Virus record (IMG/VR): IMGVR_UViG_3300042879_003994
Coordinates: 1-64,000 of that record
Strand: one strand, 5' to 3'
DNA from: a virus
DNA length: 64,000 nucleotides
The notes beneath the pieces were generated by a model. The model was not told where the DNA came from. It saw nothing but the letters and a program-made list of their open reading frames with translations, and made no database searches. A program made the translations under genes and the position numbers. Below, piece after piece: positions 1-64,000 of this stretch; position 1 is the first letter of the stretch; each line of letters opens with the position of its first letter.

Positions 1-103
1 GATAATTTTCATTTTGATTTTCCCAACGAATCACCTTGCCAAAAGGTTCGTAATCTTCTTCTTTTTTTATTACTATTTTAAGTAGATGATCGTGATTATT
101 CAT
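1..103 (-). CDS. Hypothetical protein, 5' part only (MNNHDHLLKIVIKKEEDY...), runs off the window
   Basis: ATG at 103 overlaps the end of the ligase gene; frame stays open to position 1; translated by hand. Confidence 0.55.
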   Translation of the reverse strand, partial: MNNHDHLLKIVIKKEEDYEPFGKVIRWENQNENY

Positions 104-1214
104 AGCTATCTCTATCAATAGCAATAACATAAGGAAATCTTGGCACATCATCGGGCGTATAATTAAAGAATTTTATTGTAGCTTTCCTACCCACAAGTTT
201 GTTCTTATCTTTAAGTAGTTGAGCTAGATAAGTGAAATCACCTTTGATATTACTCTTAAATGCTCTGCCGTGTTTATTTTTAAAGACCATATAACCAGCA
301 GTTCCTTTTCTATTGCCTTCGCCTTCAACTACTTCTAGGATCTTAAACTCCTCATCCATAAAGTCTTTACGCTTTAAAAGATTTTTGCTACGCTTATTTT
401 CATAAGGCCGATTCAATCTAACCATTTGACCTTCATAGCCTTGCTCCATATATAATTCGTAGGCTTCATCAAGTTCTTCTTGTTTATTAATTTTTAATGT
501 CGTGACAACTTTAATCTTTTTATATTGATTACTCTTTTTGAGAGCATCCAATACAAGTTCGTATCTCTCATAAAAAGAATCGGTTTGAGAAGCTATGCCA
601 ATTTTAGGTGCATCATAAACCCAATATTCGATGGTTTCTGCACTTTCTTCTAGTTCTTCGTCAGTAGGTTTTGTTCTCTTTACTAGCGAACAAATTTTAT
701 TAAAATCATTTGCTAACTTATCGCAATATAGTTCTCCATCTAGAATAGCGTTAGGATATTTCTTAAAGAATCCTTTTAAATTTTCTCGGATATGGGGAGC
801 AGAGATAATCTTTTTACCATTACGAGAAAACATACCATCTTTAGTTGTGATGCAACGAATACCATCTAATTTGGGTTGAGAATATACAGGAAAATTAATA
901 TCATAATCCTCATACTTATGAGCTAACATTGGTTCAAAGTATTGAGTTTTATTAATGTCTTTGATAGATTCAAAATAACCAGATTCTAATTTCTTTTTAC
1001 GCTTTGCCTCTGCTTCTTTGATAGCTTGTTCTTCTGGAGTAGTAGAGTTAGAGCGACCAGCGTTCTTTACATCACAATCTGTCCACTCATTAACTATTTT
1101 ATTATCACTATCTGTATGACCAGAAATCGTGCGGTATTGATTTCCTTTGACTTCAATAGTCCACTCTTGGACTTTGCCAGTCTTTGTCTTTTTATAAATT
1201 GTAGGTAGCTTCAC
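96..1214 (-). CDS. lig: ATP-dependent DNA ligase with N-terminal extension
   Basis: Motif I PKLDGIRC, LDGELY, YEGQMVR, LLKRK; C-terminal OB-fold ending PRFP. Confidence 0.92.
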   Translation of the reverse strand: MKLPTIYKKTKTGKVQEWTIEVKGNQYRTISGHTDSDNKIVNEWTDCDVKNAGRSNSTTPEEQAIKEAEAKRKKKLESGYFESIKDINKTQYFEPMLAHKYEDYDINFPVYSQPKLDGIRCITTKDGMFSRNGKKIISAPHIRENLKGFFKKYPNAILDGELYCDKLANDFNKICSLVKRTKPTDEELEESAETIEYWVYDAPKIGIASQTDSFYERYELVLDALKKSNQYKKIKVVTTLKINKQEELDEAYELYMEQGYEGQMVRLNRPYENKRSKNLLKRKDFMDEEFKILEVVEGEGNRKGTAGYMVFKNKHGRAFKSNIKGDFTYLAQLLKDKNKLVGRKATIKFFNYTPDDVPRFPYVIAIDRDSYE

Positions 1215-1245
1215 AATTCCAGTTTATACTGGATTAGCCACGCTG

Positions 1246-1434
1246 TCAAATTTTGTTTTTTTTTGATTTAGAAGGACTTGCAACTCGGAGCAAACTCCAA
1301 GTTCCATTTTTATTATCGTGCCAATCAATCGTATCACCGATTTTCCAACCCATCTTTTTTATTAAAGAATTTGGTAGTTCAATATACTGATAACCATTCT
1401 CCTCTTTTATTTCAAGAGTATGAGAGTTTTTCAT
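1246..1434 (-). CDS. AbrB/MazE-like small DNA-binding protein
   Basis: YIELPNSLIKKMGWKIGDTIDW swapped-hairpin signature. Confidence 0.7.
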   Translation of the reverse strand: MKNSHTLEIKEENGYQYIELPNSLIKKMGWKIGDTIDWHDNKNGTWSLLRVASPSKSKKNKI

Positions 1435-2099
1435 CTAGGAGTTAATACTTTAACAATGAATCTAATACCACGCCAGTTAAGCCAATTAAGAGCATTGATT
1501 AATTTCGTGCAAAGTCTCGTTAGTCTCCATCCAAGATTTTCTACAACACGCACATAATAATTAAAATAAATCCTATAAACTGGATTACGCATCTTTTTTT
1601 CGTGAAGCATAGTCTCTGCTTCCCATTTTAATTGGGATTCAATTCTGTCTTTACTGGAATATTTATTATATTCTGGAAGAATTGTGAGAGTTTTAACTAT
1701 TCCATCTACCACAACGGCTTTCCAATCTGGAAAAAAGTCTGTGCCATCAATAGTATCACCATTTACCACACAACCAAAAGTAAAAGTTCCAGTATAATCA
1801 TCACGAAACTTCTCATACTTTTTATCAACAACCCACTTTTGATTATGAAGCGAAGGAAGCCTAATCCATCCATTGTATTTTTTATTATCTTCTTCAATTT
1901 CTTCTTTGGTCTTATCTTCATAATGGCCTTCAATTACTTCTTCGTATAATTTATTATCTCTTAGAATATAAGTAGAAAGACAATTTTCTTCAATTTCTTT
2001 TGTCTGAAATTCCTCGTCACGCCAATTACGATTTAGCGTTTTTAAAGTAGCGTCAAGAGGAAGCTCTTGTTCTACTCGGACATAATTAAATAATCCCAT
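1431..2099 (-). CDS. Hypothetical phage protein
   Basis: 222-aa ORF with its own promoter-like sequence, ATGA-coupled to the next gene. Confidence 0.7.
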   Translation of the reverse strand: MGLFNYVRVEQELPLDATLKTLNRNWRDEEFQTKEIEENCLSTYILRDNKLYEEVIEGHYEDKTKEEIEEDNKKYNGWIRLPSLHNQKWVVDKKYEKFRDDYTGTFTFGCVVNGDTIDGTDFFPDWKAVVVDGIVKTLTILPEYNKYSSKDRIESQLKWEAETMLHEKKMRNPVYRIYFNYYVRVVENLGWRLTRLCTKLINALNWLNWRGIRFIVKVLTPR

Positions 2100-2114
2100 A
2101 CTACTTATTATAGT

Positions 2115-2774
2115 TTAAATTTTTATTAAGTCAATATTATTTTTATTATCTATGATAACGAAAGAAGCTAATTCCTCACAAAAACTACCAGTATTAATAT
2201 ACTTATCAGAGTATTCGGCTATATGAGAATGACCACAAATTACTTTATCATAGTTATTGTTTTTAATATATTTTAGAGCATTTTTTTTCATATCAGAGCT
2301 TTTTTCTGCGAAACTATTAGTATGATTCCTAAATAATCTAAAAAAATCATCAGCAAATGGCGTATAATGTCGGAATATATAATATAATCTTACAATAAAA
2401 TTTGTTATATATTTAAATCTAGTAAAATAAATATCAAAAATATCGCCGTGAACAACAAGAATCTTTTGATCTTTTAGTTCTAAAATGTATTCGTCTTTGC
2501 AATCAAATCCTAGAAGAATACTCATAAATTCTGCTTTCAGAAAACAATGATTGCCAATAAGATAGATAACCTTTTGTTTCTTTGATAGTTTTCTTAATTT
2601 AGATAACACTTTCCAATGATTGCCTTTTAAACGATTTAAGTTGTGATGGTCAAAAAGATCGCCAGCAATTATAATTGTTTTTGCCTTGTGTTTTTTTAAA
2701 ACCTTTAGTAAGATTTCTGCTTTACAATCTTTATCACCAAGATGAATGTCTGAAACTATCAAATATTTATTCAT
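2115..2774 (-). CDS. Calcineurin-like metallophosphoesterase (LpxH/YbbF-like)
   Basis: DIHLG, GDLFD, GNH, HGD and GHSH motifs; start moved to ATG 2774. Confidence 0.8.
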   Translation of the reverse strand: MNKYLIVSDIHLGDKDCKAEILLKVLKKHKAKTIIIAGDLFDHHNLNRLKGNHWKVLSKLRKLSKKQKVIYLIGNHCFLKAEFMSILLGFDCKDEYILELKDQKILVVHGDIFDIYFTRFKYITNFIVRLYYIFRHYTPFADDFFRLFRNHTNSFAEKSSDMKKNALKYIKNNNYDKVICGHSHIAEYSDKYINTGSFCEELASFVIIDNKNNIDLIKI

Positions 2775-3540
2775 ACTTCCCAATGTGGTCGAATGGGTCG
2801 TTTATGTTATTAATATTATTATTTAATCTTTTATATTTTTCTTTTACTTTGGACTTTCTGTTCTTTATTTTCTTCTGAATCTCCAACTGCTTTATCTGAT
2901 AATCTTCCGTTCTTTCTATCGCTTCTTGAGTCATCTGATCTAAGAATAATTCATTTTCGTCTATCTTATCTAACGCTTTTTCTGGAAAATTATTTAGGTG
3001 TCCATACCTATCCAAGAACATCTGTATTATATACTCATTTCTACAATTTACCGCTAATATTTCTGAAATAAAACCATTTTTGTTAATTCTAATTTTATCT
3101 ACATTTGCCCAATAATAACCATATCTAAACTTAATTCCACGATATTTTCCAGAAGTATTTTCTACATTATATCTATTGTGAAAAGAATCTGATTCTCTTA
3201 AATTACTTAAAGCATTTGGATATTTGATATTACTTTCTATATGATCTACTTTCTCTGGTATTATTCCATAATGTGCATAATAAATTAATCTATGCACAAG
3301 AACATCCGTAAAACCTCTAGACCATATATGCGTATGATCTGGACAAGGAATATCTACTCTAATATAAAACCCTCCTTCGCCTTTTGTTCTTCCTAATGGA
3401 TTTCTTTTACCTTTTTCCCAATCTTGGCGATTATAAACTTCTCCTTTATAAAAATCAATATAGAAATGCTTAAATATATCTTTATGATTATTGTAAATTA
3501 TTTTTAATTTATCTTCGCTTTCTTTAAATTCTTTCTTCAC
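2767..3540 (-). CDS. Free-standing HNH homing endonuclease
   Basis: VHRLIY...VDHI...NALSNLR...N HNH motif, followed by an AP2-like YRGI segment. Confidence 0.75.
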   Translation of the reverse strand: MKKEFKESEDKLKIIYNNHKDIFKHFYIDFYKGEVYNRQDWEKGKRNPLGRTKGEGGFYIRVDIPCPDHTHIWSRGFTDVLVHRLIYYAHYGIIPEKVDHIESNIKYPNALSNLRESDSFHNRYNVENTSGKYRGIKFRYGYYWANVDKIRINKNGFISEILAVNCRNEYIIQMFLDRYGHLNNFPEKALDKIDENELFLDQMTQEAIERTEDYQIKQLEIQKKIKNRKSKVKEKYKRLNNNINNINDPFDHIGKYE

Positions 3541-3582
3541 GCTAGGTATTATATCCGTTTATATGTTTAAAGTAAAAAATTT

Positions 3583-4479
3583 TTATAATTTTTCAAAAGA
3601 TTTTTCTTTCATTTTTAATTCAAAATCTACATCTACATTTAATCCGTATGAATCTGGTATGCGAGTCGCATAGTCAGCGTGTTTGCGTGGATTCTTGTGT
3701 CCTTCAATACTTTCTGAATAATGAAACAATGGAGTAGTATTCCAAGTAGAATAAGCTAACTCAAATGCTTGCTTCTCGGTTAATCCATCTGGATGACACT
3801 TGTGATGAAGATAATCAAAAGTAATTGGTATAGCTGTGACAGAATGAAAATGTCTCATAAGTTTCTTAATAGACCAACAACTATCTTTGTCATCGTTTTC
3901 TATAACTAATCTTGTCTTAACATCCTCTGATAGTTTGTCGAAGTTGCTCATAAACTTCTTGACTATATCATTTAGATCGCCCTTGGAATTATGTATGTGC
4001 ATATTCATAGGCGAGTTATAGTTTAGCGGACAACCAATTTGCGTCATAAACCAACCATAGAAATTTAATTCTTTGATTGTTTTATCTACGGCATTTTGAT
4101 TGTCACTAGCAAGAACATTAAATTCAGAGGGATGACAAGAAACTCTAACATCCGTAGATTGAATTAAAGATTTGATCTTATTGAATTGATCTAATATTAG
4201 ATTATAGTCTGGTAAATCTTGTAGTGATACATTTGCCTTATCATAAGTAATAAGAGGAAAGAGATCAGAAGATAATCTATATGTGTGTCCGTTATCCGCA
4301 CAATATTTAATAGCGTGATATGTGACATCCATATTATTCAGAATACGAGACGACAACTCTCTCAACGCTTCTTCTCTAGGAAGTTGAGAGAATCTTTTAT
4401 ATGTCATTGTCTTAAACTTCTTGGGAACATCTTGCTCCTCTAGACTTAAGACGATACAACAAACTCCTTTTCGATTCAT
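3583..4479 (-). CDS. uvsE: UV damage endonuclease
   Basis: YRLSSDLFP, HPSEF, IENDDK, FDYLHH, HYSES and HADY motifs. Confidence 0.92.
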   Translation of the reverse strand: MNRKGVCCIVLSLEEQDVPKKFKTMTYKRFSQLPREEALRELSSRILNNMDVTYHAIKYCADNGHTYRLSSDLFPLITYDKANVSLQDLPDYNLILDQFNKIKSLIQSTDVRVSCHPSEFNVLASDNQNAVDKTIKELNFYGWFMTQIGCPLNYNSPMNMHIHNSKGDLNDIVKKFMSNFDKLSEDVKTRLVIENDDKDSCWSIKKLMRHFHSVTAIPITFDYLHHKCHPDGLTEKQAFELAYSTWNTTPLFHYSESIEGHKNPRKHADYATRIPDSYGLNVDVDFELKMKEKSFEKL

Positions 4480-4525
4480 ACTCTGATATTACTCTGTTCT
4501 CTGAATATAGTCAAGAGAGTAAAAA

Positions 4526-4702
4526 TTATTTGTAAATATATGTAGATGAGCCGTTTTGTTTTTTTAATTCTTTTTTAATCAACGACTTTTGGGTTTCCTC
4601 TTTCCAGAAAATACTATCATAGTTTTCCTTAAACCTATTAGAGAAACAATTTCTTGGCGAGTCTCCTTTTCCCGCCCCTTTATTTGGCGTTTTTTCGTTC
4701 AC
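4526..4702 (-). CDS. Small hypothetical protein, 58 aa (MNEKTPNKGAGKGDSPRNCFS...), missing from the ORF track
   Basis: Hand translation from GTG 4702 to TAA 4526; the start lies inside copy 1 of the 28-bp repeat. Confidence 0.6.
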   Translation of the reverse strand: MNEKTPNKGAGKGDSPRNCFSNRFKENYDSIFWKEETQKSLIKKELKKQNGSSTYIYK

Positions 4703-4813
4703 AAATATGACTCTTTATATTTGGCGTTTTTTCGTTAGCAAATATGGCTTTATTTGCAAAAATCCTGTTAGCAAATATTACTATTATATTTGGGATTTTT
4801 TTGTTAGTAAATA

Positions 4814-5107
4814 TTACTTTTTAAAATCACCAAGATCACGATCAAAAGAAAACTTACCCGTCTTTTCTACAAGACCTTCGTAAGTTTCTTCTGTGCGTCC
4901 GGCCATTTCAGTAAATGGAGCTACTACCGCAAAAATTCCAAAAGCACCAACCGTAGCGGCTGATGAAATTGGGCGAACTACAACTAGATCCCCAGCGGCT
5001 AGAAACCCATCTGATACGTCAAGACTATTATTTGGTTCACCAACGTCAGCAAATCCTAGAGAAGCTGTAAAAGCTAAAGATAGTATAATATTCTTAATTT
5101 TGTTCAT
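4814..5107 (-). CDS. Small exported or membrane protein
   Basis: Signal-peptide-like N-terminus (MNKIKNIILSLAFTASLGFA) and hydrophobic DLVVVRP...APFT segment; start moved to 5107 to match the promoter. Confidence 0.7.
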   Translation of the reverse strand: MNKIKNIILSLAFTASLGFADVGEPNNSLDVSDGFLAAGDLVVVRPISSAATVGAFGIFAVVAPFTEMAGRTEETYEGLVEKTGKFSFDRDLGDFKK

Positions 5108-5173
5108 ACTTTTATTATACATATATATGTTAAAAAAATCAAGTATTATTTGGCATTTTTTTGTTAGCAAATA

Positions 5174-5386
5174 TTATTGTTTCTTAGGTATAAAATTAAC
5201 TAAAGCTTCATCACCATATACTTTAAATGATTTTAATTTATATTCTTTTCTTTCGAGCATATTCTTTAACTCATTAATATATTCGCTTTTCATATATACA
5301 ACTATGCTTTCGCCATCTTCAATATCTACGCCATATTCATCAGCAAACTCAGAGCAAATAGCAAGGGCTTCATTTTCATTGCTCAT
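5174..5386 (-). CDS. Hypothetical protein
   Basis: 70-aa ORF preceded by the GTGTAA motif and bracketed by 28-bp repeats. Confidence 0.65.
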   Translation of the reverse strand: MSNENEALAICSEFADEYGVDIEDGESIVVYMKSEYINELKNMLERKEYKLKSFKVYGDEALVNFIPKKQ

Positions 5387-5449
5387 GTTTTATATTACAC
5401 CTTATATATTTGGCGTTCTTCTATTAGTAAATTGAAAGTGTAAATTAAT

Positions 5450-6244
5450 TTGTCTATGAACTTAAATTATGAATTAATAAATGGTGGAACGGCTTATCAA
5501 GTTATCGGAGATGTCTATAATATTGAAAATCTCATTGTGCCTGATATTTATAATAATCTTCCTGTTATAGGAATTGGCGGTGACGCATTTTTAGGTAATG
5601 GTTATTTAAAAACTGTTATATTAGGAAATAATATTGAGTTTATTGGTGTCTCCGCTTTTGAAGCTTGTCAATATTTGAATATGGTTACAATAGGAAAAAA
5701 TTTAATTTCTATAGATAATTCTGCATTTAATAGTTCGTCAAATTTAACTAGAGTTTATTTTAATGGAAACGCCCCTACTTTTGGGTCTACGCTATTCGAC
5801 TTGACAAGCCCAAATTTAAAACTATATCGTAAAAAAAACTTTGTAACTGGTTGGCCAAATTCGGTCCAAGGAGTTCCTGTTGTTCTTTGGTCTGATAATG
5901 TAATAAAAAGTGGTGGAACTGGAAAATTAAAAACAAAAAATAAAAAAGCAAGCATACAAATTATTGCTAAAACTACGAATCTGCCACCTCCTCCAATTCC
6001 AAAATACAATCTTGAAGGGGTATATAACTATATTGGTCAATTTAATGGTAAAAATCAATATAGAAGAAGAGCGGAGGATGATCCTGCTTTTCAATACTAT
6101 TTAACTTTTGCTAATGATCGATGGGGAATTGGCTTAACTGTGCCTCCAGAAATACCTCAATTTTTACAAACATCTTCTGCCTTGGGAGACACTTTATATC
6201 CATGGATTCCCTATTGGGTTTTTATTACTGTTATTCAGCTTTAA
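5450..6244 (+). CDS. BspA/TpLRR-type leucine-rich repeat protein
   Basis: IGGDAF...LKTVILGNNIEFIGVSAF..C..L..VTIG..L.SI...AF repeats and VYFNGNAP cap; start may be ATG 5456. Confidence 0.8.
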   Translation: MSMNLNYELINGGTAYQVIGDVYNIENLIVPDIYNNLPVIGIGGDAFLGNGYLKTVILGNNIEFIGVSAFEACQYLNMVTIGKNLISIDNSAFNSSSNLTRVYFNGNAPTFGSTLFDLTSPNLKLYRKKNFVTGWPNSVQGVPVVLWSDNVIKSGGTGKLKTKNKKASIQIIAKTTNLPPPPIPKYNLEGVYNYIGQFNGKNQYRRRAEDDPAFQYYLTFANDRWGIGLTVPPEIPQFLQTSSALGDTLYPWIPYWVFITVIQL

Positions 6245-6249
6245 AATTA

Positions 6250-6337
6250 TGGAACGAGTAGGATTCGAACCTACGGATGATATTAAACCATCGGAAGTTT
6301 AGTAAACTTCTGCTTTAGACCACTCAGCCATCGTTCC
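6250..6337 (-). tRNA. tRNA-Ser, anticodon ACT, long variable arm
   Basis: Acceptor GGAACGA/TCGTTCC; anticodon arm GAAGT-TTACTAA-ACTTC; T arm GTAGGTTCGAATCCTAC; CCA not encoded. Confidence 0.88.
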
Positions 6338-6342
6338 AAAAT

Positions 6343-6414
6343 CTCCAAAACTAGGATTCGAACCTAGAACCCTCTCGTTAACAGCGAGACGCTCTACCGT
6401 TGAGCTATTTGGGA
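6343..6414 (-). tRNA. tRNA-Asn (GTT)
   Basis: Anticodon arm TCTCG-CTGTTAA-CGAGA; T arm CTAGGTTCGAATCCTAG; G discriminator; one acceptor-stem mismatch. Confidence 0.9.
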
Positions 6415-6420
6415 ATAAAT

Positions 6421-7035
6421 TCATTTCAACCAAACCGATGTAGGATTATAAGCTTCTGTATCAAGATAATCCCAAACTTTCCAATCTTTTTCTCCTTTAG
6501 AATAAGAGATAATGTTAGAAAGAAATGCTTGTAAATCTTCAATATGCCAAACATCGTCAAGTAATTTTTTACCAAGATATCTAGATTGATGAGCGACATG
6601 ATCTGCGTAGCTGTATGCAAAAGCTGAAAATGGAGGAAGAACGCACCCCATTGAACAAAGGACACCCTGCATGCGAGAAGCTACTTCTTTCCCACCAACG
6701 GAATGCATAGTTACAATTACTCCCGCTGGTTTACCAAGCAAATGCTTTTTGCCTTCGATCTCTGTCATTTTTTCAAAAAGTTGTTGCATATTTGAACCCC
6801 AACTATCCCAATATGTTCCAGTGCAAAAAATAAGGGCATCACTCTCTTTAATAATATGACGAACTTTTGGCCAATAGAAATCTTTATGAAGATGAACAAT
6901 CTTTATCTTTATATTTGAATCAATACGATTAATTTTTTTTCTTATCTTCTTGATAAGAGAACCAGTATTTCCATTTTTACCGCCAATAGCTCCATTAATT
7001 ATGGTAAGAGTTTTTTTCTTTTCTGGCAAGTTCAT
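6421..7035 (-). CDS. Flavodoxin-like NAD(P)H-dependent FMN reductase family protein
   Basis: IINGA..G.NGNT, SDALIFCTGTYW and GKPAGVIVT...GG motifs. Confidence 0.78.
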   Translation of the reverse strand: MNLPEKKKTLTIINGAIGGKNGNTGSLIKKIRKKINRIDSNIKIKIVHLHKDFYWPKVRHIIKESDALIFCTGTYWDSWGSNMQQLFEKMTEIEGKKHLLGKPAGVIVTMHSVGGKEVASRMQGVLCSMGCVLPPFSAFAYSYADHVAHQSRYLGKKLLDDVWHIEDLQAFLSNIISYSKGEKDWKVWDYLDTEAYNPTSVWLK

Positions 7036-7288
7036 CTATATAGTCCTTTATTATATTATATAATCTAGATTCTTCTGGATTAGCTTCTCTTTCTATTTCT
7101 TCAAAATTATAGAATATATACTCTTTAAGTTGATGATGTTTGAATCTATGTATTCCTTTTATATCATCTCCGCTAACAAATATATATCTAAATGGAAGTG
7201 GTTCGTTTTTTATTTTATATAACTTTCCATATTTGGGGAAGATTTGTTCGCTTTTATCTAGAAAATTTAGTATCTTCTTAAATATCAT
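6995..7288 (-). CDS. Hypothetical protein
   Basis: 97-aa ORF in a translationally coupled run. Confidence 0.55.
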   Translation of the reverse strand: MIFKKILNFLDKSEQIFPKYGKLYKIKNEPLPFRYIFVSGDDIKGIHRFKHHQLKEYIFYNFEEIEREANPEESRLYNIIKDYIDELARKEKNSYHN

Positions 7289-7488
7289 AAAATTCCAAAA
7301 ACTTTTAACATAACGATTGAAGAAACAATTGCGCCAATCAAACTACTGCAAGTTCTAATTATTTCCAATTTATGATTATGGTGATCTACCCATATCTCAA
7401 AAGGATCTCTTAGCTTGCCTCTAGCAAGCAATTTTTTTCTTTGTTTTTTACTCAACTTTATATTTGATATATCTTTTAAAGTTATCAT
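7285..7488 (-). CDS. Small membrane protein
   Basis: Basic N-terminus, C-terminal hydrophobic helix, ATGA coupling. Confidence 0.6.
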   Translation of the reverse strand: MITLKDISNIKLSKKQRKKLLARGKLRDPFEIWVDHHNHKLEIIRTCSSLIGAIVSSIVMLKVFGIL

Positions 7489-7658
7489 CTTTTTCCTTTC
7501 CTAGCTGGCTTCCAAAGAATATCATCCGTGTCTAAATCTGAACTCCAAAGCATTAATTTTGAATATAACCCATATCCAAAACCATTAAACCATTGCATGG
7601 TAGTTTTACTTATGATATCTCCTATATAATAAAATATATAAACTAAAAATAATCTCAT
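7485..7658 (-). CDS. Small hypothetical protein, 57 aa (MRLFLVYIFYYIGDIIS...), missing from the ORF track
   Basis: Hand translation; its TGA overlaps the ATG of the next gene. Confidence 0.6.
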   Translation of the reverse strand: MRLFLVYIFYYIGDIISKTTMQWFNGFGYGLYSKLMLWSSDLDTDDILWKPARKGKR

Positions 7659-7726
7659 AATATATGATATTTTTTATAATAAAGTATTTCTAATGTTTAT
7701 AATGATAAAAGTGTAATATATAAAAT

Positions 7727-8515
7727 ATGAGCTGTAATTCAGATATATCTTTTCCATCTTATCTAGATTCTCTGATAAAAGAGATAAATTATGGAACAAG
7801 CAATGCCAAAAAGAACTGTGTATGTAATTTAAAAATTCCTAAAAAAGAAGATGGATGTCCAGTCTTAGATAGTAATAATAAAGCAGCCGGATTTAATGAA
7901 TGTTTAATTATAGATAATCCTCCATCAACTGGTCCAGATACAAACTTTCCATTCTCCATGAATCTAGCTGATATATCAAAAATCTATTGGCAAGGAAAAA
8001 AATGGAAGATGACATTTTCTGTTAGTTCATGGGATGAGACTGGTGATTGCGGTAGGAAATCTACTTTCTCTCAGGATGGAACAAATAATCCAAAAGATAC
8101 GAATATAATCACTCCAGAAGATTTAAAAGAAAGAATTTGCTCTGCCTCGTTTCAAACTGCATCAACATCTGTTAATGGAAAAGTAAAATTTAAGCCTAAT
8201 GGCACAAACCCATGCGAAGAAGCGTCTGAATCTGAAGCCGATGCTTCATTCTCTGTATCAGTAACAATAGATTTATCATCATCATATCTTCAAGAAGATG
8301 GTACTTTTTGGCCACATATTACATTAGGCGGTGGATTCAGTTTAAGTCCTGCTGGTGCGACTAAAGTAAGAGCTCGACTACCAAATGGAATTAATTTTAA
8401 AATTTTTGGTAAAAAACTACCCAAAGTTTATTATGATTGGTATCCAGACTGGCATGATGACGCTGCTTGGAGTTGGAGTGGCGGAGTCGTAGCGGATTTT
8501 GATGTACAATATTAA
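7727..8515 (+). CDS. Cys/Ser/Gly-rich hypothetical protein, possibly virion-associated
   Basis: 262-aa ORF with GTGTAA 10 nt upstream. Confidence 0.65.
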   Translation: MSCNSDISFPSYLDSLIKEINYGTSNAKKNCVCNLKIPKKEDGCPVLDSNNKAAGFNECLIIDNPPSTGPDTNFPFSMNLADISKIYWQGKKWKMTFSVSSWDETGDCGRKSTFSQDGTNNPKDTNIITPEDLKERICSASFQTASTSVNGKVKFKPNGTNPCEEASESEADASFSVSVTIDLSSSYLQEDGTFWPHITLGGGFSLSPAGATKVRARLPNGINFKIFGKKLPKVYYDWYPDWHDDAAWSWSGGVVADFDVQY

Positions 8516-9026
8516 TTTTTTAAATAATGACATTGATGTTTTAAAACTGAAGAACATCTTTGAATCTTTAACTGATCTTGTTGGTTTATTAAATGATAAT
8601 AACATCTCATATGCTATTGGTGGGTATTTGTCTTTAGTTTTTAAATCTGGTAAAATTTATAGGACACCAAAAGATATTGATTTAAGTATTCATACTTGGG
8701 ACGATTATAATAAACTAGAGTCTATACTTATCTTAAGTAATAACTACAAAATTAATCTTTCTAAAAATCAGATTGAAAGGGGTTCTGCGTTTAAATTGAC
8801 TTTCAATTTAAATAGTCTAATTATGAAAATTATAACAACTAAAAATGACATGCCTATAAGAATAGATATATTCTATAATGAGAATAAACAAGACAAGGAG
8901 ATATTCAGGATGAACGATTTAGATATATATTACAATTACAAAACTTGTCTATCTACTAAAAAATATTATATAGAAAATGGCTCATCTATAGATAAACACC
9001 AAAAAGACTTATCTATGTTTGCTTAA
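8499..9026 (+). CDS. Pol-beta-superfamily nucleotidyltransferase-like protein
   Basis: YAIGG...R.PKDIDL and IRIDIF motifs. Confidence 0.65.
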   Translation: MMYNINFLNNDIDVLKLKNIFESLTDLVGLLNDNNISYAIGGYLSLVFKSGKIYRTPKDIDLSIHTWDDYNKLESILILSNNYKINLSKNQIERGSAFKLTFNLNSLIMKIITTKNDMPIRIDIFYNENKQDKEIFRMNDLDIYYNYKTCLSTKKYYIENGSSIDKHQKDLSMFA

Positions 9027-9028
9027 TA

Positions 9029-10021
9029 TCAGATTAATTCTTTATTCCCAGAGAAAAGTATTTCGATTGGTTGATCTAAAGCGTGAAGTAGCTGACTTTT
9101 TATAAAAGATTGCATAGCTTGTAGGGTATTAAATTTATAAAGATTATTATTCTGCAAGAGTTTATATGTATGTATCTTTTCTAGAATATCACATTTATTA
9201 ATAATTAGTTTAGTAACACCAGAAATTTTAATTGCATCAATTAGTTTATTTAAATTTAGCCAGTTAGCAATTCTTCTACGACCAGTAGTTGATCCAAATT
9301 CTTGACCAGTTTCTATCAGCATATTCAACTCTGGGTCTTGCCAAAGACTTTCTGGAAATAAAGGATCTACTCCGCTTTTCGTATCATAAATCTTTGCCAC
9401 GCCAATAATATCTTTAATCTTTTTAGGCGAAAAGCCTAGAGAACAAGCAGAATAGGGCAGAGTTTCACTACTTGTAACATATGGATAATCGCCGTAATTT
9501 ATATCCAACCAAAAACTTTGCGCTCCTTCACATAAAATATTACCATAAAGTTCACCATCCCAAAGATATTGTTTATCAATATAATCTCTAGCAAGTTTGC
9601 CTATTCTCAACATCTTATCTCCATACGCAGGAGCAATGCCTTGGCCAGTTGTTCCTAGTTTCTTTTTAAGAACTTGAAGATCATATTGAATGTGCTTTTC
9701 TGTGATAATATGAGCTTTTGGACTTACTTTAATTAATGATGTATCAAAACCTTCTTTCTGAAGATACTCTATTTCATCAAAAAATTTATCAACATTAATA
9801 ACACAATTAGGTCCAATAACGCTAAGTTTATTTTGAAAAACTCCGCATGGGATAATATGAGTTTTATATTTCTTATCTCCTAAGTATACAGTATGCCCTG
9901 CATTTGGTCCACCATTCCAACGGCAAACTATATCGTAATTTCTGCTAATAGCATTACTTATCTTGCCCTTACCTTCATCACCCCAAGCTAGGCCAAATAT
10001 AATATCTACTGAGTTTATCAT
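9029..10021 (-). CDS. purA: Adenylosuccinate synthetase, short form
   Basis: WGDEGKG, GGPNAGHT, GTTGQGIAPAY, EGAQ, YPYVTSS and EFGSTTGRRR motifs. Confidence 0.95.
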   Translation of the reverse strand: MINSVDIIFGLAWGDEGKGKISNAISRNYDIVCRWNGGPNAGHTVYLGDKKYKTHIIPCGVFQNKLSVIGPNCVINVDKFFDEIEYLQKEGFDTSLIKVSPKAHIITEKHIQYDLQVLKKKLGTTGQGIAPAYGDKMLRIGKLARDYIDKQYLWDGELYGNILCEGAQSFWLDINYGDYPYVTSSETLPYSACSLGFSPKKIKDIIGVAKIYDTKSGVDPLFPESLWQDPELNMLIETGQEFGSTTGRRRIANWLNLNKLIDAIKISGVTKLIINKCDILEKIHTYKLLQNNNLYKFNTLQAMQSFIKSQLLHALDQPIEILFSGNKELI

Positions 10022-10076
10022 TAATTTATATTATTATAATCAAAGTATAGCTAAAATACAAGTGTAAATTATCAAT

Positions 10077-11042
10077 ATGTTTAAATATATATTAGGATTT
10101 TCAGCATTCATATTAGCGTCTTGTGCGGCTTTCTTTTCTGTGAAAGGAATAGCTCTTCTTTTCGCTGCAAGTTTCTGGAGCGTGGCAGTAATGGCTGGTA
10201 GCCTTGAACTTGCTAAATTAATATCTGCTAGTTATCTTTATCGTTATTGGAAAGATATAAATAAAATTCTTAAAAACTATATGTTAGCCGCGACTATTCT
10301 GCTTATGGGCATTACTAGTCTTGGTATATTCGGTTTTCTTTCGGATGCATTTCAAAGAAATTTCTCGCAATATAGTTTAAACTTATCAAAAATTAATAGT
10401 CTAAAATCTCAACAAACTTTTTTAACTTCTCAAATAGAATTTAATAAAAATAAATTAAAAGACTTAATAGAACTTCAAAAAACATATCAATCATCTTTAG
10501 ACAATGCAGTAAAGCAAGATGTAACAACTACCAAAACTACTAGTGGTGGGTTATTTAGTAGTGGTCAAACTGAAAAAGTCACAGATATAAGATTAGTAGA
10601 AAGTCGAAATAAAATAGTAGAAGGATCTCAGCAAAATATTAATAATCTATTTTCACAAATATCTACTGTTACTACTGATCTTCAAAATCTAGAGAAACAA
10701 TCTTCTGAAAATGCTCAGACCATTATTCAGCTAGAAAGCGATAATACAAAGGGTGAGATAGGTACATTTAAATTTGTGGCAGAGGCTTTTGGTATGAATA
10801 TAGAAACCGCTGTGAGAATATTTATTATATTGATAGTGATTGTGTTTGATCCATTAGCAGTTTGTCTTGTAATAGCTTACAACTCTTTAAATAAAAAAGA
10901 ATATAAAATAGAACCAAAAGAAATAATAAAAGAACAACAAATAGAAAAACCAATAGAAAAATTAAAAATTATATATAGAGACTTTAAAAGAGGAACGAAG
11001 GTAAAACATAATCCAGACTTTGCAGATCCTAATCTAAATTAG
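10077..11042 (+). CDS. Membrane-anchored coiled-coil protein
   Basis: N-terminal hydrophobic helices with LELAKL, long coiled coil, C-terminal IVFDPLAV helix. Confidence 0.7.
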   Translation: MFKYILGFSAFILASCAAFFSVKGIALLFAASFWSVAVMAGSLELAKLISASYLYRYWKDINKILKNYMLAATILLMGITSLGIFGFLSDAFQRNFSQYSLNLSKINSLKSQQTFLTSQIEFNKNKLKDLIELQKTYQSSLDNAVKQDVTTTKTTSGGLFSSGQTEKVTDIRLVESRNKIVEGSQQNINNLFSQISTVTTDLQNLEKQSSENAQTIIQLESDNTKGEIGTFKFVAEAFGMNIETAVRIFIILIVIVFDPLAVCLVIAYNSLNKKEYKIEPKEIIKEQQIEKPIEKLKIIYRDFKRGTKVKHNPDFADPNLN

Positions 11043-11055
11043 TGTAATACTCTCT

Positions 11056-12222
11056 ATGGCTAACTTATGCTCATCAAGTCAACTAAATGGTTGTGCTAAT
11101 TGTGGATCAAATTTATCTTTATTCGCTATAAGTACAAGTGTTTCTCAGGCTAAATTTGGATATGCGTGTTTGGATGAAAGCGCTGGTGGCCCATTTCTTG
11201 CTACTTCTACTAGTTCTAATCTAAACAGCCAAGGTATAGAAACTCTTATCTGTGGCGCAGATAATACACTTTGCTCATACTCCTTCTCATCTCGTTTAAA
11301 TTATGGAGTAGATAGTTATGGTCAAATATTTATAGGAACAAACAGTAGTTTACTTTACTCGTATAATAGTTATTTTAAAGATGGATGTGGTTCTTGTTCT
11401 CCACCAAACGAATCTTTTAGTACAGACAATTACTCTAGCCAGACTATTTCTAAAAGAAATGCCTGTGAAGAAGATAAAACAACGTCTTCAGATCCATTTG
11501 GACCACCCAATCTTTGCATGGTTCCTTGCGATAGCCCAGGATGCTCTAATTCATATTCATGTGAAAAAGTAATCAATACAGACTCTGATAGTACTAATTT
11601 TGATGGCATATTTACACCTACTCCTCCATGTACTGATTGTGATGGCAATCCTATAATATGTCCACCTCCATTTGGTTATTCTGTAACATCTAATTTATCT
11701 GCAAATATTATCCAATCCGTATCAAATATCTGCACCTTATCTCTCGTTTACGGCCTTTGTAAATCTTCAGCAGAAGTAAAAATTTCTCTTCTAGAATCTA
11801 ACGGACCTCAAGATTGTCAAAACGGAAAATGTGGAGATGGAAAAAAAGACGATTGCTGGGGAAGTGCTTCGCCCTTTTCAATAGTTGATAATAATCTTGA
11901 CGATCCTAACGCAAATTCTACGACATCTCAGAAACTAAAGTTTAAAATTGCTGCTCCTAAAGAAGGTTTCGATAAAAAATATAAAAGTATCTCTGGAAGA
12001 GTTATTCTTTATTATGGTGGAACTGAAGGAAAGACTCCTTGCTGTGATGATGATTTTGATGGTACTGTAGTAGGAGAAAATTCATACTCAATTTCAGCTG
12101 GACAAACATTTAAAGATGATTACTTTGCTGCTAATTGCGGAGCCTTTGATAACGATGATCAAAGTTCGGTAGGCGAAACTATAAATATTTGTTATACTAT
12201 TGATAGAATAACATTTATTTAA
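11056..12222 (+). CDS. Cysteine-rich protein (25 Cys by count), paralog of 53927..55063
   Basis: N-terminal C..S.LNGCA.CG and a near-identical C-terminal third shared with the paralog. Confidence 0.75.
   Translation: MANLCSSSQLNGCANCGSNLSLFAISTSVSQAKFGYACLDESAGGPFLATSTSSNLNSQGIETLICGADNTLCSYSFSSRLNYGVDSYGQIFIGTNSSLLYSYNSYFKDGCGSCSPPNESFSTDNYSSQTISKRNACEEDKTTSSDPFGPPNLCMVPCDSPGCSNSYSCEKVINTDSDSTNFDGIFTPTPPCTDCDGNPIICPPPFGYSVTSNLSANIIQSVSNICTLSLVYGLCKSSAEVKISLLESNGPQDCQNGKCGDGKKDDCWGSASPFSIVDNNLDDPNANSTTSQKLKFKIAAPKEGFDKKYKSISGRVILYYGGTEGKTPCCDDDFDGTVVGENSYSISAGQTFKDDYFAANCGAFDNDDQSSVGETINICYTIDRITFI
11836..11951 (+). repeat. 116-bp tract identical to the reverse complement of 54198-54313
   Basis: Base-by-base manual comparison. 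Confidence 0.9.
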
Positions 12223-12410
12223 TATTTCTTAATTTTATAGTTTTTATTAGAAGGATCTATCTTAAGGATGTGAGCTTTAGCTTTAGATAATCCCTCTTTT
12301 GATGGAGGAAATACTCCATAAAGAAAATTATCATTTTTACTAAAAATAGCGTAGTACTTATGTTTTAGTTTCTTCTGATTCTGATTTTTTGTCTTGGTTT
12401 TCTTTTTCAT
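12219..12410 (-). CDS. Small basic hypothetical protein
   Basis: 63-aa ORF overlapping the upstream gene. Confidence 0.5.
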   Translation of the reverse strand: MKKKTKTKNQNQKKLKHKYYAIFSKNDNFLYGVFPPSKEGLSKAKAHILKIDPSNKNYKIKKY

Positions 12411-12621
12411 TTACTAATTTCATTAGATGTTCTTTTAAAGCGTCTCTAGCTTTATCGCAAAAATCTTGTCCCATTTGACCACAGCAATTTTTAAACTTTT
12501 TACCGGTATATGGACAAACTGTATTCCTTGGTATCTTAGGATATATTCTGACTATAGGACTAAATTCTGTAGCCCTAGCATATTCTATTGAAGTTAGTTT
12601 ATCTACATTTTCTTTATCCAT
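12358..12621 (-). CDS. SEC-C-like motif protein
   Basis: PRNTVCPYTGKKFKNCCG resembles the SEC-C motif RNDPCPCGSGKKYKKCCG. Confidence 0.65.
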   Translation of the reverse strand: MDKENVDKLTSIEYARATEFSPIVRIYPKIPRNTVCPYTGKKFKNCCGQMGQDFCDKARDALKEHLMKLVNEKENQDKKSESEETKT

Positions 12622-12650
12622 AATATATTATATGTTATTTATTGAGTAAA

Positions 12651-13763
12651 TCAAATTTTTCCATGAGCAAAGCCTTCATACATGCTATTGGGGCTATTCC
12701 TAACGGCTTGAATCTTGTTAAGCCATAAACCGCCCCTCATATCCTTAAGATCTCTAAAACCTAAATAGCTCATTGCGCTTCTTAGTCCATTGGCAAAATC
12801 ATAAACAACGTCTTCTAAAGATTTGTTCTCTATAATAGGAATTAAGGTGTTGTCTCCTTCTACAAATAGATTCTTTTTTGTGCCATCATATAATTCGTAA
12901 TCTTCGACAACATCTCTGCTTGCCATACCTCTGTATTTCGCGAATGTCTTACCATCTTTCTCAATTATGTCTTGATCATCAACAACATCTGATAGTCCGG
13001 CAAATATTCTACCGCATATAACCGCATCACACCCACTAGCTATAGCTTTAACAAGATCCTTTGGATATCTAATTCCACCATCAGTTAGTATACTTGGTCT
13101 ATTTGATGGGTCGGGTTCATTTGAATTAAACAAATCTACTTGAGATAGTTCCCAATTCCTAACGGCTTTCCAAGCGTAATAATTACCAGTTAAACTTGGA
13201 CATCCTATCCCAGTTTTTACTTGAGTTAAACACATTGAACCTGGACCAATTAAGTGTCTAAATCCATCTGCTTTTAATGTAGCTAGTCTATAAACGCTTT
13301 GTTTTGTTAGTGTATTTCCAACGATGATATCTTGCTTAAATCCAGCGGTTTTATACCATCTTAGAAAATCTTCTACATTTTTAGCTAAACCATTTGCTGT
13401 ATCTAGAAAATATATATCTGTATATGTACTGGTTGCTCTAATCCTGTTGTCTGCGTCTTTTAAACCGATAGCTGTAACGCAAAAATCACTTTCATCTTTA
13501 ATAATTTTTGATTTACTAGCTTGATCATCAATAGACATAAATCTATGTATTACGCCCGCTCCACCCAATTTATTAATCTTAATACAAGATTTTACAGATG
13601 AAACTGTATCCATTGGAGATAAGATAATTGGTATTTTTATCTGGTGATTTTTTGAAATCTTAGTCTTTGTGCTTACTTCTTTTCTTGAATTAATATCTGA
13701 AAAGTTTGGTAAAAGGGAAATATCATCATAACTTAAGGCTTCTTTAAATTCTTGTTTTTGCAT
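12651..13763 (-). CDS. IMPDH/GMP reductase family enzyme without CBS domains, probably a GMP reductase
   Basis: LSYDDISLLP, SPMDTV, GPGSMCLT (catalytic Cys), DGGIR, YRGMAS, GLRSAMSYLG; no Arg-Tyr dyad in the flap. Confidence 0.85.
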   Translation of the reverse strand: MQKQEFKEALSYDDISLLPNFSDINSRKEVSTKTKISKNHQIKIPIILSPMDTVSSVKSCIKINKLGGAGVIHRFMSIDDQASKSKIIKDESDFCVTAIGLKDADNRIRATSTYTDIYFLDTANGLAKNVEDFLRWYKTAGFKQDIIVGNTLTKQSVYRLATLKADGFRHLIGPGSMCLTQVKTGIGCPSLTGNYYAWKAVRNWELSQVDLFNSNEPDPSNRPSILTDGGIRYPKDLVKAIASGCDAVICGRIFAGLSDVVDDQDIIEKDGKTFAKYRGMASRDVVEDYELYDGTKKNLFVEGDNTLIPIIENKSLEDVVYDFANGLRSAMSYLGFRDLKDMRGGLWLNKIQAVRNSPNSMYEGFAHGKI

Positions 13764-13806
13764 TTAAGTATAGTATTAAAATTTTTCAAAAAAATCAAGC
13801 CAAATC

Positions 13807-13841
13807 TTGACTCTAGTATAAAAAAGATATATAATACTTAA
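13807..13841 (+). promoter_or_regulatory. sigma70-like promoter, back-to-back with a minus-strand promoter at 13770-13798
   Basis: TTGACT-17-TATAAT-6-ATG on the plus strand; TTGATT-17-TACTAT-6-ATG on the minus strand. Confidence 0.8.
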
Positions 13842-13916
13842 ATGGTCGAAACATTTATATGTGTTATATTAGGGTTCATGCTTTTAGCGTATTGGCAATA
13901 TAAAGATGCAAAATAA
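13842..13916 (+). CDS. 24-aa hydrophobic peptide MVETFICVILGFMLLAYWQYKDAK, missing from the ORF track
   Basis: ATG at the predicted +1 of the promoter; overlaps the start of the dCMP deaminase gene. Confidence 0.55.
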   Translation: MVETFICVILGFMLLAYWQYKDAK

Positions 13917-14322
13917 TAGAATCTCATTTATCGAAGCAGCAATGCTGACGGCTACTATTTGGTCTAATAGATCAGAAGACTTACATAAAAAAGTAGGAGC
14001 GTGTATCTTAAATGAAGAAGGCAGAGTGTTATCCGTAGGATACAATGGTCTAACTTCAAAATTAAATAAAGATATTTCTTTTTGGGAAAATAGAGATAAT
14101 AGACGCGATTATGTCATTCATGCCGAAGTGAATGCTTTGGCTTTAATAAAAAAACAAGACAATCCATACTTAATTGCCACAACTCTTCTTCCTTGCTCTC
14201 ATTGTGCGACTAATATAGCTTGCTATAATATTAAAAAGGTAGTATATACTGAAGAATATGAAAAAGATCAAAAAGCTAAGGAAATATTTAAATTCTATAA
14301 TATAGAACTAATAAAAATATGA
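13906..14322 (+). CDS. dCMP deaminase (ComEB-like)
   Basis: VGACI, GYNG, HAEVNAL and PCSHC motifs. Confidence 0.9.
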   Translation: MQNNRISFIEAAMLTATIWSNRSEDLHKKVGACILNEEGRVLSVGYNGLTSKLNKDISFWENRDNRRDYVIHAEVNALALIKKQDNPYLIATTLLPCSHCATNIACYNIKKVVYTEEYEKDQKAKEIFKFYNIELIKI

Positions 14323-14807
14323 AATATATTTTCATCTCTATTTTACTTTTAAACGCTAATCTATATTCTCAATCTGGTCAGATATATGAAACATATAAGA
14401 CAAAGGTTGATTCTACTGACGAGTCTCACGGAACTATTTTTCCGAAGCCATTCCAGACTTTCAATTATATAAAAACGCACAGGGGCATTGAGTTGTATGA
14501 GACGTATAAAACCACAACTGGTTCCACAAATGAATCTAAGGGTACTATTTTTTCAAAGCCATTCCCTAAATACATAATAATTGAAAATAAAATATACGAA
14601 ACATATAATAATAAGTCTTACAAGACAAACGAATCTCATGGAACAATATTTACTAAACCATTTGAGTCTAGCCAAATATTAGAAGATGTAGATATATCTA
14701 AGTTTAAAACAAAAAATAAAGAGGATATAAAAATTACTTACCAAGTTAAATTTAAGGAAACACTTCCGAAATATAATGGTGAAGGAGACATAACTTATGG
14801 AGAATAA
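14319..14807 (+). CDS. Exported protein with three internal repeats
   Basis: Signal peptide; YETY......T.ES.GTIF.KPF occurs three times. Confidence 0.7.
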   Translation: MKYIFISILLLNANLYSQSGQIYETYKTKVDSTDESHGTIFPKPFQTFNYIKTHRGIELYETYKTTTGSTNESKGTIFSKPFPKYIIIENKIYETYNNKSYKTNESHGTIFTKPFESSQILEDVDISKFKTKNKEDIKITYQVKFKETLPKYNGEGDITYGE

Positions 14808-15396
14808 TATGATTGGATTAACTGGAGTAGCAAGATCTGGAAAAGACACTTTCTACGCCATCTTAAAAAGATACCTAAAAGAGAAGAATATAGATTCTCA
14901 AAGAATAGCCTTAGCTGATAACCTAAAATATGAATTAGGAGATTTTGTTAAAGAAAAATTTAAGATAGATCTAAATAAATGTGATGGGTCTGATAAAGAA
15001 CTAATAAGACCACTAATGGTTGCTTATGGAAAATGCAGGAGAGTTCAAACCGAAGGCAAATATTGGACATCATTAGTTGAAGCGAAAATAAAAGAATTAA
15101 ATAAAAATAATATACTTCCAATTATTACCGACATCAGATATATTGAATACAAAGAAGATGAATATTCTTGGCTTAAAAGCCATAATGGTATCTTGGTGCA
15201 TATATCAAGAAAACTAGATGATGGAAGTTTAATTCCGCCAGCGAATATTGAAGAGAAATCTAATGACAATAAATTAAAAGCTGTTGCAGATTATTCTATA
15301 TCTTGGGAAACTTGTCAAGATGTTAATTTTCTTTACGAGTTGATGCAAAAAAATTTAAAAAATATATACGAGAAATTTCTGGAGAATAAAAAATAA
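14797..15396 (+). CDS. Deoxynucleoside monophosphate kinase-like P-loop protein
   Basis: IGLTGVARSGKDT, ALADNLK and IITDIRY motifs. Confidence 0.8.
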   Translation: MENNMIGLTGVARSGKDTFYAILKRYLKEKNIDSQRIALADNLKYELGDFVKEKFKIDLNKCDGSDKELIRPLMVAYGKCRRVQTEGKYWTSLVEAKIKELNKNNILPIITDIRYIEYKEDEYSWLKSHNGILVHISRKLDDGSLIPPANIEEKSNDNKLKAVADYSISWETCQDVNFLYELMQKNLKNIYEKFLENKK

Positions 15397-15398
15397 TT

Positions 15399-15992
15399 AT
15401 GAATATAACATTAGACGACAATACATTAGTAAAAAATGTTCAAGAGAAAAATGATGAAGAAGCATTAAAAATGCTTATAGACCGTCATTCTGCTCTTTGT
15501 AATTCATTATATAAGAAATATTCTAATTCTATGATTAATTCTGGAGTACATCTTCAAGATGTGGTTGATCAAAAGGATTACATCGTATATAAATCTGCAA
15601 TGTCTTTTGATCCTTGCAAAAACTCAAAGTTTTCAACTTGGCTATATAATCAAGTAAGATATCAGTGTTTAAATTGTATTAATGAAAACTCTCATTATTT
15701 AACCTTAGAGGCAGATAAATTAAACTATCTAGTAGAAAAATATAATTCACCAGAAAAAGAATACAAGAATATTAATGATTATATATTTAATATAATTGAT
15801 TCTTGCTCTGATCAAAGAGTTAAAAATATATTTGAAATGAGATATTCCAATAATTCAAGCAAAAAAATGCCTTGGAATAAGATAGCTAAAAAATTAAAAA
15901 TAAGCACACAAACTGCAATAAATATACACAATAAGGCATTAAAGCTATTAAAGAATAAAATTGAAAGTAAAAATTGTTTTGACAAAATATAA
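15399..15992 (+). CDS. Phage sigma70-family RNA polymerase sigma factor (regions 2 and 4)
   Basis: FDP.KNSKFSTWLY region 2 and C-terminal HTH (IAKKLKISTQTA..IHNKAL). Confidence 0.85.
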   Translation: MNITLDDNTLVKNVQEKNDEEALKMLIDRHSALCNSLYKKYSNSMINSGVHLQDVVDQKDYIVYKSAMSFDPCKNSKFSTWLYNQVRYQCLNCINENSHYLTLEADKLNYLVEKYNSPEKEYKNINDYIFNIIDSCSDQRVKNIFEMRYSNNSSKKMPWNKIAKKLKISTQTAINIHNKALKLLKNKIESKNCFDKI

Positions 15993-16016
15993 TATAAGTC
16001 ATACAATATTAAAATT

Positions 16017-16331
16017 ATGAATAACAACAATCAAAACCAACAAAATAAGAATCAAGAGCTAGGCGCTCTATGGAAGAAAAAAAGCAAAACTGGAATGTCA
16101 TTTCTATCTGGATATATCAACGATAATGATGGTCAAAGAATTGACGTTGTAGTATTTGCTAATGGCAATAAGAAAAATGAAAAGGCTCCAGATTATAGAC
16201 TTTACATTTCTAAACCGTTAGAAAATAGACAGGCTAATTCTACGCCTACTCGTCAATCTGCCACAAAGCAAGTAACCCCACAAAAGAAAGTAGTTCAACA
16301 AGTTCAAGAAGACGAAGACGATATTCTATGA
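16017..16331 (+). CDS. DUF736-like putative ssDNA-binding protein
   Basis: LGALWKK.SK.G..FLSG...PDYR pattern and acidic tail EDEDDIL. Confidence 0.6.
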   Translation: MNNNNQNQQNKNQELGALWKKKSKTGMSFLSGYINDNDGQRIDVVVFANGNKKNEKAPDYRLYISKPLENRQANSTPTRQSATKQVTPQKKVVQQVQEDEDDIL

Positions 16332-17413
16332 GTTTAAGTTTCAATTTGCCCATTAACACTGTAAGTTTTGGACAAATCTCTACTTTAATTCTTAGAGAAT
16401 TATTTGCTTTAGATAAAAATATCAATCTGTTACCGATAGGTAATCCAGATCTATCAACTCAATCTGATATAACTCCCCAATTTGGGGAATGGTTGCAGAA
16501 AAATATCAACCAAGCACTAGTTAATTATTCTAGAGAAGATAAGATATTTAAGCTATGGCATATCAATGGCTCTTTTGAGAGTTACTCAAATAAACAAATT
16601 CTTCTTAGTTTTTACGAACTAGACCAGCCTACTAAGGTTGAATTAAATACAATAAGAAATAATTATAAAGTTCTATTCTCTTGTAAAGAGACTGTTGATC
16701 TATATAATAATCTTGGATGTAAAAATGTAGAGTATATTCCTCTTGCGTTTGATAAATACAATTTTACTAGAATTGATAAGACATATTTTACTGATGATAG
16801 AATAGTGTTTAACCTTGTAGGAAAGTTAGAAAAAAGAAAGCATCATTTGAAAGTTTTACAGCTATGGGCTAATAAGTTTGGTAATAATAGAAAATACGCA
16901 TTACAATGCTCTATCTTTAATCCTTTTATGAAGCCAGAAGATCAAAACTCTTTGGTGTCTCAAGCTTTAAATGGTAAAAGTTATTTTAATATTAATTTTC
17001 TCCCATTCATGGGTCAAAATAAAATTTATAATGATTTTCTCAATAGCAGTCATATTGTTATTGGTATGAGTGGTGGTGAAGGCTGGGGATTACCAGAATT
17101 TCATTCTGTAGCTATGGGTAAACATGCTGTATTAATGAATGCTCATGGATATAAATCTTGGGCTAATAAAGATAATAGCGTATTAATTAATCCAAGTTCT
17201 AAAATTGAAGCTTATGATGGTATCTTTTTTCATAAGGGACTCCCATACAATCAAGGAAATATCTATGATTTTAATCCAGATGACTTTATTTCTGCATGCG
17301 AAGAAGCTATCAAAAGGGTAGAAAATAATAAAGTTAATAAAAATGGTTTAGAATTACAAAATACTTTTTCTTCTGAAAAGTTATTTAAAAATATAATATC
17401 TCATTTAGAATAG
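16328..17413 (+). CDS. GT-B glycosyltransferase (GT4-like)
   Basis: GKLEKRK and GEGWGLP..HSVAMGK motifs. Confidence 0.8.
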   Translation: MSLSFNLPINTVSFGQISTLILRELFALDKNINLLPIGNPDLSTQSDITPQFGEWLQKNINQALVNYSREDKIFKLWHINGSFESYSNKQILLSFYELDQPTKVELNTIRNNYKVLFSCKETVDLYNNLGCKNVEYIPLAFDKYNFTRIDKTYFTDDRIVFNLVGKLEKRKHHLKVLQLWANKFGNNRKYALQCSIFNPFMKPEDQNSLVSQALNGKSYFNINFLPFMGQNKIYNDFLNSSHIVIGMSGGEGWGLPEFHSVAMGKHAVLMNAHGYKSWANKDNSVLINPSSKIEAYDGIFFHKGLPYNQGNIYDFNPDDFISACEEAIKRVENNKVNKNGLELQNTFSSEKLFKNIISHLE

Positions 17414-17415
17414 AT

Positions 17416-17766
17416 ATGCCTCTGTATACTTATATAAATCCAGAAACAGAAGAAACTATAGATGTAATTCAATCTGTTCATGATCAGCATGTTTATATTG
17501 ATGAAAATGGATTAGAATGGAAAAGAGTTTTTACTGTACCAGAAGTTAATACGCAAGGTTCATTAAAAGCTGATTGTTCTCCTAGAGAGTTTTCTGAATT
17601 TACTAAAAATAAAAAAGGAACTCTTGGAGATATGTTTGATCGTAGCTCAGAGCTTTCTGAAAAAAGAAAGAAGCTTTATGGTAAAGATCCTGTGAAAGAA
17701 AAATATTTTAATGATTGGTCAAAAAAACGCAAAGGAAAGATACACCCAAAAAGTAAGTCGGATTAA
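17416..17766 (+). CDS. FmdB-like ribbon protein lacking the Cys ligands
   Basis: MPLYTY start and W.RVF..P pattern. Confidence 0.5.
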   Translation: MPLYTYINPETEETIDVIQSVHDQHVYIDENGLEWKRVFTVPEVNTQGSLKADCSPREFSEFTKNKKGTLGDMFDRSSELSEKRKKLYGKDPVKEKYFNDWSKKRKGKIHPKSKSD

Positions 17767-17836
17767 TTTGTTTATAACTTCTTGTTTTTTTCTTTTTTAA
17801 TTCTAAAAACTAATGTAATATTATACTCATAGTGTT

Positions 17837-20092
17837 ATGAGTATAAAAGTAAAAAAAAGAAGTGGTTCAACTGAAAATTTTAATATAGAAAAAATTCATA
17901 GAGTAATCAACTGGGCAATTAAAGATTTGTCTAATGTAAGCTTAACCGACGTAGAGATTAACGCAAAGATTAGTATCAATGATGGTGTTACTACTAAAGA
18001 GATTCATAAACTCTTAATTGAATCTGCAGCAAATTTGATATCAATAGAAAAACCTAATTATCAATATGTAGCCGGTAGACTTTTAAATTATCAATTGCGT
18101 AAGGATGTTTGGAAAGGTAAACATGCTCCCAGACTATTAGAATTTATTAATCAAGGTTTAAAAAATAAAATATATGATTCTATTATTCTAGAAAAATATG
18201 ACGAAGATGAATTAAATAAGATGGGAGAATTTATAGATCATGAAAGAGACTATAATTTCACCTATGCTGGTATAAAACAATTATGCGATAAGTATCTTAT
18301 TAAAGATCGCGTCACAGGTAAAATATATGAAACTCCGCAATTCGCTTACATATTAATTTCTGCCTATGCTTTTATAAATTATCCAAAAGAGAATAGATTA
18401 AGTTATGTTCGTAAGTTCTATGACGCAATCAGTAAACATAAAATAAATCTTCCAACTCCTGTAATGGCTGGAGTAAGAACTCCAAGTAAAAATTATGCAA
18501 GTTGCTGTTTAATTGGAGTAGATGATAGTAGGGATAGTATAACTGCTAGTGCTACAGCTGTAAGTATGGCTACTGCTAGTAGATGTGGGATTGGAATTGA
18601 TGTATCAAAGATTAGAGCTATCGGTTCTCCAATTAAGAATGGGGAAGTCGTTCATACTGGTTTGATCCCATTTCTTAAAATTTATGAAAGTAGTGTTAAG
18701 GCGTGGCAACAAAATGGTCTTCGCGGAGGAAGTGCTACTTGCAATATTCAATGGTGGCATTATGAGATCGAAGACATTGTAGTGTTAAAAAATAATGCAG
18801 GTACAGATGATAATCGCGTCCGCAAATTAGATTATACAGTCGGTATGAGTAAACTATTTTATGATAGAGTATTAAAAGATGAAGATGTTACATTATTTAA
18901 TACAGCTGAAGTTCCAGAACTATATGAAGCTTGGGGAACTAAAGACTTCGATAAGTTGTATAAAGAATGCGAATCTAAAAAACTAAAAATCAAGAAAAAA
19001 GTATCTGCTCGTAAATTATTCTCTTTAATTATCAAAGAAAGAGTAGAAACTGGTAGAATTTATATTCTTAACGTAGATCACGCTAATAATCATGGAGCTT
19101 GGTTAGATAAAGTCACAATGAGTAATCTTTGTACTGAAGTTATCCACCCAACTACTCCATTAAATGACTATCACGACAAAAATGGCGAAATTGGTATGTG
19201 CATTCTTTCGGCAGTGAATATGCTAGAAATTAAAAACTGGCAGGATCTTGAAAAGACTTGCGATCTTATCGTAAGATTTCTAGATGAAATCATTGAAATT
19301 CAAGATTACTTCAATATTGCTGCTGAAAATTTTGCAAAAAAACGTCGTAGTCTTGGAATTGGTATAACTAATTTGGCAGCCTATCTTGCTAAAAATGAAT
19401 TAAAATACACCTCAGATAAAACACTTCCAATTCTTGATGAATGGATGGAACATTTTCAATACTACCTTTTAAAGTCAAGTTTAGAACTTGCTAAAGAAAA
19501 AGGTAAATGCGAAAAATTTGACAGGACAAAATACTCGAAAGGAATTCTACCTATTGATACTTACAAAGATAAAGTAGATGAATTATGTAAAAGGAAATTA
19601 TCTCTTGATTGGGAAAAATTAAGAAAAGAAATAAAAGAATTTGGATTAAGACATTCTACATTATCATCTTGTATGCCATGCGAAAGTAGTTCTGTAATTC
19701 AATCTTCAACTAATGGCGTAGAACCAATTCGTAGTTTAATTACTTATAAAATGAGCAAGATGGGTAAGTTACCAGTACTAGTTCCTGGAGTTGGAAAGTA
19801 TGATGAGAATTATGAATTAGCGTATGATTTTAAAGATAACTCAGGTTTATTAAAAATTAACGCTATTATTCAAAAGTATATTGACATGGCGATATCAACT
19901 AATGTATACTATAATTATTCTCATTATGAAAATAATGTTCTTCCAGACGCAAAAGTAATGAAAGAAATTATGCAAGCATATTCTCTTGGTCTAATTAGTC
20001 TTTATTATAATAATACTGACGATGGCGATAAGGAGCAGCTAATGAATCAAAAAGAAGATCGCGATTGTTCTTCTGGAGCGTGTAAATTATAA
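17837..20092 (+). CDS. nrdA: Ribonucleotide reductase class Ia alpha subunit with ATP cone
   Basis: VKKRSG cone, PTPVM, ASCC, SNLCTE, LYY and C-terminal CSSGAC. Confidence 0.97.
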   Translation: MSIKVKKRSGSTENFNIEKIHRVINWAIKDLSNVSLTDVEINAKISINDGVTTKEIHKLLIESAANLISIEKPNYQYVAGRLLNYQLRKDVWKGKHAPRLLEFINQGLKNKIYDSIILEKYDEDELNKMGEFIDHERDYNFTYAGIKQLCDKYLIKDRVTGKIYETPQFAYILISAYAFINYPKENRLSYVRKFYDAISKHKINLPTPVMAGVRTPSKNYASCCLIGVDDSRDSITASATAVSMATASRCGIGIDVSKIRAIGSPIKNGEVVHTGLIPFLKIYESSVKAWQQNGLRGGSATCNIQWWHYEIEDIVVLKNNAGTDDNRVRKLDYTVGMSKLFYDRVLKDEDVTLFNTAEVPELYEAWGTKDFDKLYKECESKKLKIKKKVSARKLFSLIIKERVETGRIYILNVDHANNHGAWLDKVTMSNLCTEVIHPTTPLNDYHDKNGEIGMCILSAVNMLEIKNWQDLEKTCDLIVRFLDEIIEIQDYFNIAAENFAKKRRSLGIGITNLAAYLAKNELKYTSDKTLPILDEWMEHFQYYLLKSSLELAKEKGKCEKFDRTKYSKGILPIDTYKDKVDELCKRKLSLDWEKLRKEIKEFGLRHSTLSSCMPCESSSVIQSSTNGVEPIRSLITYKMSKMGKLPVLVPGVGKYDENYELAYDFKDNSGLLKINAIIQKYIDMAISTNVYYNYSHYENNVLPDAKVMKEIMQAYSLGLISLYYNNTDDGDKEQLMNQKEDRDCSSGACKL

Positions 20093-20095
20093 CCT

Positions 20096-21160
20096 ATGAA
20101 AAGTGTTTTAAATCTTAAAAATATAGATTATACAAAGCAACCATTATTCTTTGGAGAAGACCTTAATCTTCAAAGATATGATCGTTTTAAGTATCCTATC
20201 TTTTTTGAGCTTTTTAAAAAACAAGAAGAATTTTTCTGGTGGCCTCACGAGATCGCTCTAAATAAAGATCGAAGCGACTATAAGGACCTAGCTGGTCAAG
20301 AAAGATTTGTATTTGATACTAATCTGAAATTTCAAACCCTTGGAGATAGTATGCTTTCTAGAAGTATTCATTCTCTTAAAGATTATGTAAGTAATCCAGA
20401 GCTTGAAATATGCATGAACACTTGGCAAAGATTTGAAGGAATTCATAGTTATTCTTACTCATATTTACTCAATAATGTTCATCCAGACGCTAGTAAGTTC
20501 TTTGATAGCATTATGGAAGACAAAGAGATTGTATCCCGCGCCGAATTAATAAGAAATAATTTTGATAAAATACTTGGAGATGATGATAAGAAAGATCTAA
20601 AACAGAAAATCTTTGATTGTATTCTTTCCGTTAATGTTATGGAAGGACTTGTGTTTTATGTATCATTTGCCTGTTCTTTTTATTTTGGATATCGTGGAAA
20701 AATGGAAGGAAATGCTAAAATAATTAAATTTATTCAAAGAGATGAAGCGTTACATTTTGCTACAACTCAAAATCTAATTAAAATTCTAAAAGAAGAAGAT
20801 AAGGAAGGTTTTACTTCTATAGTTAAGAAGAGCGAAGATAAAGTATACGCTTTTTATGAACAAGCTGCTAAAAATGAGATCGAATGGGCTGAATATCTAT
20901 TCAGTAAAGGTTCATTATTAGGTTTAAATGCTGAAGTATTAGGTGGTTATTCTAAATGGCTTTGTGATGCTCGTTTACGATCATTAGGATATAAGAAAAT
21001 TTTTAATCAAAAAGATAACCCAATATCTGGCTGGCTAGACAGTTATCTTGATAGTAGTAAAGTTCAAGTGGCTCCACAGGAAACAGAAATCTCAACTTAC
21101 AAGATCGGAGCAAGAAAAACTGATATATCTGATGACGATTTCGGAGATATGAAGCTATAA
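20096..21160 (+). CDS. nrdB: Ribonucleotide reductase class Ia beta subunit
   Basis: FFW.P.E, EGIHSYSY, EGLVFYVSF, RDEALH and VAPQETE motifs. Confidence 0.97.
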   Translation: MKSVLNLKNIDYTKQPLFFGEDLNLQRYDRFKYPIFFELFKKQEEFFWWPHEIALNKDRSDYKDLAGQERFVFDTNLKFQTLGDSMLSRSIHSLKDYVSNPELEICMNTWQRFEGIHSYSYSYLLNNVHPDASKFFDSIMEDKEIVSRAELIRNNFDKILGDDDKKDLKQKIFDCILSVNVMEGLVFYVSFACSFYFGYRGKMEGNAKIIKFIQRDEALHFATTQNLIKILKEEDKEGFTSIVKKSEDKVYAFYEQAAKNEIEWAEYLFSKGSLLGLNAEVLGGYSKWLCDARLRSLGYKKIFNQKDNPISGWLDSYLDSSKVQVAPQETEISTYKIGARKTDISDDDFGDMKL

Positions 21161-21186
21161 TATAATACAAAAGTGTATTATATAGT

Positions 21187-21387
21187 GTGAACGAAAATAA
21201 GAAGAAAAAGAAAGTAAATCAACTTACAGTAAAAGAATGTGAAGCTATCCTAAATAGACTAGCTGGACAAGTAGAATGTAAGTACTATCAACATGTTTTA
21301 AATCACTATAGAAAGCTTTTACCTTCTCACGCGATGGCTATTGAATTATCCAATGTCCCAAGTGATAATAATGCAACTTTACCATAA
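21187..21387 (+). CDS. Hypothetical protein
   Basis: 66-aa ORF with GTGTAT 8 nt upstream. Confidence 0.55.
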   Translation: MNENKKKKKVNQLTVKECEAILNRLAGQVECKYYQHVLNHYRKLLPSHAMAIELSNVPSDNNATLP

Positions 21388-21427
21388 TTTATATAAAAAA
21401 ATATAATCTATAAGTGTAAATATATGT

Positions 21428-21766
21428 GTGAATTTAGATATCACAACAGTATTTAATCTTGTAATAGGAGCGTTATCATTCCTAGGCGGATGGCTTTTTA
21501 CTAGAGTATTTTCTATATCTGATAGGCAAGAGAAGCTCATTAAAGATTTAAATGATAAAACTTTTAGTGATTTTATAGCTTTAAGAAAAGAAGTAGAAAT
21601 TGAAAGTAGAAAACATCAGCAAGAGATAGCAGATTTAGCTCTAAAAGTCAGTACTACATATGTTACTAAAGAATCTTTTGAAGCATATTTTGATAGAATT
21701 GAAGCAAAGCTTGATCGTAATTTTGAGACAATACAGCAATATTTAATGAATAAAAATAAAAATTAA
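21428..21766 (+). CDS. Single-transmembrane coiled-coil protein, possibly lysis-related
   Basis: N-terminal hydrophobic helix then coiled coil; GTGTAA 8 nt upstream. Confidence 0.6.
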   Translation: MNLDITTVFNLVIGALSFLGGWLFTRVFSISDRQEKLIKDLNDKTFSDFIALRKEVEIESRKHQQEIADLALKVSTTYVTKESFEAYFDRIEAKLDRNFETIQQYLMNKNKN

Positions 21767-21780
21767 CTGTAATAGTTAAT

Positions 21781-22296
21781 GTGACGGTTTCGGAAAGAGA
21801 TATAGATTTTTTTGCTAAAAAGCTTGGCTTATCACCAGAAAAGACTTTTTTGCTTCTGCAAGATCCAGATTGCTTACCAGAAATACTAGAAAAAGTATCA
21901 GAAGATAATATAGATGGAATCGTAGACATTAGTTTTCCAGTCTTTACAGAATTAACTATAATAAAATATAGCAAAGATTTAGATTACTCATTTGAAGAAA
22001 AGGAATATATATCAGAGACTGTTGGCACAAAATTTTATGATCTTATAGAATATCCACTTCAAAATAAGTATTTTTTTACATTAGAACATAATGAAGATAC
22101 AGCGAGGTCTGTGTTGGTATTTCTTGGATTCTTTTATAAGAGTTTACATAAAACTAGAAGATGTTATCCTTCTGAAAGTATATACTTTAATATAGCAAAA
22201 AATGGATTTATAAATTCAGATAAAGAAGAGATATCTTATCATCTAAAAGATTGGATTAAAGTATTAAGAATCATACATAATGAAGTTTGGTTTTAA
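21781..22296 (+). CDS. Hypothetical protein
   Basis: 171-aa ORF with CTGTAA 8 nt upstream. Confidence 0.6.
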   Translation: MTVSERDIDFFAKKLGLSPEKTFLLLQDPDCLPEILEKVSEDNIDGIVDISFPVFTELTIIKYSKDLDYSFEEKEYISETVGTKFYDLIEYPLQNKYFFTLEHNEDTARSVLVFLGFFYKSLHKTRRCYPSESIYFNIAKNGFINSDKEEISYHLKDWIKVLRIIHNEVWF

Positions 22297-22319
22297 TACG
22301 AAATCCTCAAATTATTTAA

Positions 22320-22628
22320 CTTTTCTTTGATATCCAAAAGGGCTTTACCTCCAGATTTTATATATCTGAAGTTGGGTATTATCAATCCAACTTTTCTTTT
22401 GACTCCAAATTTACCGCAATCTCAGCGATAAACGGGCCATCGCACTTATGGGTCAGAGGTAGCTTCGACCACTACATTCTGCGATGCCTATAGCTACATT
22501 CCCTTCAAAAGCCATATTATGTACAAAAGAAGGTTTTAATAGTTGTCAGCCCTTTAGACATTGCTATCTCAAGGATTGATAGTTGATTATTTGACATCAA
22601 CAAACTGCTCTAATTGGAAGCTATGTTA
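22320..22628 (-). ncRNA. Candidate structured non-coding RNA of unknown class; ends approximate
   Basis: ORF-free gap; TTGACA-17-TAGTAT promoter at 22663-22635; eight or more nested helices whose G-U pairs work only on the minus strand. Confidence 0.65.
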
Positions 22629-22682
22629 ATTTATATACTATTATTTTTTTATTTTTTTGTCAAATCTTTTTATAATATATAA

Positions 22683-22892
22683 ATGGAAATAATTAAAAGT
22701 AAAGCCAAATGGTCGGTTTATTCTCAAAAGTGCGTAAAGCATTATAATATAAACAATGAGAATATTTATGATGAACCTACTGAATATCCATGTATTGCTA
22801 TTCCTCAATTAATATCAGATATAAATGGTTCAAGAGTTAAATTCAGTTTTGTTTATAAAAAAGATTGCCAAAAACTTTTAAAAGCTTTATAA
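22683..22892 (+). CDS. Hypothetical protein
   Basis: 69-aa ORF with TATAAT 6 nt before the ATG. Confidence 0.6.
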   Translation: MEIIKSKAKWSVYSQKCVKHYNINNENIYDEPTEYPCIAIPQLISDINGSRVKFSFVYKKDCQKLLKAL

Positions 22893-22921
22893 TGTGTAAA
22901 ATATATAAGTTCTTTCTCATT

Positions 22922-23311
22922 GGGCCTGAATTTGGTTTCGATTTTAGTAATAGGAATTAGAATGCAAGTAGAGGTTTAGGTGGGTCTCTTTAAAAAACCT
23001 TAAAAGTATTAACTGCCAAAACAGCCAAATACAAAGGTCATATCTCTGCTAGAGTTTCTCTAGTCGAGGAGACCGTTTCTGTAGCTTAAGTTCTACAGCG
23101 TGATTACCATGACACATCTATTGGATAATTGCGTATTTAGATGTCTCTGATTATAAAGTTTTTTTATTCTTTATTGTCATTGTATTCAAAATAAACTCGC
23201 TTAGTATGTTTGTTCTTTTCCCTATACAAAGCTAAAAATAAAAAGAAATAAACTTGTAGTATTTTAATTTAAATTATCTAAAAGACCTCGGTTCAACTCC
23301 GAGCAGGTCCA
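22922..23311 (+). ncRNA. ssrA: tmRNA; tag reading frame 23015-23089 encodes AKTAKYKGHISARVSLVEETVSVA*
   Basis: Acceptor GGGCCTG/CAGGTCC-A with G3-U wobble; 5' GGTTTCGA; T arm CTCGGTTCAACTCCGAG; TTAACT|GCC resume context. Confidence 0.9.
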
Positions 23312-23363
23312 AGTAAACTTATGATAAATTCACATAATAATATGTGTATATATATTATAGATT

Positions 23364-24665
23364 ATGATCATAGAAAATGATAAAGTAGTATTAGTAGATT
23401 TAGATGATGTATCTAGCGCTACTTTTGCCGGTACATGTACTTCATGCGGTGGAGAAAATAGTTATTTCTCAAGAAAAATGGGAGATTTATATTATATAAA
23501 TGTATCAGCAAATAATTCGGGACCATTTACATCAAATGCAAAGGCATCTTTTGATCCAAAAGGTAAAATATTGCCAGGAACTGTAAAAGTATATACATGC
23601 AGAAAAGATGAAAAACCTCCAGTATTTGTTTCAAATACCTTATCTGAAGTTGAACAAAATATTACATTTTTCTATAACGCTTTTAGAACAACAGATACAG
23701 CGCTAGATGCAGATTTAGTCTCAAAAATGGCTTTAGCAATGAAAGAGTATTATGTATTTGGAGATACTAAGAAAAAATGCGAAGAACAAATGTATAAAGA
23801 TTTTCCAACCAAAATCTATCAATCAAAAGCATTTGGACCATTATTAGAAAAATGGACGAATCTTAGATTTCCAGTTTCATTTTATAAGCAAGCAATTAAA
23901 GATATTAGAACTGTTTATACTCCAGATATAAACATTACATGTAAGCCAATGATTTCAATGTGCCCAGATGGTTCAAATGCAACGATAACAGTAGTTAAAA
24001 AAGATGGAACAACTGAGACTTATTGTAAATCTGCACTTATAGTAATTAATAGAAGTTCAGATTTTGGTTATCGTATTAATAAAATTGTAACAGGTGACGA
24101 TTTAGAAAATACCGCTTTATCAAACTGGTCTGAGTATCTATCAGCAAATAGTTCAGCGTATCAACAAGGCATTTTAACTAGGGCGGAGGCAGCACTTAAT
24201 AGTACGCTTCCAAATAGAGTAATTACTTATAAACCAGCCGGTGAAAATGGAGCAATATTTAGATTTAGACTCTCAAATAGTTTAAGTAATGTATTTAGTA
24301 TACAAGTTGCAATTCCAATTGGTTCTGGTCCAGAATTTGGTCAAAATTGGTTTTATACACCAGTTACAACATTTGCTGTTAGCATACCTGCCATCGCTCG
24401 AATGTATAATCAATATCAAAATTTATTAGCCAATCAAAGAGCTTTAGCTGAAGCACGAAGAACGGCGAATAATGCAGCAATTATAAATCCAGATCCACAA
24501 GTTACAACGCCCCCAACAACGATAGATTACAACGTGGATAATCCAGTAAATACTCCCCCAGAGTTTCCAGTAAATCCAAATATAACAGATCCTATAAATA
24601 ATGCAACCCCAGATGGAACTTACGGCGGAAATTCTGGAGCTTTTGATATAGGCGCTGACCAATAA
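23364..24665 (+). CDS. Hypothetical protein with N-terminal CxxC and Pro/Asn/Thr-rich tail
   Basis: 433-aa ORF with GTGTAT upstream. Confidence 0.65.
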   Translation: MIIENDKVVLVDLDDVSSATFAGTCTSCGGENSYFSRKMGDLYYINVSANNSGPFTSNAKASFDPKGKILPGTVKVYTCRKDEKPPVFVSNTLSEVEQNITFFYNAFRTTDTALDADLVSKMALAMKEYYVFGDTKKKCEEQMYKDFPTKIYQSKAFGPLLEKWTNLRFPVSFYKQAIKDIRTVYTPDINITCKPMISMCPDGSNATITVVKKDGTTETYCKSALIVINRSSDFGYRINKIVTGDDLENTALSNWSEYLSANSSAYQQGILTRAEAALNSTLPNRVITYKPAGENGAIFRFRLSNSLSNVFSIQVAIPIGSGPEFGQNWFYTPVTTFAVSIPAIARMYNQYQNLLANQRALAEARRTANNAAIINPDPQVTTPPTTIDYNVDNPVNTPPEFPVNPNITDPINNATPDGTYGGNSGAFDIGADQ

Positions 24666-24715
24666 TAAATATTATTTAATTTAGATTATATATTTATTAG
24701 TTCAATAATACATTA

Positions 24716-25681
24716 TTGAACATACTTTGGCCAGATATTCATAAAAATCTCACAAGAAATATAGCAAAAGCATTCTCCTTGCTTGGACATAATCTCATTT
24801 TACCAAGCGATGAATATATACCAACAAATTTACCACCAAAACAATTTAATCAATGGGTTTGGAATACTTCTTGGACTCAAGAAAAAATAAACCTAGAATT
24901 CTCCACTAATAATATTAAAGTATTAAATAAAGAACAAATCCTTGATCTTAAACCAGAAGTAGTATTTATTACAAGTTTTGAGAGCCAGTTCGAAATTCTA
25001 AATGAGATTTGGCCGCACCTTAAAGATAAAAGTAAACTAGCTTGCTATAGCGGAAATGATTATTGGGATGGAGCGTACCCATTTTATATTATTAAAAATT
25101 ATTTATGTGCAGATTATGTTGGTTATATACTAGCCAACAAATATAAAGTAAATCATCTTTATTACAAACCTTGGATAGATTATGATAGATGTACTTTTGA
25201 TGGACCAACGGATGGCAATATAATTGGGGTCTATATCTCAGAATATGAAAAGAACTTTAATCAAGAATATAATATGAGTCGCGAATTACAGAAAATAACA
25301 CCATATATAGATTATCATTATCATACGAATAGTTCTCAAGAAGAGCTTACTAAAACTTTAAAATCAAGTATAGCTACCCAACATATCAAACATCTCGAAG
25401 GATATGGGATAGCAATTATTGAAAGTATGGCTTGTGGAAAACCAGTATTTATGCATCGTAAAATGGCGCAAAATAAAAGTCTTATGCAGTGGAGCATAGA
25501 GAATGTAACAGCCTTATTTTTTGAAAGTGAAATTGAATATATCGCTAAATTAAAAGCTCTATACGAAAGCAAAGACTATAGATATTTTCTACAGAATACC
25601 ACGGCTTATGTAATTCGTCAAATTATAGATAACCAAAGAGAAACGGAAAAGCTTGGACATTTTCTTAATAATCTAGTATAA
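24716..25681 (+). CDS. GT4-like glycosyltransferase
   Basis: EGYGIAIIESMACGKPV motif. Confidence 0.8.
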   Translation: MNILWPDIHKNLTRNIAKAFSLLGHNLILPSDEYIPTNLPPKQFNQWVWNTSWTQEKINLEFSTNNIKVLNKEQILDLKPEVVFITSFESQFEILNEIWPHLKDKSKLACYSGNDYWDGAYPFYIIKNYLCADYVGYILANKYKVNHLYYKPWIDYDRCTFDGPTDGNIIGVYISEYEKNFNQEYNMSRELQKITPYIDYHYHTNSSQEELTKTLKSSIATQHIKHLEGYGIAIIESMACGKPVFMHRKMAQNKSLMQWSIENVTALFFESEIEYIAKLKALYESKDYRYFLQNTTAYVIRQIIDNQRETEKLGHFLNNLV

Positions 25682-25689
25682 TTTTCATA

Positions 25690-26526
25690 GTGAAAATTTG
25701 GCTCTGCGGTATCACTCAAGATGAAAAGCAGAATATTGATGATATGACTAAAGATATATATCAATATTTTGATGGTCTTATTTTTGTAGATGGAGGATCA
25801 AAAGACGGGACGTTGGAAGTATTAAATGCAAGAAAAGGACAAGGAAAGATCATAAATAGAGAATGGTCAAATGACCACGATCTTCAAATGAATGGCTTCT
25901 TAAGATCAAATGTAATGCAAAATGGTGATTGGTTTATTATTCGCGATAGTTGTGAAAGATTGAATATTGATTGGACTAAAAATTTACGTAATTTTATAGA
26001 AAATTTCTTGGATAAAAATAAAATAAATAGCTGCGTTGATAGACAAAAAGCTTTTCTTGTTAAGTATTTTGATGATATGATATTCCAAGGTAGCCCACAT
26101 TGGGGATTGCAAGGTATGCGGCCAGGTTACATTGATCTTTATGAATATTATGGTAAAAATCAGCAGTTATTTGCATGGGAAGAAAGACCATCTCAAAGAA
26201 AACACTATATTGATAGCGATATGAAGTATTACTTTGTTTATGGAAGATCAAATCATTGCGTACTTCATTATTATGACAATGGCAAAACTCCAGAAAAATA
26301 TCAACAGCAAGAAGAAATTAGACAAACATTTAGAAGATATTGTGAAAGTTTAAATATTAAATTTAGCCTAGAGTCATTAAAAAATTTTTGGAGAAAGAAT
26401 TCAATTGATGAAAAAATGAAGTTCTTTATCAATAACGAAAGGCTTATTAGAAGATTCTATAGATTAAATATTTTAAACCATTCGCTAGATCTAATTGATT
26501 CATCAGAAGAATGGAAGCTACAATGA
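25690..26526 (+). CDS. GT2-like glycosyltransferase
   Basis: FVDGGSKDGTLE and W...DSCE motifs. Confidence 0.75.
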   Translation: MKIWLCGITQDEKQNIDDMTKDIYQYFDGLIFVDGGSKDGTLEVLNARKGQGKIINREWSNDHDLQMNGFLRSNVMQNGDWFIIRDSCERLNIDWTKNLRNFIENFLDKNKINSCVDRQKAFLVKYFDDMIFQGSPHWGLQGMRPGYIDLYEYYGKNQQLFAWEERPSQRKHYIDSDMKYYFVYGRSNHCVLHYYDNGKTPEKYQQQEEIRQTFRRYCESLNIKFSLESLKNFWRKNSIDEKMKFFINNERLIRRFYRLNILNHSLDLIDSSEEWKLQ

Positions 26527-27422
26527 AGCTTATAGATTGTTTTATGTATTTTAATGAAAAGGATATAGCCTATCTTAGAATTAAGGAATTATATGATGTT
26601 GTAGACTATTTTATAATTAACGAAGCCACAAGAACTCATCAAGGGCAAGATAAACAGATATCTTTTTGGAAAGACGACAGACTCCAAGAATTCAAAGATA
26701 AGATAATTTATTCATCAATAGAGCTGGACGGAAGATTTGATGATTTTATGCCTAAATTTTTCCCAGACGCAAAGATTGGCGCAAAAGAACACGAGCAGAG
26801 AATAAGGCTTTTTGAGCAAATTGAAAAATTAAATTTATCAAATCTAGACACAATAATGATATCAGACTGCGATGAAATACCTAATAAAAATGTATTTCAA
26901 GAAATGATTAATTACCCAATAGTAGCATTGAATCAAATGTTTTTTGTTCACTACATTGATGTCTATACAAATAAAAATGTAACTGGAACAGTAGCATGTA
27001 AATACGAAGGACTAAAACATCTTAATAGTTTATCTAATAATATGGGTCTTCAAATATTAAGAAGAGATAAAGATTTTATGCCAAGGATAGAGAATGGAGG
27101 CTGGCACTATTCTTACATGGGAGGAGCCAAATCAGTTAGTCAAAAAGTAGTATCAACATACGATGGTAATTTAAATTCTCAATGGAAAACGGAAGAAGCA
27201 TCTCAAAAATTAATCGATGATAGCATTAAGAATAAACAAAGCCCATTCTCTCAAGAACCAATTAGTATCTTAGATTTTAAGTACGCAACATTTGCCGAGT
27301 TAAACTTTATAACAGCAAAACAAGGAGGATGGCAAAAAGCTTCAGCAAGATGTCAGTTACATCCTAAAGTTTTAGAGTTAGATTTTAATGGAGATTTTGA
27401 GCATCTAAGATATAAAAAATAA
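26523..27422 (+). CDS. GT17-like (beta-1,4-GlcNAc transferase family) glycosyltransferase
   Basis: IDCFMYFNE, VVDYF.I.EA..TH.G, SDCDEIP and GGWHYSY motifs; start moved to ATG 26523. Confidence 0.85.
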   Translation: MKLIDCFMYFNEKDIAYLRIKELYDVVDYFIINEATRTHQGQDKQISFWKDDRLQEFKDKIIYSSIELDGRFDDFMPKFFPDAKIGAKEHEQRIRLFEQIEKLNLSNLDTIMISDCDEIPNKNVFQEMINYPIVALNQMFFVHYIDVYTNKNVTGTVACKYEGLKHLNSLSNNMGLQILRRDKDFMPRIENGGWHYSYMGGAKSVSQKVVSTYDGNLNSQWKTEEASQKLIDDSIKNKQSPFSQEPISILDFKYATFAELNFITAKQGGWQKASARCQLHPKVLELDFNGDFEHLRYKK

Positions 27423-27423
27423 A

Positions 27424-28128
27424 ATGAATAATCCTTTTGATTTTTTTGAAGAAATTTATTGTATCAATCTTTCATATAGAACCGATAAATGGAAATCTTG
27501 TTTAGCGCAATTTGAAAAATTAGGCATACATAATAGAGTTGAAAGATTTAATGCTATAAAATTTGAAGGCGCACACCCAAATGTTAATATACGTTCAGCA
27601 GGATGTTTTGCTTCTCATAGAGCCGCAATTAATTTAATTAAAGAACGTAATTTAAATAATGCTTTAATTTTTGAAGATGATGTTGAATTTGTAAATGATG
27701 TAAATAAATATTTACCATTATCGATAGAAGAATTAAAGAAACAAAGCTCATGGGATATATTTTATTTAGGCATGCATGTCGGATATGGATTTGATATCTC
27801 TAGGCCAAATGATATTCCATTACAAAGAGTTAGTCAAAATCTATTACAAGTAAATGTAGCTTTATGCGCTCATGCTCAAGCCTATAGTAGAGAAGCCGCG
27901 GAGATTATTAGTTCAAATATTCCAGAAGGACAGGAGATTATACCTTGGCTTCAAAAAAATGAAAGCGTAGATGGATGGCTAATGAGAAATATCTTGCCTA
28001 GGAAAAAATCATTTTCTACAAATGAAATACTCGCGACTCAAAAAGAATGTTTTTCAGATAATAACCTAGTGGTTACGAGATTAGACAAACATTTTATTAA
28101 TGAGTTTAATAAGCTTAGACCGCTATGA
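27424..28128 (+). CDS. GT25 family glycosyltransferase
   Basis: YCINL..R.D, RF.A, GCFASH and LIFEDD motifs. Confidence 0.85.
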   Translation: MNNPFDFFEEIYCINLSYRTDKWKSCLAQFEKLGIHNRVERFNAIKFEGAHPNVNIRSAGCFASHRAAINLIKERNLNNALIFEDDVEFVNDVNKYLPLSIEELKKQSSWDIFYLGMHVGYGFDISRPNDIPLQRVSQNLLQVNVALCAHAQAYSREAAEIISSNIPEGQEIIPWLQKNESVDGWLMRNILPRKKSFSTNEILATQKECFSDNNLVVTRLDKHFINEFNKLRPL

Positions 28129-28937
28129 TTACTTTTTCTAAATTAGGTTATTACGGAGCCATTGGAAATCAATTGTTTCAATATTCTACATTATATTCAA
28201 TAAGTAAATTAAATGGTTATGATATAAAAATTCCAAACACACAAGAACATTTTGAAGAAGCCACTCGAAGAGTTCAACACTATTTCTTAAATTGTTTTAA
28301 GAATATATATGCCGAAATTTTAAATGAAAGCGATTTGAGCCTGATTAAGCATAAGGCCCATTGGGGATATCCAGCCCTTTTTAATCCAGAAGTACTTAGG
28401 ATACCAGATTATACGGATTTAGAGGGTTATTTCCAATCTTATAAATTTTTTGAGGACTTTAAAAGTGATTTACTAGATCAATTTCAGTTTAAAGATTCCA
28501 TAGTAGATTCAGTTTCTAATAAATATAATTTTAATTTTGATAACCTTTCTTCAGTTCATCTTAGATGTGGAGATTATATAGGAAGAGATAATCATCATCC
28601 AATAATGAATAAAGCTTATTACGAGAAAGCTTTTGAAATAGTGAATGTAGAAAATTATTTAGTATTTTCAGATACAATTGATTACGCAAAACAAATCTTT
28701 AGTAAATTTAAAGATATTAATTTTACATACATAGAGAATAATCATGCATTCGAGGATATGTACATTATGTCTAATTGCCAAAATAATATCTTAGCAAATA
28801 GTAGTTTTGCTTGGTGGTCGGCGTATATAAATAAAAATAATAAAAAAGTAATAGCTCCATCTAATTGGTTTGGACCAGCTTATAATGGTCAATGGAAACT
28901 CGATGACCTCATTCCCCAAAATTGGACAATATTGTGA
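28125..28937 (+). CDS. GT11 alpha-1,2-fucosyltransferase family protein
   Basis: GNQLFQY, GYFQS, VHLRCGDY, FSD and NSSFAWW motifs. Confidence 0.9.
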   Translation: MITFSKLGYYGAIGNQLFQYSTLYSISKLNGYDIKIPNTQEHFEEATRRVQHYFLNCFKNIYAEILNESDLSLIKHKAHWGYPALFNPEVLRIPDYTDLEGYFQSYKFFEDFKSDLLDQFQFKDSIVDSVSNKYNFNFDNLSSVHLRCGDYIGRDNHHPIMNKAYYEKAFEIVNVENYLVFSDTIDYAKQIFSKFKDINFTYIENNHAFEDMYIMSNCQNNILANSSFAWWSAYINKNNKKVIAPSNWFGPAYNGQWKLDDLIPQNWTIL

Positions 28938-29803
28938 ATAAAAAAATATGGAACATACTTGATGGTCATTTTGCTCATGAAAAATATTCTGTAGCTGGAA
29001 GAGATTCAGAATATATAATTTGGGATAGGAATCTAACTAATTTAAATAATCCAACGTTTTATTCTCATATGGAGATGTTTAAAATAGACAGCCTTAATAC
29101 ATTAAGAGACAATTCATATGGTTTAATTTTTGAATCAAGAGGGATTGATCTACAAACATATAATTCTGTAGAACAGTTGATATCAAAGTTTAATAAAGTC
29201 TTTACTCATAATTCGGAGTTTCTTAAAAAATATCCAAATTGCAAATGGATTCCAGGCGGGGGTATTTGGGTCGGAGGAAGAAAAGACACACCTCACGCAG
29301 AAGGCGAAATAGCCATACAAGAAAAAAGCAAACTCTGCTCAATGGTTTCATCTAACAAACAAATGTGCCAAGGACATATGACAAGATTAGTAATCATGTC
29401 AGTCTTGAAAGATAATCCCAAGGTTGATAAATTTTTTGGTATAGGTAGTCATCAAGATAATAAAGGATGGATACCTATATTTAGGTCATTAAAGGATTAT
29501 ATGTATTCTATAGTAGTTGAAAATTTTGTTGATGAACTATACATAACAGAAAGAATATTAAATTGCTTTGCCACGGGTACAATTCCAATATATCTAGGAG
29601 CATCAAATATAGGCGAAATATTTAATATAGATGGAATTATCCATTTGAATTCATTAAGAAGTGTAGAAGAACTTAATAATTTAATTGATAATTTAACTCC
29701 AGAATATTATTATAATAGAATGGATGCAATTAAAGACAACTTTGAAAGATGCCTAAAATATAAATCTATAGAAGATTATATATATTCAAACTATTTAAAA
29801 TGA
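28934..29803 (+). CDS. GT10 alpha-1,3-fucosyltransferase family protein
   Basis: Y.YSIVVEN...YITERI..CF..GTIPIYLG motif; start uncertain (28922 or GTG 28934). Confidence 0.8.
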   Translation: MNKKIWNILDGHFAHEKYSVAGRDSEYIIWDRNLTNLNNPTFYSHMEMFKIDSLNTLRDNSYGLIFESRGIDLQTYNSVEQLISKFNKVFTHNSEFLKKYPNCKWIPGGGIWVGGRKDTPHAEGEIAIQEKSKLCSMVSSNKQMCQGHMTRLVIMSVLKDNPKVDKFFGIGSHQDNKGWIPIFRSLKDYMYSIVVENFVDELYITERILNCFATGTIPIYLGASNIGEIFNIDGIIHLNSLRSVEELNNLIDNLTPEYYYNRMDAIKDNFERCLKYKSIEDYIYSNYLK

Positions 29804-30567
29804 GCAAGACAAGCATTAGCGATACTCAGAAATATAAAAATGCATGTAAAATGGCAACGATAAGTGATTTTCATTTTGATTTCTTTAAAAAAGATCAAGC
29901 TTATACAGAAATATTAGAGCATGTAAATCAAGAGCAAGGACAGATGTATAAAGATTATTTAGATATACATTTTTCTGACTATAAAACCAAGCTAGATAAA
30001 TTTAAAGAAAACGATATACATGGTAGTCCAGCGGTTTTTAATTATAATGATATAGGATTAATATCGCCAACAACACTAAGATACATTAAGGTATTATCAG
30101 ATCTAAAGAATTTATATGGATCTCTAGATAATTTTAATATCGTAGAGATAGGAGTTGGTTATGGTGGACAATGTAAAATTATAACTGACTTCTTTAATAT
30201 TAGCAAATATTATCTAATTGATCTTGATGAGGCGACAGATTTAGCTTTAAAATATCTTAATAAACTTAATGTTAGTAAAGCAGAGGCAATGAGATTTGAT
30301 GAAATAGACACAGTAAATTTAAAGTTTGATCTAGTTATAAGTAATTATGCATTTACAGAATTAAATAGAGATATACAAGATATATATTTAAAAAATATAG
30401 TCACACAATCTAGTAGAGGTTATATAACTTGTAATTTCATTAGTCAATATTGCAATATAAATTCTTATTCATTACAAGAGCTAGAACTAAAATTAAATCA
30501 ATTTAATCTTAAAAAGTTTCAAGAATTTCCTTTAACACACAAAGATAATCTTATACTTTGTTGGTAA
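29800..30567 (+). CDS. Putative sugar O-methyltransferase
   Basis: IVEIGVGYGG, YYLIDL and DLVISNYAFTEL SAM-binding motifs. Confidence 0.8.
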   Translation: MSKTSISDTQKYKNACKMATISDFHFDFFKKDQAYTEILEHVNQEQGQMYKDYLDIHFSDYKTKLDKFKENDIHGSPAVFNYNDIGLISPTTLRYIKVLSDLKNLYGSLDNFNIVEIGVGYGGQCKIITDFFNISKYYLIDLDEATDLALKYLNKLNVSKAEAMRFDEIDTVNLKFDLVISNYAFTELNRDIQDIYLKNIVTQSSRGYITCNFISQYCNINSYSLQELELKLNQFNLKKFQEFPLTHKDNLILCW

Positions 30568-30569
30568 AT

Positions 30570-31271
30570 ATGAATTTTACTTTTGGTATTATAACGACCA
30601 AACAAAATCCAGAATTAGAATTGGAGTCAATTATTAATTCTATTAAAGACTTATCCATACCAAATTATGAAATTATAATAATAGGTGGAAATATTAGTAA
30701 GGAATCAGAAAACTTGCAGATTTTTGCGTTCCAAGAGAGCGCAAGCGGAGCATGGATTACAAAGAAAAAAAACTTAATAACAGAAAAAGCTAAATACGAG
30801 AATGTTGTCTATATGCATGATTACATTTTATTTGATAAGGATTGGTATTCAAATTTTATAAAATTTGGAAATGACTTCAACTTATGCATGAATCAAATCT
30901 TAAATGAAGATGGAAGGAGATATAGAGATTGGACTTTATGGGCAGAATCAGCAGATCAGATTGGAGTACAGAATCCATACTACTTATTACCTTATGAGAT
31001 AAAATATCTTTCAAAATTAATGTATTTTTCTGGGGCATATTGGGTAGCTAAAAGAGATGTCATGAAAGAGTTTCCCTTAAATGAAAATTTATTTTGGGGG
31101 CAAGGCGAAGACGTTGAATGGTCAAAAAGAATCAGAGAAAAATATAATTTTAGTATAAATAAAGATTCGATTGTTAAATTAAATAGATATAAAGATCCAG
31201 CCTTTTTAGCCTGCAATAGACTCGACCACATTAATCAGCTTGATGCCTCAAGAAAATTTCATAATCTATGA
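30570..31271 (+). CDS. GT2-like glycosyltransferase
   Basis: YEIIII, KKN.....AKYE..VYMHD and GEDVEWS motifs; start moved to ATG 30570. Confidence 0.75.
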   Translation: MNFTFGIITTKQNPELELESIINSIKDLSIPNYEIIIIGGNISKESENLQIFAFQESASGAWITKKKNLITEKAKYENVVYMHDYILFDKDWYSNFIKFGNDFNLCMNQILNEDGRRYRDWTLWAESADQIGVQNPYYLLPYEIKYLSKLMYFSGAYWVAKRDVMKEFPLNENLFWGQGEDVEWSKRIREKYNFSINKDSIVKLNRYKDPAFLACNRLDHINQLDASRKFHNL

Positions 31272-32209
31272 ATAAGAAAATAACTATAAATTATTTTCCG
31301 CATTCTAGATTTTACTATGTATTTAGTCTAATTAAAGAACTAGCAAAATTAAGAGATGAAACAAAGTCAATCATCAAAATAAACCTTTTATTTTCTCATA
31401 TAGATAATGAAGTAATGCGTATTAGAGACTTGTTTCAAGAGCGTAACATAGAAGCGGAATTATTCGGTATAAATGGTGGAGATTATATGGCAAAAGTAAA
31501 TACCGCAATAACTAATACGCAGACTGATTTCTTTGTCAAATTAGATGAAGATGTTTTTCTTTCTAGCGACGTATGGGAATATTTCTTTAATAATTATGAG
31601 AAATTAAATGATAGTAACGTAGCTTTTATGACTCCTATTTTAAGTACTGGAATACCAACCACAGATAGTTTTATAGAACAATTCTTCAAAGAAGAAGATA
31701 AAAAGAAAATATATGATATTTTTTTAAAAGTTACTTTTGGAGAAATATGGGGAGTAGACTATTCTATATTAAATAAATTTACCATACAAGCCTCTAAATG
31801 GGATTCAAAAGCCTTCTATAAAGAGGTAGCGAATATAAATCATTTCTATAAAGGAATTCATCCAGTAAGATTATCTTCTGAAGCTCAAATCTTTATAACA
31901 GATTATATAATCAATAATATACATAAACTTTTTGAAAATAAAGATTTATCTATATCAAAAGAAAAATTTCCATATCTTTGCAATAATATAGTCATGCTCA
32001 AGACAGATACATTTAAAAAAATCGTAGATGATAAGTCTTTATTTAAAGATGGATTTGATGAAGTGCCAATTAATCTCTATATGCAAAATAATAATTTAAA
32101 TATGTTAATAATTAATAATGGATTTGGAGTACACCCTTCCTATAATACAATAGGCCATCATTATAAACTGATATCAGATAGATTTTTTGAACGAATAAAT
32201 ACCCTATGA
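31268..32209 (+). CDS. GT-A fold glycosyltransferase-like protein
   Basis: FVKLDEDVF (DxD) motif and cluster context. Confidence 0.6.
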   Translation: MNKKITINYFPHSRFYYVFSLIKELAKLRDETKSIIKINLLFSHIDNEVMRIRDLFQERNIEAELFGINGGDYMAKVNTAITNTQTDFFVKLDEDVFLSSDVWEYFFNNYEKLNDSNVAFMTPILSTGIPTTDSFIEQFFKEEDKKKIYDIFLKVTFGEIWGVDYSILNKFTIQASKWDSKAFYKEVANINHFYKGIHPVRLSSEAQIFITDYIINNIHKLFENKDLSISKEKFPYLCNNIVMLKTDTFKKIVDDKSLFKDGFDEVPINLYMQNNNLNMLIINNGFGVHPSYNTIGHHYKLISDRFFERINTL

Positions 32210-33582
32210 TAAAATTAATTATATTTGATTTAGATGGAGTTTTAATAGACGCAAGAGAAATTCATTACGAAGCTTTAAATAGAGCTATAGCTTTAGTTGG
32301 CAGCGAATTTATTATAAATAAGAAAGAACACTTGTCTACATATGATGGATTGCCAACAAAGAAAAAGCTAGAACTATTAACAAAAAATAAACAATTACCA
32401 CTAGAAAAACATCAGATAATTTGGGACAATAAACAAAAATTTACCATTCAAGTAATAAATGAAACAGTTTCATTTGATACTAGAATTCAAGATATATTAA
32501 GAAAGTTAAAAGATAAAGGCTACAAAATATATGTTGCATCAAATTCAATAAAAGAAACAATTAAGACAATTCTTCTTAAAAAAGGATTTATGGAATATAT
32601 TGATAACTATTATTCCAATGAAGATGTGAAGAATCCAAAACCTAAAGCTGAAATATATCTAAAGTGCATGATAGACGCTGGAGTAGATCCAGATGAATGT
32701 CTAATAGTCGAAGATTCAATAGTTGGCAGGAAAGCGGCTTTAAAATCTGGAGGAAATCTGCATCCAGTATTAAATACAAGCGATATAGATTTTGACAAAA
32801 TAGTAGATAATATTGATAAAATTAACAATAATAAAGTAATGAAGCCTAAATGGAAAGACGATAAAATGAAAGTATTAATTCCAATGGCTGGAGCAGGAAC
32901 TAGGTTTGAGAAGGCGGGCTATACATTCCCTAAACCTCTTATAGAAGTAAGAGGAAAGCCTATGATTCAAGTAGTTATTGATTGCATTGGTATTGACGCA
33001 AAACATGTATTTATTGCTCAAAAAAGTCATTATGAAAAATATAATTTAAAGGATACATTAAATTTAATTAGTCCAAATTGTGAGATAGCATTAACAGATG
33101 GATTAACTGAAGGTGCAGCCTGTACAACTTTATTAGCTAAACAATACATTAACAATGATCAGCCATTACTTATCGCGAACTCAGATCAATATGTGGACTG
33201 GGATAGTAATGAATTCATGTACTCTATGATGGCAGATAATATTGACGCTGGTATTCTCGTATTTGAATCAACTCATCCTAAATGGAGTTTTGCTAAATTA
33301 GACGAAAATGGATTTGTGTCCAAAGTCGCAGAAAAAAAACCAATAAGTAATTTAGCCACAGTTGGAATCTATTTTTGGAGAAAAGGCTCTGATTATGTAA
33401 AGTACGCAGAACAAATGATACGTAACAATATTAGAGTAAATAATGAATTTTATGTATGTCCTGTATTTAATGAAGCCATCGCAGACGGCAAAAAAATAAA
33501 AATATTTAAGATAGAAAATGATAAGATGTGGGGTATAGGCACTCCAGAAGATTTAAACTACTTCCTAGAAAATCATAAATAG
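32206..33582 (+). CDS. HAD phosphatase fused to a BcbE-like sugar nucleotidyltransferase
   Basis: FDLDGVL, KPK and VEDS (HAD); IPMAGAGTRF..GY..PKPLI and GTPEDL (nucleotidyltransferase). Confidence 0.85.
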   Translation: MIKLIIFDLDGVLIDAREIHYEALNRAIALVGSEFIINKKEHLSTYDGLPTKKKLELLTKNKQLPLEKHQIIWDNKQKFTIQVINETVSFDTRIQDILRKLKDKGYKIYVASNSIKETIKTILLKKGFMEYIDNYYSNEDVKNPKPKAEIYLKCMIDAGVDPDECLIVEDSIVGRKAALKSGGNLHPVLNTSDIDFDKIVDNIDKINNNKVMKPKWKDDKMKVLIPMAGAGTRFEKAGYTFPKPLIEVRGKPMIQVVIDCIGIDAKHVFIAQKSHYEKYNLKDTLNLISPNCEIALTDGLTEGAACTTLLAKQYINNDQPLLIANSDQYVDWDSNEFMYSMMADNIDAGILVFESTHPKWSFAKLDENGFVSKVAEKKPISNLATVGIYFWRKGSDYVKYAEQMIRNNIRVNNEFYVCPVFNEAIADGKKIKIFKIENDKMWGIGTPEDLNYFLENHK

Positions 33583-34406
33583 TGAAAGAGTCTTGTATTA
33601 TTGCGCCTATTCATGCGCCACATTTCATACCATATGGTATAGACTTTGTACAAAGCTATAATAAATATTACGATGACGGAGATGTATTCTTAATATTCTC
33701 ATCAGAACAAGAAGCTAATATATTTAAAACCATCGCTGGTAATTTAAAATACCAATCTATTATATGTAATGAGGAAATTGGGCCAAGTCCAATAACTCAA
33801 AAGAAAATCTTTGGATTAAAGTATATATTTAATAATACCAACTTTACTAAAGTTGGAGTTATAGATGTAGACACGGCTTTTATTAAAACAATTGATTATG
33901 ATAGATGCTTTGATGATTTTATAAACAATAAAAAAATATATGCATGTTATTCAACAAAACATCCACATGTTAATTCAATTATAAAAAGCCCTCTTAAATT
34001 TTTTAATCAACAAGATAGTTTACTATTGTCAGAGTTAACTCACAACTTTAAAGGGTATTTCTGGTTTAATGACGTACCAGTTTACAGCAAAGAATATTTC
34101 TTAAATTTTATAGAATATATAAATTATGAAGAAAATAAAAGCAAGCTCGAATATATTGATTTTGATTTTATTATCTATGGATATTATTTATTAATTAATA
34201 ATTTAGCTCAGATAGAGTATTTAAAAATTAATGATCAGATCATTGATCTTCCATATGGTTTTTTAGAGCAACAACATCTGGTAAATAATATTGAATTTGA
34301 AAAAATAATTGAGACCTATAAACCCATGTGGCTAAAAATAGACACTCGCCCAGAAACAATGGAAAATGTCTTTATTAGGCTTCATATACATTCACCATAC
34401 AAATGA
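33582..34406 (+). CDS. Hypothetical protein, possibly a GT-A transferase
   Basis: VIDVD (DxD) motif and cluster context. Confidence 0.5.
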   Translation: MKESCIIAPIHAPHFIPYGIDFVQSYNKYYDDGDVFLIFSSEQEANIFKTIAGNLKYQSIICNEEIGPSPITQKKIFGLKYIFNNTNFTKVGVIDVDTAFIKTIDYDRCFDDFINNKKIYACYSTKHPHVNSIIKSPLKFFNQQDSLLLSELTHNFKGYFWFNDVPVYSKEYFLNFIEYINYEENKSKLEYIDFDFIIYGYYLLINNLAQIEYLKINDQIIDLPYGFLEQQHLVNNIEFEKIIETYKPMWLKIDTRPETMENVFIRLHIHSPYK

Positions 34407-34837
34407 AAATTATTTCTCATCGAGGCAATTTAAATGGCCCAGATAACAACAAAGAAAATTCAAAAGAAGCAATAATTGATGCAATGAATCATGGTTTTGA
34501 TGTAGAGATAGACGTATGGAATAAAAATAATAATTGGTATCTAGGTCACGATGAACCTACCTATAAAATAGATCAAAAATTTTTAGAAAATAAGAAATTA
34601 TGGTGTCATGCTAAAAATCTAAACGCATTAAATTTAATGTTAAAAAATAAAAAGATACATTGTTTTTGGCATCAAAATGATGATTATACGATCACCTCTA
34701 AAGGATACATCTGGACATATCCCAAGAAGAATGTCACAGATAGATCGGTAATTGTGTTAATAAGTAAAAACAATAAATTACCAAAATCTTTTGGTATATG
34801 CACGGACTTCCCTTTATTATATCTTAAGTTGATATGA
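34403..34837 (+). CDS. GDPD/PLC-like phosphodiesterase, short form
   Basis: IISHRGN, EN, DVEIDV, LGHD, HAKN and GICTD motifs. Confidence 0.75.
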   Translation: MKIISHRGNLNGPDNNKENSKEAIIDAMNHGFDVEIDVWNKNNNWYLGHDEPTYKIDQKFLENKKLWCHAKNLNALNLMLKNKKIHCFWHQNDDYTITSKGYIWTYPKKNVTDRSVIVLISKNNKLPKSFGICTDFPLLYLKLI

Positions 34838-35808
34838 ATATCCTTTTAACTGGTGGACATGGCTTTATTGGTTCTAATTTTATTGAATTAATAATTAATT
34901 TACCACAAGTTAAAAATATAGTTAATATAGATTGTCCCAGCAGATATAACAGCGCAGCAAATAGAAGAAATGTTGAGCCATTTGATAATAATCCTAAGTA
35001 CCATTTTTATGACATGTGGCTTGAGATGCTTAACACACCGGATGATACTAAGAAATTCATTCAAATATTAAAGCAATTTGATATAACTCATATTATACAT
35101 TTCGCTGCAGAAACACATGTAGATACTTCTATAGATGATCCTATGAGATTTATAAAATCAAATATATTAGGGACTTTTAATCTATTAGAGGTTTGTAAAA
35201 TATTTCCACACATAAGATTTCATCATATTTCTACAGATGAAGTCTATGGAAGCTTGGGTTTAAATGGCAAATTTACAGAAAAAACTCCATACGCACCAAA
35301 TTCACCCTATTCAGCTTCTAAAGCTTCTAGTGATATGCTTGTCAGAGCTTACTATCATACATATAAAATTCCTATAACAATATCTAATTGCTCTAACAAT
35401 TATGGTCCAAATCAAAATTATGAAAAATTCATTCCAGTTGTCATAAGCTCAATTTTGAATAATAAGAAAATACCAGTATATGGAAATGGCAAGAATATAA
35501 GGGATTGGATATATGTCAAAGATCACTGCGAGGCTATTTGGGAAATAGTTATTAGAGGTAAGATTGGAGAAACATACAATGTTGGAGGAGAATGCGAAAA
35601 GGACAACTTACAGATAATTGATGATATCTGTAAAGTCATGAAAGTAAATCCAAAGGACTATATATCTTTTGTAGAAGATAGGAAAGGTCATGATTTTAGA
35701 TATGCTATAGATAATACCAAGATAAATAAAGAGTTAAGTTGGTATCCTACAACTAAATTTGAGGATGGGCTAAAACAAACTATTGATTTTTATAAAAGAA
35801 TATACTAA
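34834..35808 (+). CDS. rmlB: dTDP-glucose 4,6-dehydratase
   Basis: TGGHGFIG, HFAAETHVD, STDEVYG, YSASK and GHDFRY motifs. Confidence 0.93.
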   Translation: MNILLTGGHGFIGSNFIELIINLPQVKNIVNIDCPSRYNSAANRRNVEPFDNNPKYHFYDMWLEMLNTPDDTKKFIQILKQFDITHIIHFAAETHVDTSIDDPMRFIKSNILGTFNLLEVCKIFPHIRFHHISTDEVYGSLGLNGKFTEKTPYAPNSPYSASKASSDMLVRAYYHTYKIPITISNCSNNYGPNQNYEKFIPVVISSILNNKKIPVYGNGKNIRDWIYVKDHCEAIWEIVIRGKIGETYNVGGECEKDNLQIIDDICKVMKVNPKDYISFVEDRKGHDFRYAIDNTKINKELSWYPTTKFEDGLKQTIDFYKRIY

Positions 35809-35816
35809 AATAACTT

Positions 35817-36956
35817 ATGAGCATCAATATTCAAGAGACCTATTATGGTAAAAAAATAGATACTTGTAATATATTAAATATCGAAGATGCAAGTAAATTA
35901 ATTAAAAACAAGAATGTAATTGTTATAACTGGTGTTACTGGGCAAGATGGAAGCCATATGGTAGATTTTCTACTTAAGAATACTGATTATCTCATATTTG
36001 GTGGAGTTCGAAGATTAAGCGTATATAATCACGAAAACATTAGACACATTAAATCTGATAGATTTCATTTAATAAATTTTGATTTAACAGATTCTCACGC
36101 CATAGCTAGAACAGTAGAAAAATTAAAACCAGATTACTTTATTAATTTTGCTGCACAAAGTTTTGTAGCTAGTAGTTGGGACTTTGCTCGTCAGACTTGG
36201 GCAACAAATTCAACCGCTGTTTTAGATATCTTAGAAGCGATTAGATTATATAAACCTTCTTGTAGACTTTATCAGGCTGGATCAAGTGAGGAATTTGGAA
36301 ATGTTCAATATACTCCTCAAGACGAAAATCATCCACTTAAACCAAGAAGTCCATATGGAGCAAGTAAAGCTGCCTCTAGACAATTAGTTAAAGTATATAG
36401 AGAGTCTTATAATATCTATGCAATTCAAGGTTGGCTTTTTAATCACGAAGGTATTAGAAGGGGCGAGGAATTTGTAACAAGAAAAATAACAAAAAATGTA
36501 GCTAGAATCTACCACGCAATAAAAAGTAATAAACAATTCGAACCATTAGAACTTGGAAATATAGAAGCTAAAAGAGATTGGAGCGATGCGGAGGATTTTG
36601 TAGAGGGAGTATGGATGATGTTAAACCAAGATAAATATAATTCAAATTATGATGGTATACCAAAAGAATATATATTCTCATCAAATGAAACACATACGAT
36701 TAAAGAATTTGCAGAAAAAGCATTTAAATTTGCAGGAATAGAAGGCGAATGGATTGGTAAAGATGAACATACTGTATTCGTAGATCGCAGCAAGAGAATA
36801 TTAATACAAATAAATCCTAAATTCTACAGGCCAGCAGAAGTAGATATTCTATTAGGAAATTCTGATAAAGCAAGACAAGAGTTAAATTGGAAGCCAAAGA
36901 TTTCATTTGACAAACTAATCAAAAAGATGGTAGAATGGGATATATCTAATGTCTAG
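35817..36956 (+). CDS. gmd: GDP-mannose 4,6-dehydratase
   Basis: ITGVTGQDGS, PRSPYGASK, LFNHE, FVTRKI and YRPAEV motifs. Confidence 0.93.
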   Translation: MSINIQETYYGKKIDTCNILNIEDASKLIKNKNVIVITGVTGQDGSHMVDFLLKNTDYLIFGGVRRLSVYNHENIRHIKSDRFHLINFDLTDSHAIARTVEKLKPDYFINFAAQSFVASSWDFARQTWATNSTAVLDILEAIRLYKPSCRLYQAGSSEEFGNVQYTPQDENHPLKPRSPYGASKAASRQLVKVYRESYNIYAIQGWLFNHEGIRRGEEFVTRKITKNVARIYHAIKSNKQFEPLELGNIEAKRDWSDAEDFVEGVWMMLNQDKYNSNYDGIPKEYIFSSNETHTIKEFAEKAFKFAGIEGEWIGKDEHTVFVDRSKRILIQINPKFYRPAEVDILLGNSDKARQELNWKPKISFDKLIKKMVEWDISNV

Positions 36957-38253
36957 AAAAGAAAAAATACTAAATTTCTTGCTTTCTCTTGAGAATGAGG
37001 AGAATCTATTCATACCTCAATTCTGTCATAATTTAAAAGATGTTAAAAATAAAGTATACTATGGTGGACCATCATATACAAAAGAAGAAATTGTAGAAGC
37101 AATAGACACATTGTTATTTGGAAAATGGCTTGCTAGTGGCGAAAATGTAGCCAAATTTGAAAAAGAATTCTCTAAAAAAATTAATCAAAAATATTCTGTA
37201 ATGGTAAATTCTGGAAGCTCTGCCAATTTAGTTATGATCGCAGCACTTAAGAAGCATCTCAATTGGAAAGACGAGGATGAAATATTAATATCTGTAGTCG
37301 GTTTTCCTACAACACTAAATCCAGTTATTCAGAATAATTTAAAGCCAGTATTTGTAGATATTGAATTTGAAACGTTAAATTTTGATCTAAATCAATTAGA
37401 AGCAAAAATTACAAAAAACACTAAAGCAATATTTATATCGCCAGTATTAGGAAATCCGCCAGATTTTGATAAACTAATTGAAATTTCAAAAAAGCATAAT
37501 ATACATTTAATACTTGATGGATGCGATAGTTTTGGAAGTAAATGGGATGGTAAACATTTAAATGAATATTGTATAGCTTCAAGTTGTTCTTTTTATCCAG
37601 CGCATCATCTTACTACTGGAGAAGGTGGCATGGTCTCTTCTGATATAGAAGAAGTAGTAAATCTAGCGAGGAGTTTTGCGTGGTGGGGCAGAGACTGTTA
37701 TTGTATAGGTAGTTGCAATTTATTAAAGAATGGAAGCTGTAATCAAAGATTTTCGAATTGGATTAAGGAAATTCCATATAACATTGACCATAAATACTTC
37801 TTTACGCAAATTGGCTACAATCTAAAACCTCTTGATTTACAAGGAGCTATAGGTCTAGTTCAATTAAAAAAGATGCAAGAATTTCATCTAAAAAGAGTCT
37901 CCAATAAAGATAAAATTCAAAATATTCTTAGTAGATTAGATGGACTTAAGTTTCCCTCTTTTTTTCCTAAAGCAGACATATCTTGGTTTGGAGTCCCAAT
38001 TATTTGTAGCGATTATCTATCAAAAAATAAACTAGTTAATTACTTGGAAGAAAATGGTATACAAACAAGAAATTACTTCGCTGGAAATATCTTGGTGCAT
38101 CCAGCATATAAGCATCTAGAAAATTGGGAAAGCTATACGAATGCAAATGCGGTGCTAGAAAAAGTATTTTTTGTTGGATGCTCTCCAACTATAAGCGAAA
38201 GCAATATAGAGTATTTGGCAAGTGTTATTGATAGATATGATACCAAAGATTGA
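36949..38253 (+). CDS. rfbH: NDP-4-keto-6-deoxyhexose 3-dehydrase (RfbH/DdhC, E1 type)
   Basis: VNSGSSAN; SFYPAHH (His in place of the Schiff-base Lys); GRDCYC...C...DHKY Fe-S ligands. Confidence 0.88.
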   Translation: MSRKEKILNFLLSLENEENLFIPQFCHNLKDVKNKVYYGGPSYTKEEIVEAIDTLLFGKWLASGENVAKFEKEFSKKINQKYSVMVNSGSSANLVMIAALKKHLNWKDEDEILISVVGFPTTLNPVIQNNLKPVFVDIEFETLNFDLNQLEAKITKNTKAIFISPVLGNPPDFDKLIEISKKHNIHLILDGCDSFGSKWDGKHLNEYCIASSCSFYPAHHLTTGEGGMVSSDIEEVVNLARSFAWWGRDCYCIGSCNLLKNGSCNQRFSNWIKEIPYNIDHKYFFTQIGYNLKPLDLQGAIGLVQLKKMQEFHLKRVSNKDKIQNILSRLDGLKFPSFFPKADISWFGVPIICSDYLSKNKLVNYLEENGIQTRNYFAGNILVHPAYKHLENWESYTNANAVLEKVFFVGCSPTISESNIEYLASVIDRYDTKD

Positions 38254-39058
38254 TCTTTTTGGTGGAACAGGTTTTGTAGGTAGTAATTTTTATAGTCTAT
38301 ATAAATCAGATACATATATTCATCCTAGAGAACATAACGTTCCTTTCTATAAGAATATATTATATATGATTAGCACAACTGATAACTATAATGTTCTTGA
38401 AGATCCATATAAAGATATAAATGTTAATTTAACTAAACTGATTAATGTATTAGAAAATTGTAAAAATAAGGATATTGTTTTTAATTTTGTGAGTTCTTGG
38501 TTTGTTTATGGAGATGTAGAGCTTCCGGCTAAAGAAAGTTATTGCTGCAATCCCAAGGGCTTCTATTCAATTACAAAAAAATGTGCAGAAGATTTACTTA
38601 TAAGTTATTGTAAAACATTTAATATAAGATATAGAATACTACGGCTGGCAAATGTATACGGAAACAAAGACTGCGGTGTCTCAAAAAAAAAGAATGCTCT
38701 AACATATTTAATTAATCAGATAAAAGATAATCAAAATATTAATTTATATTTTAATGGAAAATTTATAAGAGATTACATTCATGTCGAAGATGCCTGTAGA
38801 GCTATAAAGCTTTGTATTGATAAAGGAAGTCTAGATGAAATATATAATATTGGAAATGGCGAACCTTTAATATTTAAAGATATTATAGACTATACTATTA
38901 AACAAACTAATTCAAAATCAACAATAACTGCCATAGATCAACCAGAATTTCATAAGATTGTACAGGTTAAAGACATGTATTTAGACAATGAAAAGATTAA
39001 AAAATTAGGATTTAAAAAAGAGATTGACATTTATCAAGGAGTTGATAGACTTATATAA
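38237..39058 (+). CDS. NAD-dependent epimerase/reductase (SDR)
   Basis: GGTGFVG, YSITK and RDYIHVED motifs; start moved to ATG 38237. Confidence 0.85.
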   Translation: MIPKIDLFGGTGFVGSNFYSLYKSDTYIHPREHNVPFYKNILYMISTTDNYNVLEDPYKDINVNLTKLINVLENCKNKDIVFNFVSSWFVYGDVELPAKESYCCNPKGFYSITKKCAEDLLISYCKTFNIRYRILRLANVYGNKDCGVSKKKNALTYLINQIKDNQNINLYFNGKFIRDYIHVEDACRAIKLCIDKGSLDEIYNIGNGEPLIFKDIIDYTIKQTNSKSTITAIDQPEFHKIVQVKDMYLDNEKIKKLGFKKEIDIYQGVDRLI

Positions 39059-39396
39059 TGTCCAAACATAAGCTTTGTCAGTTGATAGTAAAAAAATTTA
39101 TAAGAGGTAATATTAATTGGGCAAGAGAAATAAAAATTGCACAGAAATTAATTAAAAAGTTTAATTGTTTTGAATTCTGGAATAATTTAAAAGAATTAGG
39201 TAGTCCGCCTCCTTCATTAGCTTGGTTTCTTAAACCAGAAGGCAAAGCATTTCTTTTAAAAGAATATGAAGCATTTAAATTAAATTTAAATAAAGAAGAA
39301 GTTATATTAAGCAAAAATAAAATCGGAGAAGATAAAAATGTTTGTCAAAAGCCTAAAACTTTGGTACAATTTATAAGATATGGGAAGAAAACCTAA
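39058..39396 (+). CDS. Hypothetical protein heading the recombination operon
   Basis: TTGACA-16-TAGACT-6-ATG upstream. Confidence 0.65.
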   Translation: MSKHKLCQLIVKKFIRGNINWAREIKIAQKLIKKFNCFEFWNNLKELGSPPPSLAWFLKPEGKAFLLKEYEAFKLNLNKEEVILSKNKIGEDKNVCQKPKTLVQFIRYGKKT

Positions 39397-40522
39397 AGAA
39401 GAAGCCGTCCAATCTACTGGTCCATCTGCATCAGATAGATTATTATCCTTTTTAAAAGACAATAAAGAAGATCATTATAATTTTGAAGACGAGATTTATT
39501 ATAAAGTATCTACAGGCAGTTTAAACCTTGATATTGCTACTAGCGGAGGACTATGTCCTGGATTACATAGATTTATTGGTATGAATGAAGGTGGTAAAAC
39601 TTCTGAAGCATTAGAAGTTGCTAAAAATTTTCTAAAAACAGTAGAAAGTTCTAGAGCGTTGCTTTTTAAAGCAGAAGGCCGACTCAGTAAAGAAATAAAA
39701 GAAAGGTCTGGAATTAAATTTGTAACTGACCCTAAAGAATGGGTTGATGGGACCTGTTTCGTTTTTGAATGTAATGTATTTGAGACAGTATCGGAATTGA
39801 TGAAAGACTTGATTCAATCCAATGATGAAAGTAAAAGATATATTTTTATACTTGATTCAGTTGATGGTCTTATCACCAAAGGCGATAAGGAAAAAACTTT
39901 AAGTGAAGCAACAAAAGTAGCTGGTGGAGCAGTTATATCTTCTATGCTTATGAAAAAAATCTCACTTGCATTGTCCAAACGTGGTCATATGGCAATCTTT
40001 ATTAGTCAAGTTCGCTCCGACATTAAACTTGACCCATATGCAGCTAACAAAGAAGTTAGGCAGACCACGGCAACAGGCGGTAATGCTTTATTGCATTTTG
40101 CGAACTGGATTCTTGAATTTGAACCAAGATATAATAAAGACCTTATTCTTGAGAAGCCAAATGAAAAGTACGATCCAGTAAAGAATAAAATTATCGGTCA
40201 TAATGTAAAGATCGCTATTAAAAAATCCACAAATGAATCAACAAATTCAAAGATTCAGTATCCCATAAAATATGGTCGTAAAGAAGGTTCTTCAGTATGG
40301 AAAGAATACGAAATAATAGATCAAATTTTGGCTTGGGAATTTGCTACAGCAAAAGGAGCTTGGGTAACCTTTTCTGATGAGATCATAGAAGAACTTAAGA
40401 AATCCAATATAGAATTAAAGAAGCAACATCAAGGGATAGATAATCTCAGATTGTATCTGGAAGAAAATAAACCAATTACAGACTATTTCTATACTAAATT
40501 TATTAATACTCTTGCATCATGA
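39380..40522 (+). CDS. RecA/UvsX-like recombinase
   Basis: STGSL.LDIA, GMNEGGKT Walker A, ILDSV Walker B, FISQVR, TGGNAL and GAW motifs. Confidence 0.9.
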   Translation: MGRKPKEEAVQSTGPSASDRLLSFLKDNKEDHYNFEDEIYYKVSTGSLNLDIATSGGLCPGLHRFIGMNEGGKTSEALEVAKNFLKTVESSRALLFKAEGRLSKEIKERSGIKFVTDPKEWVDGTCFVFECNVFETVSELMKDLIQSNDESKRYIFILDSVDGLITKGDKEKTLSEATKVAGGAVISSMLMKKISLALSKRGHMAIFISQVRSDIKLDPYAANKEVRQTTATGGNALLHFANWILEFEPRYNKDLILEKPNEKYDPVKNKIIGHNVKIAIKKSTNESTNSKIQYPIKYGRKEGSSVWKEYEIIDQILAWEFATAKGAWVTFSDEIIEELKKSNIELKKQHQGIDNLRLYLEENKPITDYFYTKFINTLAS

Positions 40523-40938
40523 GATTGTTAAATATTAACGGCAAACTCGTTAATAAAAATGTAAGAAATTATCTTGTAGATTGGGAAGGTAAAAGTCGCA
40601 GTAAACTACAATTTAAATTTAAACAATTCTTCTATCCATATTGGAAAAATCATATTGTTTATGAAGAATTTCCAGTTTACGGAACAATGCTTAAGGTTGA
40701 TATATTAAATGCAACAAAAAGAATAGCAGTTGAGATACAAGGAAATCAACACGAATCATTTAATCAATTTTTTCACGATAATTCTAGACTTAAATATCTT
40801 CAAAGTATAAAAAGAGATGTAAAGAAAGAAAAATGGCTAGAAATGAATAATTTTAAGTTTTTAGAATTGTATGAAAATGATTTAAAAAATTTATCACCAC
40901 AATATATAGAAGAAAAGTGCGGAATTTTAATTATTTAA
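40519..40938 (+). CDS. DUF559/Vsr-like endonuclease
   Basis: VD......IAVEIQG.QH and RD..K motifs. Confidence 0.75.
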   Translation: MRLLNINGKLVNKNVRNYLVDWEGKSRSKLQFKFKQFFYPYWKNHIVYEEFPVYGTMLKVDILNATKRIAVEIQGNQHESFNQFFHDNSRLKYLQSIKRDVKKEKWLEMNNFKFLELYENDLKNLSPQYIEEKCGILII

Positions 40939-40953
40939 GTGTAAAAGTTTTTG

Positions 40954-41229
40954 GTGACAAATAAAAGAAAAAGTTTTAAAATACCAGATTCTCTCTTAAA
41001 ACAAATTGACGAATGCAGTTTTGGTGGATATATACTTTTTAACTTTTCTAGTAAAGGTGAGCCTCAAGTCTTTACAAAATTTGATAATCAAATAAATGCT
41101 ATGGCACTTTTATACTATGTAAATACTTGGAGTCAAAGCGTAGATCAACTAAATCTAGAAGCTACCACAGATCAGATAGCAAGAACCAATCAAGAAGACG
41201 ATTTTGATAATCCAGAAGACAAAGATTAA
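40954..41229 (+). CDS. Hypothetical protein with acidic tail
   Basis: ORF with GTGTAA 9 nt before the GTG. Confidence 0.6.
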   Translation: MTNKRKSFKIPDSLLKQIDECSFGGYILFNFSSKGEPQVFTKFDNQINAMALLYYVNTWSQSVDQLNLEATTDQIARTNQEDDFDNPEDKD

Positions 41230-41270
41230 AACTTGACTTTTATTTTTTGTTTTGGTATTATATATATTGG

Positions 41271-42755
41271 ATGATTTACTCCTTACAAGTAGAAAGACAC
41301 GTATTAAGCGGCTTACTTAAACATCAAGATCTTTTCGCAGATATTGATGTATTTTTAACCGAGAATGACTTCTATAATGATGTTCATTCTTCTATATATA
41401 CCGTCTTTAAAAATATTAAACATAAAGGTGAAAACGTAGACAAAGTATTGTTAGCAGAAAAGATTAAAAACCTTGGAATTACATTTAAGGATGAAATTAA
41501 TATTTTTGATTATATTGATAATTTAAGCTTCTCTCAAATTACGGAGGAAGCCACAGTAAATGCTTGTAAGGAATTAATTAAATTAAGGATTCGTAGAGAA
41601 ATATCTCAAACAGCAGATAAATTAAAAGATTATGTTAATAAAAACTCAGAGGACTCTGTAGATCAGATTATTGGTAAAATAGATCAAATCTATAATAAAA
41701 AAATATCGGCATATTCAGAAAATGATATGCCTATTAATATTTTTGCCGAGGTCGAAGATCTTGTAGAAGAGATAGGAAATGCACCAAAGGATGATACAGG
41801 ATTAATAACTCCCTATTCTGAATTTAACAGAATGTATGGTGGACTAAAGAATGGAAATATTTACGCTATTGCAAGTCGTCCAGGCCAAGGAAAATCTACG
41901 TGGCTAAATGATATATGTTTTAAAACTTCTATTAACCCTAAGAACAAAACCAAAACTTTAATTCTCGATACTGAAATGCAAACAGTAGATATTCAATTAA
42001 GAATGGTTGCATCATTAACTGATGTACCCGTTTGGTATCTTGAAACTGGTAATTGGCGTAAAAATGAAGAGATGACAAAGAAGGTTAGAGCTGCTTGGGC
42101 AAAAGTCAAAACGTATGAGTATTTTCATTATCATGTAGGTAATAAAAATATTGACCAAGTATGTTCTATCATTCGTAGATGGTATCTTTCTAAAGTCGGT
42201 CGTGGAAATCAAGCGATGATAGCATATGATTATATTAAATTAACTGGGGAAAAAGTTAGCCAAAATTGGGCAGAGCATCAAGCGATTGGTGAAAAAATTG
42301 ATAAACTTAAAAGAATCTCAGAGGAAATTCATTGTCCAATTATTACAGCGATGCAGTTGAATAGAACAGGAGAAAATTTTAATCGTAATTCAAATAATGT
42401 AGTTGATGATAGTTCAGTTATTTCACTATCCGATAGACTACAATGGTTTGCATCGTTTGTTGCAATATTTAGAAGAAAAACTCTTGATGAGGTCACTTTA
42501 GACGGACAAGCATTTGGAACTCATAAATTAATTCCAACTAAGACTAGGTTTCAAGGAAAGGATGCTGCTGGTCATCAAGACTTGGTAAGAAGATTAGACT
42601 CTGCTGGCAAAGAGATCTGGGCTCAAAATTATCTTAATTATCAAGTAACAAATTTTAATATTGAGGAACGAGGCTCCTTAAGAGATGTCGCTGAAAGGCA
42701 AAGAGAACAGTACGAACTCACCGATCAAAATGCAAACGATGGAGAACTATTATGA
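41271..42755 (+). CDS. dnaB: Replicative DNA helicase
   Basis: SRPGQGKS, DTEM, YDYIK, QLNR and KTR motifs; start moved to ATG 41271. Confidence 0.92.
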   Translation: MIYSLQVERHVLSGLLKHQDLFADIDVFLTENDFYNDVHSSIYTVFKNIKHKGENVDKVLLAEKIKNLGITFKDEINIFDYIDNLSFSQITEEATVNACKELIKLRIRREISQTADKLKDYVNKNSEDSVDQIIGKIDQIYNKKISAYSENDMPINIFAEVEDLVEEIGNAPKDDTGLITPYSEFNRMYGGLKNGNIYAIASRPGQGKSTWLNDICFKTSINPKNKTKTLILDTEMQTVDIQLRMVASLTDVPVWYLETGNWRKNEEMTKKVRAAWAKVKTYEYFHYHVGNKNIDQVCSIIRRWYLSKVGRGNQAMIAYDYIKLTGEKVSQNWAEHQAIGEKIDKLKRISEEIHCPIITAMQLNRTGENFNRNSNNVVDDSSVISLSDRLQWFASFVAIFRRKTLDEVTLDGQAFGTHKLIPTKTRFQGKDAAGHQDLVRRLDSAGKEIWAQNYLNYQVTNFNIEERGSLRDVAERQREQYELTDQNANDGELL

Positions 42756-43408
42756 ATGTAGAATTAATATCAATTACAAAACCAGAGATTAAAGGAATAA
42801 AAAATGCAGAAGATCTAGTAGCTTATTGCGCTAGAGTAAGTAATCCCTCTAATCAAATGAATATAGAGACTGCACCAAAATTATTAAGATTCCTAATAAA
42901 ACACAAACATTGGAGTCCATTTGAACTAGTAGACATGTGCGTAGAAATAAAAACTAGTAGAGCTATCGCAGCTCAGATCTTACGTCACAGATCTTTCTCA
43001 TTTCAAGAATTTAGTCAAAGGTATAGTCTTGCTAATGAATACGAAGATGTTGAATTAAGATTACAAGGAGATAAAAATAGACAAGTTGGAGAAAAATTAT
43101 TGCCAACAGGTACAGAAGCTTATGATAAGATTAATGAACTCTTAATAGAATCTTTATCAATATCACAACATTGTTATGAAACCATGATAGAAAATGGCGT
43201 AGCAAAAGAAGTCGCTAGAATGATACTACCTTTAACTACCCAAACCACAATGTATATGAAAGGATCTCTAAGAAGTTGGATTCATTATATCGAATTAAGA
43301 ACCGAACAAAATACTCAGAAAGAACACAGAGAAATTGCCGAAAGATGCAAGAAAATATTTGTGAAAGAGTTCCCTACTATAAGTGAGGCTTTGGAATGGA
43401 ACAAGTAA
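42752..43408 (+). CDS. thyX: Flavin-dependent thymidylate synthase
   Basis: HWSPFE, RHRSFSFQEFSQRY, EVARMILP and Q.EHR motifs. Confidence 0.95.
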   Translation: MNVELISITKPEIKGIKNAEDLVAYCARVSNPSNQMNIETAPKLLRFLIKHKHWSPFELVDMCVEIKTSRAIAAQILRHRSFSFQEFSQRYSLANEYEDVELRLQGDKNRQVGEKLLPTGTEAYDKINELLIESLSISQHCYETMIENGVAKEVARMILPLTTQTTMYMKGSLRSWIHYIELRTEQNTQKEHREIAERCKKIFVKEFPTISEALEWNK

Positions 43409-44301
43409 ATGTTTATCAAATCTTGACTGATCTTGGCTATAAGCTAAAAGACTATGGCAAGGAGTTTAGAGCGAAACCACTATATAGAGATAGTGATAAT
43501 GATACAGTTCTAAAAATCTACAAAGATACAGGTCATTGGTTTGACTTTAAGGAAAATATAAGTGGAGACTTTAGCTCGCTTGTTGGAATGACTTTAAAGA
43601 TAGAAGACCCAGATAAGGCAAAAGAATGGCTTAAGAATAAAAATTTTACGTTTCATCAGCCTCAAGAACATTTAAAACCACTTTTAAAATCATCAAAGAA
43701 ATTTGATTTGAATTTATTATCTAATCTAGAGAAGAATCATTCATATTGGAATAGTAGGGGCATAGACACAGACACCTTAATAAGGTTTAAAGGCGGAATA
43801 GGTAAAGCTGGAAAGATGAAAAATAGATATGTATTCCCAATATTTGATATTAAAAATAATATTATAGGATTTTCTGGTAGAGATATCACTAATCTTTCTA
43901 AGATAAAATGGAAACATCTAGGAGAAAAGAATGACTTTCTTTATCCTTTATTCTTAAACTCCAAGGCGATAGAATATCAGAAAGAAGTCATCCTTGTGGA
44001 GAGTATTGGTGACATGCTAAACCTATATCAATCTGGCGTTGAAAATACTCTAGTAACATTTGGAACAACAATTAGTTTATCAATTTTAAATTATTGCTTA
44101 AAGATTGATCCTAAGAAAATATATATTAGCCTAAATAATGATTCGAATAAAAACAATGCCGGTAATATTGGGGCAGAAAAAGGTTATGCAAAATTAAAAA
44201 GATATTTTGATGATAAACAATTACAAATATCTTTGCCAACAAAAAAAGACTTTGGTGAAATGACTAAAGAAGAAATATTACAATGGAAAGCAAATCTTTA
44301 A
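43396..44301 (+). CDS. dnaG: DnaG-like primase with degenerate zinc-binding domain
   Basis: RYVFPI, GFSGR, TOPRIM LVESIGD and KDFGE motifs. Confidence 0.82.
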   Translation: MEQVNVYQILTDLGYKLKDYGKEFRAKPLYRDSDNDTVLKIYKDTGHWFDFKENISGDFSSLVGMTLKIEDPDKAKEWLKNKNFTFHQPQEHLKPLLKSSKKFDLNLLSNLEKNHSYWNSRGIDTDTLIRFKGGIGKAGKMKNRYVFPIFDIKNNIIGFSGRDITNLSKIKWKHLGEKNDFLYPLFLNSKAIEYQKEVILVESIGDMLNLYQSGVENTLVTFGTTISLSILNYCLKIDPKKIYISLNNDSNKNNAGNIGAEKGYAKLKRYFDDKQLQISLPTKKDFGEMTKEEILQWKANL

Positions 44302-45227
44302 AAGTATTATCTGCATCTAGAATTAAGACTTTAGAGACTTGCTCTTGGGTTTATTGGAATAATTACCATGCCAAAATACCCCAGAGTCAAAATGATGGAG
44401 CCTTAAGAGGAACTATTTGTCATACTATATTTGAGCTACTTTTAAATCCAAGACATAAAGCTCACTATGATCAAATTATAAAAAGTAATTCAATTAGTGG
44501 CAGTAAAGCTATAACAAGATTAGTAAAAAAATTAAAATCTAAGGTTGGTTTAGATGCTTCTAATTTTGAGATTTTAGATCAGATGATTATGGTAGGTTTA
44601 AAACATGATTTTTTTGGTGAAAAAGATGGTAAAATTGTATCTCCCGAATACGCCTTTGAAATTAAGAATGATGAGCCAAAATATCATATCAAGGGCTTTA
44701 TTGATAAGCCTATTAAATCAAAGAATAAAATGGTTATAATTGACTATAAAAGCTCTAAAGCTAAGTTTAGGGGAGATGACTTAGAAGCAAATATTCAGGC
44801 TATGATGTATAGTTTAGCAAGTAAAAAACTCTGGCCTAAATTGAAACCTATTATAAGATTTTTATTCTTGAGGTTCCCAAAACAACCCATACAAGAACTC
44901 GAATTTACAGATGATCAAATCAAGGGGTTTGAATATTATCTTGAACATATTAATGATTATATTAATAAATTTGATGAAGACTCAGCTAAAGCAAATTTTG
45001 CGATAGATAATGATAAAAACAAGTGGATGTGTGGGATAGGCAACTGGAGATGTCCATATAGAGATTCTTATGAATATTATGTAAAATTAAATGAAAAGGG
45101 TGAAGCTATAGAATCTAGTCTGACTAGTGATTTTAAAAATACCGAAGGATACACGATAGAGAAAAGAAAATATTATGGTTGTCCCAAATTTAATACTCAA
45201 AAAACTAAAGATGACTTTTTAGATTGA
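44283..45227 (+). CDS. PD-(D/E)XK exonuclease, Cas4/RecB-like
   Basis: LSAS, GT..H, GFID, IIDYKS, Q...Y and C-terminal cysteines. Confidence 0.82.
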   Translation: MESKSLKVLSASRIKTLETCSWVYWNNYHAKIPQSQNDGALRGTICHTIFELLLNPRHKAHYDQIIKSNSISGSKAITRLVKKLKSKVGLDASNFEILDQMIMVGLKHDFFGEKDGKIVSPEYAFEIKNDEPKYHIKGFIDKPIKSKNKMVIIDYKSSKAKFRGDDLEANIQAMMYSLASKKLWPKLKPIIRFLFLRFPKQPIQELEFTDDQIKGFEYYLEHINDYINKFDEDSAKANFAIDNDKNKWMCGIGNWRCPYRDSYEYYVKLNEKGEAIESSLTSDFKNTEGYTIEKRKYYGCPKFNTQKTKDDFLD

Positions 45228-45259
45228 TTCTTGAAGATAAGTGTGTTATACTTAAGAAA

Positions 45260-46006
45260 ATGATACCTTTATTTAAATCTCACTATTCTCTAGGAAGATC
45301 AATTTTGACTTTAGAAGATAAGAGTGAAGTAGATGACTACCCAGACTCAATAATTCAAATAGCTAAAGAGAATAAATTAAAAGAGATATATTTAGTAGAG
45401 GATAACATGTCTTCTTTCTTAGAAGCTTATACCAATACAAAATCTAACAATATTAAGTTAAATTATGGATTAAGACTTTCAGTTACCGAATCAATGAATG
45501 ATAAGACAGATGAATCTAGACAAAAAACATCTAAAATTGTAATATTTTTTAAGAATAAAAAAGGTCATGAGTCCTTGACTAAACTATTTAGTATAGCAGC
45601 GAAAACTGGATTCTATTATGAACCAAGACTAGATTACGAGACTATTCAGAAGAATTGGTCTGATAATTTAATATTATGTATACCTTTCTACGATTCTTTT
45701 ATATTTAATAATACTTTAAGAAATTCTATATGCATTCCACAGTTTAATTTTACTAAACCAGTAGCTTTTGTAGAAGAAAATGATTTGCCATTTGATTCTA
45801 TCGTTCATAATAAAATGCAGAAATATGCCGAACAAAATAATCTAGAGATCTATAAGACTAAAAGTATTTACTATAAGAAAAAGAAAGATTTTAAAACATA
45901 TTTAACATTTCGTTGTATTAATAATAGAAGCATACTAAATAAGCCAGAACTTGAGCACATGTCTAGTAATGATTTCTGTTTTGAAAGTTACTTGGAGAAA
46001 AAATAA
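45260..46006 (+). CDS. Stand-alone degenerate PHP domain of DNA polymerase III alpha
   Basis: KSHYSLGRS, F.KN..G...L..L.S and FYYEPRLD motifs; start moved to ATG 45260. Confidence 0.75.
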   Translation: MIPLFKSHYSLGRSILTLEDKSEVDDYPDSIIQIAKENKLKEIYLVEDNMSSFLEAYTNTKSNNIKLNYGLRLSVTESMNDKTDESRQKTSKIVIFFKNKKGHESLTKLFSIAAKTGFYYEPRLDYETIQKNWSDNLILCIPFYDSFIFNNTLRNSICIPQFNFTKPVAFVEENDLPFDSIVHNKMQKYAEQNNLEIYKTKSIYYKKKKDFKTYLTFRCINNRSILNKPELEHMSSNDFCFESYLEKK

Positions 46007-46644
46007 TGGACGAACACCTTTTAAGATATGATAAGAAAAAGAATCTCGTATTTATTGATTGCGAGACATTTAATCTCTGTTTAAACTTTTGCCATAATTT
46101 ACCTTGGCAAATTGCTATGATAAAAGTTAAGGGCGATCAAAAGATTGATGAAAAGAATTTTTATCTTAAATGGCAAACTGATTTAAAAATTAGCCAAGAC
46201 GCAGCAAGAATTACTAGATACGATCATAAGAAAGTTCAAAAAGAAGGACATGATCCAAAAGAAATATTTCCAACTATTAAAGATTGGTTAGACCATGCAG
46301 ACTATATTATAGGTCACAATACTATTGGATTTGATATTTACTTAATAAAAGAGTATTATAAATTTATGGGATGCAACTGGAGTCATTTAGTCAGTAAATT
46401 TATTGATACAAATACAATAGCTAGGGGTATAAAATACGGAATACCTTATAGCCCAAAAGAAAGTTTAATTGAGTATCAATATAAAATATACCATACAAAA
46501 AGAAAAAATGTAAAGAGTTCTCTAACTACTCTAGGTAAAGAGAATGGAATCGATCATGATTACGATAGACTTCATGATGCAATAAACGATCTTGACTTAA
46601 ATATAAAAGTATGGAATAAATTGAAATGGCAAATAGAGGTATAA
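46006..46644 (+). CDS. DEDDh 3'-5' exonuclease (DnaQ/epsilon-like)
   Basis: IDCET, GHN..GFD and HDAIND motifs. Confidence 0.88.
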   Translation: MDEHLLRYDKKKNLVFIDCETFNLCLNFCHNLPWQIAMIKVKGDQKIDEKNFYLKWQTDLKISQDAARITRYDHKKVQKEGHDPKEIFPTIKDWLDHADYIIGHNTIGFDIYLIKEYYKFMGCNWSHLVSKFIDTNTIARGIKYGIPYSPKESLIEYQYKIYHTKRKNVKSSLTTLGKENGIDHDYDRLHDAINDLDLNIKVWNKLKWQIEV

Positions 46645-46645
46645 C

Positions 46646-46861
46646 ATGGCTTCATTAGACGATATTTATGATATGATTCAAAAATTAGACGACTCTAATA
46701 TTGAGTATCTTTTGATTACAGTACAGAAAGGTAAAAAGATCGGTAAAGCTGATGTATTTTATTCTTTAAAAGATAGAAATTCTATGAAAATCTTAACAGA
46801 AGGACTAAATAGATTTACAAAAGAAGTTGATAGACTAGACGATGAAGGCAAATTTGAATAA
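46646..46861 (+). CDS. Hypothetical protein
   Basis: 71-aa ORF within the operon. Confidence 0.6.
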   Translation: MASLDDIYDMIQKLDDSNIEYLLITVQKGKKIGKADVFYSLKDRNSMKILTEGLNRFTKEVDRLDDEGKFE

Positions 46862-49436
46862 TTTCTTAGAAGACAAAAATTTTTCTTCTAAATTTGAAGA
46901 TGTAGATTTAGGCCTACATGGAGTAAGGCTTCCAGAATTTACTATCGAATCTTCATCTAAAAGACATCTTAATCTTAGTGAAGATGTTACAAATTACGAC
47001 TTTCTTAGAGCCTTGTCATTAAATGGGTTTAAAGAACTAAAAATAGATAAATCTTTACCAGAATATAAAAAATATGTAGATCGCGCAAAGTACGAGTTGG
47101 AAACTCTAAGAGAGCTAGGCTTTATTGATTATATCCTTTTAGTTTGGGACGTAATTAATTTTTGTAAAACTAATAATATACCAATTGGATTAGGTAGAGG
47201 TTCTGCCGCTGGTTCATTAATTTTATATCTCATTGGCGTGACAAGAATTGATCCAGTTAAATATAACCTTTATTTTGAAAGATTTATATCTAAGATTCGT
47301 GCTAAAAAGCAGGTTATTGATGGAATAACCTATCTAGATGGCAGTTTAATGTGTGACGTAGATCTTGATATTTGTTATTATAATCGCCACAAAGTATTAG
47401 AATATCTTGAGAATAAATTCAGAGGTAAAACAAGTAAAATTCTTACTCTGAATACTTTAAGTGGAAAACTATTAATTAAAGAGTGTGGAAAAATTATTGG
47501 TGAAAAAACCGAAGAAGAAATGACAATGATCTCCTCTTTAATTCCAAAAATATTCGGCCAAGTTAAAGATATTACAACTGCCTATGAGGAAGTACCAAAA
47601 TTTAAAGAATGGTGCGATGAAAATAAAGAGGTATATGAAATTGCTTTAAAGCTAAGAGATCTAATTAAAAATAAAGGCGTACATCCATCTGGAGTTTTGC
47701 TATCATATGATGATTTAGAAAAAGTCTGCCCTACAGAATTTTCCTCAGATAAAGAACCAGTATCAAGTTTTGATATGAATTGGGTTAGTGTTTTTAATAT
47801 TAAGCTTGATATTTTAGGTTTAAGAAGTGTGTCGGTAGTTCATGACGTATGCAAAAATATTGGAATAAAAATTCAAGACATTGATCTAAATCATGAATCA
47901 ATTTATAGAAATCTTCAAGACTTGAAATCTCCTCATGGACTTTTTCAAATCGAAGCAGATACAAATTTTAAAGTCTGTCAAAAAGTAAAACCAAAGAACT
48001 TAGAAGAACTAAGTGGAGTTCTTGCTCTTGCGAGACCTGGAGCTTTACAATTCGTAGATAAATATGCAAAATACACAAATACTGGAGATTACGAAGGAAT
48101 TCATCCTTTCTTTGATGACACCTTAAAACATACTGGTGGAGTTGCACTTTATCAAGAGCAATTAATGCAAATGGCTCATAAGATCGGATTTACTCTTGAT
48201 GAAGCAGAAATTTTAAGGAGAATCGTTGGAAAGAAAAAGATTGATGAAATTAAAGCTTGGCAAAAGAAAATTGAGTCCAAGATTAAGCAGAATAAATTAC
48301 CAAAAGAAGTCGGAGAAATTCTATGGAAAATTATGGAAGATTCTGCGAACTACTCATTTAATAAGTCTCATTCTCTTGCCTACGCAGCTTTAGCAGCAGT
48401 AACAATCTATCTTAAATTTAACTATCCCCAACAATTTTTCTTATCTTTACTCAAGATGAGTAGAAATGAACCTGATCCAATTGGAGAAATTTCCAAGATT
48501 CAGAAAGAAATGCATGAGTTTGGTATAGAATTATTACCACCTCATATCATTAAATCGGATATGGATTTCTCTATCGAAGATAAAGACATAAGATTTGGAC
48601 TTCTATCAATTAAAGGTATTTCGGATAAGTCTATAGAAAAACTAAATAGTTTTCGTAATAAATATTCTAATAAATTTGAAATTTTTCAAGCAGCAGAAGA
48701 GGCTGATCTTAATATTGGAGTATTATCAGCTTTAATTCAAGCTGGCGCTTTAAGTGGATTTAATCAATCTAGAAGTAAAATAGTATTGGAAGCTCAACTT
48801 TGGAATGTCTTAACCTCAAAAGAAAAGAAATACGTAATCTCTTTCGCTGAGAAATTTGATTATGACTTAATTAAGATAATTAAACATTTAAATAAATTTA
48901 CTGACGAAAAGAATCATATAGTAATTAAAGATACTAGATTAAATACAATTAAAAATAAGTATGACCCATATCTAAAAATCTATAATCAAAATAGTAAAAG
49001 TGAAAGTTTCGCTAATTGGTATTACGAGAAAAAGCTACTAGGTTATACTTATAATAAAAATCTAAAAGAGATATTTTCTGAGAAAAGAGAGAATTTAAAA
49101 TATATTTATGATTTAGCTGAAGAACCTATTAATTCTAAGATTGCTTTTGTAGGTCAAATAGAAGAAGTTTACTCTGGCGTATCTAAAAACGAAAAGAAGA
49201 CTAGGTATGTTAGGTTAAAGATATCCGATGAAACTTCATCAATCAATGCTCTTATATTTAATGATAATATTGAAAATAATAAACTATTAAATAATAAAGC
49301 TTTCGAAGAAGGTAATATTGTAATAGTTAAAGGATTAAAGAAAAATGATTGTATATTTGCAGACTTAGTAGCCATTCAAGATCACGAAATATACATGAAG
49401 TTAAATGATTTAAAGAAAATAGATAAAAATAATTGA
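46842..49436 (+). CDS. dnaE: DNA polymerase III alpha catalytic part, lacking the PHP domain
   Basis: GRGSAAGS, FERF, CDVDLD, KLDILGL, YQEQ, YSFNKSH and C-terminal OB fold. Confidence 0.93.
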   Translation: MKANLNNFLEDKNFSSKFEDVDLGLHGVRLPEFTIESSSKRHLNLSEDVTNYDFLRALSLNGFKELKIDKSLPEYKKYVDRAKYELETLRELGFIDYILLVWDVINFCKTNNIPIGLGRGSAAGSLILYLIGVTRIDPVKYNLYFERFISKIRAKKQVIDGITYLDGSLMCDVDLDICYYNRHKVLEYLENKFRGKTSKILTLNTLSGKLLIKECGKIIGEKTEEEMTMISSLIPKIFGQVKDITTAYEEVPKFKEWCDENKEVYEIALKLRDLIKNKGVHPSGVLLSYDDLEKVCPTEFSSDKEPVSSFDMNWVSVFNIKLDILGLRSVSVVHDVCKNIGIKIQDIDLNHESIYRNLQDLKSPHGLFQIEADTNFKVCQKVKPKNLEELSGVLALARPGALQFVDKYAKYTNTGDYEGIHPFFDDTLKHTGGVALYQEQLMQMAHKIGFTLDEAEILRRIVGKKKIDEIKAWQKKIESKIKQNKLPKEVGEILWKIMEDSANYSFNKSHSLAYAALAAVTIYLKFNYPQQFFLSLLKMSRNEPDPIGEISKIQKEMHEFGIELLPPHIIKSDMDFSIEDKDIRFGLLSIKGISDKSIEKLNSFRNKYSNKFEIFQAAEEADLNIGVLSALIQAGALSGFNQSRSKIVLEAQLWNVLTSKEKKYVISFAEKFDYDLIKIIKHLNKFTDEKNHIVIKDTRLNTIKNKYDPYLKIYNQNSKSESFANWYYEKKLLGYTYNKNLKEIFSEKRENLKYIYDLAEEPINSKIAFVGQIEEVYSGVSKNEKKTRYVRLKISDETSSINALIFNDNIENNKLLNNKAFEEGNIVIVKGLKKNDCIFADLVAIQDHEIYMKLNDLKKIDKNN

Positions 49437-49469
49437 CTTTTTTAAAAGTATCTGCTAACATTAGATAAT

Positions 49470-50012
49470 ATGATATCATTTTATAAACCAAATAGTAAAA
49501 ATACAGGCACAGCTTGTAGTTTCAGCGTAAATTCAAAAGATGGCTCCGTCTGGAGTTCATTAATTAAACAAAGCTCTTGGAATGAAGCAACAAAAACTGG
49601 TTCGTTCTCAGATAATAAAGATAATCCACAAAAGAGCGCAAGAGTAAAATTCTCAATGACAGAAGTAGCTGGCCTTTTAGAAGCGCTAGATAAAAATGTA
49701 GAGTTTTCAGCTTATCATTCTTCTGATAAACAAATAACAAAAATTAAATTCTCTCCATATATTAAAGACGATAAACAAGTCGGATTTTCTTATAGCGTAA
49801 ATAAAGAAAGCAAAGATAATATAGAGAATAAACAATCATTTTTACTTGGCTTTTATTTTAATGAAGCTCGTTTATTGAAAGAATTTCTTACCCACGCACT
49901 AAACTCTATTTTTAAGGCTCAAGAGGTTGAAGCGATTAAGAAAATAAAAAATTCAAAATCAGCCCAAAATTCAGATAAATCAGATTCACAAGAAGATAGC
50001 GAACTTTGGTAA
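49470..50012 (+). CDS. Whirly-like putative ssDNA-binding protein
   Basis: SFYK, FSMTEV..L and EF..YH pattern; acidic tail DSQEDSELW. Confidence 0.5.
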   Translation: MISFYKPNSKNTGTACSFSVNSKDGSVWSSLIKQSSWNEATKTGSFSDNKDNPQKSARVKFSMTEVAGLLEALDKNVEFSAYHSSDKQITKIKFSPYIKDDKQVGFSYSVNKESKDNIENKQSFLLGFYFNEARLLKEFLTHALNSIFKAQEVEAIKKIKNSKSAQNSDKSDSQEDSELW

Positions 50013-50014
50013 TT

Positions 50015-51928
50015 GTGAGAAAAAAGAAAATATTATTTCAAAGTGATTTTTCTTTAGCCAAGACAGGCTTTGGTAGAAATGCCAAAGCTTTGTTAAAATA
50101 TCTATATTCTACCAATAAATATGATATAGTTCAATATTCATGCGGAATGACTTATGATCATCCAGAATTTAGAAAAACTCCTTGGAGATCGGTTGGATCT
50201 TTACCAAATACTCAGCAAGAATTAGAACAAATTAATAGAGATCCAAATTTAGCTCGCATGGCAAGTTATGGAGCGCATCTTATAGACAGAGTAATAAATG
50301 AAGAAAAGCCAGACATTTATTTTGCAGTCCAAGACATATGGGGCGTAGATTTTGCTATCGAGAAGAATTGGTTTAATAAAATAACATCAGTTATTTGGAC
50401 GACTCTAGATTCTTTGCCTATTCTAGAGTCGGCTATTAAAAATGCCTCAAAAATAAAAAATTATTGGATATGGAGTAATTTTGCTACAAAAGCGCTCCAT
50501 AAACTTGGGTATAGTCATGTTAAAACTGTTCATGGCGTACTAGAAGATAAGGATTTCTATAGGCTATCTGATTTCGAAAGGAATCAACTTAGAAAAAAAC
50601 ATAATATCCCTCAAGATGCATTTGTAATAGGGTTTGTATTTAGAAACCAGTTAAGGAAAAGCGTCCCTAATCTTTTGCAGGGCTATGCACTCTGGAAAAA
50701 GCAAAATCCAGAGATTAAAAACTCATACCTTTTATTTCATACGCATTGGGGAGAAGGCTGGAATATACATAAGCTTGCAGCAGAGATAGGCGTTAATCCT
50801 CAAGAGATATTAACAACTTATGTATGTAAAAATTGTGGTGAATATGAAATTAAACCATTTAATGGTCAAGATTTAAATTGTAAATATTGTGGAGCAGAGA
50901 AAAGTCAAACAACTACTAATGTTGGACTAGGAGTTACAGAAAATCAATTAAATGAAGTATATAATCTTATGGATGTCTACTGTCATCCTTTCACTAGCGG
51001 TGGACAAGAAATACCAATTCAAGAAGCAAAATTAACAGAATTAATTACTTTAGTTACAAATTATTCATGCGGAGAAGAAATGTGTGAACCAGAGGCAAAT
51101 TCGCTTACATTAGATTGGTCAGAATATAGAGAGCATGGGACTGAATTCATTAAGGCTTCTACTTCTCCAGAGTCTATAGCAAAACAAATAAATATTGTAT
51201 ATAAGATGCCAGAACATAAAAGACTTGAGCTGGGCAAAAAGGCTAGAGAATGGACTATTAAAAATTTTGGAGTAAAGAATATAGGTAAGATTATAGAAGA
51301 TTTTATAGATGCGCAACCATTTGTAGATTGGGATAAAATAAAAGAGAACCCAGAAGATAAGAAAGATCCTTATTTTCAAATACCAAATATTATTGATGAT
51401 TCTGAATGGCTAACATGTATGTATCATAATATTCTAAAAATGAAGAATATTGACTCAAATGACGCTGGACATAAATACTGGATGTCAGAATTATCTAAAG
51501 GAACAAAAAGACAAGATATAGAAAATTATTTTAGAAATGTAGCTTTAAAAGAAAACGAAAATAAAAAACAAATAAAGTTCGAAGATCTTCTTGATAAAAA
51601 CGATAAGGGTAGAATCGTATATGTAATGCCAGAGAGCGCGGGTGATATATTTCTAAGTACCGCTTTATTTAAATCTATAAAAAATAGATATCCAGATTAT
51701 AGCTTATATGTAGCTACAAAACCTCAATATAAAGATATACTAGAAGGTAATCCTTACGTCCATAAATGGATTGAATATAATCCTATAATGGATAATCTAA
51801 TTTGGCTAGAGGGAAATAATCAACACAATGGATATTTTGATATAGCTTATTTGCCTTATACATGTACTCAAAGAAATTTAAATTATTTGCATAATGGATT
51901 AGATAAAATAGATTTTAATTTAGTATAA
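50015..51928 (+). CDS. GT4-like glycosyltransferase with CxxC-CxxC insert and C-terminal GT9-like domain
   Basis: TGFG, RNQLRK, GGQEIPIQEA, CKNC...CKYC and AGDIFLST...NPYV motifs; start uncertain. Confidence 0.8.
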   Translation: MRKKKILFQSDFSLAKTGFGRNAKALLKYLYSTNKYDIVQYSCGMTYDHPEFRKTPWRSVGSLPNTQQELEQINRDPNLARMASYGAHLIDRVINEEKPDIYFAVQDIWGVDFAIEKNWFNKITSVIWTTLDSLPILESAIKNASKIKNYWIWSNFATKALHKLGYSHVKTVHGVLEDKDFYRLSDFERNQLRKKHNIPQDAFVIGFVFRNQLRKSVPNLLQGYALWKKQNPEIKNSYLLFHTHWGEGWNIHKLAAEIGVNPQEILTTYVCKNCGEYEIKPFNGQDLNCKYCGAEKSQTTTNVGLGVTENQLNEVYNLMDVYCHPFTSGGQEIPIQEAKLTELITLVTNYSCGEEMCEPEANSLTLDWSEYREHGTEFIKASTSPESIAKQINIVYKMPEHKRLELGKKAREWTIKNFGVKNIGKIIEDFIDAQPFVDWDKIKENPEDKKDPYFQIPNIIDDSEWLTCMYHNILKMKNIDSNDAGHKYWMSELSKGTKRQDIENYFRNVALKENENKKQIKFEDLLDKNDKGRIVYVMPESAGDIFLSTALFKSIKNRYPDYSLYVATKPQYKDILEGNPYVHKWIEYNPIMDNLIWLEGNNQHNGYFDIAYLPYTCTQRNLNYLHNGLDKIDFNLV

Positions 51929-51942
51929 TATAAAATATTTAA

Positions 51943-53094
51943 ATGAGACTTCTAGACACATATGCTACTAATACAGGATCAAAGATTGACAAGCCATTTA
52001 TATATACAAAATTCTTTCCTTTACCAAAAGAAAGCTACATAACTTTCCAAGCACAAACGCCTTATGATTCTAGAAATTATTCTTACTGGCAAGAAGTAAT
52101 AGCTATTATACATCCATATTTATTGAAAGAAAATATACATATTTTACAAGTTGGCACGAAAGAAGAGAAAGCCGTAAATGGCACAATGAGTATTTTAGGT
52201 CAAACTACTTTAAATCAATTAGCATATGTCATAGAGAATGGTATTTTACATTTTGGAGCGGATAGCCTCTCAGTGCATCTAGCTTCTCATTTCAATAAAC
52301 CCATAGTCTCACTTTACAGTATAAGTAATCCAAATGTAGCCGGACCACATTTTGGTGATAAAAATAAGCATGTACTTTTAAAAGGCTATGAAAGAGTTGG
52401 TAATAAAAAACCCTCCTATTCTCAAGTAGAATCTCCTAAATCAATAGATACAATAAAACCAGAAGAGATTGCAGAATCAATTTTAAAATTATTAAATATA
52501 AAACATTCAAAATTACCTACGACAATATATTTTGGTTTAGATTATAATGTTAAAAGTTTTGAAATTATACCTGATGAAAATATTAATATAAATACTATAC
52601 CAATCGAAAATCCAATCATCAGAATGGATTATTTTTTTAATGAAAAGTCTTTTGAGAGTATTGTGTCTTTAAGAAAATCAATTGTCTTTACGAATAAACC
52701 AATTAAAAAAGATCTTATACAAAAATATCGCAAAAATATCAATCAATTAATCTATATTATTGATGAAAATAATGATGTTAATTTTGTTAAAACTTTAAAA
52801 AATAATTCAATAAATTATGTCCTACTTTCTTTCCTAGAAGATAATATATTAAATAAATATAAATTAGATTACATGGACTATAATTTAATAGTAAATAAAA
52901 AGCATAAAACAAAAAAAGATACAAATATTGAAACCGTAGATAATCTTTATTATAAATCTTCAAGAGTACTACACTCTTCAGAAGGTCAATTTATATCAAG
53001 ATATGATTGGCTAAATAGAACTGGAAATAAAGTGGTCGATGATCCAGAGTTTTGGAAAGAAAGTGATAATTTCTATATTTTTAAGTTGACTTGA
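51943..53094 (+). CDS. GT9-like glycosyltransferase domain protein
   Basis: ILQVG and GADSLSVHLAS..KPIVSLY motifs. Confidence 0.7.
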   Translation: MRLLDTYATNTGSKIDKPFIYTKFFPLPKESYITFQAQTPYDSRNYSYWQEVIAIIHPYLLKENIHILQVGTKEEKAVNGTMSILGQTTLNQLAYVIENGILHFGADSLSVHLASHFNKPIVSLYSISNPNVAGPHFGDKNKHVLLKGYERVGNKKPSYSQVESPKSIDTIKPEEIAESILKLLNIKHSKLPTTIYFGLDYNVKSFEIIPDENININTIPIENPIIRMDYFFNEKSFESIVSLRKSIVFTNKPIKKDLIQKYRKNINQLIYIIDENNDVNFVKTLKNNSINYVLLSFLEDNILNKYKLDYMDYNLIVNKKHKTKKDTNIETVDNLYYKSSRVLHSSEGQFISRYDWLNRTGNKVVDDPEFWKESDNFYIFKLT

Positions 53095-53120
53095 AATATA
53101 AAGCATGCTATCATCATAAA

Positions 53121-53930
53121 ATGAGCCCAAAAATTAAAGATAACGAAGAGACAATTTCAATTGGTAGTTCTGAATTAATTAATCATGTATCTCAGACTTT
53201 TGAATTGACTAGTAAACCAGTCACTCAAACACCTCCTAATATTATCACAAGAAATCAATACGGTCTATTAGAGAATAATAATATTACTTATATATATAAC
53301 GAAGATGGTACGATTAATTGGAGAAAGATGGTTAAAACAGAGTACCTTGTTCCAAATCGTCAAAAGACTCAAGAGACAGATGTTTCAAAATTAGAAGATA
53401 AAGATCTTCTCATACTCCTTGGTGGAATTAAAGAATTAGCTCAAATTAGAGGCTATACAACTGTAGAATACAAAGTTGTTGCTGCAACAGAAAATTATTT
53501 TGCTACAAGCTGCAGAATTATATGGATTCCTAATTACGAGACCGGTGGCAGAGAGATAGCATTTGAAGCTCTTGCCGATGCCACTTCTAATAACACTAAA
53601 TCTTTCGCCAGATTCTTTCTAGCTGCAATCGCGGAGAATCGAGCATTTGTTCGTTGTGTCCGTAATTTTCTTAAAATTAATATCGTCTCTCAGGAAGAGC
53701 TTGGTGATGCTAAATTACTGGATGATTCTAGTACTACGATAGAAAATCCAACATCTCCACAAAATCTTTTAGAAAAGACAATGAAAGATAAAGGGATTAC
53801 ATTTGATATTCTTAAAAAGAAATTGATCAAAGAAAAGTTTGATGGAGCAGAAAACTTTAATGTTATTACCGATATCCCAAAAGTAAAAATATTCGAACTA
53901 ATTGATAGAATTAAAAAAATTAAAGATTAA
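53121..53930 (+). CDS. Putative Rad52/Sak-like single-strand annealing protein
   Basis: A.ADA...N and AIAENRAFVR.VR......S.EEL patterns; start moved to ATG 53121. Confidence 0.5.
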   Translation: MSPKIKDNEETISIGSSELINHVSQTFELTSKPVTQTPPNIITRNQYGLLENNNITYIYNEDGTINWRKMVKTEYLVPNRQKTQETDVSKLEDKDLLILLGGIKELAQIRGYTTVEYKVVAATENYFATSCRIIWIPNYETGGREIAFEALADATSNNTKSFARFFLAAIAENRAFVRCVRNFLKINIVSQEELGDAKLLDDSSTTIENPTSPQNLLEKTMKDKGITFDILKKKLIKEKFDGAENFNVITDIPKVKIFELIDRIKKIKD

Positions 53931-55063
53931 ATAAAATATATATTATCAATAGTGTAGCAGATATTTATAGTTTCGCCTACCAAACTTTGGTCATCATTAT
54001 CAAAACCGCCACACTCTACGGCAAAATAATCGTCTTTAAAAGTTGGCCCAGATGAGATAGAATATGATCTTTCCTCTACTATCGTACCATCAAAATCATC
54101 ATCGCAACAAGGCGTTTTTCCTTCAGTTCCACCATAATAAAAAATGACTCTTCCAGAGATACTCTTGTATTTTTTGCCGAATTCCTCTTTGGGCGCGGCA
54201 ATTTTAAACTTTAGTTTCTGAGATGTCGTAGAATTTGCGTTAGGATCGTCAAGATTATTATCAACTATTGAAAAGGGCGAAGCACTTCCCCAGCAATCGT
54301 CTTTTTTTCCATCGCCGCATCTTTCATTTTGACAGTTTTGTGGACCATTAGACTCTAGAAGAGACATTTTCTTTTCAACAGAAGATTTGCAAAGATTATA
54401 AAAAAAAGATAAATTTTTATTTTCGTTTAAAGAAAATCGAATATATTCACTTAAGCTACTATTAGCCCAATATGTAAATCCACTTACATCTGTTGAAGCA
54501 TCGCATTGATTTGTATATTGAGAACTTGAAATTGTGCAAGTATCTATATTATTACAACTTTCACTACAATCTGGCGAAACAGGACCAGGATTAGGAGTGC
54601 AATATAAATTACCAGGCACACTACCTAAATTCCCGTCCTGAGTTATTCTATCTTCTTCGCATGAATTTTTTTTAGCTACACTTTGATAAAAATAAGAACC
54701 AACAGCTGTTCCGTCAATATATATATCACAACCATCCCCTGCGTAATCTGAAAAATTCATACTAATTACAGCATTTAATCCTATAGCAATTATTCCAAAT
54801 TCATCAATAGCATAAGAATATTTTTCATTATGCGAATAATTTAGACTTGTATTCGATGAATAACATATAACATTATCGGCTGCATTACGACTTTTCCCAC
54901 CTGAACCAATTTTTGATCCAAATGGATCATTAGAAAAATCTCCATTTAAACATCCAAAACCAACTTTTTCTTGAGAAGTACTAGCATTTAAAACAAATAA
55001 ATTTAAATTTGGTCCGCAAGACGCGCAACCATTTAACTCACTTGATGAACACGATCCTGGCAT
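53927..55063 (-). CDS. Cysteine-rich protein (20 Cys by count), paralog of 11056..12222
   Basis: Shared C-terminal domain; GTGTAA 9 nt upstream. Confidence 0.75.
   Translation of the reverse strand: MPGSCSSSELNGCASCGPNLNLFVLNASTSQEKVGFGCLNGDFSNDPFGSKIGSGGKSRNAADNVICYSSNTSLNYSHNEKYSYAIDEFGIIAIGLNAVISMNFSDYAGDGCDIYIDGTAVGSYFYQSVAKKNSCEEDRITQDGNLGSVPGNLYCTPNPGPVSPDCSESCNNIDTCTISSSQYTNQCDASTDVSGFTYWANSSLSEYIRFSLNENKNLSFFYNLCKSSVEKKMSLLESNGPQNCQNERCGDGKKDDCWGSASPFSIVDNNLDDPNANSTTSQKLKFKIAAPKEEFGKKYKSISGRVIFYYGGTEGKTPCCDDDFDGTIVEERSYSISSGPTFKDDYFAVECGGFDNDDQSLVGETINICYTIDNIYFI
54198..54313 (-). repeat. Second, inverted copy of the identical 116-bp tract
   Basis: Reverse complement equals 11836-11951. 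Confidence 0.9.
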
Positions 55064-55095
55064 ATAAGGATATTACACAATTATAATAACAATAA

Positions 55096-55392
55096 TTAAA
55101 GATCTTTATATTTAATTAAACCATTTCTTACAAAATATAAATTGATAAAAAATCCGCAAAACGCACTTAAAATATTACTTAAAAATCCATAAGTTAATCC
55201 AGATAATGGATTAATAAAAGAACTAATAGCTAAAGAGATCCAAAAGCTAGAGCACTCATGGCAAAGAAGCGGTTTATGAATATATGGAATCTTTGCTATA
55301 AAATTACGAAAAGGCCTTGCAACTTCAGTGTCACTCCAAGCATAAGTAATTCCTAGACAAAGAAAAAGATAAACTAGAAATCCGTAAAACAT
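55096..55392 (-). CDS. Small membrane protein with CxxC (DUF1360-like)
   Basis: Hydrophobic helices, P.R and LLCHECSSFW motifs. Confidence 0.6.
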   Translation of the reverse strand: MFYGFLVYLFLCLGITYAWSDTEVARPFRNFIAKIPYIHKPLLCHECSSFWISLAISSFINPLSGLTYGFLSNILSAFCGFFINLYFVRNGLIKYKDL

Positions 55393-55862
55393 TATACAAA
55401 GTAAACTATTAACTTATCTTCTTTTTCTACTACAGAGAAAGACTTAAACACTATCTTCTCTAGCTCAAGTTTTTTACAGAGACTCTTCCAATCTTCTTCG
55501 GTTTTACCAATTTCAAAAACTCTACCGCCACTATTCTTAAACATATTTTCGCGCATCATTCTCATATGTTCTTCCATTGGATCTTTAAATTGAGTAGCTT
55601 GGATCTCTTGGTTTTTCTCTTGAATGATTTTTTTAACCTCTTCATTATTTAAGAGATTATTAAAATATTCTGTTTCTGTTTGTAATTTGGATTGAAGATG
55701 AGCCTTAACTCTATTTTTACAAGAACAGTTTGGATTATTTCTTGAGCTAGTTAAATCTGCTAAAATTTCTGGAAACTTCTCTTTTAAAGAGTTAAATACT
55801 GTATCATTCTTTATAAAAATGCTAAAAAATAATGGGGTATTAAGTAATTCTTGAAATGTCAT
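55392..55862 (-). CDS. Hypothetical protein (NPNCSC motif)
   Basis: 156-aa ORF, TAATG-coupled to the next gene. Confidence 0.6.
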   Translation of the reverse strand: MTFQELLNTPLFFSIFIKNDTVFNSLKEKFPEILADLTSSRNNPNCSCKNRVKAHLQSKLQTETEYFNNLLNNEEVKKIIQEKNQEIQATQFKDPMEEHMRMMRENMFKNSGGRVFEIGKTEEDWKSLCKKLELEKIVFKSFSVVEKEDKLIVYFV

Positions 55863-55905
55863 ATATTTATATTATATATAATAGATTATATATTTCAAAT
55901 ATTTA

Positions 55906-56712
55906 TTATACCCCACTTAGTATATATGTATTAAAATTAAGTGTTAATTTTGCGTCATCATTGACGCTATAGTTTAATTGTGTTTGAGAATTTACCAAAT
56001 TAGATAGATTAAAAGTCAATAATTTTTGATCTGTATCATATTTTTTAAAAGATAAAGCTAGATTTTTATTAAGAATACCTGTAAATATATTTGTTACTTT
56101 TTGTTGATTGTACTCACTCATAGAAAATTCAAAATTTAAATTTATATTAATTGGATACTTTATAATAACATTATCTGGTAAATAATTTCCGATAGTATAG
56201 ACTGTTTCTCTTGGAACATCTATATTTATACCAAAAGACTCTAGTCTATTAAAGTTTGCTTCATCTAAGTTTAAATCTACATAGCAATTATCAGTAATTT
56301 GAAAATCATTTAATAATTTTGGTTGGTAAGAAAATGTACCAGATGTATTTCCTAATTCTCCTAATATTAGACTTCTAATACTAACTTGTGGATATTCTCC
56401 AAACCTATAACTTAAAGAATAGTTAGTTAAGTATCCACTAGAAAATGTAAAATAATTACTTCCATATTCTAATTTTCCAGAAAAAGAGCTAGATCCAGTA
56501 TAGTTTATAAACTGATCACTTGTGCTTAGAAGATAATTTAAATCTAAATTTGCTACAACTGGTCTTGATACAAAGTAATTAATATTTGGATCAGATATAG
56601 CTAAAGATGGGTCAATGTTATTATCGTAAGATATGCCAACGGTTTGCACTCCAGAAATAATAGAATTATTTAGATAAAAATTTTGATTTTCTATAGAATA
56701 TACATTAAACAT
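55906..56712 (-). CDS. Putative tail tube-like structural protein
   Basis: Beta-rich with an apparent two-fold internal repeat (SGVQTVGISY / RLESFGINI..PRETVYTIG); adjacent to tail genes. Confidence 0.45.
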   Translation of the reverse strand: MFNVYSIENQNFYLNNSIISGVQTVGISYDNNIDPSLAISDPNINYFVSRPVVANLDLNYLLSTSDQFINYTGSSSFSGKLEYGSNYFTFSSGYLTNYSLSYRFGEYPQVSIRSLILGELGNTSGTFSYQPKLLNDFQITDNCYVDLNLDEANFNRLESFGINIDVPRETVYTIGNYLPDNVIIKYPININLNFEFSMSEYNQQKVTNIFTGILNKNLALSFKKYDTDQKLLTFNLSNLVNSQTQLNYSVNDDAKLTLNFNTYILSGV

Positions 56713-56721
56713 TAAATATAA

Positions 56722-56742
56722 TTACACTTCTTTTAAGTGTAA
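56722..56742. promoter_or_regulatory. Back-to-back pair of GTGTAA motifs, putative divergent late promoters
   Basis: TTACAC at 56722-56727 and GTGTAA at 56737-56742, between divergent structural genes. Confidence 0.65.
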
Positions 56743-56763
56743 ATTATACGAGGTAAAAGGTAT

Positions 56764-57312
56764 ATGGCTAGTATTTATGATACGATTCTATCTTGGAATC
56801 AAAGTAGTACTTATAATAAGTACGATATAGTCTTAGGTAGTGATAATAGATATTATTATTCAATTATAGATTCTAATACAGGAGCAGGAAATAATCCAGT
56901 GACTCCCGCAAATCTTCAAGTTGACTGGGATGGTTATATTTCTTTAAATGGCAACTTAATACCAAACTTTTGGTGGAAATCCTCTTATAATGCAAATATC
57001 ACTAATAAACCAAGAGTTAAAATTAATCAATTTGGAAATGGTTATCAACAAAGAATAAACGATGGAATAAATAATAATTTAATTGAATTTTCTTTAAATT
57101 TTGAAAATAGAAACGAAAAAGAAACAGTATCAATTCTTCATTTCTTAAGACAAAGAAATGGTCAAGAAAGTTTTATATACAATGTACCAACAATCTACTC
57201 AAAGTCGAATAATAGTTTATCTACTAGATATGTTTGCCCAGAATGGACTTCTAATTATATTTCTTACAATAACTATTCAATAGAAGCAAAATTTATAGAA
57301 GTGCCTGTATAA
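56764..57312 (+). CDS. Minor tail protein M-like (lambda gpM) with N-terminal CBM-like module
   Basis: P.V....FGNGYQQR..DGINN, FL....G..SF and C.EW motifs. Confidence 0.85.
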   Translation: MASIYDTILSWNQSSTYNKYDIVLGSDNRYYYSIIDSNTGAGNNPVTPANLQVDWDGYISLNGNLIPNFWWKSSYNANITNKPRVKINQFGNGYQQRINDGINNNLIEFSLNFENRNEKETVSILHFLRQRNGQESFIYNVPTIYSKSNNSLSTRYVCPEWTSNYISYNNYSIEAKFIEVPV

Positions 57313-57316
57313 GATT

Positions 57317-58687
57317 ATGCCAACATCAAGAGAGATTTATGATTTAATTGTAAGCGGTAATCAATCTTTAAATACCGAATTAAGTTCTTTAACGCCCTCT
57401 ACTCAAGTCTTACTTTACGAAATAGATTTGTCCGAGATTGCGCCAACTATGATTAATTATAATTATAACGGCGAGCAACCTATAAATAATGGAATCTTCA
57501 GAATATATAATGATTATAATATATATAAATTATCCACAAATCCATATGGTACAATAAAATGGCAGCAAAATTATTATTATCCATTTCCAATTTTTGCAGA
57601 GGGATTTGAATATTCATCCGCTGGAAGTTTGCCAACTCCAAGAGTTGCTATATCTAATTTATCTCCAGATTATTCCTCTAATTCTTTCTATAGATACATT
57701 AGAATGCAGATGCAAAGTCTAGGTGATATTGTTGGCGCAAAATTTAGTAGAATTAAAACCTTTTTAAAATATCTAGATGGTGCAAATTTTTCTGGAAACG
57801 TAAATCCATTTAATCCAAATACAGGTCTATATGAAATAGAATTACCAAGGGATATATATTATATTGATAGAAAAACTGTAGAAAACAAAAATATTATTGA
57901 ATATCAATTAAACACAATACTTGATGTCGAAAATTTAACTCTCCCAGCTAGAACGCTTTATGCTCAAAAATGTCCATTTCAATATAGAGGTGAAGGATGT
58001 GTTTACGAATATAATAGTAGATTAACAGACATACATAGTGGAGTTTATGCTTATACAGTTAATCCAGGATATACAGTTAGTGGGTTACAGACTGCTCCAC
58101 CAGTTGCCACAGATAATGATCAATTATTTATTGGAGGCGTATTTGCCACAGGCGCTGCTGGAACAGCAACAAATACTGCTATCTTTAGGATCACTGGTGG
58201 ATTAGGAAATTCGGGACTTTGGAGAGAAACTTCTCAATACGTATCTGGAGATTTTATATTTTTACAAAATAGAGGTTTAAAATATTATTACGTTTGTATA
58301 AATAACCACACGGCAGACGTATTTAATGCTCCACCAAATATAAATTATTGGGCTTCTGATTCATGTGCGAAAAGTATTAATTCTTGCAGGCTAAGATGGC
58401 TTAAGAACCCAGCCTTCAGACCAGTTATTTGGCCAGCTAATAGGAACGGAGAAAATTTTGTTCAGACAAGAAATCGAATTGAATCTCTTTATGGTACAGG
58501 AGAAAGATTAAATCTTTGGGTTACTGGTATAAATGGAGTAGCAGTAAATTTCCCAAGAAGACCAGGATGCGAAGATCCTTCTTCTACTAGAGCGCACGGA
58601 CTACCAAAAGATGCTTTTGGCAACTATCTAAATGGATTTTTACCATTTGGAGGATTTCCAGGAACAAACCAACCAGCTTCTCAATAA
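57317..58687 (+). CDS. Minor tail protein L-like (lambda gpL)
   Basis: PI.AEGFE, P.P...ISN, YLD..NF, C.FQYRG..C.Y, D.C.K....C.LR and LPFGGFPG motifs. Confidence 0.9.
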   Translation: MPTSREIYDLIVSGNQSLNTELSSLTPSTQVLLYEIDLSEIAPTMINYNYNGEQPINNGIFRIYNDYNIYKLSTNPYGTIKWQQNYYYPFPIFAEGFEYSSAGSLPTPRVAISNLSPDYSSNSFYRYIRMQMQSLGDIVGAKFSRIKTFLKYLDGANFSGNVNPFNPNTGLYEIELPRDIYYIDRKTVENKNIIEYQLNTILDVENLTLPARTLYAQKCPFQYRGEGCVYEYNSRLTDIHSGVYAYTVNPGYTVSGLQTAPPVATDNDQLFIGGVFATGAAGTATNTAIFRITGGLGNSGLWRETSQYVSGDFIFLQNRGLKYYYVCINNHTADVFNAPPNINYWASDSCAKSINSCRLRWLKNPAFRPVIWPANRNGENFVQTRNRIESLYGTGERLNLWVTGINGVAVNFPRRPGCEDPSSTRAHGLPKDAFGNYLNGFLPFGGFPGTNQPASQ

Positions 58688-58688
58688 A

Positions 58689-59414
58689 ATGATCGATAAG
58701 AAAAATAAAAATTTTATAAGAAATAAATCATTAGAAGATTTTCCTAATGAGACTTGCGGGTTTATAGTAAAAAATGAAAATAGATTTGAATGTATTCCAT
58801 GCAACAACATAGCGGAAAATCCAAAAGAAAATTTTAAAATTTGTTCTAAAGAATATTTACAAATTAAAAATAGATATAAGAATATATTATACCTATATCA
58901 TAGTCATACAAATGGAAATGATAATTTTTCAGAAATGGATAAGAATTGTGCAGAAAATCTATGTTTACCTATCATATTATATAATACAGAAAGAGATAGT
59001 ATTAAAATATATGAACCATCAAATATTAAGAAAGAATATATAGGAAGATTTTATCAGCACGGAAAATATGATTGCTTTAAATTAATAGAAGAATTTTATA
59101 AAAAGGAAAAATCTATAGAATTTAAATATAATAAAGAATTCTATACAAAGACTTTAAAAGAGATGGATATAAAAAGTGAGGTTATTAAATTTTACGAACA
59201 TAATAATTTTGTAATTATTAATAAAAACGAAGAATTAGAATTGCACGATATTTTATTAATTGATGCTTTTGGAGAAAACAAACCAAAGCATTTTGCGCTT
59301 TACATAGGAGATGGAAGAATTTTACATCAGCCCATGTTTGGTTTCTCAAAAATTGAAAATTATTGTAATTTTTATAGAAGGCGTACTGATTCAGTATTTA
59401 GGTTAAAGGTATGA
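58689..59414 (+). CDS. Tail assembly protein K-like (JAB/MPN plus NlpC/P60)
   Basis: PNETCG, HSH...S..D, YDC, HFALY and ILH motifs; start moved to ATG 58689. Confidence 0.88.
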   Translation: MIDKKNKNFIRNKSLEDFPNETCGFIVKNENRFECIPCNNIAENPKENFKICSKEYLQIKNRYKNILYLYHSHTNGNDNFSEMDKNCAENLCLPIILYNTERDSIKIYEPSNIKKEYIGRFYQHGKYDCFKLIEEFYKKEKSIEFKYNKEFYTKTLKEMDIKSEVIKFYEHNNFVIINKNEELELHDILLIDAFGENKPKHFALYIGDGRILHQPMFGFSKIENYCNFYRRRTDSVFRLKV

Positions 59415-60175
59415 TAAGAGTAAATTTACATGGTAAATTGGGTGAAGATTTAGGAGAATCTTGGGACCTTGATGTATCAAGCGTCGCAGAAGCTTTAAGA
59501 GCTATAGACGCTAATACCAGAAGACTAAGGCAATGGCTAATAAACTATAAAGATCAGTATGAATATGAAATTTTAGTAGATAACCAAGAACTTTTTACTG
59601 AAAAACCAGAATACAAAAATATAGAAGAAATAAAAAATTCAGAATTTTGTTTAAACTTAAAAGATAAAATAAAAACAATAGATATTGTTCCATCGATTAT
59701 AGGATCTGGCGCAGTTGCAAAAATTTTTGTTGGTGCAGCAGTAATTATTGGCGCTGTAGCTTTAGCAGTATTTACTCCGTTTATTTTACCTGCTATAGCA
59801 TTAGGTTTTGCAGGTTTAGGATTAATCGCAGCAGGAACCAGCGAATTACTTTCAAAGCCCCCACCATCTGTTCCATTTACAGCACAGCAAGTAAATCCAA
59901 TTGATGGAGAAGGAGAATCTGGAGGACCTACTTCGTATTTATTCAATGGTCCTGTAAATACAGTTGGAGAAGGCGGACCTGTTCCAGTTGGATATGGACA
60001 ATTAATAATTGGTGGTAATAATGTATTTAGTAATTATGAAATTATTTATAGAGCTTATAAATCAGATTTCAGTGATACAACTTTACAAATTGATTATCAA
60101 GGAGATACTCAATATCTATTTAATTCTAAATGTTACCTTATTAATCAACAATCATTACAGTCCTCACCTTTTTAA
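59411..60175 (+). CDS. Tail assembly protein I-like (lambda gpI)
   Basis: L.G.LG, AEALRA and SYLFNGPVNT...G.PVPVGYG motifs. Confidence 0.9.
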   Translation: MIRVNLHGKLGEDLGESWDLDVSSVAEALRAIDANTRRLRQWLINYKDQYEYEILVDNQELFTEKPEYKNIEEIKNSEFCLNLKDKIKTIDIVPSIIGSGAVAKIFVGAAVIIGAVALAVFTPFILPAIALGFAGLGLIAAGTSELLSKPPPSVPFTAQQVNPIDGEGESGGPTSYLFNGPVNTVGEGGPVPVGYGQLIIGGNNVFSNYEIIYRAYKSDFSDTTLQIDYQGDTQYLFNSKCYLINQQSLQSSPF

Positions 60176-60178
60176 TTT

Positions 60179-63100
60179 ATGGGTAATGCAAATAAATATG
60201 CAGATGGTTTGAGTTTTGTCCTGTTTCCAGGAAATATAGCTTATGGAACAGTTGGATATAACTTTCCAGAAAGTACAGCTCAAGATGATGGCGGTGGAGC
60301 AGGTGGAAACATATCGTTAAGTTTTAGTGGATCAAGAATACCTTTTACTAATAGTCCAACGTTTCTTTATTATAGAGGACCAAGCGGTTATGCGGCAAAT
60401 TATACTCCACTAGCAGTAATGACCGGTGGTTTAATACAAAGATTCTTTGAACGAGGCCCATCATTTCCTGGTTCTACATTCACTGGAAATGTGTTCGGTG
60501 CACCAGATTTAAGAACAATATTTGGAGTTAGTCCTAATACAGGCGTAGAAGGCGGTGTATTTCCACAAACAAATGGAGTCTTCATAAATGAAAGAACGAG
60601 AAATGGTCGAGCTTTTAATTCTATATCTCAGGTTAATATATTAGATTTAATTTGTGAAGGACCAATAGAAGGTTTTGTGACTGGAATATATGTGCCTAAT
60701 TTGAGTGGTAAAACTACTGGTGACATTGGATATACAAGTGTTACTTTTCAACCATACGAACAAACTTATAGCAATCCAGAAACAAGATCTATATTCTGGG
60801 ACGATGTACCAATAACAGATTTACAAGGTTTTTTTAATTTCCAATTTGCAGATTATAAATATACATATGGAGAAAAAACAAATGATCATACTATCTATAA
60901 TCCATATTTAAATCTTTACGAAGATAGAAGAGATTATTTTGGTAGACAAGTAGATAGAAATAAAATACCACTACAAACATCTGTTACTAAAGCAGTTGGA
61001 GATACTTTGTATGGATTTTATTTAATTAGTGGAAATAATCAAGTAATTTCACCAAAAACATATTACATATATAATACAGATGTGTCTTCAATAAGAATTA
61101 ATTTTAAGATAAATAGTCTTTATGAACAAATATTAACTGGAATAAATGCTGGTGACGTAGAGAAACATCTACAAATATTTAGGATCATAGTGTCTAGACT
61201 ATTAAAAAATGGAGAGACTGTTCTATTGGATACTTCTAAATACTCTCCTTATATTAAGGACTATTATTCTAGGGATGAATTTGGCGCTCAAGGAAAAATC
61301 GCAAATAGCCCAGTAATTGTTCCATACGAAATTACATTAAGACCATATGCTGAAAATTCTCCTTGGTTTGAACTTTTCCCAAATCAAATAGGATGGGCAA
61401 TAGACGTAGTAAAAATGAGTAGAGAAGGCGTTGGTGGAGGATTTTCAACATCTACAACTGTAGATAGCATAACAGAAATTTATTCAGACAGATTTACATA
61501 TCCAGATGCAGCTTTAGTTTATTCAAAATTTGATGCAAGATATTTTAATCAAATACCCACAAGAACATACAAGGTAAGACTACTTAAGGTAAAAATACCA
61601 ATTAATTATGATCCAATAACAAGAAATTATAATGGTCCGTGGAATGGACAATTTAAAGTTGCGTGGACAGATAATCCAGCTTGGTGCTTCTATGATCTTA
61701 TAACTAACAATAGATTTGGATTGGGGAAATATATAGATTCAAGTCTGACAGATAAATGGACGCTATATGAGATTGCTCAGTATTGTGATGAACTTGTTTC
61801 TGACGGAACAGGTGGACTAGAGCCAAGATTTAGATGCAATGTTTATATTGCAAATAAAGAAGAAGCTTACAAAGTATTAAATGATATGGCAAGTATATTT
61901 AGAGCAATTATTTATTACTCAGCAGGACAAATTACTGTTTCTCAAGATTCATTAAAGCAACCTATCTATTTATTTAATAATAGCAATGTAATTGAAGGAA
62001 CGTTTAATTATTCTGACGCTTCAAAGAAATCAAGAAAAACTGTTGCATCAGTTAGATTTAATGATGAAAATGATAATTTTAAACCAGCTATAGAATATAT
62101 TGAGGATAAAAATTCAATATTAAAATACGGCATAAGAGAAACAGATATTGTTGCATTTGGTTGCACAAATAAAAATCAAGCTAGAAGAGTCGGTAAATGG
62201 TTATTAACCACACAAAATACTGAAACTGAATTGGTAGATTTCCAAGTCGGTCTAGAAGGTAACTATATAAGACCAGGCGATGTAATATTAATTCATGATC
62301 AGTATAGAAAAAATGCAGCCTACGCAGGTCGAACTGTAGAACTAACTACTGGCTACGCAGTTTTAGATCTGCCATATAATTTTACTAATACCTATGCAAT
62401 AACTGGAGTCAACGCAAATAATTCATTTGTATTTAATATATTAACTCCTACTTATAATTTGAATTTAGGTACAACTTTAGGAGATCTTTATAGTACCGGA
62501 TTTGTTGATATAACTTCATCTGGGGTCACAGGATTAAATAGCTCCTTCTTCAGAAGAGGTCAGATTCAAACTATAACAATTAATAATCCTCAAAATTATT
62601 TAACTAGTGGATCTGGTATATATACAAATAATATAAGAATAAATTTCCCATCAAGATTGTCTAATTCTGGGTATAGCTTACCTCAAAATACAGTCTGGGC
62701 AATAGATATTAATCCATCTGGTTATCTGGCAGCTGGCATTGATACAAGATCTCCTATCAATAATCCTTCAAATGCCTTATATCCAGGATATTATTTAGAG
62801 CCATATCTAAATGAACCTAAAAAATATAGAGTCCTAACAATCTCAGAAAAAGAGCCAGAACTTTTTAACATTAATGCTCTAGAATATAATGATCAAAAAT
62901 ATTATGACATAGATAATGTTGCAACTCTAGTCAATGTTCCTGTCAAACCAGGTTTACCAGTTGCGCCAAGTCTTTTCTTGAGCGGAATATTTAGAAGTCC
63001 AACTACAAATTCTTATTTAAGTAACCCAGCTGGAGCGCATTTTGTTACAAATCAAGGTGGAATAAATAGCATAATGTACAACATACAGCCACCAAACAAT

Positions 63101-63409
63101 AATGCTAATAATAGTTTATATTATGTCTATGTAAAGCCAACTTCTAATTTTACAAATTCAACAACTCCAGAGATCTATCTTGCAGATGTTGTTTCTCCTT
63201 TACTAATAAGAACTGGCCTAACCCCATTCAATTGGGCAAGTAATTTGATTCCTCCATTCTTGACACCAACAGGTTCGGGTTTTTACTACTTTAGGGTATT
63301 CGCTGAAAATGCCCTTGGCGAAAGAAGTTCTCCAGCTACAGGCCTATACGTCTTAACTGCCCAAGCTTCTGTTTTTAGCGTTATAGCTTCTGGATACAAT
63401 ATATATTGA
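60179..63409 (+). CDS. Tail tip / host specificity protein J-like
   Basis: DLICEGPIEG, YP..A, AWTDNPAW, EPRF.CN, AFGCT...QA.R and PGDVI motifs. Confidence 0.92.
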   Translation: MGNANKYADGLSFVLFPGNIAYGTVGYNFPESTAQDDGGGAGGNISLSFSGSRIPFTNSPTFLYYRGPSGYAANYTPLAVMTGGLIQRFFERGPSFPGSTFTGNVFGAPDLRTIFGVSPNTGVEGGVFPQTNGVFINERTRNGRAFNSISQVNILDLICEGPIEGFVTGIYVPNLSGKTTGDIGYTSVTFQPYEQTYSNPETRSIFWDDVPITDLQGFFNFQFADYKYTYGEKTNDHTIYNPYLNLYEDRRDYFGRQVDRNKIPLQTSVTKAVGDTLYGFYLISGNNQVISPKTYYIYNTDVSSIRINFKINSLYEQILTGINAGDVEKHLQIFRIIVSRLLKNGETVLLDTSKYSPYIKDYYSRDEFGAQGKIANSPVIVPYEITLRPYAENSPWFELFPNQIGWAIDVVKMSREGVGGGFSTSTTVDSITEIYSDRFTYPDAALVYSKFDARYFNQIPTRTYKVRLLKVKIPINYDPITRNYNGPWNGQFKVAWTDNPAWCFYDLITNNRFGLGKYIDSSLTDKWTLYEIAQYCDELVSDGTGGLEPRFRCNVYIANKEEAYKVLNDMASIFRAIIYYSAGQITVSQDSLKQPIYLFNNSNVIEGTFNYSDASKKSRKTVASVRFNDENDNFKPAIEYIEDKNSILKYGIRETDIVAFGCTNKNQARRVGKWLLTTQNTETELVDFQVGLEGNYIRPGDVILIHDQYRKNAAYAGRTVELTTGYAVLDLPYNFTNTYAITGVNANNSFVFNILTPTYNLNLGTTLGDLYSTGFVDITSSGVTGLNSSFFRRGQIQTITINNPQNYLTSGSGIYTNNIRINFPSRLSNSGYSLPQNTVWAIDINPSGYLAAGIDTRSPINNPSNALYPGYYLEPYLNEPKKYRVLTISEKEPELFNINALEYNDQKYYDIDNVATLVNVPVKPGLPVAPSLFLSGIFRSPTTNSYLSNPAGAHFVTNQGGINSIMYNIQPPNNNANNSLYYVYVKPTSNFTNSTTPEIYLADVVSPLLIRTGLTPFNWASNLIPPFLTPTGSGFYYFRVFAENALGERSSPATGLYVLTAQASVFSVIASGYNIY

Positions 63410-63411
63410 TT

Positions 63412-64000
63412 ATGAAAGTAAAAAATTTAAATTTAACCTTAGAGTGGCATACAGTTAGAAATATACCAAACTTTATAGACGTTAGTTCTAATTTTCCTTC
63501 TTATAACGTAAAAGTTAAAAACAAAGAAGGAACTTTAATACATCAAAATCTAAATGTAGAAGATTATGAACCATTAATCGAATTACAATGTGATCATTAT
63601 GAATTTGCAAAGAAACCAAAGTTTCATATGGAACTTTTAAAAAATAAAGCTAAGAATACATTTAAATATAATTTTGAAAACAACTATTTAAAATATAAAG
63701 AATTAAATAACAAACTAGGATTTTTTAAAACCCTAATATTTGAAGTAGATTACAATAATGATGGTAAAGGAGACTTTCAATTAGAAGCGGAATATTCTGC
63801 TTTAGAGAATATAAATAAAGATCTATTATTCAATAAAATATATAGAAGTAGCGATTACTTAACTGTAAAATTTTTAATAAACAAAGAGTATTTCAAGCAA
63901 AATGAAATATATTCTTTATTAATTATAAGTGAAGCTTCTAATAAATTAATTAAAAATAAAAAACTAAATAATTTATTCACAGAAAATGTACAAGAAAAGT
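63412..64000 (+). CDS. Hypothetical protein, truncated by the window end (MKVKNLNLTLEWH...)
   Basis: ATG 2 nt after the J stop codon; frame appears open to the end. Confidence 0.6.
   Translation, partial: MKVKNLNLTLEWHTVRNIPNFIDVSSNFPSYNVKVKNKEGTLIHQNLNVEDYEPLIELQCDHYEFAKKPKFHMELLKNKAKNTFKYNFENNYLKYKELNNKLGFFKTLIFEVDYNNDGKGDFQLEAEYSALENINKDLLFNKIYRSSDYLTVKFLINKEYFKQNEIYSLLIISEASNKLIKNKKLNNLFTENVQEK

Follow-up and report, generated by a model that had tools for sequence, protein, structure and literature searches.

A conserved bipartite repeat as a candidate protein-binding border element in a hypervariable island of lake-water siphoviruses

To our knowledge, the mechanism by which phages gain and lose accessory genes is understood for few systems, such as the promoter-early stem-loops (PeSLs) of T4-like phages, morons and homing endonucleases. 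PeSLs extend from the stop codon of an upstream gene to the next start codon in hyperplastic regions of T4-like phages, where they mediate modular exchange (Arbiol et al. 2010, PMC2839356; Comeau et al. 2014, PMC4122927). Stoperators, described in L5-type mycobacteriophages, are asymmetric sites that lie in short intergenic spaces and act in one orientation (PMC9283540). Here we describe a family of lake siphoviruses, unrelated to the T4-like phages, in which borders are marked by an element that is sharply defined and deeply conserved. Around it, single genes and a tRNA have been rearranged, and several arrangements co-occur in one lake sample. The motif provides a practical marker of the hypervariable island in metagenomic contigs and explains why assemblies of these phages break there.

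Like the PeSLs, the repeat described here is a short, conserved motif between genes, beginning at the stop codon of a small gene and extending towards the next start. Both are concentrated in hyperplastic regions rich in ORFans, the ends of insertions, deletions and replacements fall in the motifs in both cases, and in both each small gene has its own sigma70-type promoter. The repeat differs in that the repeated unit does not itself constitute a promoter or a stem-loop terminator but is a bipartite, non-folding element of its own, 26–28 bp long, with the sigma70-type promoters located 3–8 nt beyond it rather than inside it, and it contains no stable hairpin. It also forms gene-free tandem arrays, brackets tRNA genes and is restricted to one locus per genome, compared with about 50 PeSL sites, and its carriers belong to a different group of phages. 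A further hallmark of PeSLs is the formation of mini-circles when neighbouring motifs exchange.

The likeness to the stoperators of the Cluster A repressor of L5-type phages (PMC9283540, PMC6550527) lies in the asymmetry of the sites, their position in very short intergenic spaces and, possibly, their single orientation relative to transcription. Stoperators act as operators at promoters and as blocks to elongation elsewhere, and we propose a similar pair of roles for the sites here. Stoperators, however, are 13-bp monomer sites distributed genome-wide in temperate phages with a known repressor, whereas the sites here are 26–28 bp long, have a partial dyad, cluster in approximately 1.5 kb at one locus per genome, are often tandem and come with no recognisable repressor or integrase. 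By analogy, the closest functional precedent would be the operator/stoperator system of the L5-type mycobacteriophages, and the evolutionary behaviour of the sites matches that of the PeSL motifs of T4-like phages. As the repeat falls under neither the PeSL nor the stoperator definition at the sequence level, we treat it as a repeated regulatory border motif that probably mediates module shuffling.

Six copies of a repeat in an uncultured lake phage

The window, a stretch of 64 kb with a GC content of approximately 30%, is the first part of a 73.8-kb IMG/VR virus record with an estimated completeness of 47% (CheckV). It encodes an ATP-dependent ligase, UvdE, an HNH endonuclease, PurA, a GMP-reductase/IMPDH-like enzyme, RNR, the PolIII alpha subunit, DnaB, a RecA-like protein, lambda-like tail proteins M, L, K and J, DnaG, ThyX, a PD-(D/E)XK nuclease, a PHP domain, an exonuclease and a sigma factor with regions 2 and 4, together with one tmRNA and two tRNAs. 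No close cultured relative was found among 50,697 phage records, and the public sequencing runs that contain the stretch are lake-water metagenomes. The family comprises uncultured, large lake-water siphoviruses of roughly 130–150 kb, which are apparently abundant.

The initial annotation described six 28-bp copies of a repeat in one orientation with inverted ends, four of them in tandem. All six are present on the plus strand (table 1), and the gaps in the tandem array are 9, 5 and 8 nt, as reported. The inverted ends are real but limited to a 6-bp dyad, TATTTG / CAAATA; the remainder of the site is asymmetric, with GG(C) on the left and GTTAG on the right. Because the sequence outside the dyad is asymmetric, each site has a defined orientation. 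Two copies had been said to end on stop codons, and the last bases of copies 4 and 5 (4814 and 5174) are indeed the last stop-codon bases of the ORFs 4814..5107(-) and 5174..5386(-); likewise, a third small gene, 4526..4702(-), has its GTG within copy 1. Searching with a 24-base consensus and allowing at most three mismatches gave four copies where 0.00 were expected by chance, and an arm-only pattern recovered all six (0.75 expected). The whole 73.8-kb record holds no further true copies beyond the six at 4681–5434. The variant spacer of copy 3 is retained at the syntenic position in five loci. The two boxes around copy 6, on the minus strand at 5400–5395 and on the plus strand at 5438–5443, both lack a -35 element.

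Table 1. Sites, genes and promoter of the island and its flanks (positions in the window).
Feature	Position	Strand	Remarks
Site copy 1	4681..4708	+	covers the first 7 codons and GTG start (4702) of F1; TTCAC replaces TTAGC
Site copy 2	4718..4745	+	tandem array
Site copy 3	4751..4778	+	tandem array; A-rich spacer variant, perfect 7-bp dyad
Site copy 4	4787..4814	+	abuts stop codon of the F4 gene; accompanies F4 in relatives
Site copy 5	5147..5174	+	abuts F3 stop codon; 4 nt upstream of the -35 box of the F4 promoter
Site copy 6	5407..5434	+	midway between two divergent GTGTAA(T/A) boxes, 5–6 nt from each
UvdE/UvsE gene	3583..4479	-	own promoter 4514–4486; conserved left flank of the island
F1	4526..4702	-	conserved basic 58-aa protein, wide family of tiny proteins
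F4 cassette gene	4814..5107	-	97-aa protein, signal-peptide-like N-terminus
Sigma70-type promoter of F4	5114..5142	-	TTGATT-17-TATAAT, then 6 nt to ATG
F3 cassette gene	5174..5386	-	acidic 70-aa protein; GTGTAAT box 7 nt before ATG
BspA-type LRR protein gene	5450..6244	+	divergent from F3; only some relatives have an LRR gene
tRNA-Ser and tRNA-Asn	6249..6415	-	

Conservation and placement of the motif among relatives

An exact-pattern scan identified the motif in 28 other IMG/VR contigs. It is thus characteristic of the family rather than the product of local duplication. A relaxed scan gave 2–7 co-oriented copies per contig and 128 sites at 29 loci in total, counts that are non-independent since many of the loci are closely related; a still looser scan of viral contigs, which yielded mostly single chance matches, was left out of the results. 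In the relatives the site clusters adjoin uvsE and tRNA-Ser, at one locus per genome, and in relatives of 132 and 136 kb (86–87% complete) all true copies lie within a single region of 1.3–1.7 kb. Arrays have 2–4 copies, and up to seven in locus L017. The tandem copies, which the initial annotation read as putative empty sites, look like a 33-bp tandem repeat, this being the modal spacing (25 of 54 cases; range 31–46 bp). The 128 sites all point the same way, opposite to the minus-strand genes on either side, with nearly all neighbours on one strand. One contig has arrays at both ends in inverted orientation; the ends are 83% identical and the contig is likely a chimeric assembly.

A logo of 120 distinct sites describes a bipartite element of 26–28 bp, (T)(A/T)TATTTGG(C)-N8/9-(G)TTAG(C/T)AAAT(A), with information content in positions 1–8 and 17–26 and a variable stretch at positions 9–16. 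The spacer is thus fixed in length and free in sequence, often a T-run, and it differs among the copies of one genome. To avoid ascertainment by pattern, we aligned the F1-to-F4 interval of 11 loci on the basis of synteny. The arms are invariant in this alignment, spacers and linkers vary, and adjacent coding DNA is about 75–94% identical in the loci compared. The lineage of L017 and L020 has seven copies with the same arms, even though its UvdE is only 29% identical to that of the window. Judging from the alignment and the logo, the arms alone appear to be under purifying selection.

With conserved ORF families defined by all-against-all BLASTP, the placement of the sites is seen to be tied to transcription units. 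Of 44 run-terminal sites, 35 lie at a distance of -1 to +3 nt from the stop codon or tRNA 3' end upstream of them, and seven features are abutted in this way: F4, F3, F0, F81, F22, tRNA-Ser and, in L017, uvsE. The last site of a run thus meets, at its right edge, the next minus-strand feature at the 3' end. The side of the left edge is variable and may present a sigma70-type promoter, a GTGTAAT box or a gene or tRNA directly. F4 and F0 have a canonical TTGACA-17-TATAAT promoter that begins 3–8 nt beyond the site and ends 6–8 nt before the ATG; the layout of the F4 promoter in the window is kept in eight loci. For F3, a GTGTAAT box follows 5–6 nt after the site, and a GTGTAA box 7 nt before the F3 start is conserved in six loci.

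tRNA-Ser is bracketed in relatives by sites at 0–1 nt or 8–9 nt. In loci of the L027 type, a TTGATT-17-TATAAT promoter fires into a site and tRNA-Ser begins 3 nt after it; a second site directly follows the encoded CCA end of this tRNA, and a TTGCAA-17-TATAAT promoter, assigned by eye, fires into the last site with the F1 start 1 nt on. The site in these loci is the leader of tRNA-Ser or of F1. The left flank of the main lineage is syntenic, in the order uvsE–(F9)–F1, and the first seven codons of F1 themselves constitute a degenerate site.

The ORF 4526..4702(-) (F1) is a genuine conserved gene, found in 25 related loci at 86% mean column identity. Its family shares the motif GKGDKPRNCFS..NYD.I.W and extends to 600 clusters at E ≤ 0.001, in which every named homologue is 'hypothetical'. 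In the main lineage F1 alone invariably accompanies the array. A role for it as the site-binding protein is unsupported: Pfam and PHROG scans of F1 gave no match, its AlphaFold model is poor (pLDDT 57), with no confident fold and none recognisable as DNA-binding, and the gene is missing from a 91-kb record of the L017 lineage.

Module shuffling at the sites

The initial annotation proposed a recombination-based cassette array, for which the gene content between sites should vary among relatives while the flanks stay the same. This is what we observe: the units between the sites differ in 28 relatives and the uvsE–F1 flank remains syntenic, which speaks for a cassette-like pattern. The units that differ are F4 (the secreted protein of 97 aa), F3 (the 70-aa protein), the F0 family, an FMN reductase, glycosyltransferase-like genes and tRNA-Ser. 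To the right of the array, and in varying orders, lie F4, F3, one to three F0-family genes, the FMN reductase block, F80/F81 (the glycosyltransferase-like genes), the LRR gene, tRNA-Ser and tRNA-Asn. F3 and tRNA-Ser occupy different array positions across genomes, and one position holds different units.

When the window was compared with each locus by BLASTN, homology ended and resumed at site positions. What is missing from L036 and L018 is precisely the F4 unit that copies 4 and 5 enclose, and L016 switches from F3, just within its 3' end and approximately 65 nt beyond copy 5, to the FMN-reductase block. This block sits between the array and F3 in L029, and L027 and L032 have tRNA-Ser between two sites directly after the array. 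When all loci were compared with one another, 20.4% of the HSP ends in the vicinity of the island lay no more than 6 nt from a site, compared with 3.7% for random positions, a 5.5-fold enrichment that partly reflects the intergenic location of the sites; the HSP ends peak at both site edges. The flanks are mosaic, with for example a uvsE that is 94% identical beside units to the right that are 82–88% identical. We conclude that module shuffling at the island is real.

Contigs from lake sample X3 show the arrangement of the window alongside the joints 4706>5146 and 4743>6250, both of which fall exactly after the AAAT of a site. Since the matching flanks are just 27 nt long, we interpret these joints as co-occurring relatives, that is, as polymorphism, and not as proof of ongoing excision. 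Whole sites, including the spacer, move with their unit, and the site at the 3' end of F4 keeps its spacer whatever lies beyond, which places the exchange at or beyond the site edges. Tandem doublets of sites can arise when units are juxtaposed.

Candidate roles for the repeat

Our leading interpretation, held tentatively, is that the sites may be double-stranded DNA binding sites for a conserved protein, serving both as operator- or stoperator-like punctuation and as homology patches for PeSL-like shuffling. The occurrence of the motif at borders in at least 28 related contigs points to a shuffling border element of this protein-binding kind, and probably not to an Xer- or integron-type site. 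Since the sites neither fold stably nor match any Rfam family, double-stranded DNA is the likely ligand. We infer that one conserved, sequence-specific protein, encoded by phage or host, would contact two TATTTG/CAAATA half-sites two helical turns apart together with their asymmetric extensions; in the arrays, the site recurs with a period of about three helical turns (modal 33 bp). The bound protein could then insulate or repress the transcription units of the island, acting as an operator at sites that coincide with promoters or leaders and as a polar, stoperator-like roadblock at those that follow a stop codon. Copy 6, symmetric between its two divergent boxes, is in an operator position. 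Operators of a dimeric regulator were raised as an alternative in the initial annotation; they fit the data better than Xer chemistry does, and iterons, its other suggestion, are less likely.

With a site copy at every module border, the repeats would also offer patches of shared sequence for module exchange. General recombination functions, of which a RecA-like protein and the PD-(D/E)XK nuclease are encoded, may use these patches to add, delete and swap modules. Pfam and PHROG scans found no recognisable repressor or DNA-binder among the neighbouring small proteins. A further point against protein binding of this sort is that it is hard to see why the control of accessory genes spanning approximately 1.5 kb should demand such deeply conserved arms, a feature better suited to an essential cis element such as an origin. 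If the binder is found, it could reveal a new transcription punctuation for AT-rich phages without hairpin terminators, an origin or a new recombination platform.

The first rival, an unlikely one, is that the sites are iterons for the origin or control of replication, with an initiator bound to the tandem copies, the dispersed copies acting as control sites and accessory genes having accumulated between them. The deep conservation of the arms, extreme across lineages whose UvdE proteins share 29% identity, is the main point in its favour and is as expected for an essential cis element. Like the iteron origins of lambda (ori) and of P1/F-type plasmids, the locus has three or four tandem direct repeats at near-helical spacing (modal 33 bp) with internal dyad symmetry, additional dispersed copies and a single location per genome, and in L017 a non-coding AT-rich stretch of approximately 165 bp adjoins three tandem copies. 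That stretch is found in the L017 lineage only: the main-lineage array is squeezed between coding sequences without an AT-rich unwinding region, DnaA boxes are not enriched, and no recognisable initiator gene lies beside the array or in the DnaB–DnaG–PolIII module approximately 37 kb away. The insertion of genes and tRNAs between copies, the abutment of stop codons and the variation in copy number (2–7) and order among close relatives would also be unexpected of an origin. We ran the suggested GC-skew check, and the cumulative minimum lies 8–14 kb from the sites in three genomes, which is weak evidence as the skew follows gene strand.

More doubtful is a phage-borne cassette system outside the known integrase families that would recombine at the sites, with the units excised and inserted by an unrecognised recombinase, whether encoded in the part of the phage genome still missing, of a novel family or supplied by the host. 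If it existed, such a system would capture and reorder single promoter–gene units, tRNA genes included, at one fixed place next to uvsE, and would amount to an integron-like platform in lytic freshwater phages. The resemblance to attC cassettes and to Xer-dependent dif modules is considerable: one-gene units carry at their 3' end an element that resembles a recombination site and adjoins the stop codon or the end of the tRNA; every site is in direct orientation in co-oriented arrays; variable content occupies a fixed genomic position, with F3 and tRNA-Ser at different array positions in different genomes; junctions fall exactly at site edges; and the length of 28 bp is that of dif.

The details of the sites argue against this chemistry. 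Xer-type and other tyrosine recombinases use conserved arms around a short centre that must match between partners; in Xer/dif-type sites this central region is 6–8 bp and conservation is highest next to it. The repeat shows the reverse, with conserved outer arms and a variable centre that differs between copies within one genome, and it is this variable centre that speaks against both Xer and integron chemistry. Thus, although the cassette-like content and the breakpoints at sites bear out one half of the original proposal, its Xer/dif half is unsupported. The integron comparison fares similarly: the sites are at the 3' ends of ORFs like attC, but they do not fold as attC palindromes do (-0.5 to -2 kcal/mol), and the units are not promoterless, F4 and F0 having sigma70-type promoters and F3 its GTGTAAT box. 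Gene-free tandem runs are a further difference, and the movement of whole sites with their units and the occurrence of tandem doublets indicate that exchange does not take place inside the site.

The search for an enzyme was also negative. The lack of a recombinase gene in the window, noted initially, extends to the window's whole record and four relatives (86%, 87%, 60% and 54% complete), in which neither PF00589 nor PF00239, for tyrosine and serine recombinases, found a match while controls did; no intI was found either. Nor did near-exact patterns reveal a chromosomal counterpart in 185,579 prokaryote species, giving 3 and 41 scattered single matches, about equal to the chance estimate and with no clade pattern. 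The one match whose context was inspected lies inside a gene and is common to a second SAG.

An element acting at the RNA level is improbable. Here the sites, transcribed as 3' trailers or 5' leaders, would be recognised on RNA by a processing nuclease or RNA-binding protein, and would serve to separate or regulate mRNAs and tRNA precursors. All copies are on the transcribed strand in one orientation, and their position directly after stop codons or tRNA 3' ends or, in loci of the L027 type, as leader sequence ahead of tRNA-Ser and F1 is what such an element would show. Against it, the sites have neither a stable nor a covarying structure: single sites fold at the energies given above, with insignificant z-scores and no better than shuffles, and the whole array has a z of -1.7. 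A frequent C>T change at position 22 would break a pair on the gene-strand RNA, and an Rfam search over the sites returned no family. Gene-free tandem arrays of three or four copies, and copy 6 with its symmetric position between divergent promoters, are better explained by DNA binding. Hairpin, terminator, REP-like and attC-like structures were rejected for want of a stable hairpin.

The least probable reading, and a very improbable one, is a phage-specific promoter class, comprising either early promoters for host sigma70 that are conserved over a longer stretch or promoters read by the phage's own sigma factor: a bipartite element of fixed spacing that reads TTTGCT/TTTACT-17-TA(T/A)A... on the gene strand, a score of 10/12 for copy 4 as a sigma70 promoter and the encoded factor with regions 2 and 4 are in keeping with it, and against it stand a putative -10 whose last base is T in just 14% of sites (TAAGxx in the L017 lineage), the separate canonical promoters of F4 and F0 right after the site, and the many loci in which the F1 start or tRNA 5' end is 1–3 nt after the site, too close for a downstream start. 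Confinement of the motif to one locus per genome likewise speaks against a general promoter class. The layouts of sigma54, Bacteroidetes-type (-33/-7) and ECF-type promoters, compared by eye, do not fit in spacing, and the canonical promoter was rejected on its -10 lacking the final T, on the starts only 1–3 nt away and on the separate promoters that lie beyond the site.

Promoters and candidate promoter elements of the island genes

The F4 gene and genes of the F0 family, which is found in the islands of relatives, are preceded by TTGACA-17-TATAAT promoters that are kept in 14 of the related loci carrying site arrays (within L009-L035). These promoters end 6-8 nt before the ATG. The F4 and F0 mRNAs are very probably leaderless or near-leaderless. 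F3 is instead preceded by a GTGTAAT box without a -35 element, located 7 nt before the start in five of six compared loci and 19 nt before it in L012; a mirror-image box of this type precedes the divergent LRR gene. The phage sigma factor (15399-15992) may recognise the GTGTAAT box as a promoter element.

Features in the window and in related loci (L numbers)
Feature	Location	Strand	Remark
F1	window 4526-4702	-	58 aa, basic
F4 promoter	window 5114-5142	-	
GTGTAAT box before F3	window 5395-5400	-	
Mirror-image GTGTAAT-type box before LRR gene	window 5438-5443	+	
tRNA-Ser	window 6249-6338; L027 1375-1462; L017 about 1925-2010	- (window)	
tmRNA	window 22922-23311	+	unusual tag peptide (ARAGORN)
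RecA-like protein and PD-(D/E)XK nuclease	window 39380-40522, 44283-45227	both +	replication module
F0-internal site-like sequence	L010 538; L014 198; L019, L022-L024, L030, L033		
78-bp unit flanked by two sites	L027 1271-1349; L036 2149-2227		

Site-like sequence within genes and the F1 family

A degenerate copy of the site forms the first seven codons of F1, and this start unit is doubled in some relatives (MNEKCSN-MNQCQPN...). The F1 family is very large (600 clusters at E<=0.001) and consists of tiny proteins that share the N-terminal motif GKGDKPRNCFS..(F/Y)K.NYD.I.W, fused in some members to longer C-terminal parts; every named member is annotated as 'hypothetical'. The 78-bp unit of L027 and L036 has a TTGCAA-17-TATAAT promoter of its own and a mini-ORF of 17-21 codons, whose start resembles that of F1 (MNE/K-IFANK...) and which may be a leftover of F1 5' duplication. 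A weaker site-like sequence, TATTTGA...TTCGTAAAT, lies within the coding region of F0-family genes and is conserved in at least nine loci.

tRNA-Ser, assembly breaks and candidate recombination genes

The gene for tRNA-Ser, whose anticodon is predicted by ARAGORN to be ACT, is 100% identical between loci where its flanks are only about 78-88% identical. Its position in the island differs among loci, and in places a site lies on either side of it, at distances of 0 and 3 nt. Read on the gene strand, the left block of the site is identical to TTTACTAA, the sequence surrounding the anticodon of this tRNA, a match that may be due to chance.

Many contigs of this phage family end at or near the array, and the island therefore seems to break assemblies. 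The ends of one 22 kb contig, IMGVR_UViG_3300032321_001533 (L028 and L120), are inverted copies of the F1-array-F4 region that share 83% identity, and the contig is probably a chimera in which two strains were assembled together. The RecA-like protein and the PD-(D/E)XK nuclease are candidates for general recombination reshuffling the island.

What the first reader, a model, noticed from the sequence alone, without database searches (positions are those of the whole stretch)
22320..22663. Unclassified multi-branched ncRNA of about 300 nt with its own promoter, next to the tmRNA
Seen: in an otherwise gene-dense genome, 22297-22682 has no ORF and is locally GC-richer. A near-consensus minus-strand promoter (TTGACA 22663-22658, 17 nt, TAGTAT 22640-22635) fires into it, and unlike the other promoters here no start codon follows. 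Helices, all mutually nested (plus coordinates): 22327-34/22593-600 closing; 22564-68/22578-82; 22337-44/22548-55 (AAAGGGCT/AGCCCTTT), which encloses five arms 22352-56/22364-68, 22369-75/22387-93, 22410-17/22425-32, 22438-44/22480-86 (inner stem 22459-63/22471-75, possible GGUC/GACC pseudoknot) and 22502-06/22529-33. Three stems contain G-U pairs on the minus strand that would be A-C mismatches on the plus strand, independently agreeing with the promoter direction. I see no RNase P, SRP, 6S, group I intron or hammerhead signature. Inference: a possibly undescribed phage RNA class expressed early by host RNA polymerase.
Basis: partly seen in the sequence, partly recalled or inferred. Interest (0 to 1): 0.88.

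Follow-up and report, generated by a model that had tools for sequence, protein, structure and literature searches.

The report
New knotted phage RNA, twin tracts
The gene-free gap beside this uncultured lake phage's tmRNA is a real, separately transcribed gene for a roughly 309-base, pseudoknotted non-coding RNA of no catalogued family; it carries two short exposed stretches that evolution keeps identical to each other, a strong clue that both dock onto one still unknown partner.

Summary
Window 22297-22682 has no ORF over 34 aa and is GC-richer than its flanks. It sits behind a TTGACA-17-TAnnAT promoter that is kept in all 52 distinct clade A-C copies. Rfam 15 gives no credible match in three clades. 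I found 67 distinct copies in five sequence types (A-E).

A 72-pair model is 95.4% canonical. 38 pairs show compensatory changes, and slid controls pair at 31-47%. Its closing helix, the 22564-68/22578-82 stem and its inner stem fail covariation. The fold is not nested: two pseudoknots are well supported and two more are tentative. G-U versus A-C counts (227 to 24) place the RNA on the minus strand.

Two single-stranded 12-13-nt tracts (22402-22390 and 22330-22319) stayed identical to each other through at least eight independent events, some of them single-base changes. I found no internal, phage-encoded or tmRNA complement, so the function is unknown. My best reading is a rigid scaffold that presents twin sites to one trans partner. 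Expression evidence is weak: one lake metatranscriptome contig.

Earlier agents of this scan reported the same family on other phage genomes. I found it in neither Rfam 15 nor the papers searched.

The parts
22635..22663 (-). Promoter: -35 TTGACA 22663-22658, 17-nt spacer, -10 TAGTAT 22640-22635
   Evidence: 10 of 12 consensus matches; both hexamers and the 17-nt spacing are present in 52/52 distinct clade A-C copies while the spacer sequence varies. The type D and E copies read have it too.
22319..22627 (-). ncRNA gene, about 309 nt. The 5' end is inferred at 22628-22626, where conservation starts at ACAUAG. The last conserved base is 22319, the end of tract 2. No terminator was found downstream.
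   Evidence: CM R1 match 22634-22301, 388 bits. Length from ACAUAG to the end of tract 2 is 306-318 nt in 52 copies. The distance from the -10 box to ACAUAG is mostly 6-10 nt.
22607..22621 (-). H1 hairpin, arms 22621-22618 / 22610-22607 (GCUU/GAGC)
   Evidence: helix 1: 100% paired, 3 of 4 pairs with changes on both sides. Type D has CCGC/GCGG.
22582..22601 (-). H2 hairpin, arms 22601-22597 / 22586-22582 (GUUGA/UCAAC).
   Evidence: helix 3: 4 of 5 pairs with double changes. L058 has AUUGA/UCAAU. Type D has UCGU/ACGA.
22539..22567 (-). H3 stem-loop: H3a 22567-64/22542-39 (AUAG/CUAU) and H3b 22560-57/22547-44 (UGUC/GACA). Its loop holds the 5' strand of PK1.
   Evidence: helices 5 and 6: 100% and 95.6% paired. 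YGUC/GACR switches 24 to 27. AUAG/CUAU becomes AUGG/CCAU in clade C and UGGG/CCCA in type D.
22338..22554 (-). PK1, long-range pseudoknot: AAGGGCU 22554-22548 (H3 loop) with AGCCCUU 22344-22338
   Evidence: helix 7: 99.4% paired, 4 of 7 pairs with double changes. At least seven distinct compensatory versions exist across the types.
22502..22533 (-). H4 hairpin, arms 22533-22529 / 22506-22502 (CCUUC/GAAGG), with a 22-nt conserved loop in clades A and B
   Evidence: helix 8: 4 of 5 pairs with double changes. In types D and E it is a short stem with a 4-6-nt loop, GNRA (GUAA, GAAA) in the copies read.
22459..22497 (-). PK2, pseudoknot: GUAGC 22497-22493 with GCUAC 22463-22459 (loop of H6)
Evidence: helix 9: 97.6% paired, 2 of 5 pairs with double changes (GUGGC/GCCAC, GUGGA/UCCAC, GUAGG/CCUAC).
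22435..22488 (-). H5, arms 22488-22480 / 22444-22435 (GGCAUCGCA / UGCGAUG-G-CC, one bulged G). It encloses H6 22470-67/22454-51 (GGUC/GACC).
   Evidence: helices 10 and 11: 97.8% and 98.5% paired, with 3 of 9 and 3 of 4 pairs showing double changes.
22412..22430 (-). H7 hairpin, arms 22430-22425 / 22417-22412 (UAUCGC/GCGGUA). It carries a GNRA-type loop in clade B and types D and E.
   Evidence: helix 12: all 6 pairs with double changes.
22390..22407 (-). Module 1: UGG 22407-22405 (3' strand of tentative PK3, pairing with CCA 22617-22615 in the H1 loop), then tract 1 UCAAAAGAAAAGU 22402-22390
   Evidence: PK3: helix 2, 99.3% paired, with one pair switching A-U / U-A / U-G. It is not evident in types D and E. 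Tract: invariant core in clades A-C, no pairing partner at a constant place.
22348..22390 (-). H8 22390-87/22375-72 (UUGG/CCAA) and H9 22371-64/22356-48 (CUUCAGAU/AUCU-G-GAGG)
   Evidence: helices 13 and 14: 83.3% and 95.2% paired. H9 has 4 pairs with double changes. H8 has mostly one-sided changes.
22319..22335 (-). Module 2: GGAU 22335-22332 (3' strand of tentative PK4, pairing with AUCC 22576-22573), then tract 2 UCAAAGAAAAGU 22330-22319
   Evidence: PK4: helix 4, 95.6% paired but one-sided changes only. Tract 2 equals tract 1 minus one A in every copy, apart from L377 and L378 where that extra base is G.

Best explanation
Shown: 22627-22319 (minus strand) is a stand-alone gene for a roughly 309-nt structured RNA of a family that is absent from Rfam 15. 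It has a conserved sigma-70-type promoter. Its fold comprises ten nested helices and two well-supported pseudoknots (PK1, PK2), plus two weaker ones (PK3, PK4). Two single-stranded tracts 66-76 nt apart remain identical to each other in all 67 distinct copies.

Inferred: host RNA polymerase transcribes it early. The knotted body serves as a rigid scaffold that presents the two tracts as equivalent docking sites for one trans-acting partner. Both tracts follow each other even in single-base changes, and the tract is purine-only in types A-C but mixed in types D and E. For those reasons I favour recognition by base pairing with a nucleic acid (a bivalent seed, decoy or guide) over recognition by a dimeric sequence-specific protein. 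The discrete RNA types would then be specificity types. The identity of the partner and the biological outcome (host takeover, anti-defence or exclusion between phages) are not shown.
For: Gene and strand:
- Promoter kept in 52/52 clade A-C copies with a variable spacer.
- 227 G-U cells against 24 A-C cells.
- Within type A the RNA is 89-99% identical, while the neighbouring 171-aa gene is 76-89% and the tmRNA 80-92%.

Structure:
- 72 pairs, 95.4% canonical, 38 pairs with changes on both sides.
- Covariation 0.310, against 0.157 for shuffles and 0.054-0.079 for slid controls.
- The MAFFT alignment, made before any model was fitted, gives 94.4% and 0.296.
- Types D and E, which were not used to build the model, keep H1, H2, H3, PK1, H4, PK2, H5, H6 and H7 with new sequences.

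New family:
- No Rfam match in three clades.

Twin tracts:
- The C/U position changes three times on the tree, always in both tracts.
- Types D and E differ from A-C by the same four substitutions in both tracts, and the 1-nt length difference is kept.
- Inside types D and E, four further variants occur in both tracts together: GGG to GGA, AUU to ACU, AAG to AAA, and final U to A.
- No complement lies at a constant place inside the RNA.

Types:
- A type D phage has a tmRNA 93% and a 171-aa gene 83% identical to the window's, but its RNA is only 61% identical.

Expression hint:
- A 221-nt contig of a lake metatranscriptome covers 22380-22600 with 5 differences. That run covers no flanking gene.
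Against: - No partner was found. There is no complementary site on the sense strand of four type D contigs or in the window. There is no type-specific match to the phage tmRNA.
- Most single changes in the tracts are transitions, which a fixed partner could tolerate through G-U wobble. Why the second tract must follow is therefore not explained by pairing alone.
- Identity of two direct repeats could also be a DNA-level constraint.
- The transcript is not demonstrated. The second RNA-library contig runs through the promoter region, as DNA carry-over would.
- No intrinsic terminator follows tract 2.
- The formal sign test on the tree has too few events to reach significance.
- PK3 is absent in types D and E, and PK4 has no compensatory change.
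Confidence: 0.5

Rival explanations
1. A self-assembling 'ornate' RNA like ROOL, GOLLD or OLE. Some of the covarying long-range pairs (PK1, PK3, PK4) would be bridges between copies, and the RNA would form a dimer or cage. The tracts would be A-minor or linker elements of that assembly.
For: The RNA is phage-encoded, sits beside RNA genes, is highly structured and has no known protein partner. In ROOL and GOLLD, pairs first called pseudoknots from covariation turned out to be intermolecular (PMC12286853). Covariation cannot tell intramolecular from intermolecular pairs.
Against: At 309 nt it is about half the size or less of those RNAs as I recall them (GOLLD members often exceed 800 nt, PMC12286853). 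There is no sequence or model similarity. No palindromic loop covaries as a palindrome. The tract changes from purine-only to mixed sequence, which does not suit A-minor docking. This reading does not explain why the two tracts must be identical.
Confidence: 0.15
2. A sponge for a host RNA-binding protein: Hfq through A-R-N repeats, CsrA through GGA motifs, ribosomal protein S1, or a sequence-specific endoribonuclease such as a type III toxin. The RNA would titrate that protein during infection.
For: There are two identical exposed tracts, each preceded by GGA. In types A-C the tract reads as (A-R-N)3. The promoter suggests early expression. Phage pseudo-antitoxin RNAs against ToxN are known (my own knowledge, not checked here).
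Against: Types D and E have a mixed-sequence tract (UCAAUUGGGAAGU) that is no longer an A-R-N run. The conserved GGA triplets appear to be base-paired (PK3, PK4). Only two sites are present, whereas CsrB-type sponges carry many. Concerted single-base changes are easier to explain by base pairing than by protein recognition.
Confidence: 0.15
3. A ribozyme, for example a reduced RNase P-like enzyme that processes the phage tmRNA and tRNAs, or a self-processing RNA with the tracts as cleavage sites.
For: The fold is complex and pseudoknotted, with invariant unpaired bases (AUAAGUG, GGNAAAG). GAGG-N-AAAG-YC before the PK1 strand resembles RNase P CR-I, a resemblance I recalled from memory. Every contig that holds enough sequence also carries a tmRNA.
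Against: No RNase P or other ribozyme model matches, even at E up to 10, in three clades. There is no terminal P1-like helix. The CR-I-like and CR-V-like strings lie in the wrong order, and the 'P4' partner sits in a hairpin loop. The large H4 loop is dispensable in types D and E.
Confidence: 0.07
4. A DNA-level or cis-acting element rather than a trans-acting RNA: a leader or riboswitch of nrdA, a terminator for the convergent operon, or paired protein-binding repeats (iterons or operators).
For: In types C, D and E the element lies about 120 nt upstream of nrdA on the same strand. On the plus strand, 22368-22394 plus a T-run scores as a terminator 72 nt after the 171-aa gene. Direct repeats that evolve in concert are typical of iterons.
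Against: In clades A and B no gene follows on the RNA strand, and the element is convergent with the nrd operon. It has its own conserved promoter. Compensatory changes preserve G-U pairs on one strand only. Tract 2 has no hairpin before it on the plus strand. The terminator reading would cover only H8 and tract 1.
Confidence: 0.06

Closest known systems
ROOL (RF03087) and GOLLD (RF01998) RNAs
   Same: They are large, intricately folded ncRNAs of phages and prophages. They are encoded beside tRNA or other RNA genes, have their own expression, and their function is unknown. Long-range covarying pairs are a feature of both (PMC12286853).
   Different: No homology was detected. This RNA is about 309 nt, about half the size or less as I recall those RNAs (GOLLD members often exceed 800 nt). 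Multimer formation is untested here. ROOL and GOLLD have no pair of identical, co-evolving single-stranded tracts.
Phage immunity RNAs that act through short recognition sequences (P4 CI RNA with seqA/seqB/seqC; P1/P7 c4 RNA)
   Same: These are small phage RNAs whose specificity lies in short sequences. Those sequences differ between heteroimmune relatives and must match a partner. In P4 two near-identical sequences flank the RNA-coding region. All of this is from my own knowledge and was not checked here.
   Different: Those RNAs are 70-80 nt and are processed from operon transcripts. Their complementary partner lies in the same phage region. Here no complement was found in the RNA, the window or four type D contigs, and the body is four times larger and pseudoknotted.
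Type III antitoxin RNAs (ToxI and relatives) and phage pseudo-ToxI
   Same: They are repeated recognition or cleavage motifs embedded in pseudoknotted RNA. The repeats evolve in concert because one protein reads them all. Phages can carry mimics. This is from my own knowledge.
   Different: Those are tandem whole-unit repeats of roughly 34-45 nt (my recollection) next to a toxin gene. Here only 12-13 nt (at most about 25 nt loosely) are repeated, the spacer is a conserved structured segment, and no toxin gene is adjacent.
tmRNA (RF00023), the neighbouring gene
   Same: It is a phage-encoded, multi-pseudoknot stable RNA of similar size. It co-occurs with this RNA in every contig that holds enough sequence.
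   Different: This RNA has no tRNA-like domain and no tag reading frame. The Rfam tmRNA model does not match it. Adjacency is not kept: the two genes lie 7-12 kb apart in types C and D. There is no type-specific complementarity between them.

Membership tests
ROOL (RF03087) / GOLLD (RF01998) | Sequence and structure match to the Rfam covariance model at or near the gathering score | tested here: not met
   No match at gathering threshold in the window. No match at E up to 10 in copies of clades A, B and C.
ROOL (RF03087) / GOLLD (RF01998) | Homo-oligomeric RNA-only assembly | not testable with these tools
   This needs mass photometry or cryo-EM. Covariation cannot separate intramolecular from intermolecular pairs.
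ROOL (RF03087) / GOLLD (RF01998) | Phage or prophage location near tRNA-type genes | tested here: met
   The gene lies 260 nt from the tmRNA in the window. It is 7-12 kb from the tmRNA in types C and D.
Bacterial RNase P RNA (RF00010/RF00011) | Match to the covariance model; terminal P1 helix; P4 formed by CR-I (5') and CR-V (3') in that order | tested here: not met
   No RNase P hit at E up to 10 in three clades. No helix joins the 5' and 3' ends. The CR-I-like string lies 3' of its partner, and the partner sits in a hairpin loop.
Riboswitch or 5' leader (cis-regulatory RNA) | A regulated gene immediately downstream on the same strand in most members | tested here: not met
   In clades A and B the next gene is convergent. 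Only types C, D and E have nrdA downstream.
Type III toxin-antitoxin antitoxin RNA | Tandem whole-unit direct repeats next to an endoribonuclease toxin gene | tested here: not met
   Only the 12-13-nt tracts are repeated. Neighbouring ORFs have no Pfam or PHROG toxin match.
CsrB/RsmZ-type protein sponge | Many GGA motifs exposed in hairpin loops | tested here: not met
   Only two GGA triplets are conserved in all types, and both appear to be paired in PK3 and PK4.
Protein-coding gene (small ORF) | An open frame conserved across homologues | tested here: not met
   The longest ORF is 34 aa. Stops and indels of non-triplet length occur in the other clades. Substitutions are compensatory in helices.

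The most novel reading that the evidence does not exclude
The RNA is a programmable, bivalent recognition RNA. The 12-13-nt tracts would be twin seeds (or twin decoy targets) that base-pair with a nucleic acid of the host, of a competing phage or of a defence system. The sequence types A-E would be specificity alleles that are exchanged or diversified among otherwise near-identical phages, giving an RNA-based arms-race or exclusion determinant carried on a pseudoknotted scaffold.
Probability: 0.2. Interest if true: 0.9.

Novelty: categorically new. Interest (0 to 1): 0.8.

Why it matters
Large, complex non-coding RNAs with unknown function are rare, and they have repeatedly led to new biochemistry such as ribozymes, riboswitches and RNA cages. 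This one is unusually tractable.

- It is short enough for probing and cryo-EM.
- It has a rich natural set of compensatory variants: 67 distinct copies in five types.
- It offers a built-in functional handle, two exposed tracts that must stay identical. That predicts a simple experiment: change one tract, change both, or swap types.
- It is the most conserved local element in a widespread group of lake phages. It nonetheless switches type between phages whose flanking genes are nearly the same, a pattern typical of specificity or conflict determinants.

If the partner is a nucleic acid, this would be a new kind of phage RNA-guided or decoy function.

Tried and rejected
- Known families. Rfam at gathering threshold on the whole window. 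Permissive scans of the clade A, B and C copies. Only scattered sub-threshold hits to different families came back.
- RNase P idea. GAGG-N-AAAG-YC and ACAUAAUAUGGCUU resemble CR-I and CR-V, but their order and topology are wrong and no model matches, so I dropped it.
- Coding. No conserved ORF.
- RNAalifold on the raw alignments gave muddled consensus folds because of the pseudoknots and the included promoter. I built the helices by hand and then tested them.
- Raw mutual information was dominated by clade structure and was of no use.
- Internal partner for the tracts. No complement at a constant place in any type. The H1 loop CCCAAUU complements the type D tract, but it does not follow the L373 and L382 changes.
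- Phage-encoded target. The tract complement is not enriched in the window. On the sense strand of four type D contigs it is absent apart from one site (G006:16052), and the other copies of the tract string in G002 look like WE codons in coding sequence.
- tmRNA as partner. Duplex energies are no better for cognate than for non-cognate pairs.
- Cellular homologues. This is inconclusive.
- Other viral pattern hits outside the family were CM-negative.
- A protein partner in the neighbourhood. The 171-aa, 112-aa, 66-aa, 69-aa and 433-aa neighbours have no informative Pfam or PHROG match. The KGKAPLNKPFR protein next to the RNA in clade C has no homologue in the window. The protein atlas was not available.
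- Metatranscriptomes. Only contigs could be laid, so ends, strand and level could not be read. Parts of the RNA without cover in runs X21, X23 and X24 say nothing.
- The CM search of G001 missed a copy that is there, so negative CM results for divergent types are weak.
Full report
**1. What is in the window**

The window is the first 64 kb of a 73.8-kb IMG/VR phage contig of about 30% GC, estimated 47% complete. Its proteins include ribonucleotide reductase, a DnaE-like polymerase and J-like tail proteins. Between a 171-aa gene ending at 22296 (plus strand) and a 69-aa ORF starting at 22683 (plus strand), no ORF exceeds 34 aa. GC rises to 0.385-0.405 there, against about 0.25-0.27 in the flanks. 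A tmRNA lies at 22922-23312 on the plus strand. On the minus strand there is TTGACA (22663-22658), 17 nt, then TAGTAT (22640-22635). The minimum-free-energy fold is only modestly better than shuffles, z -2.4 for the minus strand and -2.0 for the plus strand. A single-sequence fold is therefore not the evidence that matters.

**2. Homologues**

The 171-aa neighbour recovered 37 related viral loci. The gap is conserved in most of them. A conserved 17-mer brought in more loci. nhmmer found 94 hits, giving 52 distinct full-length copies in three clades, A, B and C.

Searching whole contigs that carry the 171-aa gene but seemed to lack the RNA revealed a fourth type, D, at 77 bits. Reading another such contig revealed a fifth type, E, which the model-based genome search had missed. 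Two further pattern scans added 15 distinct type D and E copies. Viral pattern hits outside these types were negative with the covariance model. DNA runs holding the stretch are almost all lake-water metagenomes.

**3. It is a gene with its own promoter, on the minus strand**

All 52 clade A-C copies have TTGACA, exactly 17 nt, and TAnnAT, while the spacer sequence varies. ACAUAG follows, mostly 6-10 nt after the -10 box. The type D and E copies I read have the same arrangement. Conservation runs from ACAUAG to the end of the second tract, 306-318 nt, which in the window is about 22627 to 22319.

In the structural model, 227 cells are G-U, which is allowed only if the minus strand is the RNA. 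Only 24 cells are A-C.

Within type A the RNA is 89-99% identical to the window's copy. The 171-aa gene is 76-89%, the 69-aa ORF 70-92% and the tmRNA 80-92%.

**4. Structure**

I derived the helices by hand from the three-clade alignment and then tested them. On the plain MAFFT alignment, made before any model was fitted, 65 pairs are 94.4% canonical. 32 pairs have changes on both sides. The covariation score is 0.296, against 0.160 for shuffles and 0.053-0.091 when partners are slid by 1-3 columns.

I built covariance model R1 and realigned. The full 72-pair model then gives 95.4% canonical pairs, 38 pairs with double changes and covariation 0.310, against 0.054-0.079 for slid controls. An alignment fitted to the model leans towards it, so the MAFFT figures are the fairer ones.

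The elements, in window coordinates:
- H1: 22621-18 / 22610-07
- H2: 22601-597 / 22586-82
- H3a: 22567-64 / 22542-39
- H3b: 22560-57 / 22547-44
- PK1: 22554-48 / 22344-38
- H4: 22533-29 / 22506-02
- PK2: 22497-93 / 22463-59
- H5: 22488-80 / 22444-35
- H6: 22470-67 / 22454-51
- H7: 22430-25 / 22417-12
- H8: 22390-87 / 22375-72
- H9: 22371-64 / 22356-48

Types D and E played no part in building the model. They keep H1, H2, H3a, H3b, PK1, H4, PK2, H5, H6 and H7 with different sequences. PK1, for example, reads AAGGGCU/AGCCCUU in type A, GAAGACU/AGUCUUC in B, CGGAGCU/AGCUCCG in D and CGAAGCU/AGCUUCG in E.

Two further long-range pairings are tentative. PK3 joins the H1 loop CCA (22617-15) to UGG (22407-05). 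It has one compensatory pair in clades A-C but is not evident in types D and E. PK4 joins AUCC (22576-73) to GGAU (22335-32) and shows only one-sided changes.

**5.

Seven of its ten helices are confirmed. Three are not: the closing helix 22327-34/22593-600, the 22564-68/22578-82 stem, and the inner stem 22459-63/22471-75. These pair only in clade A and have no covariation, 0.052 against a shuffled mean of 0.065. Covarying alternatives replace them: the local hairpin H2, H3a, and PK2.

It is PK1. Its 5' strand sits in the loop of the covarying hairpin H3, so the fold is pseudoknotted, not nested.

**6. Not a known family**

Rfam 15 gives no match at gathering scores in the window. At E up to 10 there is nothing consistent for the clade A, B and C copies. 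I noticed strings reminiscent of RNase P CR-I and CR-V. Their order is reversed, no terminal helix exists, and the supposed P4 partner lies in a hairpin loop, so I do not file the RNA there.

The paper library yielded the large survey of candidate viral structured RNAs (PMC10690425). Term searches of its main text showed nothing resembling this RNA, but I did not open its supplementary tables of candidates. The library also yielded papers on phage tmRNAs (PMC9004378) and the ROOL/GOLLD/OLE structures (PMC12286853). None describes this RNA. Earlier agents of this scan reported the same family on other phage genomes and also found no known family.

**7. The twin tracts**

Two single-stranded stretches stand out:
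- Tract 1: UCAAAAGAAAAGU, 22402-22390
- Tract 2: UCAAAGAAAAGU, 22330-22319

Each is preceded by N-GGA and a 2-3-nt linker. They are identical except for one extra A in tract 1, and they lie 66-76 nt apart.

Their variable positions change together:
- The second base (C or U) changes three times on the tree, each time in both tracts.
- Types D and E read UCAAUUGGGAAGU and UCAUUGGGAAGU. These are the same four substitutions in both tracts, with the length difference kept.
- Within types D and E, four more variants appear in both tracts of the same copies: GGG to GGA (L373), AUU to ACU (L382), AAG to AAA (L374, L379, L380) and final U to A (L371, L380).

The only discordance is at the extra base of tract 1, in L377 and L378. 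That makes at least eight branch events without a discordant core. The tool's sign test cannot reach significance with so few independent pairs, so this is a count and not a p-value.

The base before GGA is also the same in both modules in clades A-C (U, G and A respectively), but not in type D. A pyrimidine in H9 flips together with the C/U position in three events, but not in clade C. I leave that unexplained.

**8. What the tracts do not pair with**

- No segment at a constant position in the RNA complements the tract in all types.
- The H1 loop complements the type D tract, but it does not follow the L373 and L382 changes.
- The complement is not enriched in the window.
- On the sense strand of four type D contigs the complement is absent apart from one site in G006. 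The other copies of the tract string in G002 look like WE codons in coding sequence.
- The phage tmRNA shows no type-specific complementarity.

The partner is therefore outside the RNA. It is either host-encoded, in unsampled parts of these incomplete genomes, or a protein.

**9. Types and context**

RNA types do not follow the flanks. A type D phage has a tmRNA 93% and a 171-aa gene 83% identical to the window's, yet its RNA is only 61% identical. Type B and C RNAs are 72% identical, with flanking genes at 80-81%. Within type A the RNA is the best conserved local element. Strong constraint within a type combined with jumps between types is what a specificity determinant would show.

Adjacency to the tmRNA is not essential. 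In types C and D the two genes are 7-12 kb apart. There the nrdA-to-171-aa block is inverted, so the RNA gene lies about 120 nt upstream of nrdA. In clades A and B nothing follows on its strand, so the RNA is not an nrdA leader.

**10. Expression**

Only assembled contigs of RNA libraries could be laid. One lake metatranscriptome (X23) has a 221-nt contig on 22380-22600 with 5 differences. That run also covers the tmRNA but no flanking gene. Another (X24) has a contig from 22422 that continues through a relative's promoter, as DNA carry-over or read-through would. Depths are low, about 4, against 100-240 for the tmRNA. This is a weak hint and not a demonstration.

**11. Interpretation**

Shown: a conserved, promoter-driven, pseudoknotted RNA gene of a new family, with two exposed tracts under selection to be identical.

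Inferred: the knotted body is a scaffold that presents the tracts as two equivalent sites for one trans partner. The tract sequence can change from purine-only to mixed and can change one base at a time. For that reason I favour nucleic-acid base pairing over a fixed protein motif. This weakens the Hfq and CsrA sponge ideas.

Rivals that remain open are a ROOL/GOLLD-like self-assembly in which some 'pseudoknots' are bridges between copies (PMC12286853), a protein sponge or nuclease decoy, a ribozyme, and a DNA-level role of the repeats. The absence of a terminator after tract 2 and the mechanism that keeps the tracts identical are unexplained.

Noticed in passing
window 22922-23312 (+): The phage tmRNA (24-codon tag ending VSVA) is covered by contigs of three lake RNA libraries at depths of about 9, 130-240 and 60-145. 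Neighbouring genes are at 12 or less. It therefore appears to be abundantly expressed in nature.
   Followed up: partly
window 22368-22394 (+) plus the T-run to about 22404: On the plus strand, the antisense of H8 followed by the antisense of tract 1 scores as an intrinsic terminator. It lies 72 nt after the convergent 171-aa gene. The RNA gene may double as the terminator of the nrd operon in clades A and B.
   Followed up: no
L349 1501-1811; L367 (G001:C1:24600-25400, minus strand); L011 1-190: Divergent type D and E copies of the RNA lie upstream of nrdA on its strand. The model-based genome search missed the type E copy in G001, so a model built from clades A-C under-detects the family. 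A GUACAC/AUACAC box follows the RNA in types C, D and E.
   Followed up: partly
window 22683-22892 (+): A 69-aa ORF of no known family starts 20 nt from the RNA's -35 box and is transcribed divergently. It is kept in clades A and B. In clade C its place is taken by a 283-363-aa protein beginning MEIDF with a KGKAPLNKPFR motif, which has no homologue in the window.
   Followed up: partly
window 53827-53838: An exact copy of the 12-nt tract 2 string lies on the plus strand, inside the coding region of the 279-aa gene. It is probably chance.
   Followed up: no
window 46842-49436, 57317-58687, 60179-63409: A DnaE-like polymerase, a minor tail protein and a J-like central tail fibre point to a large siphovirus-like phage. 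This differs from the 'T4-like' label in some earlier notes on relatives.
   Followed up: no
window 22371-22348 (H9), alignment A3 column 291: The second base of the H9 5' strand (U-G or C-G pair) flips whenever the C/U position of the two tracts flips, in three events in clades A and B. It does not do so in clade C.
   Followed up: partly
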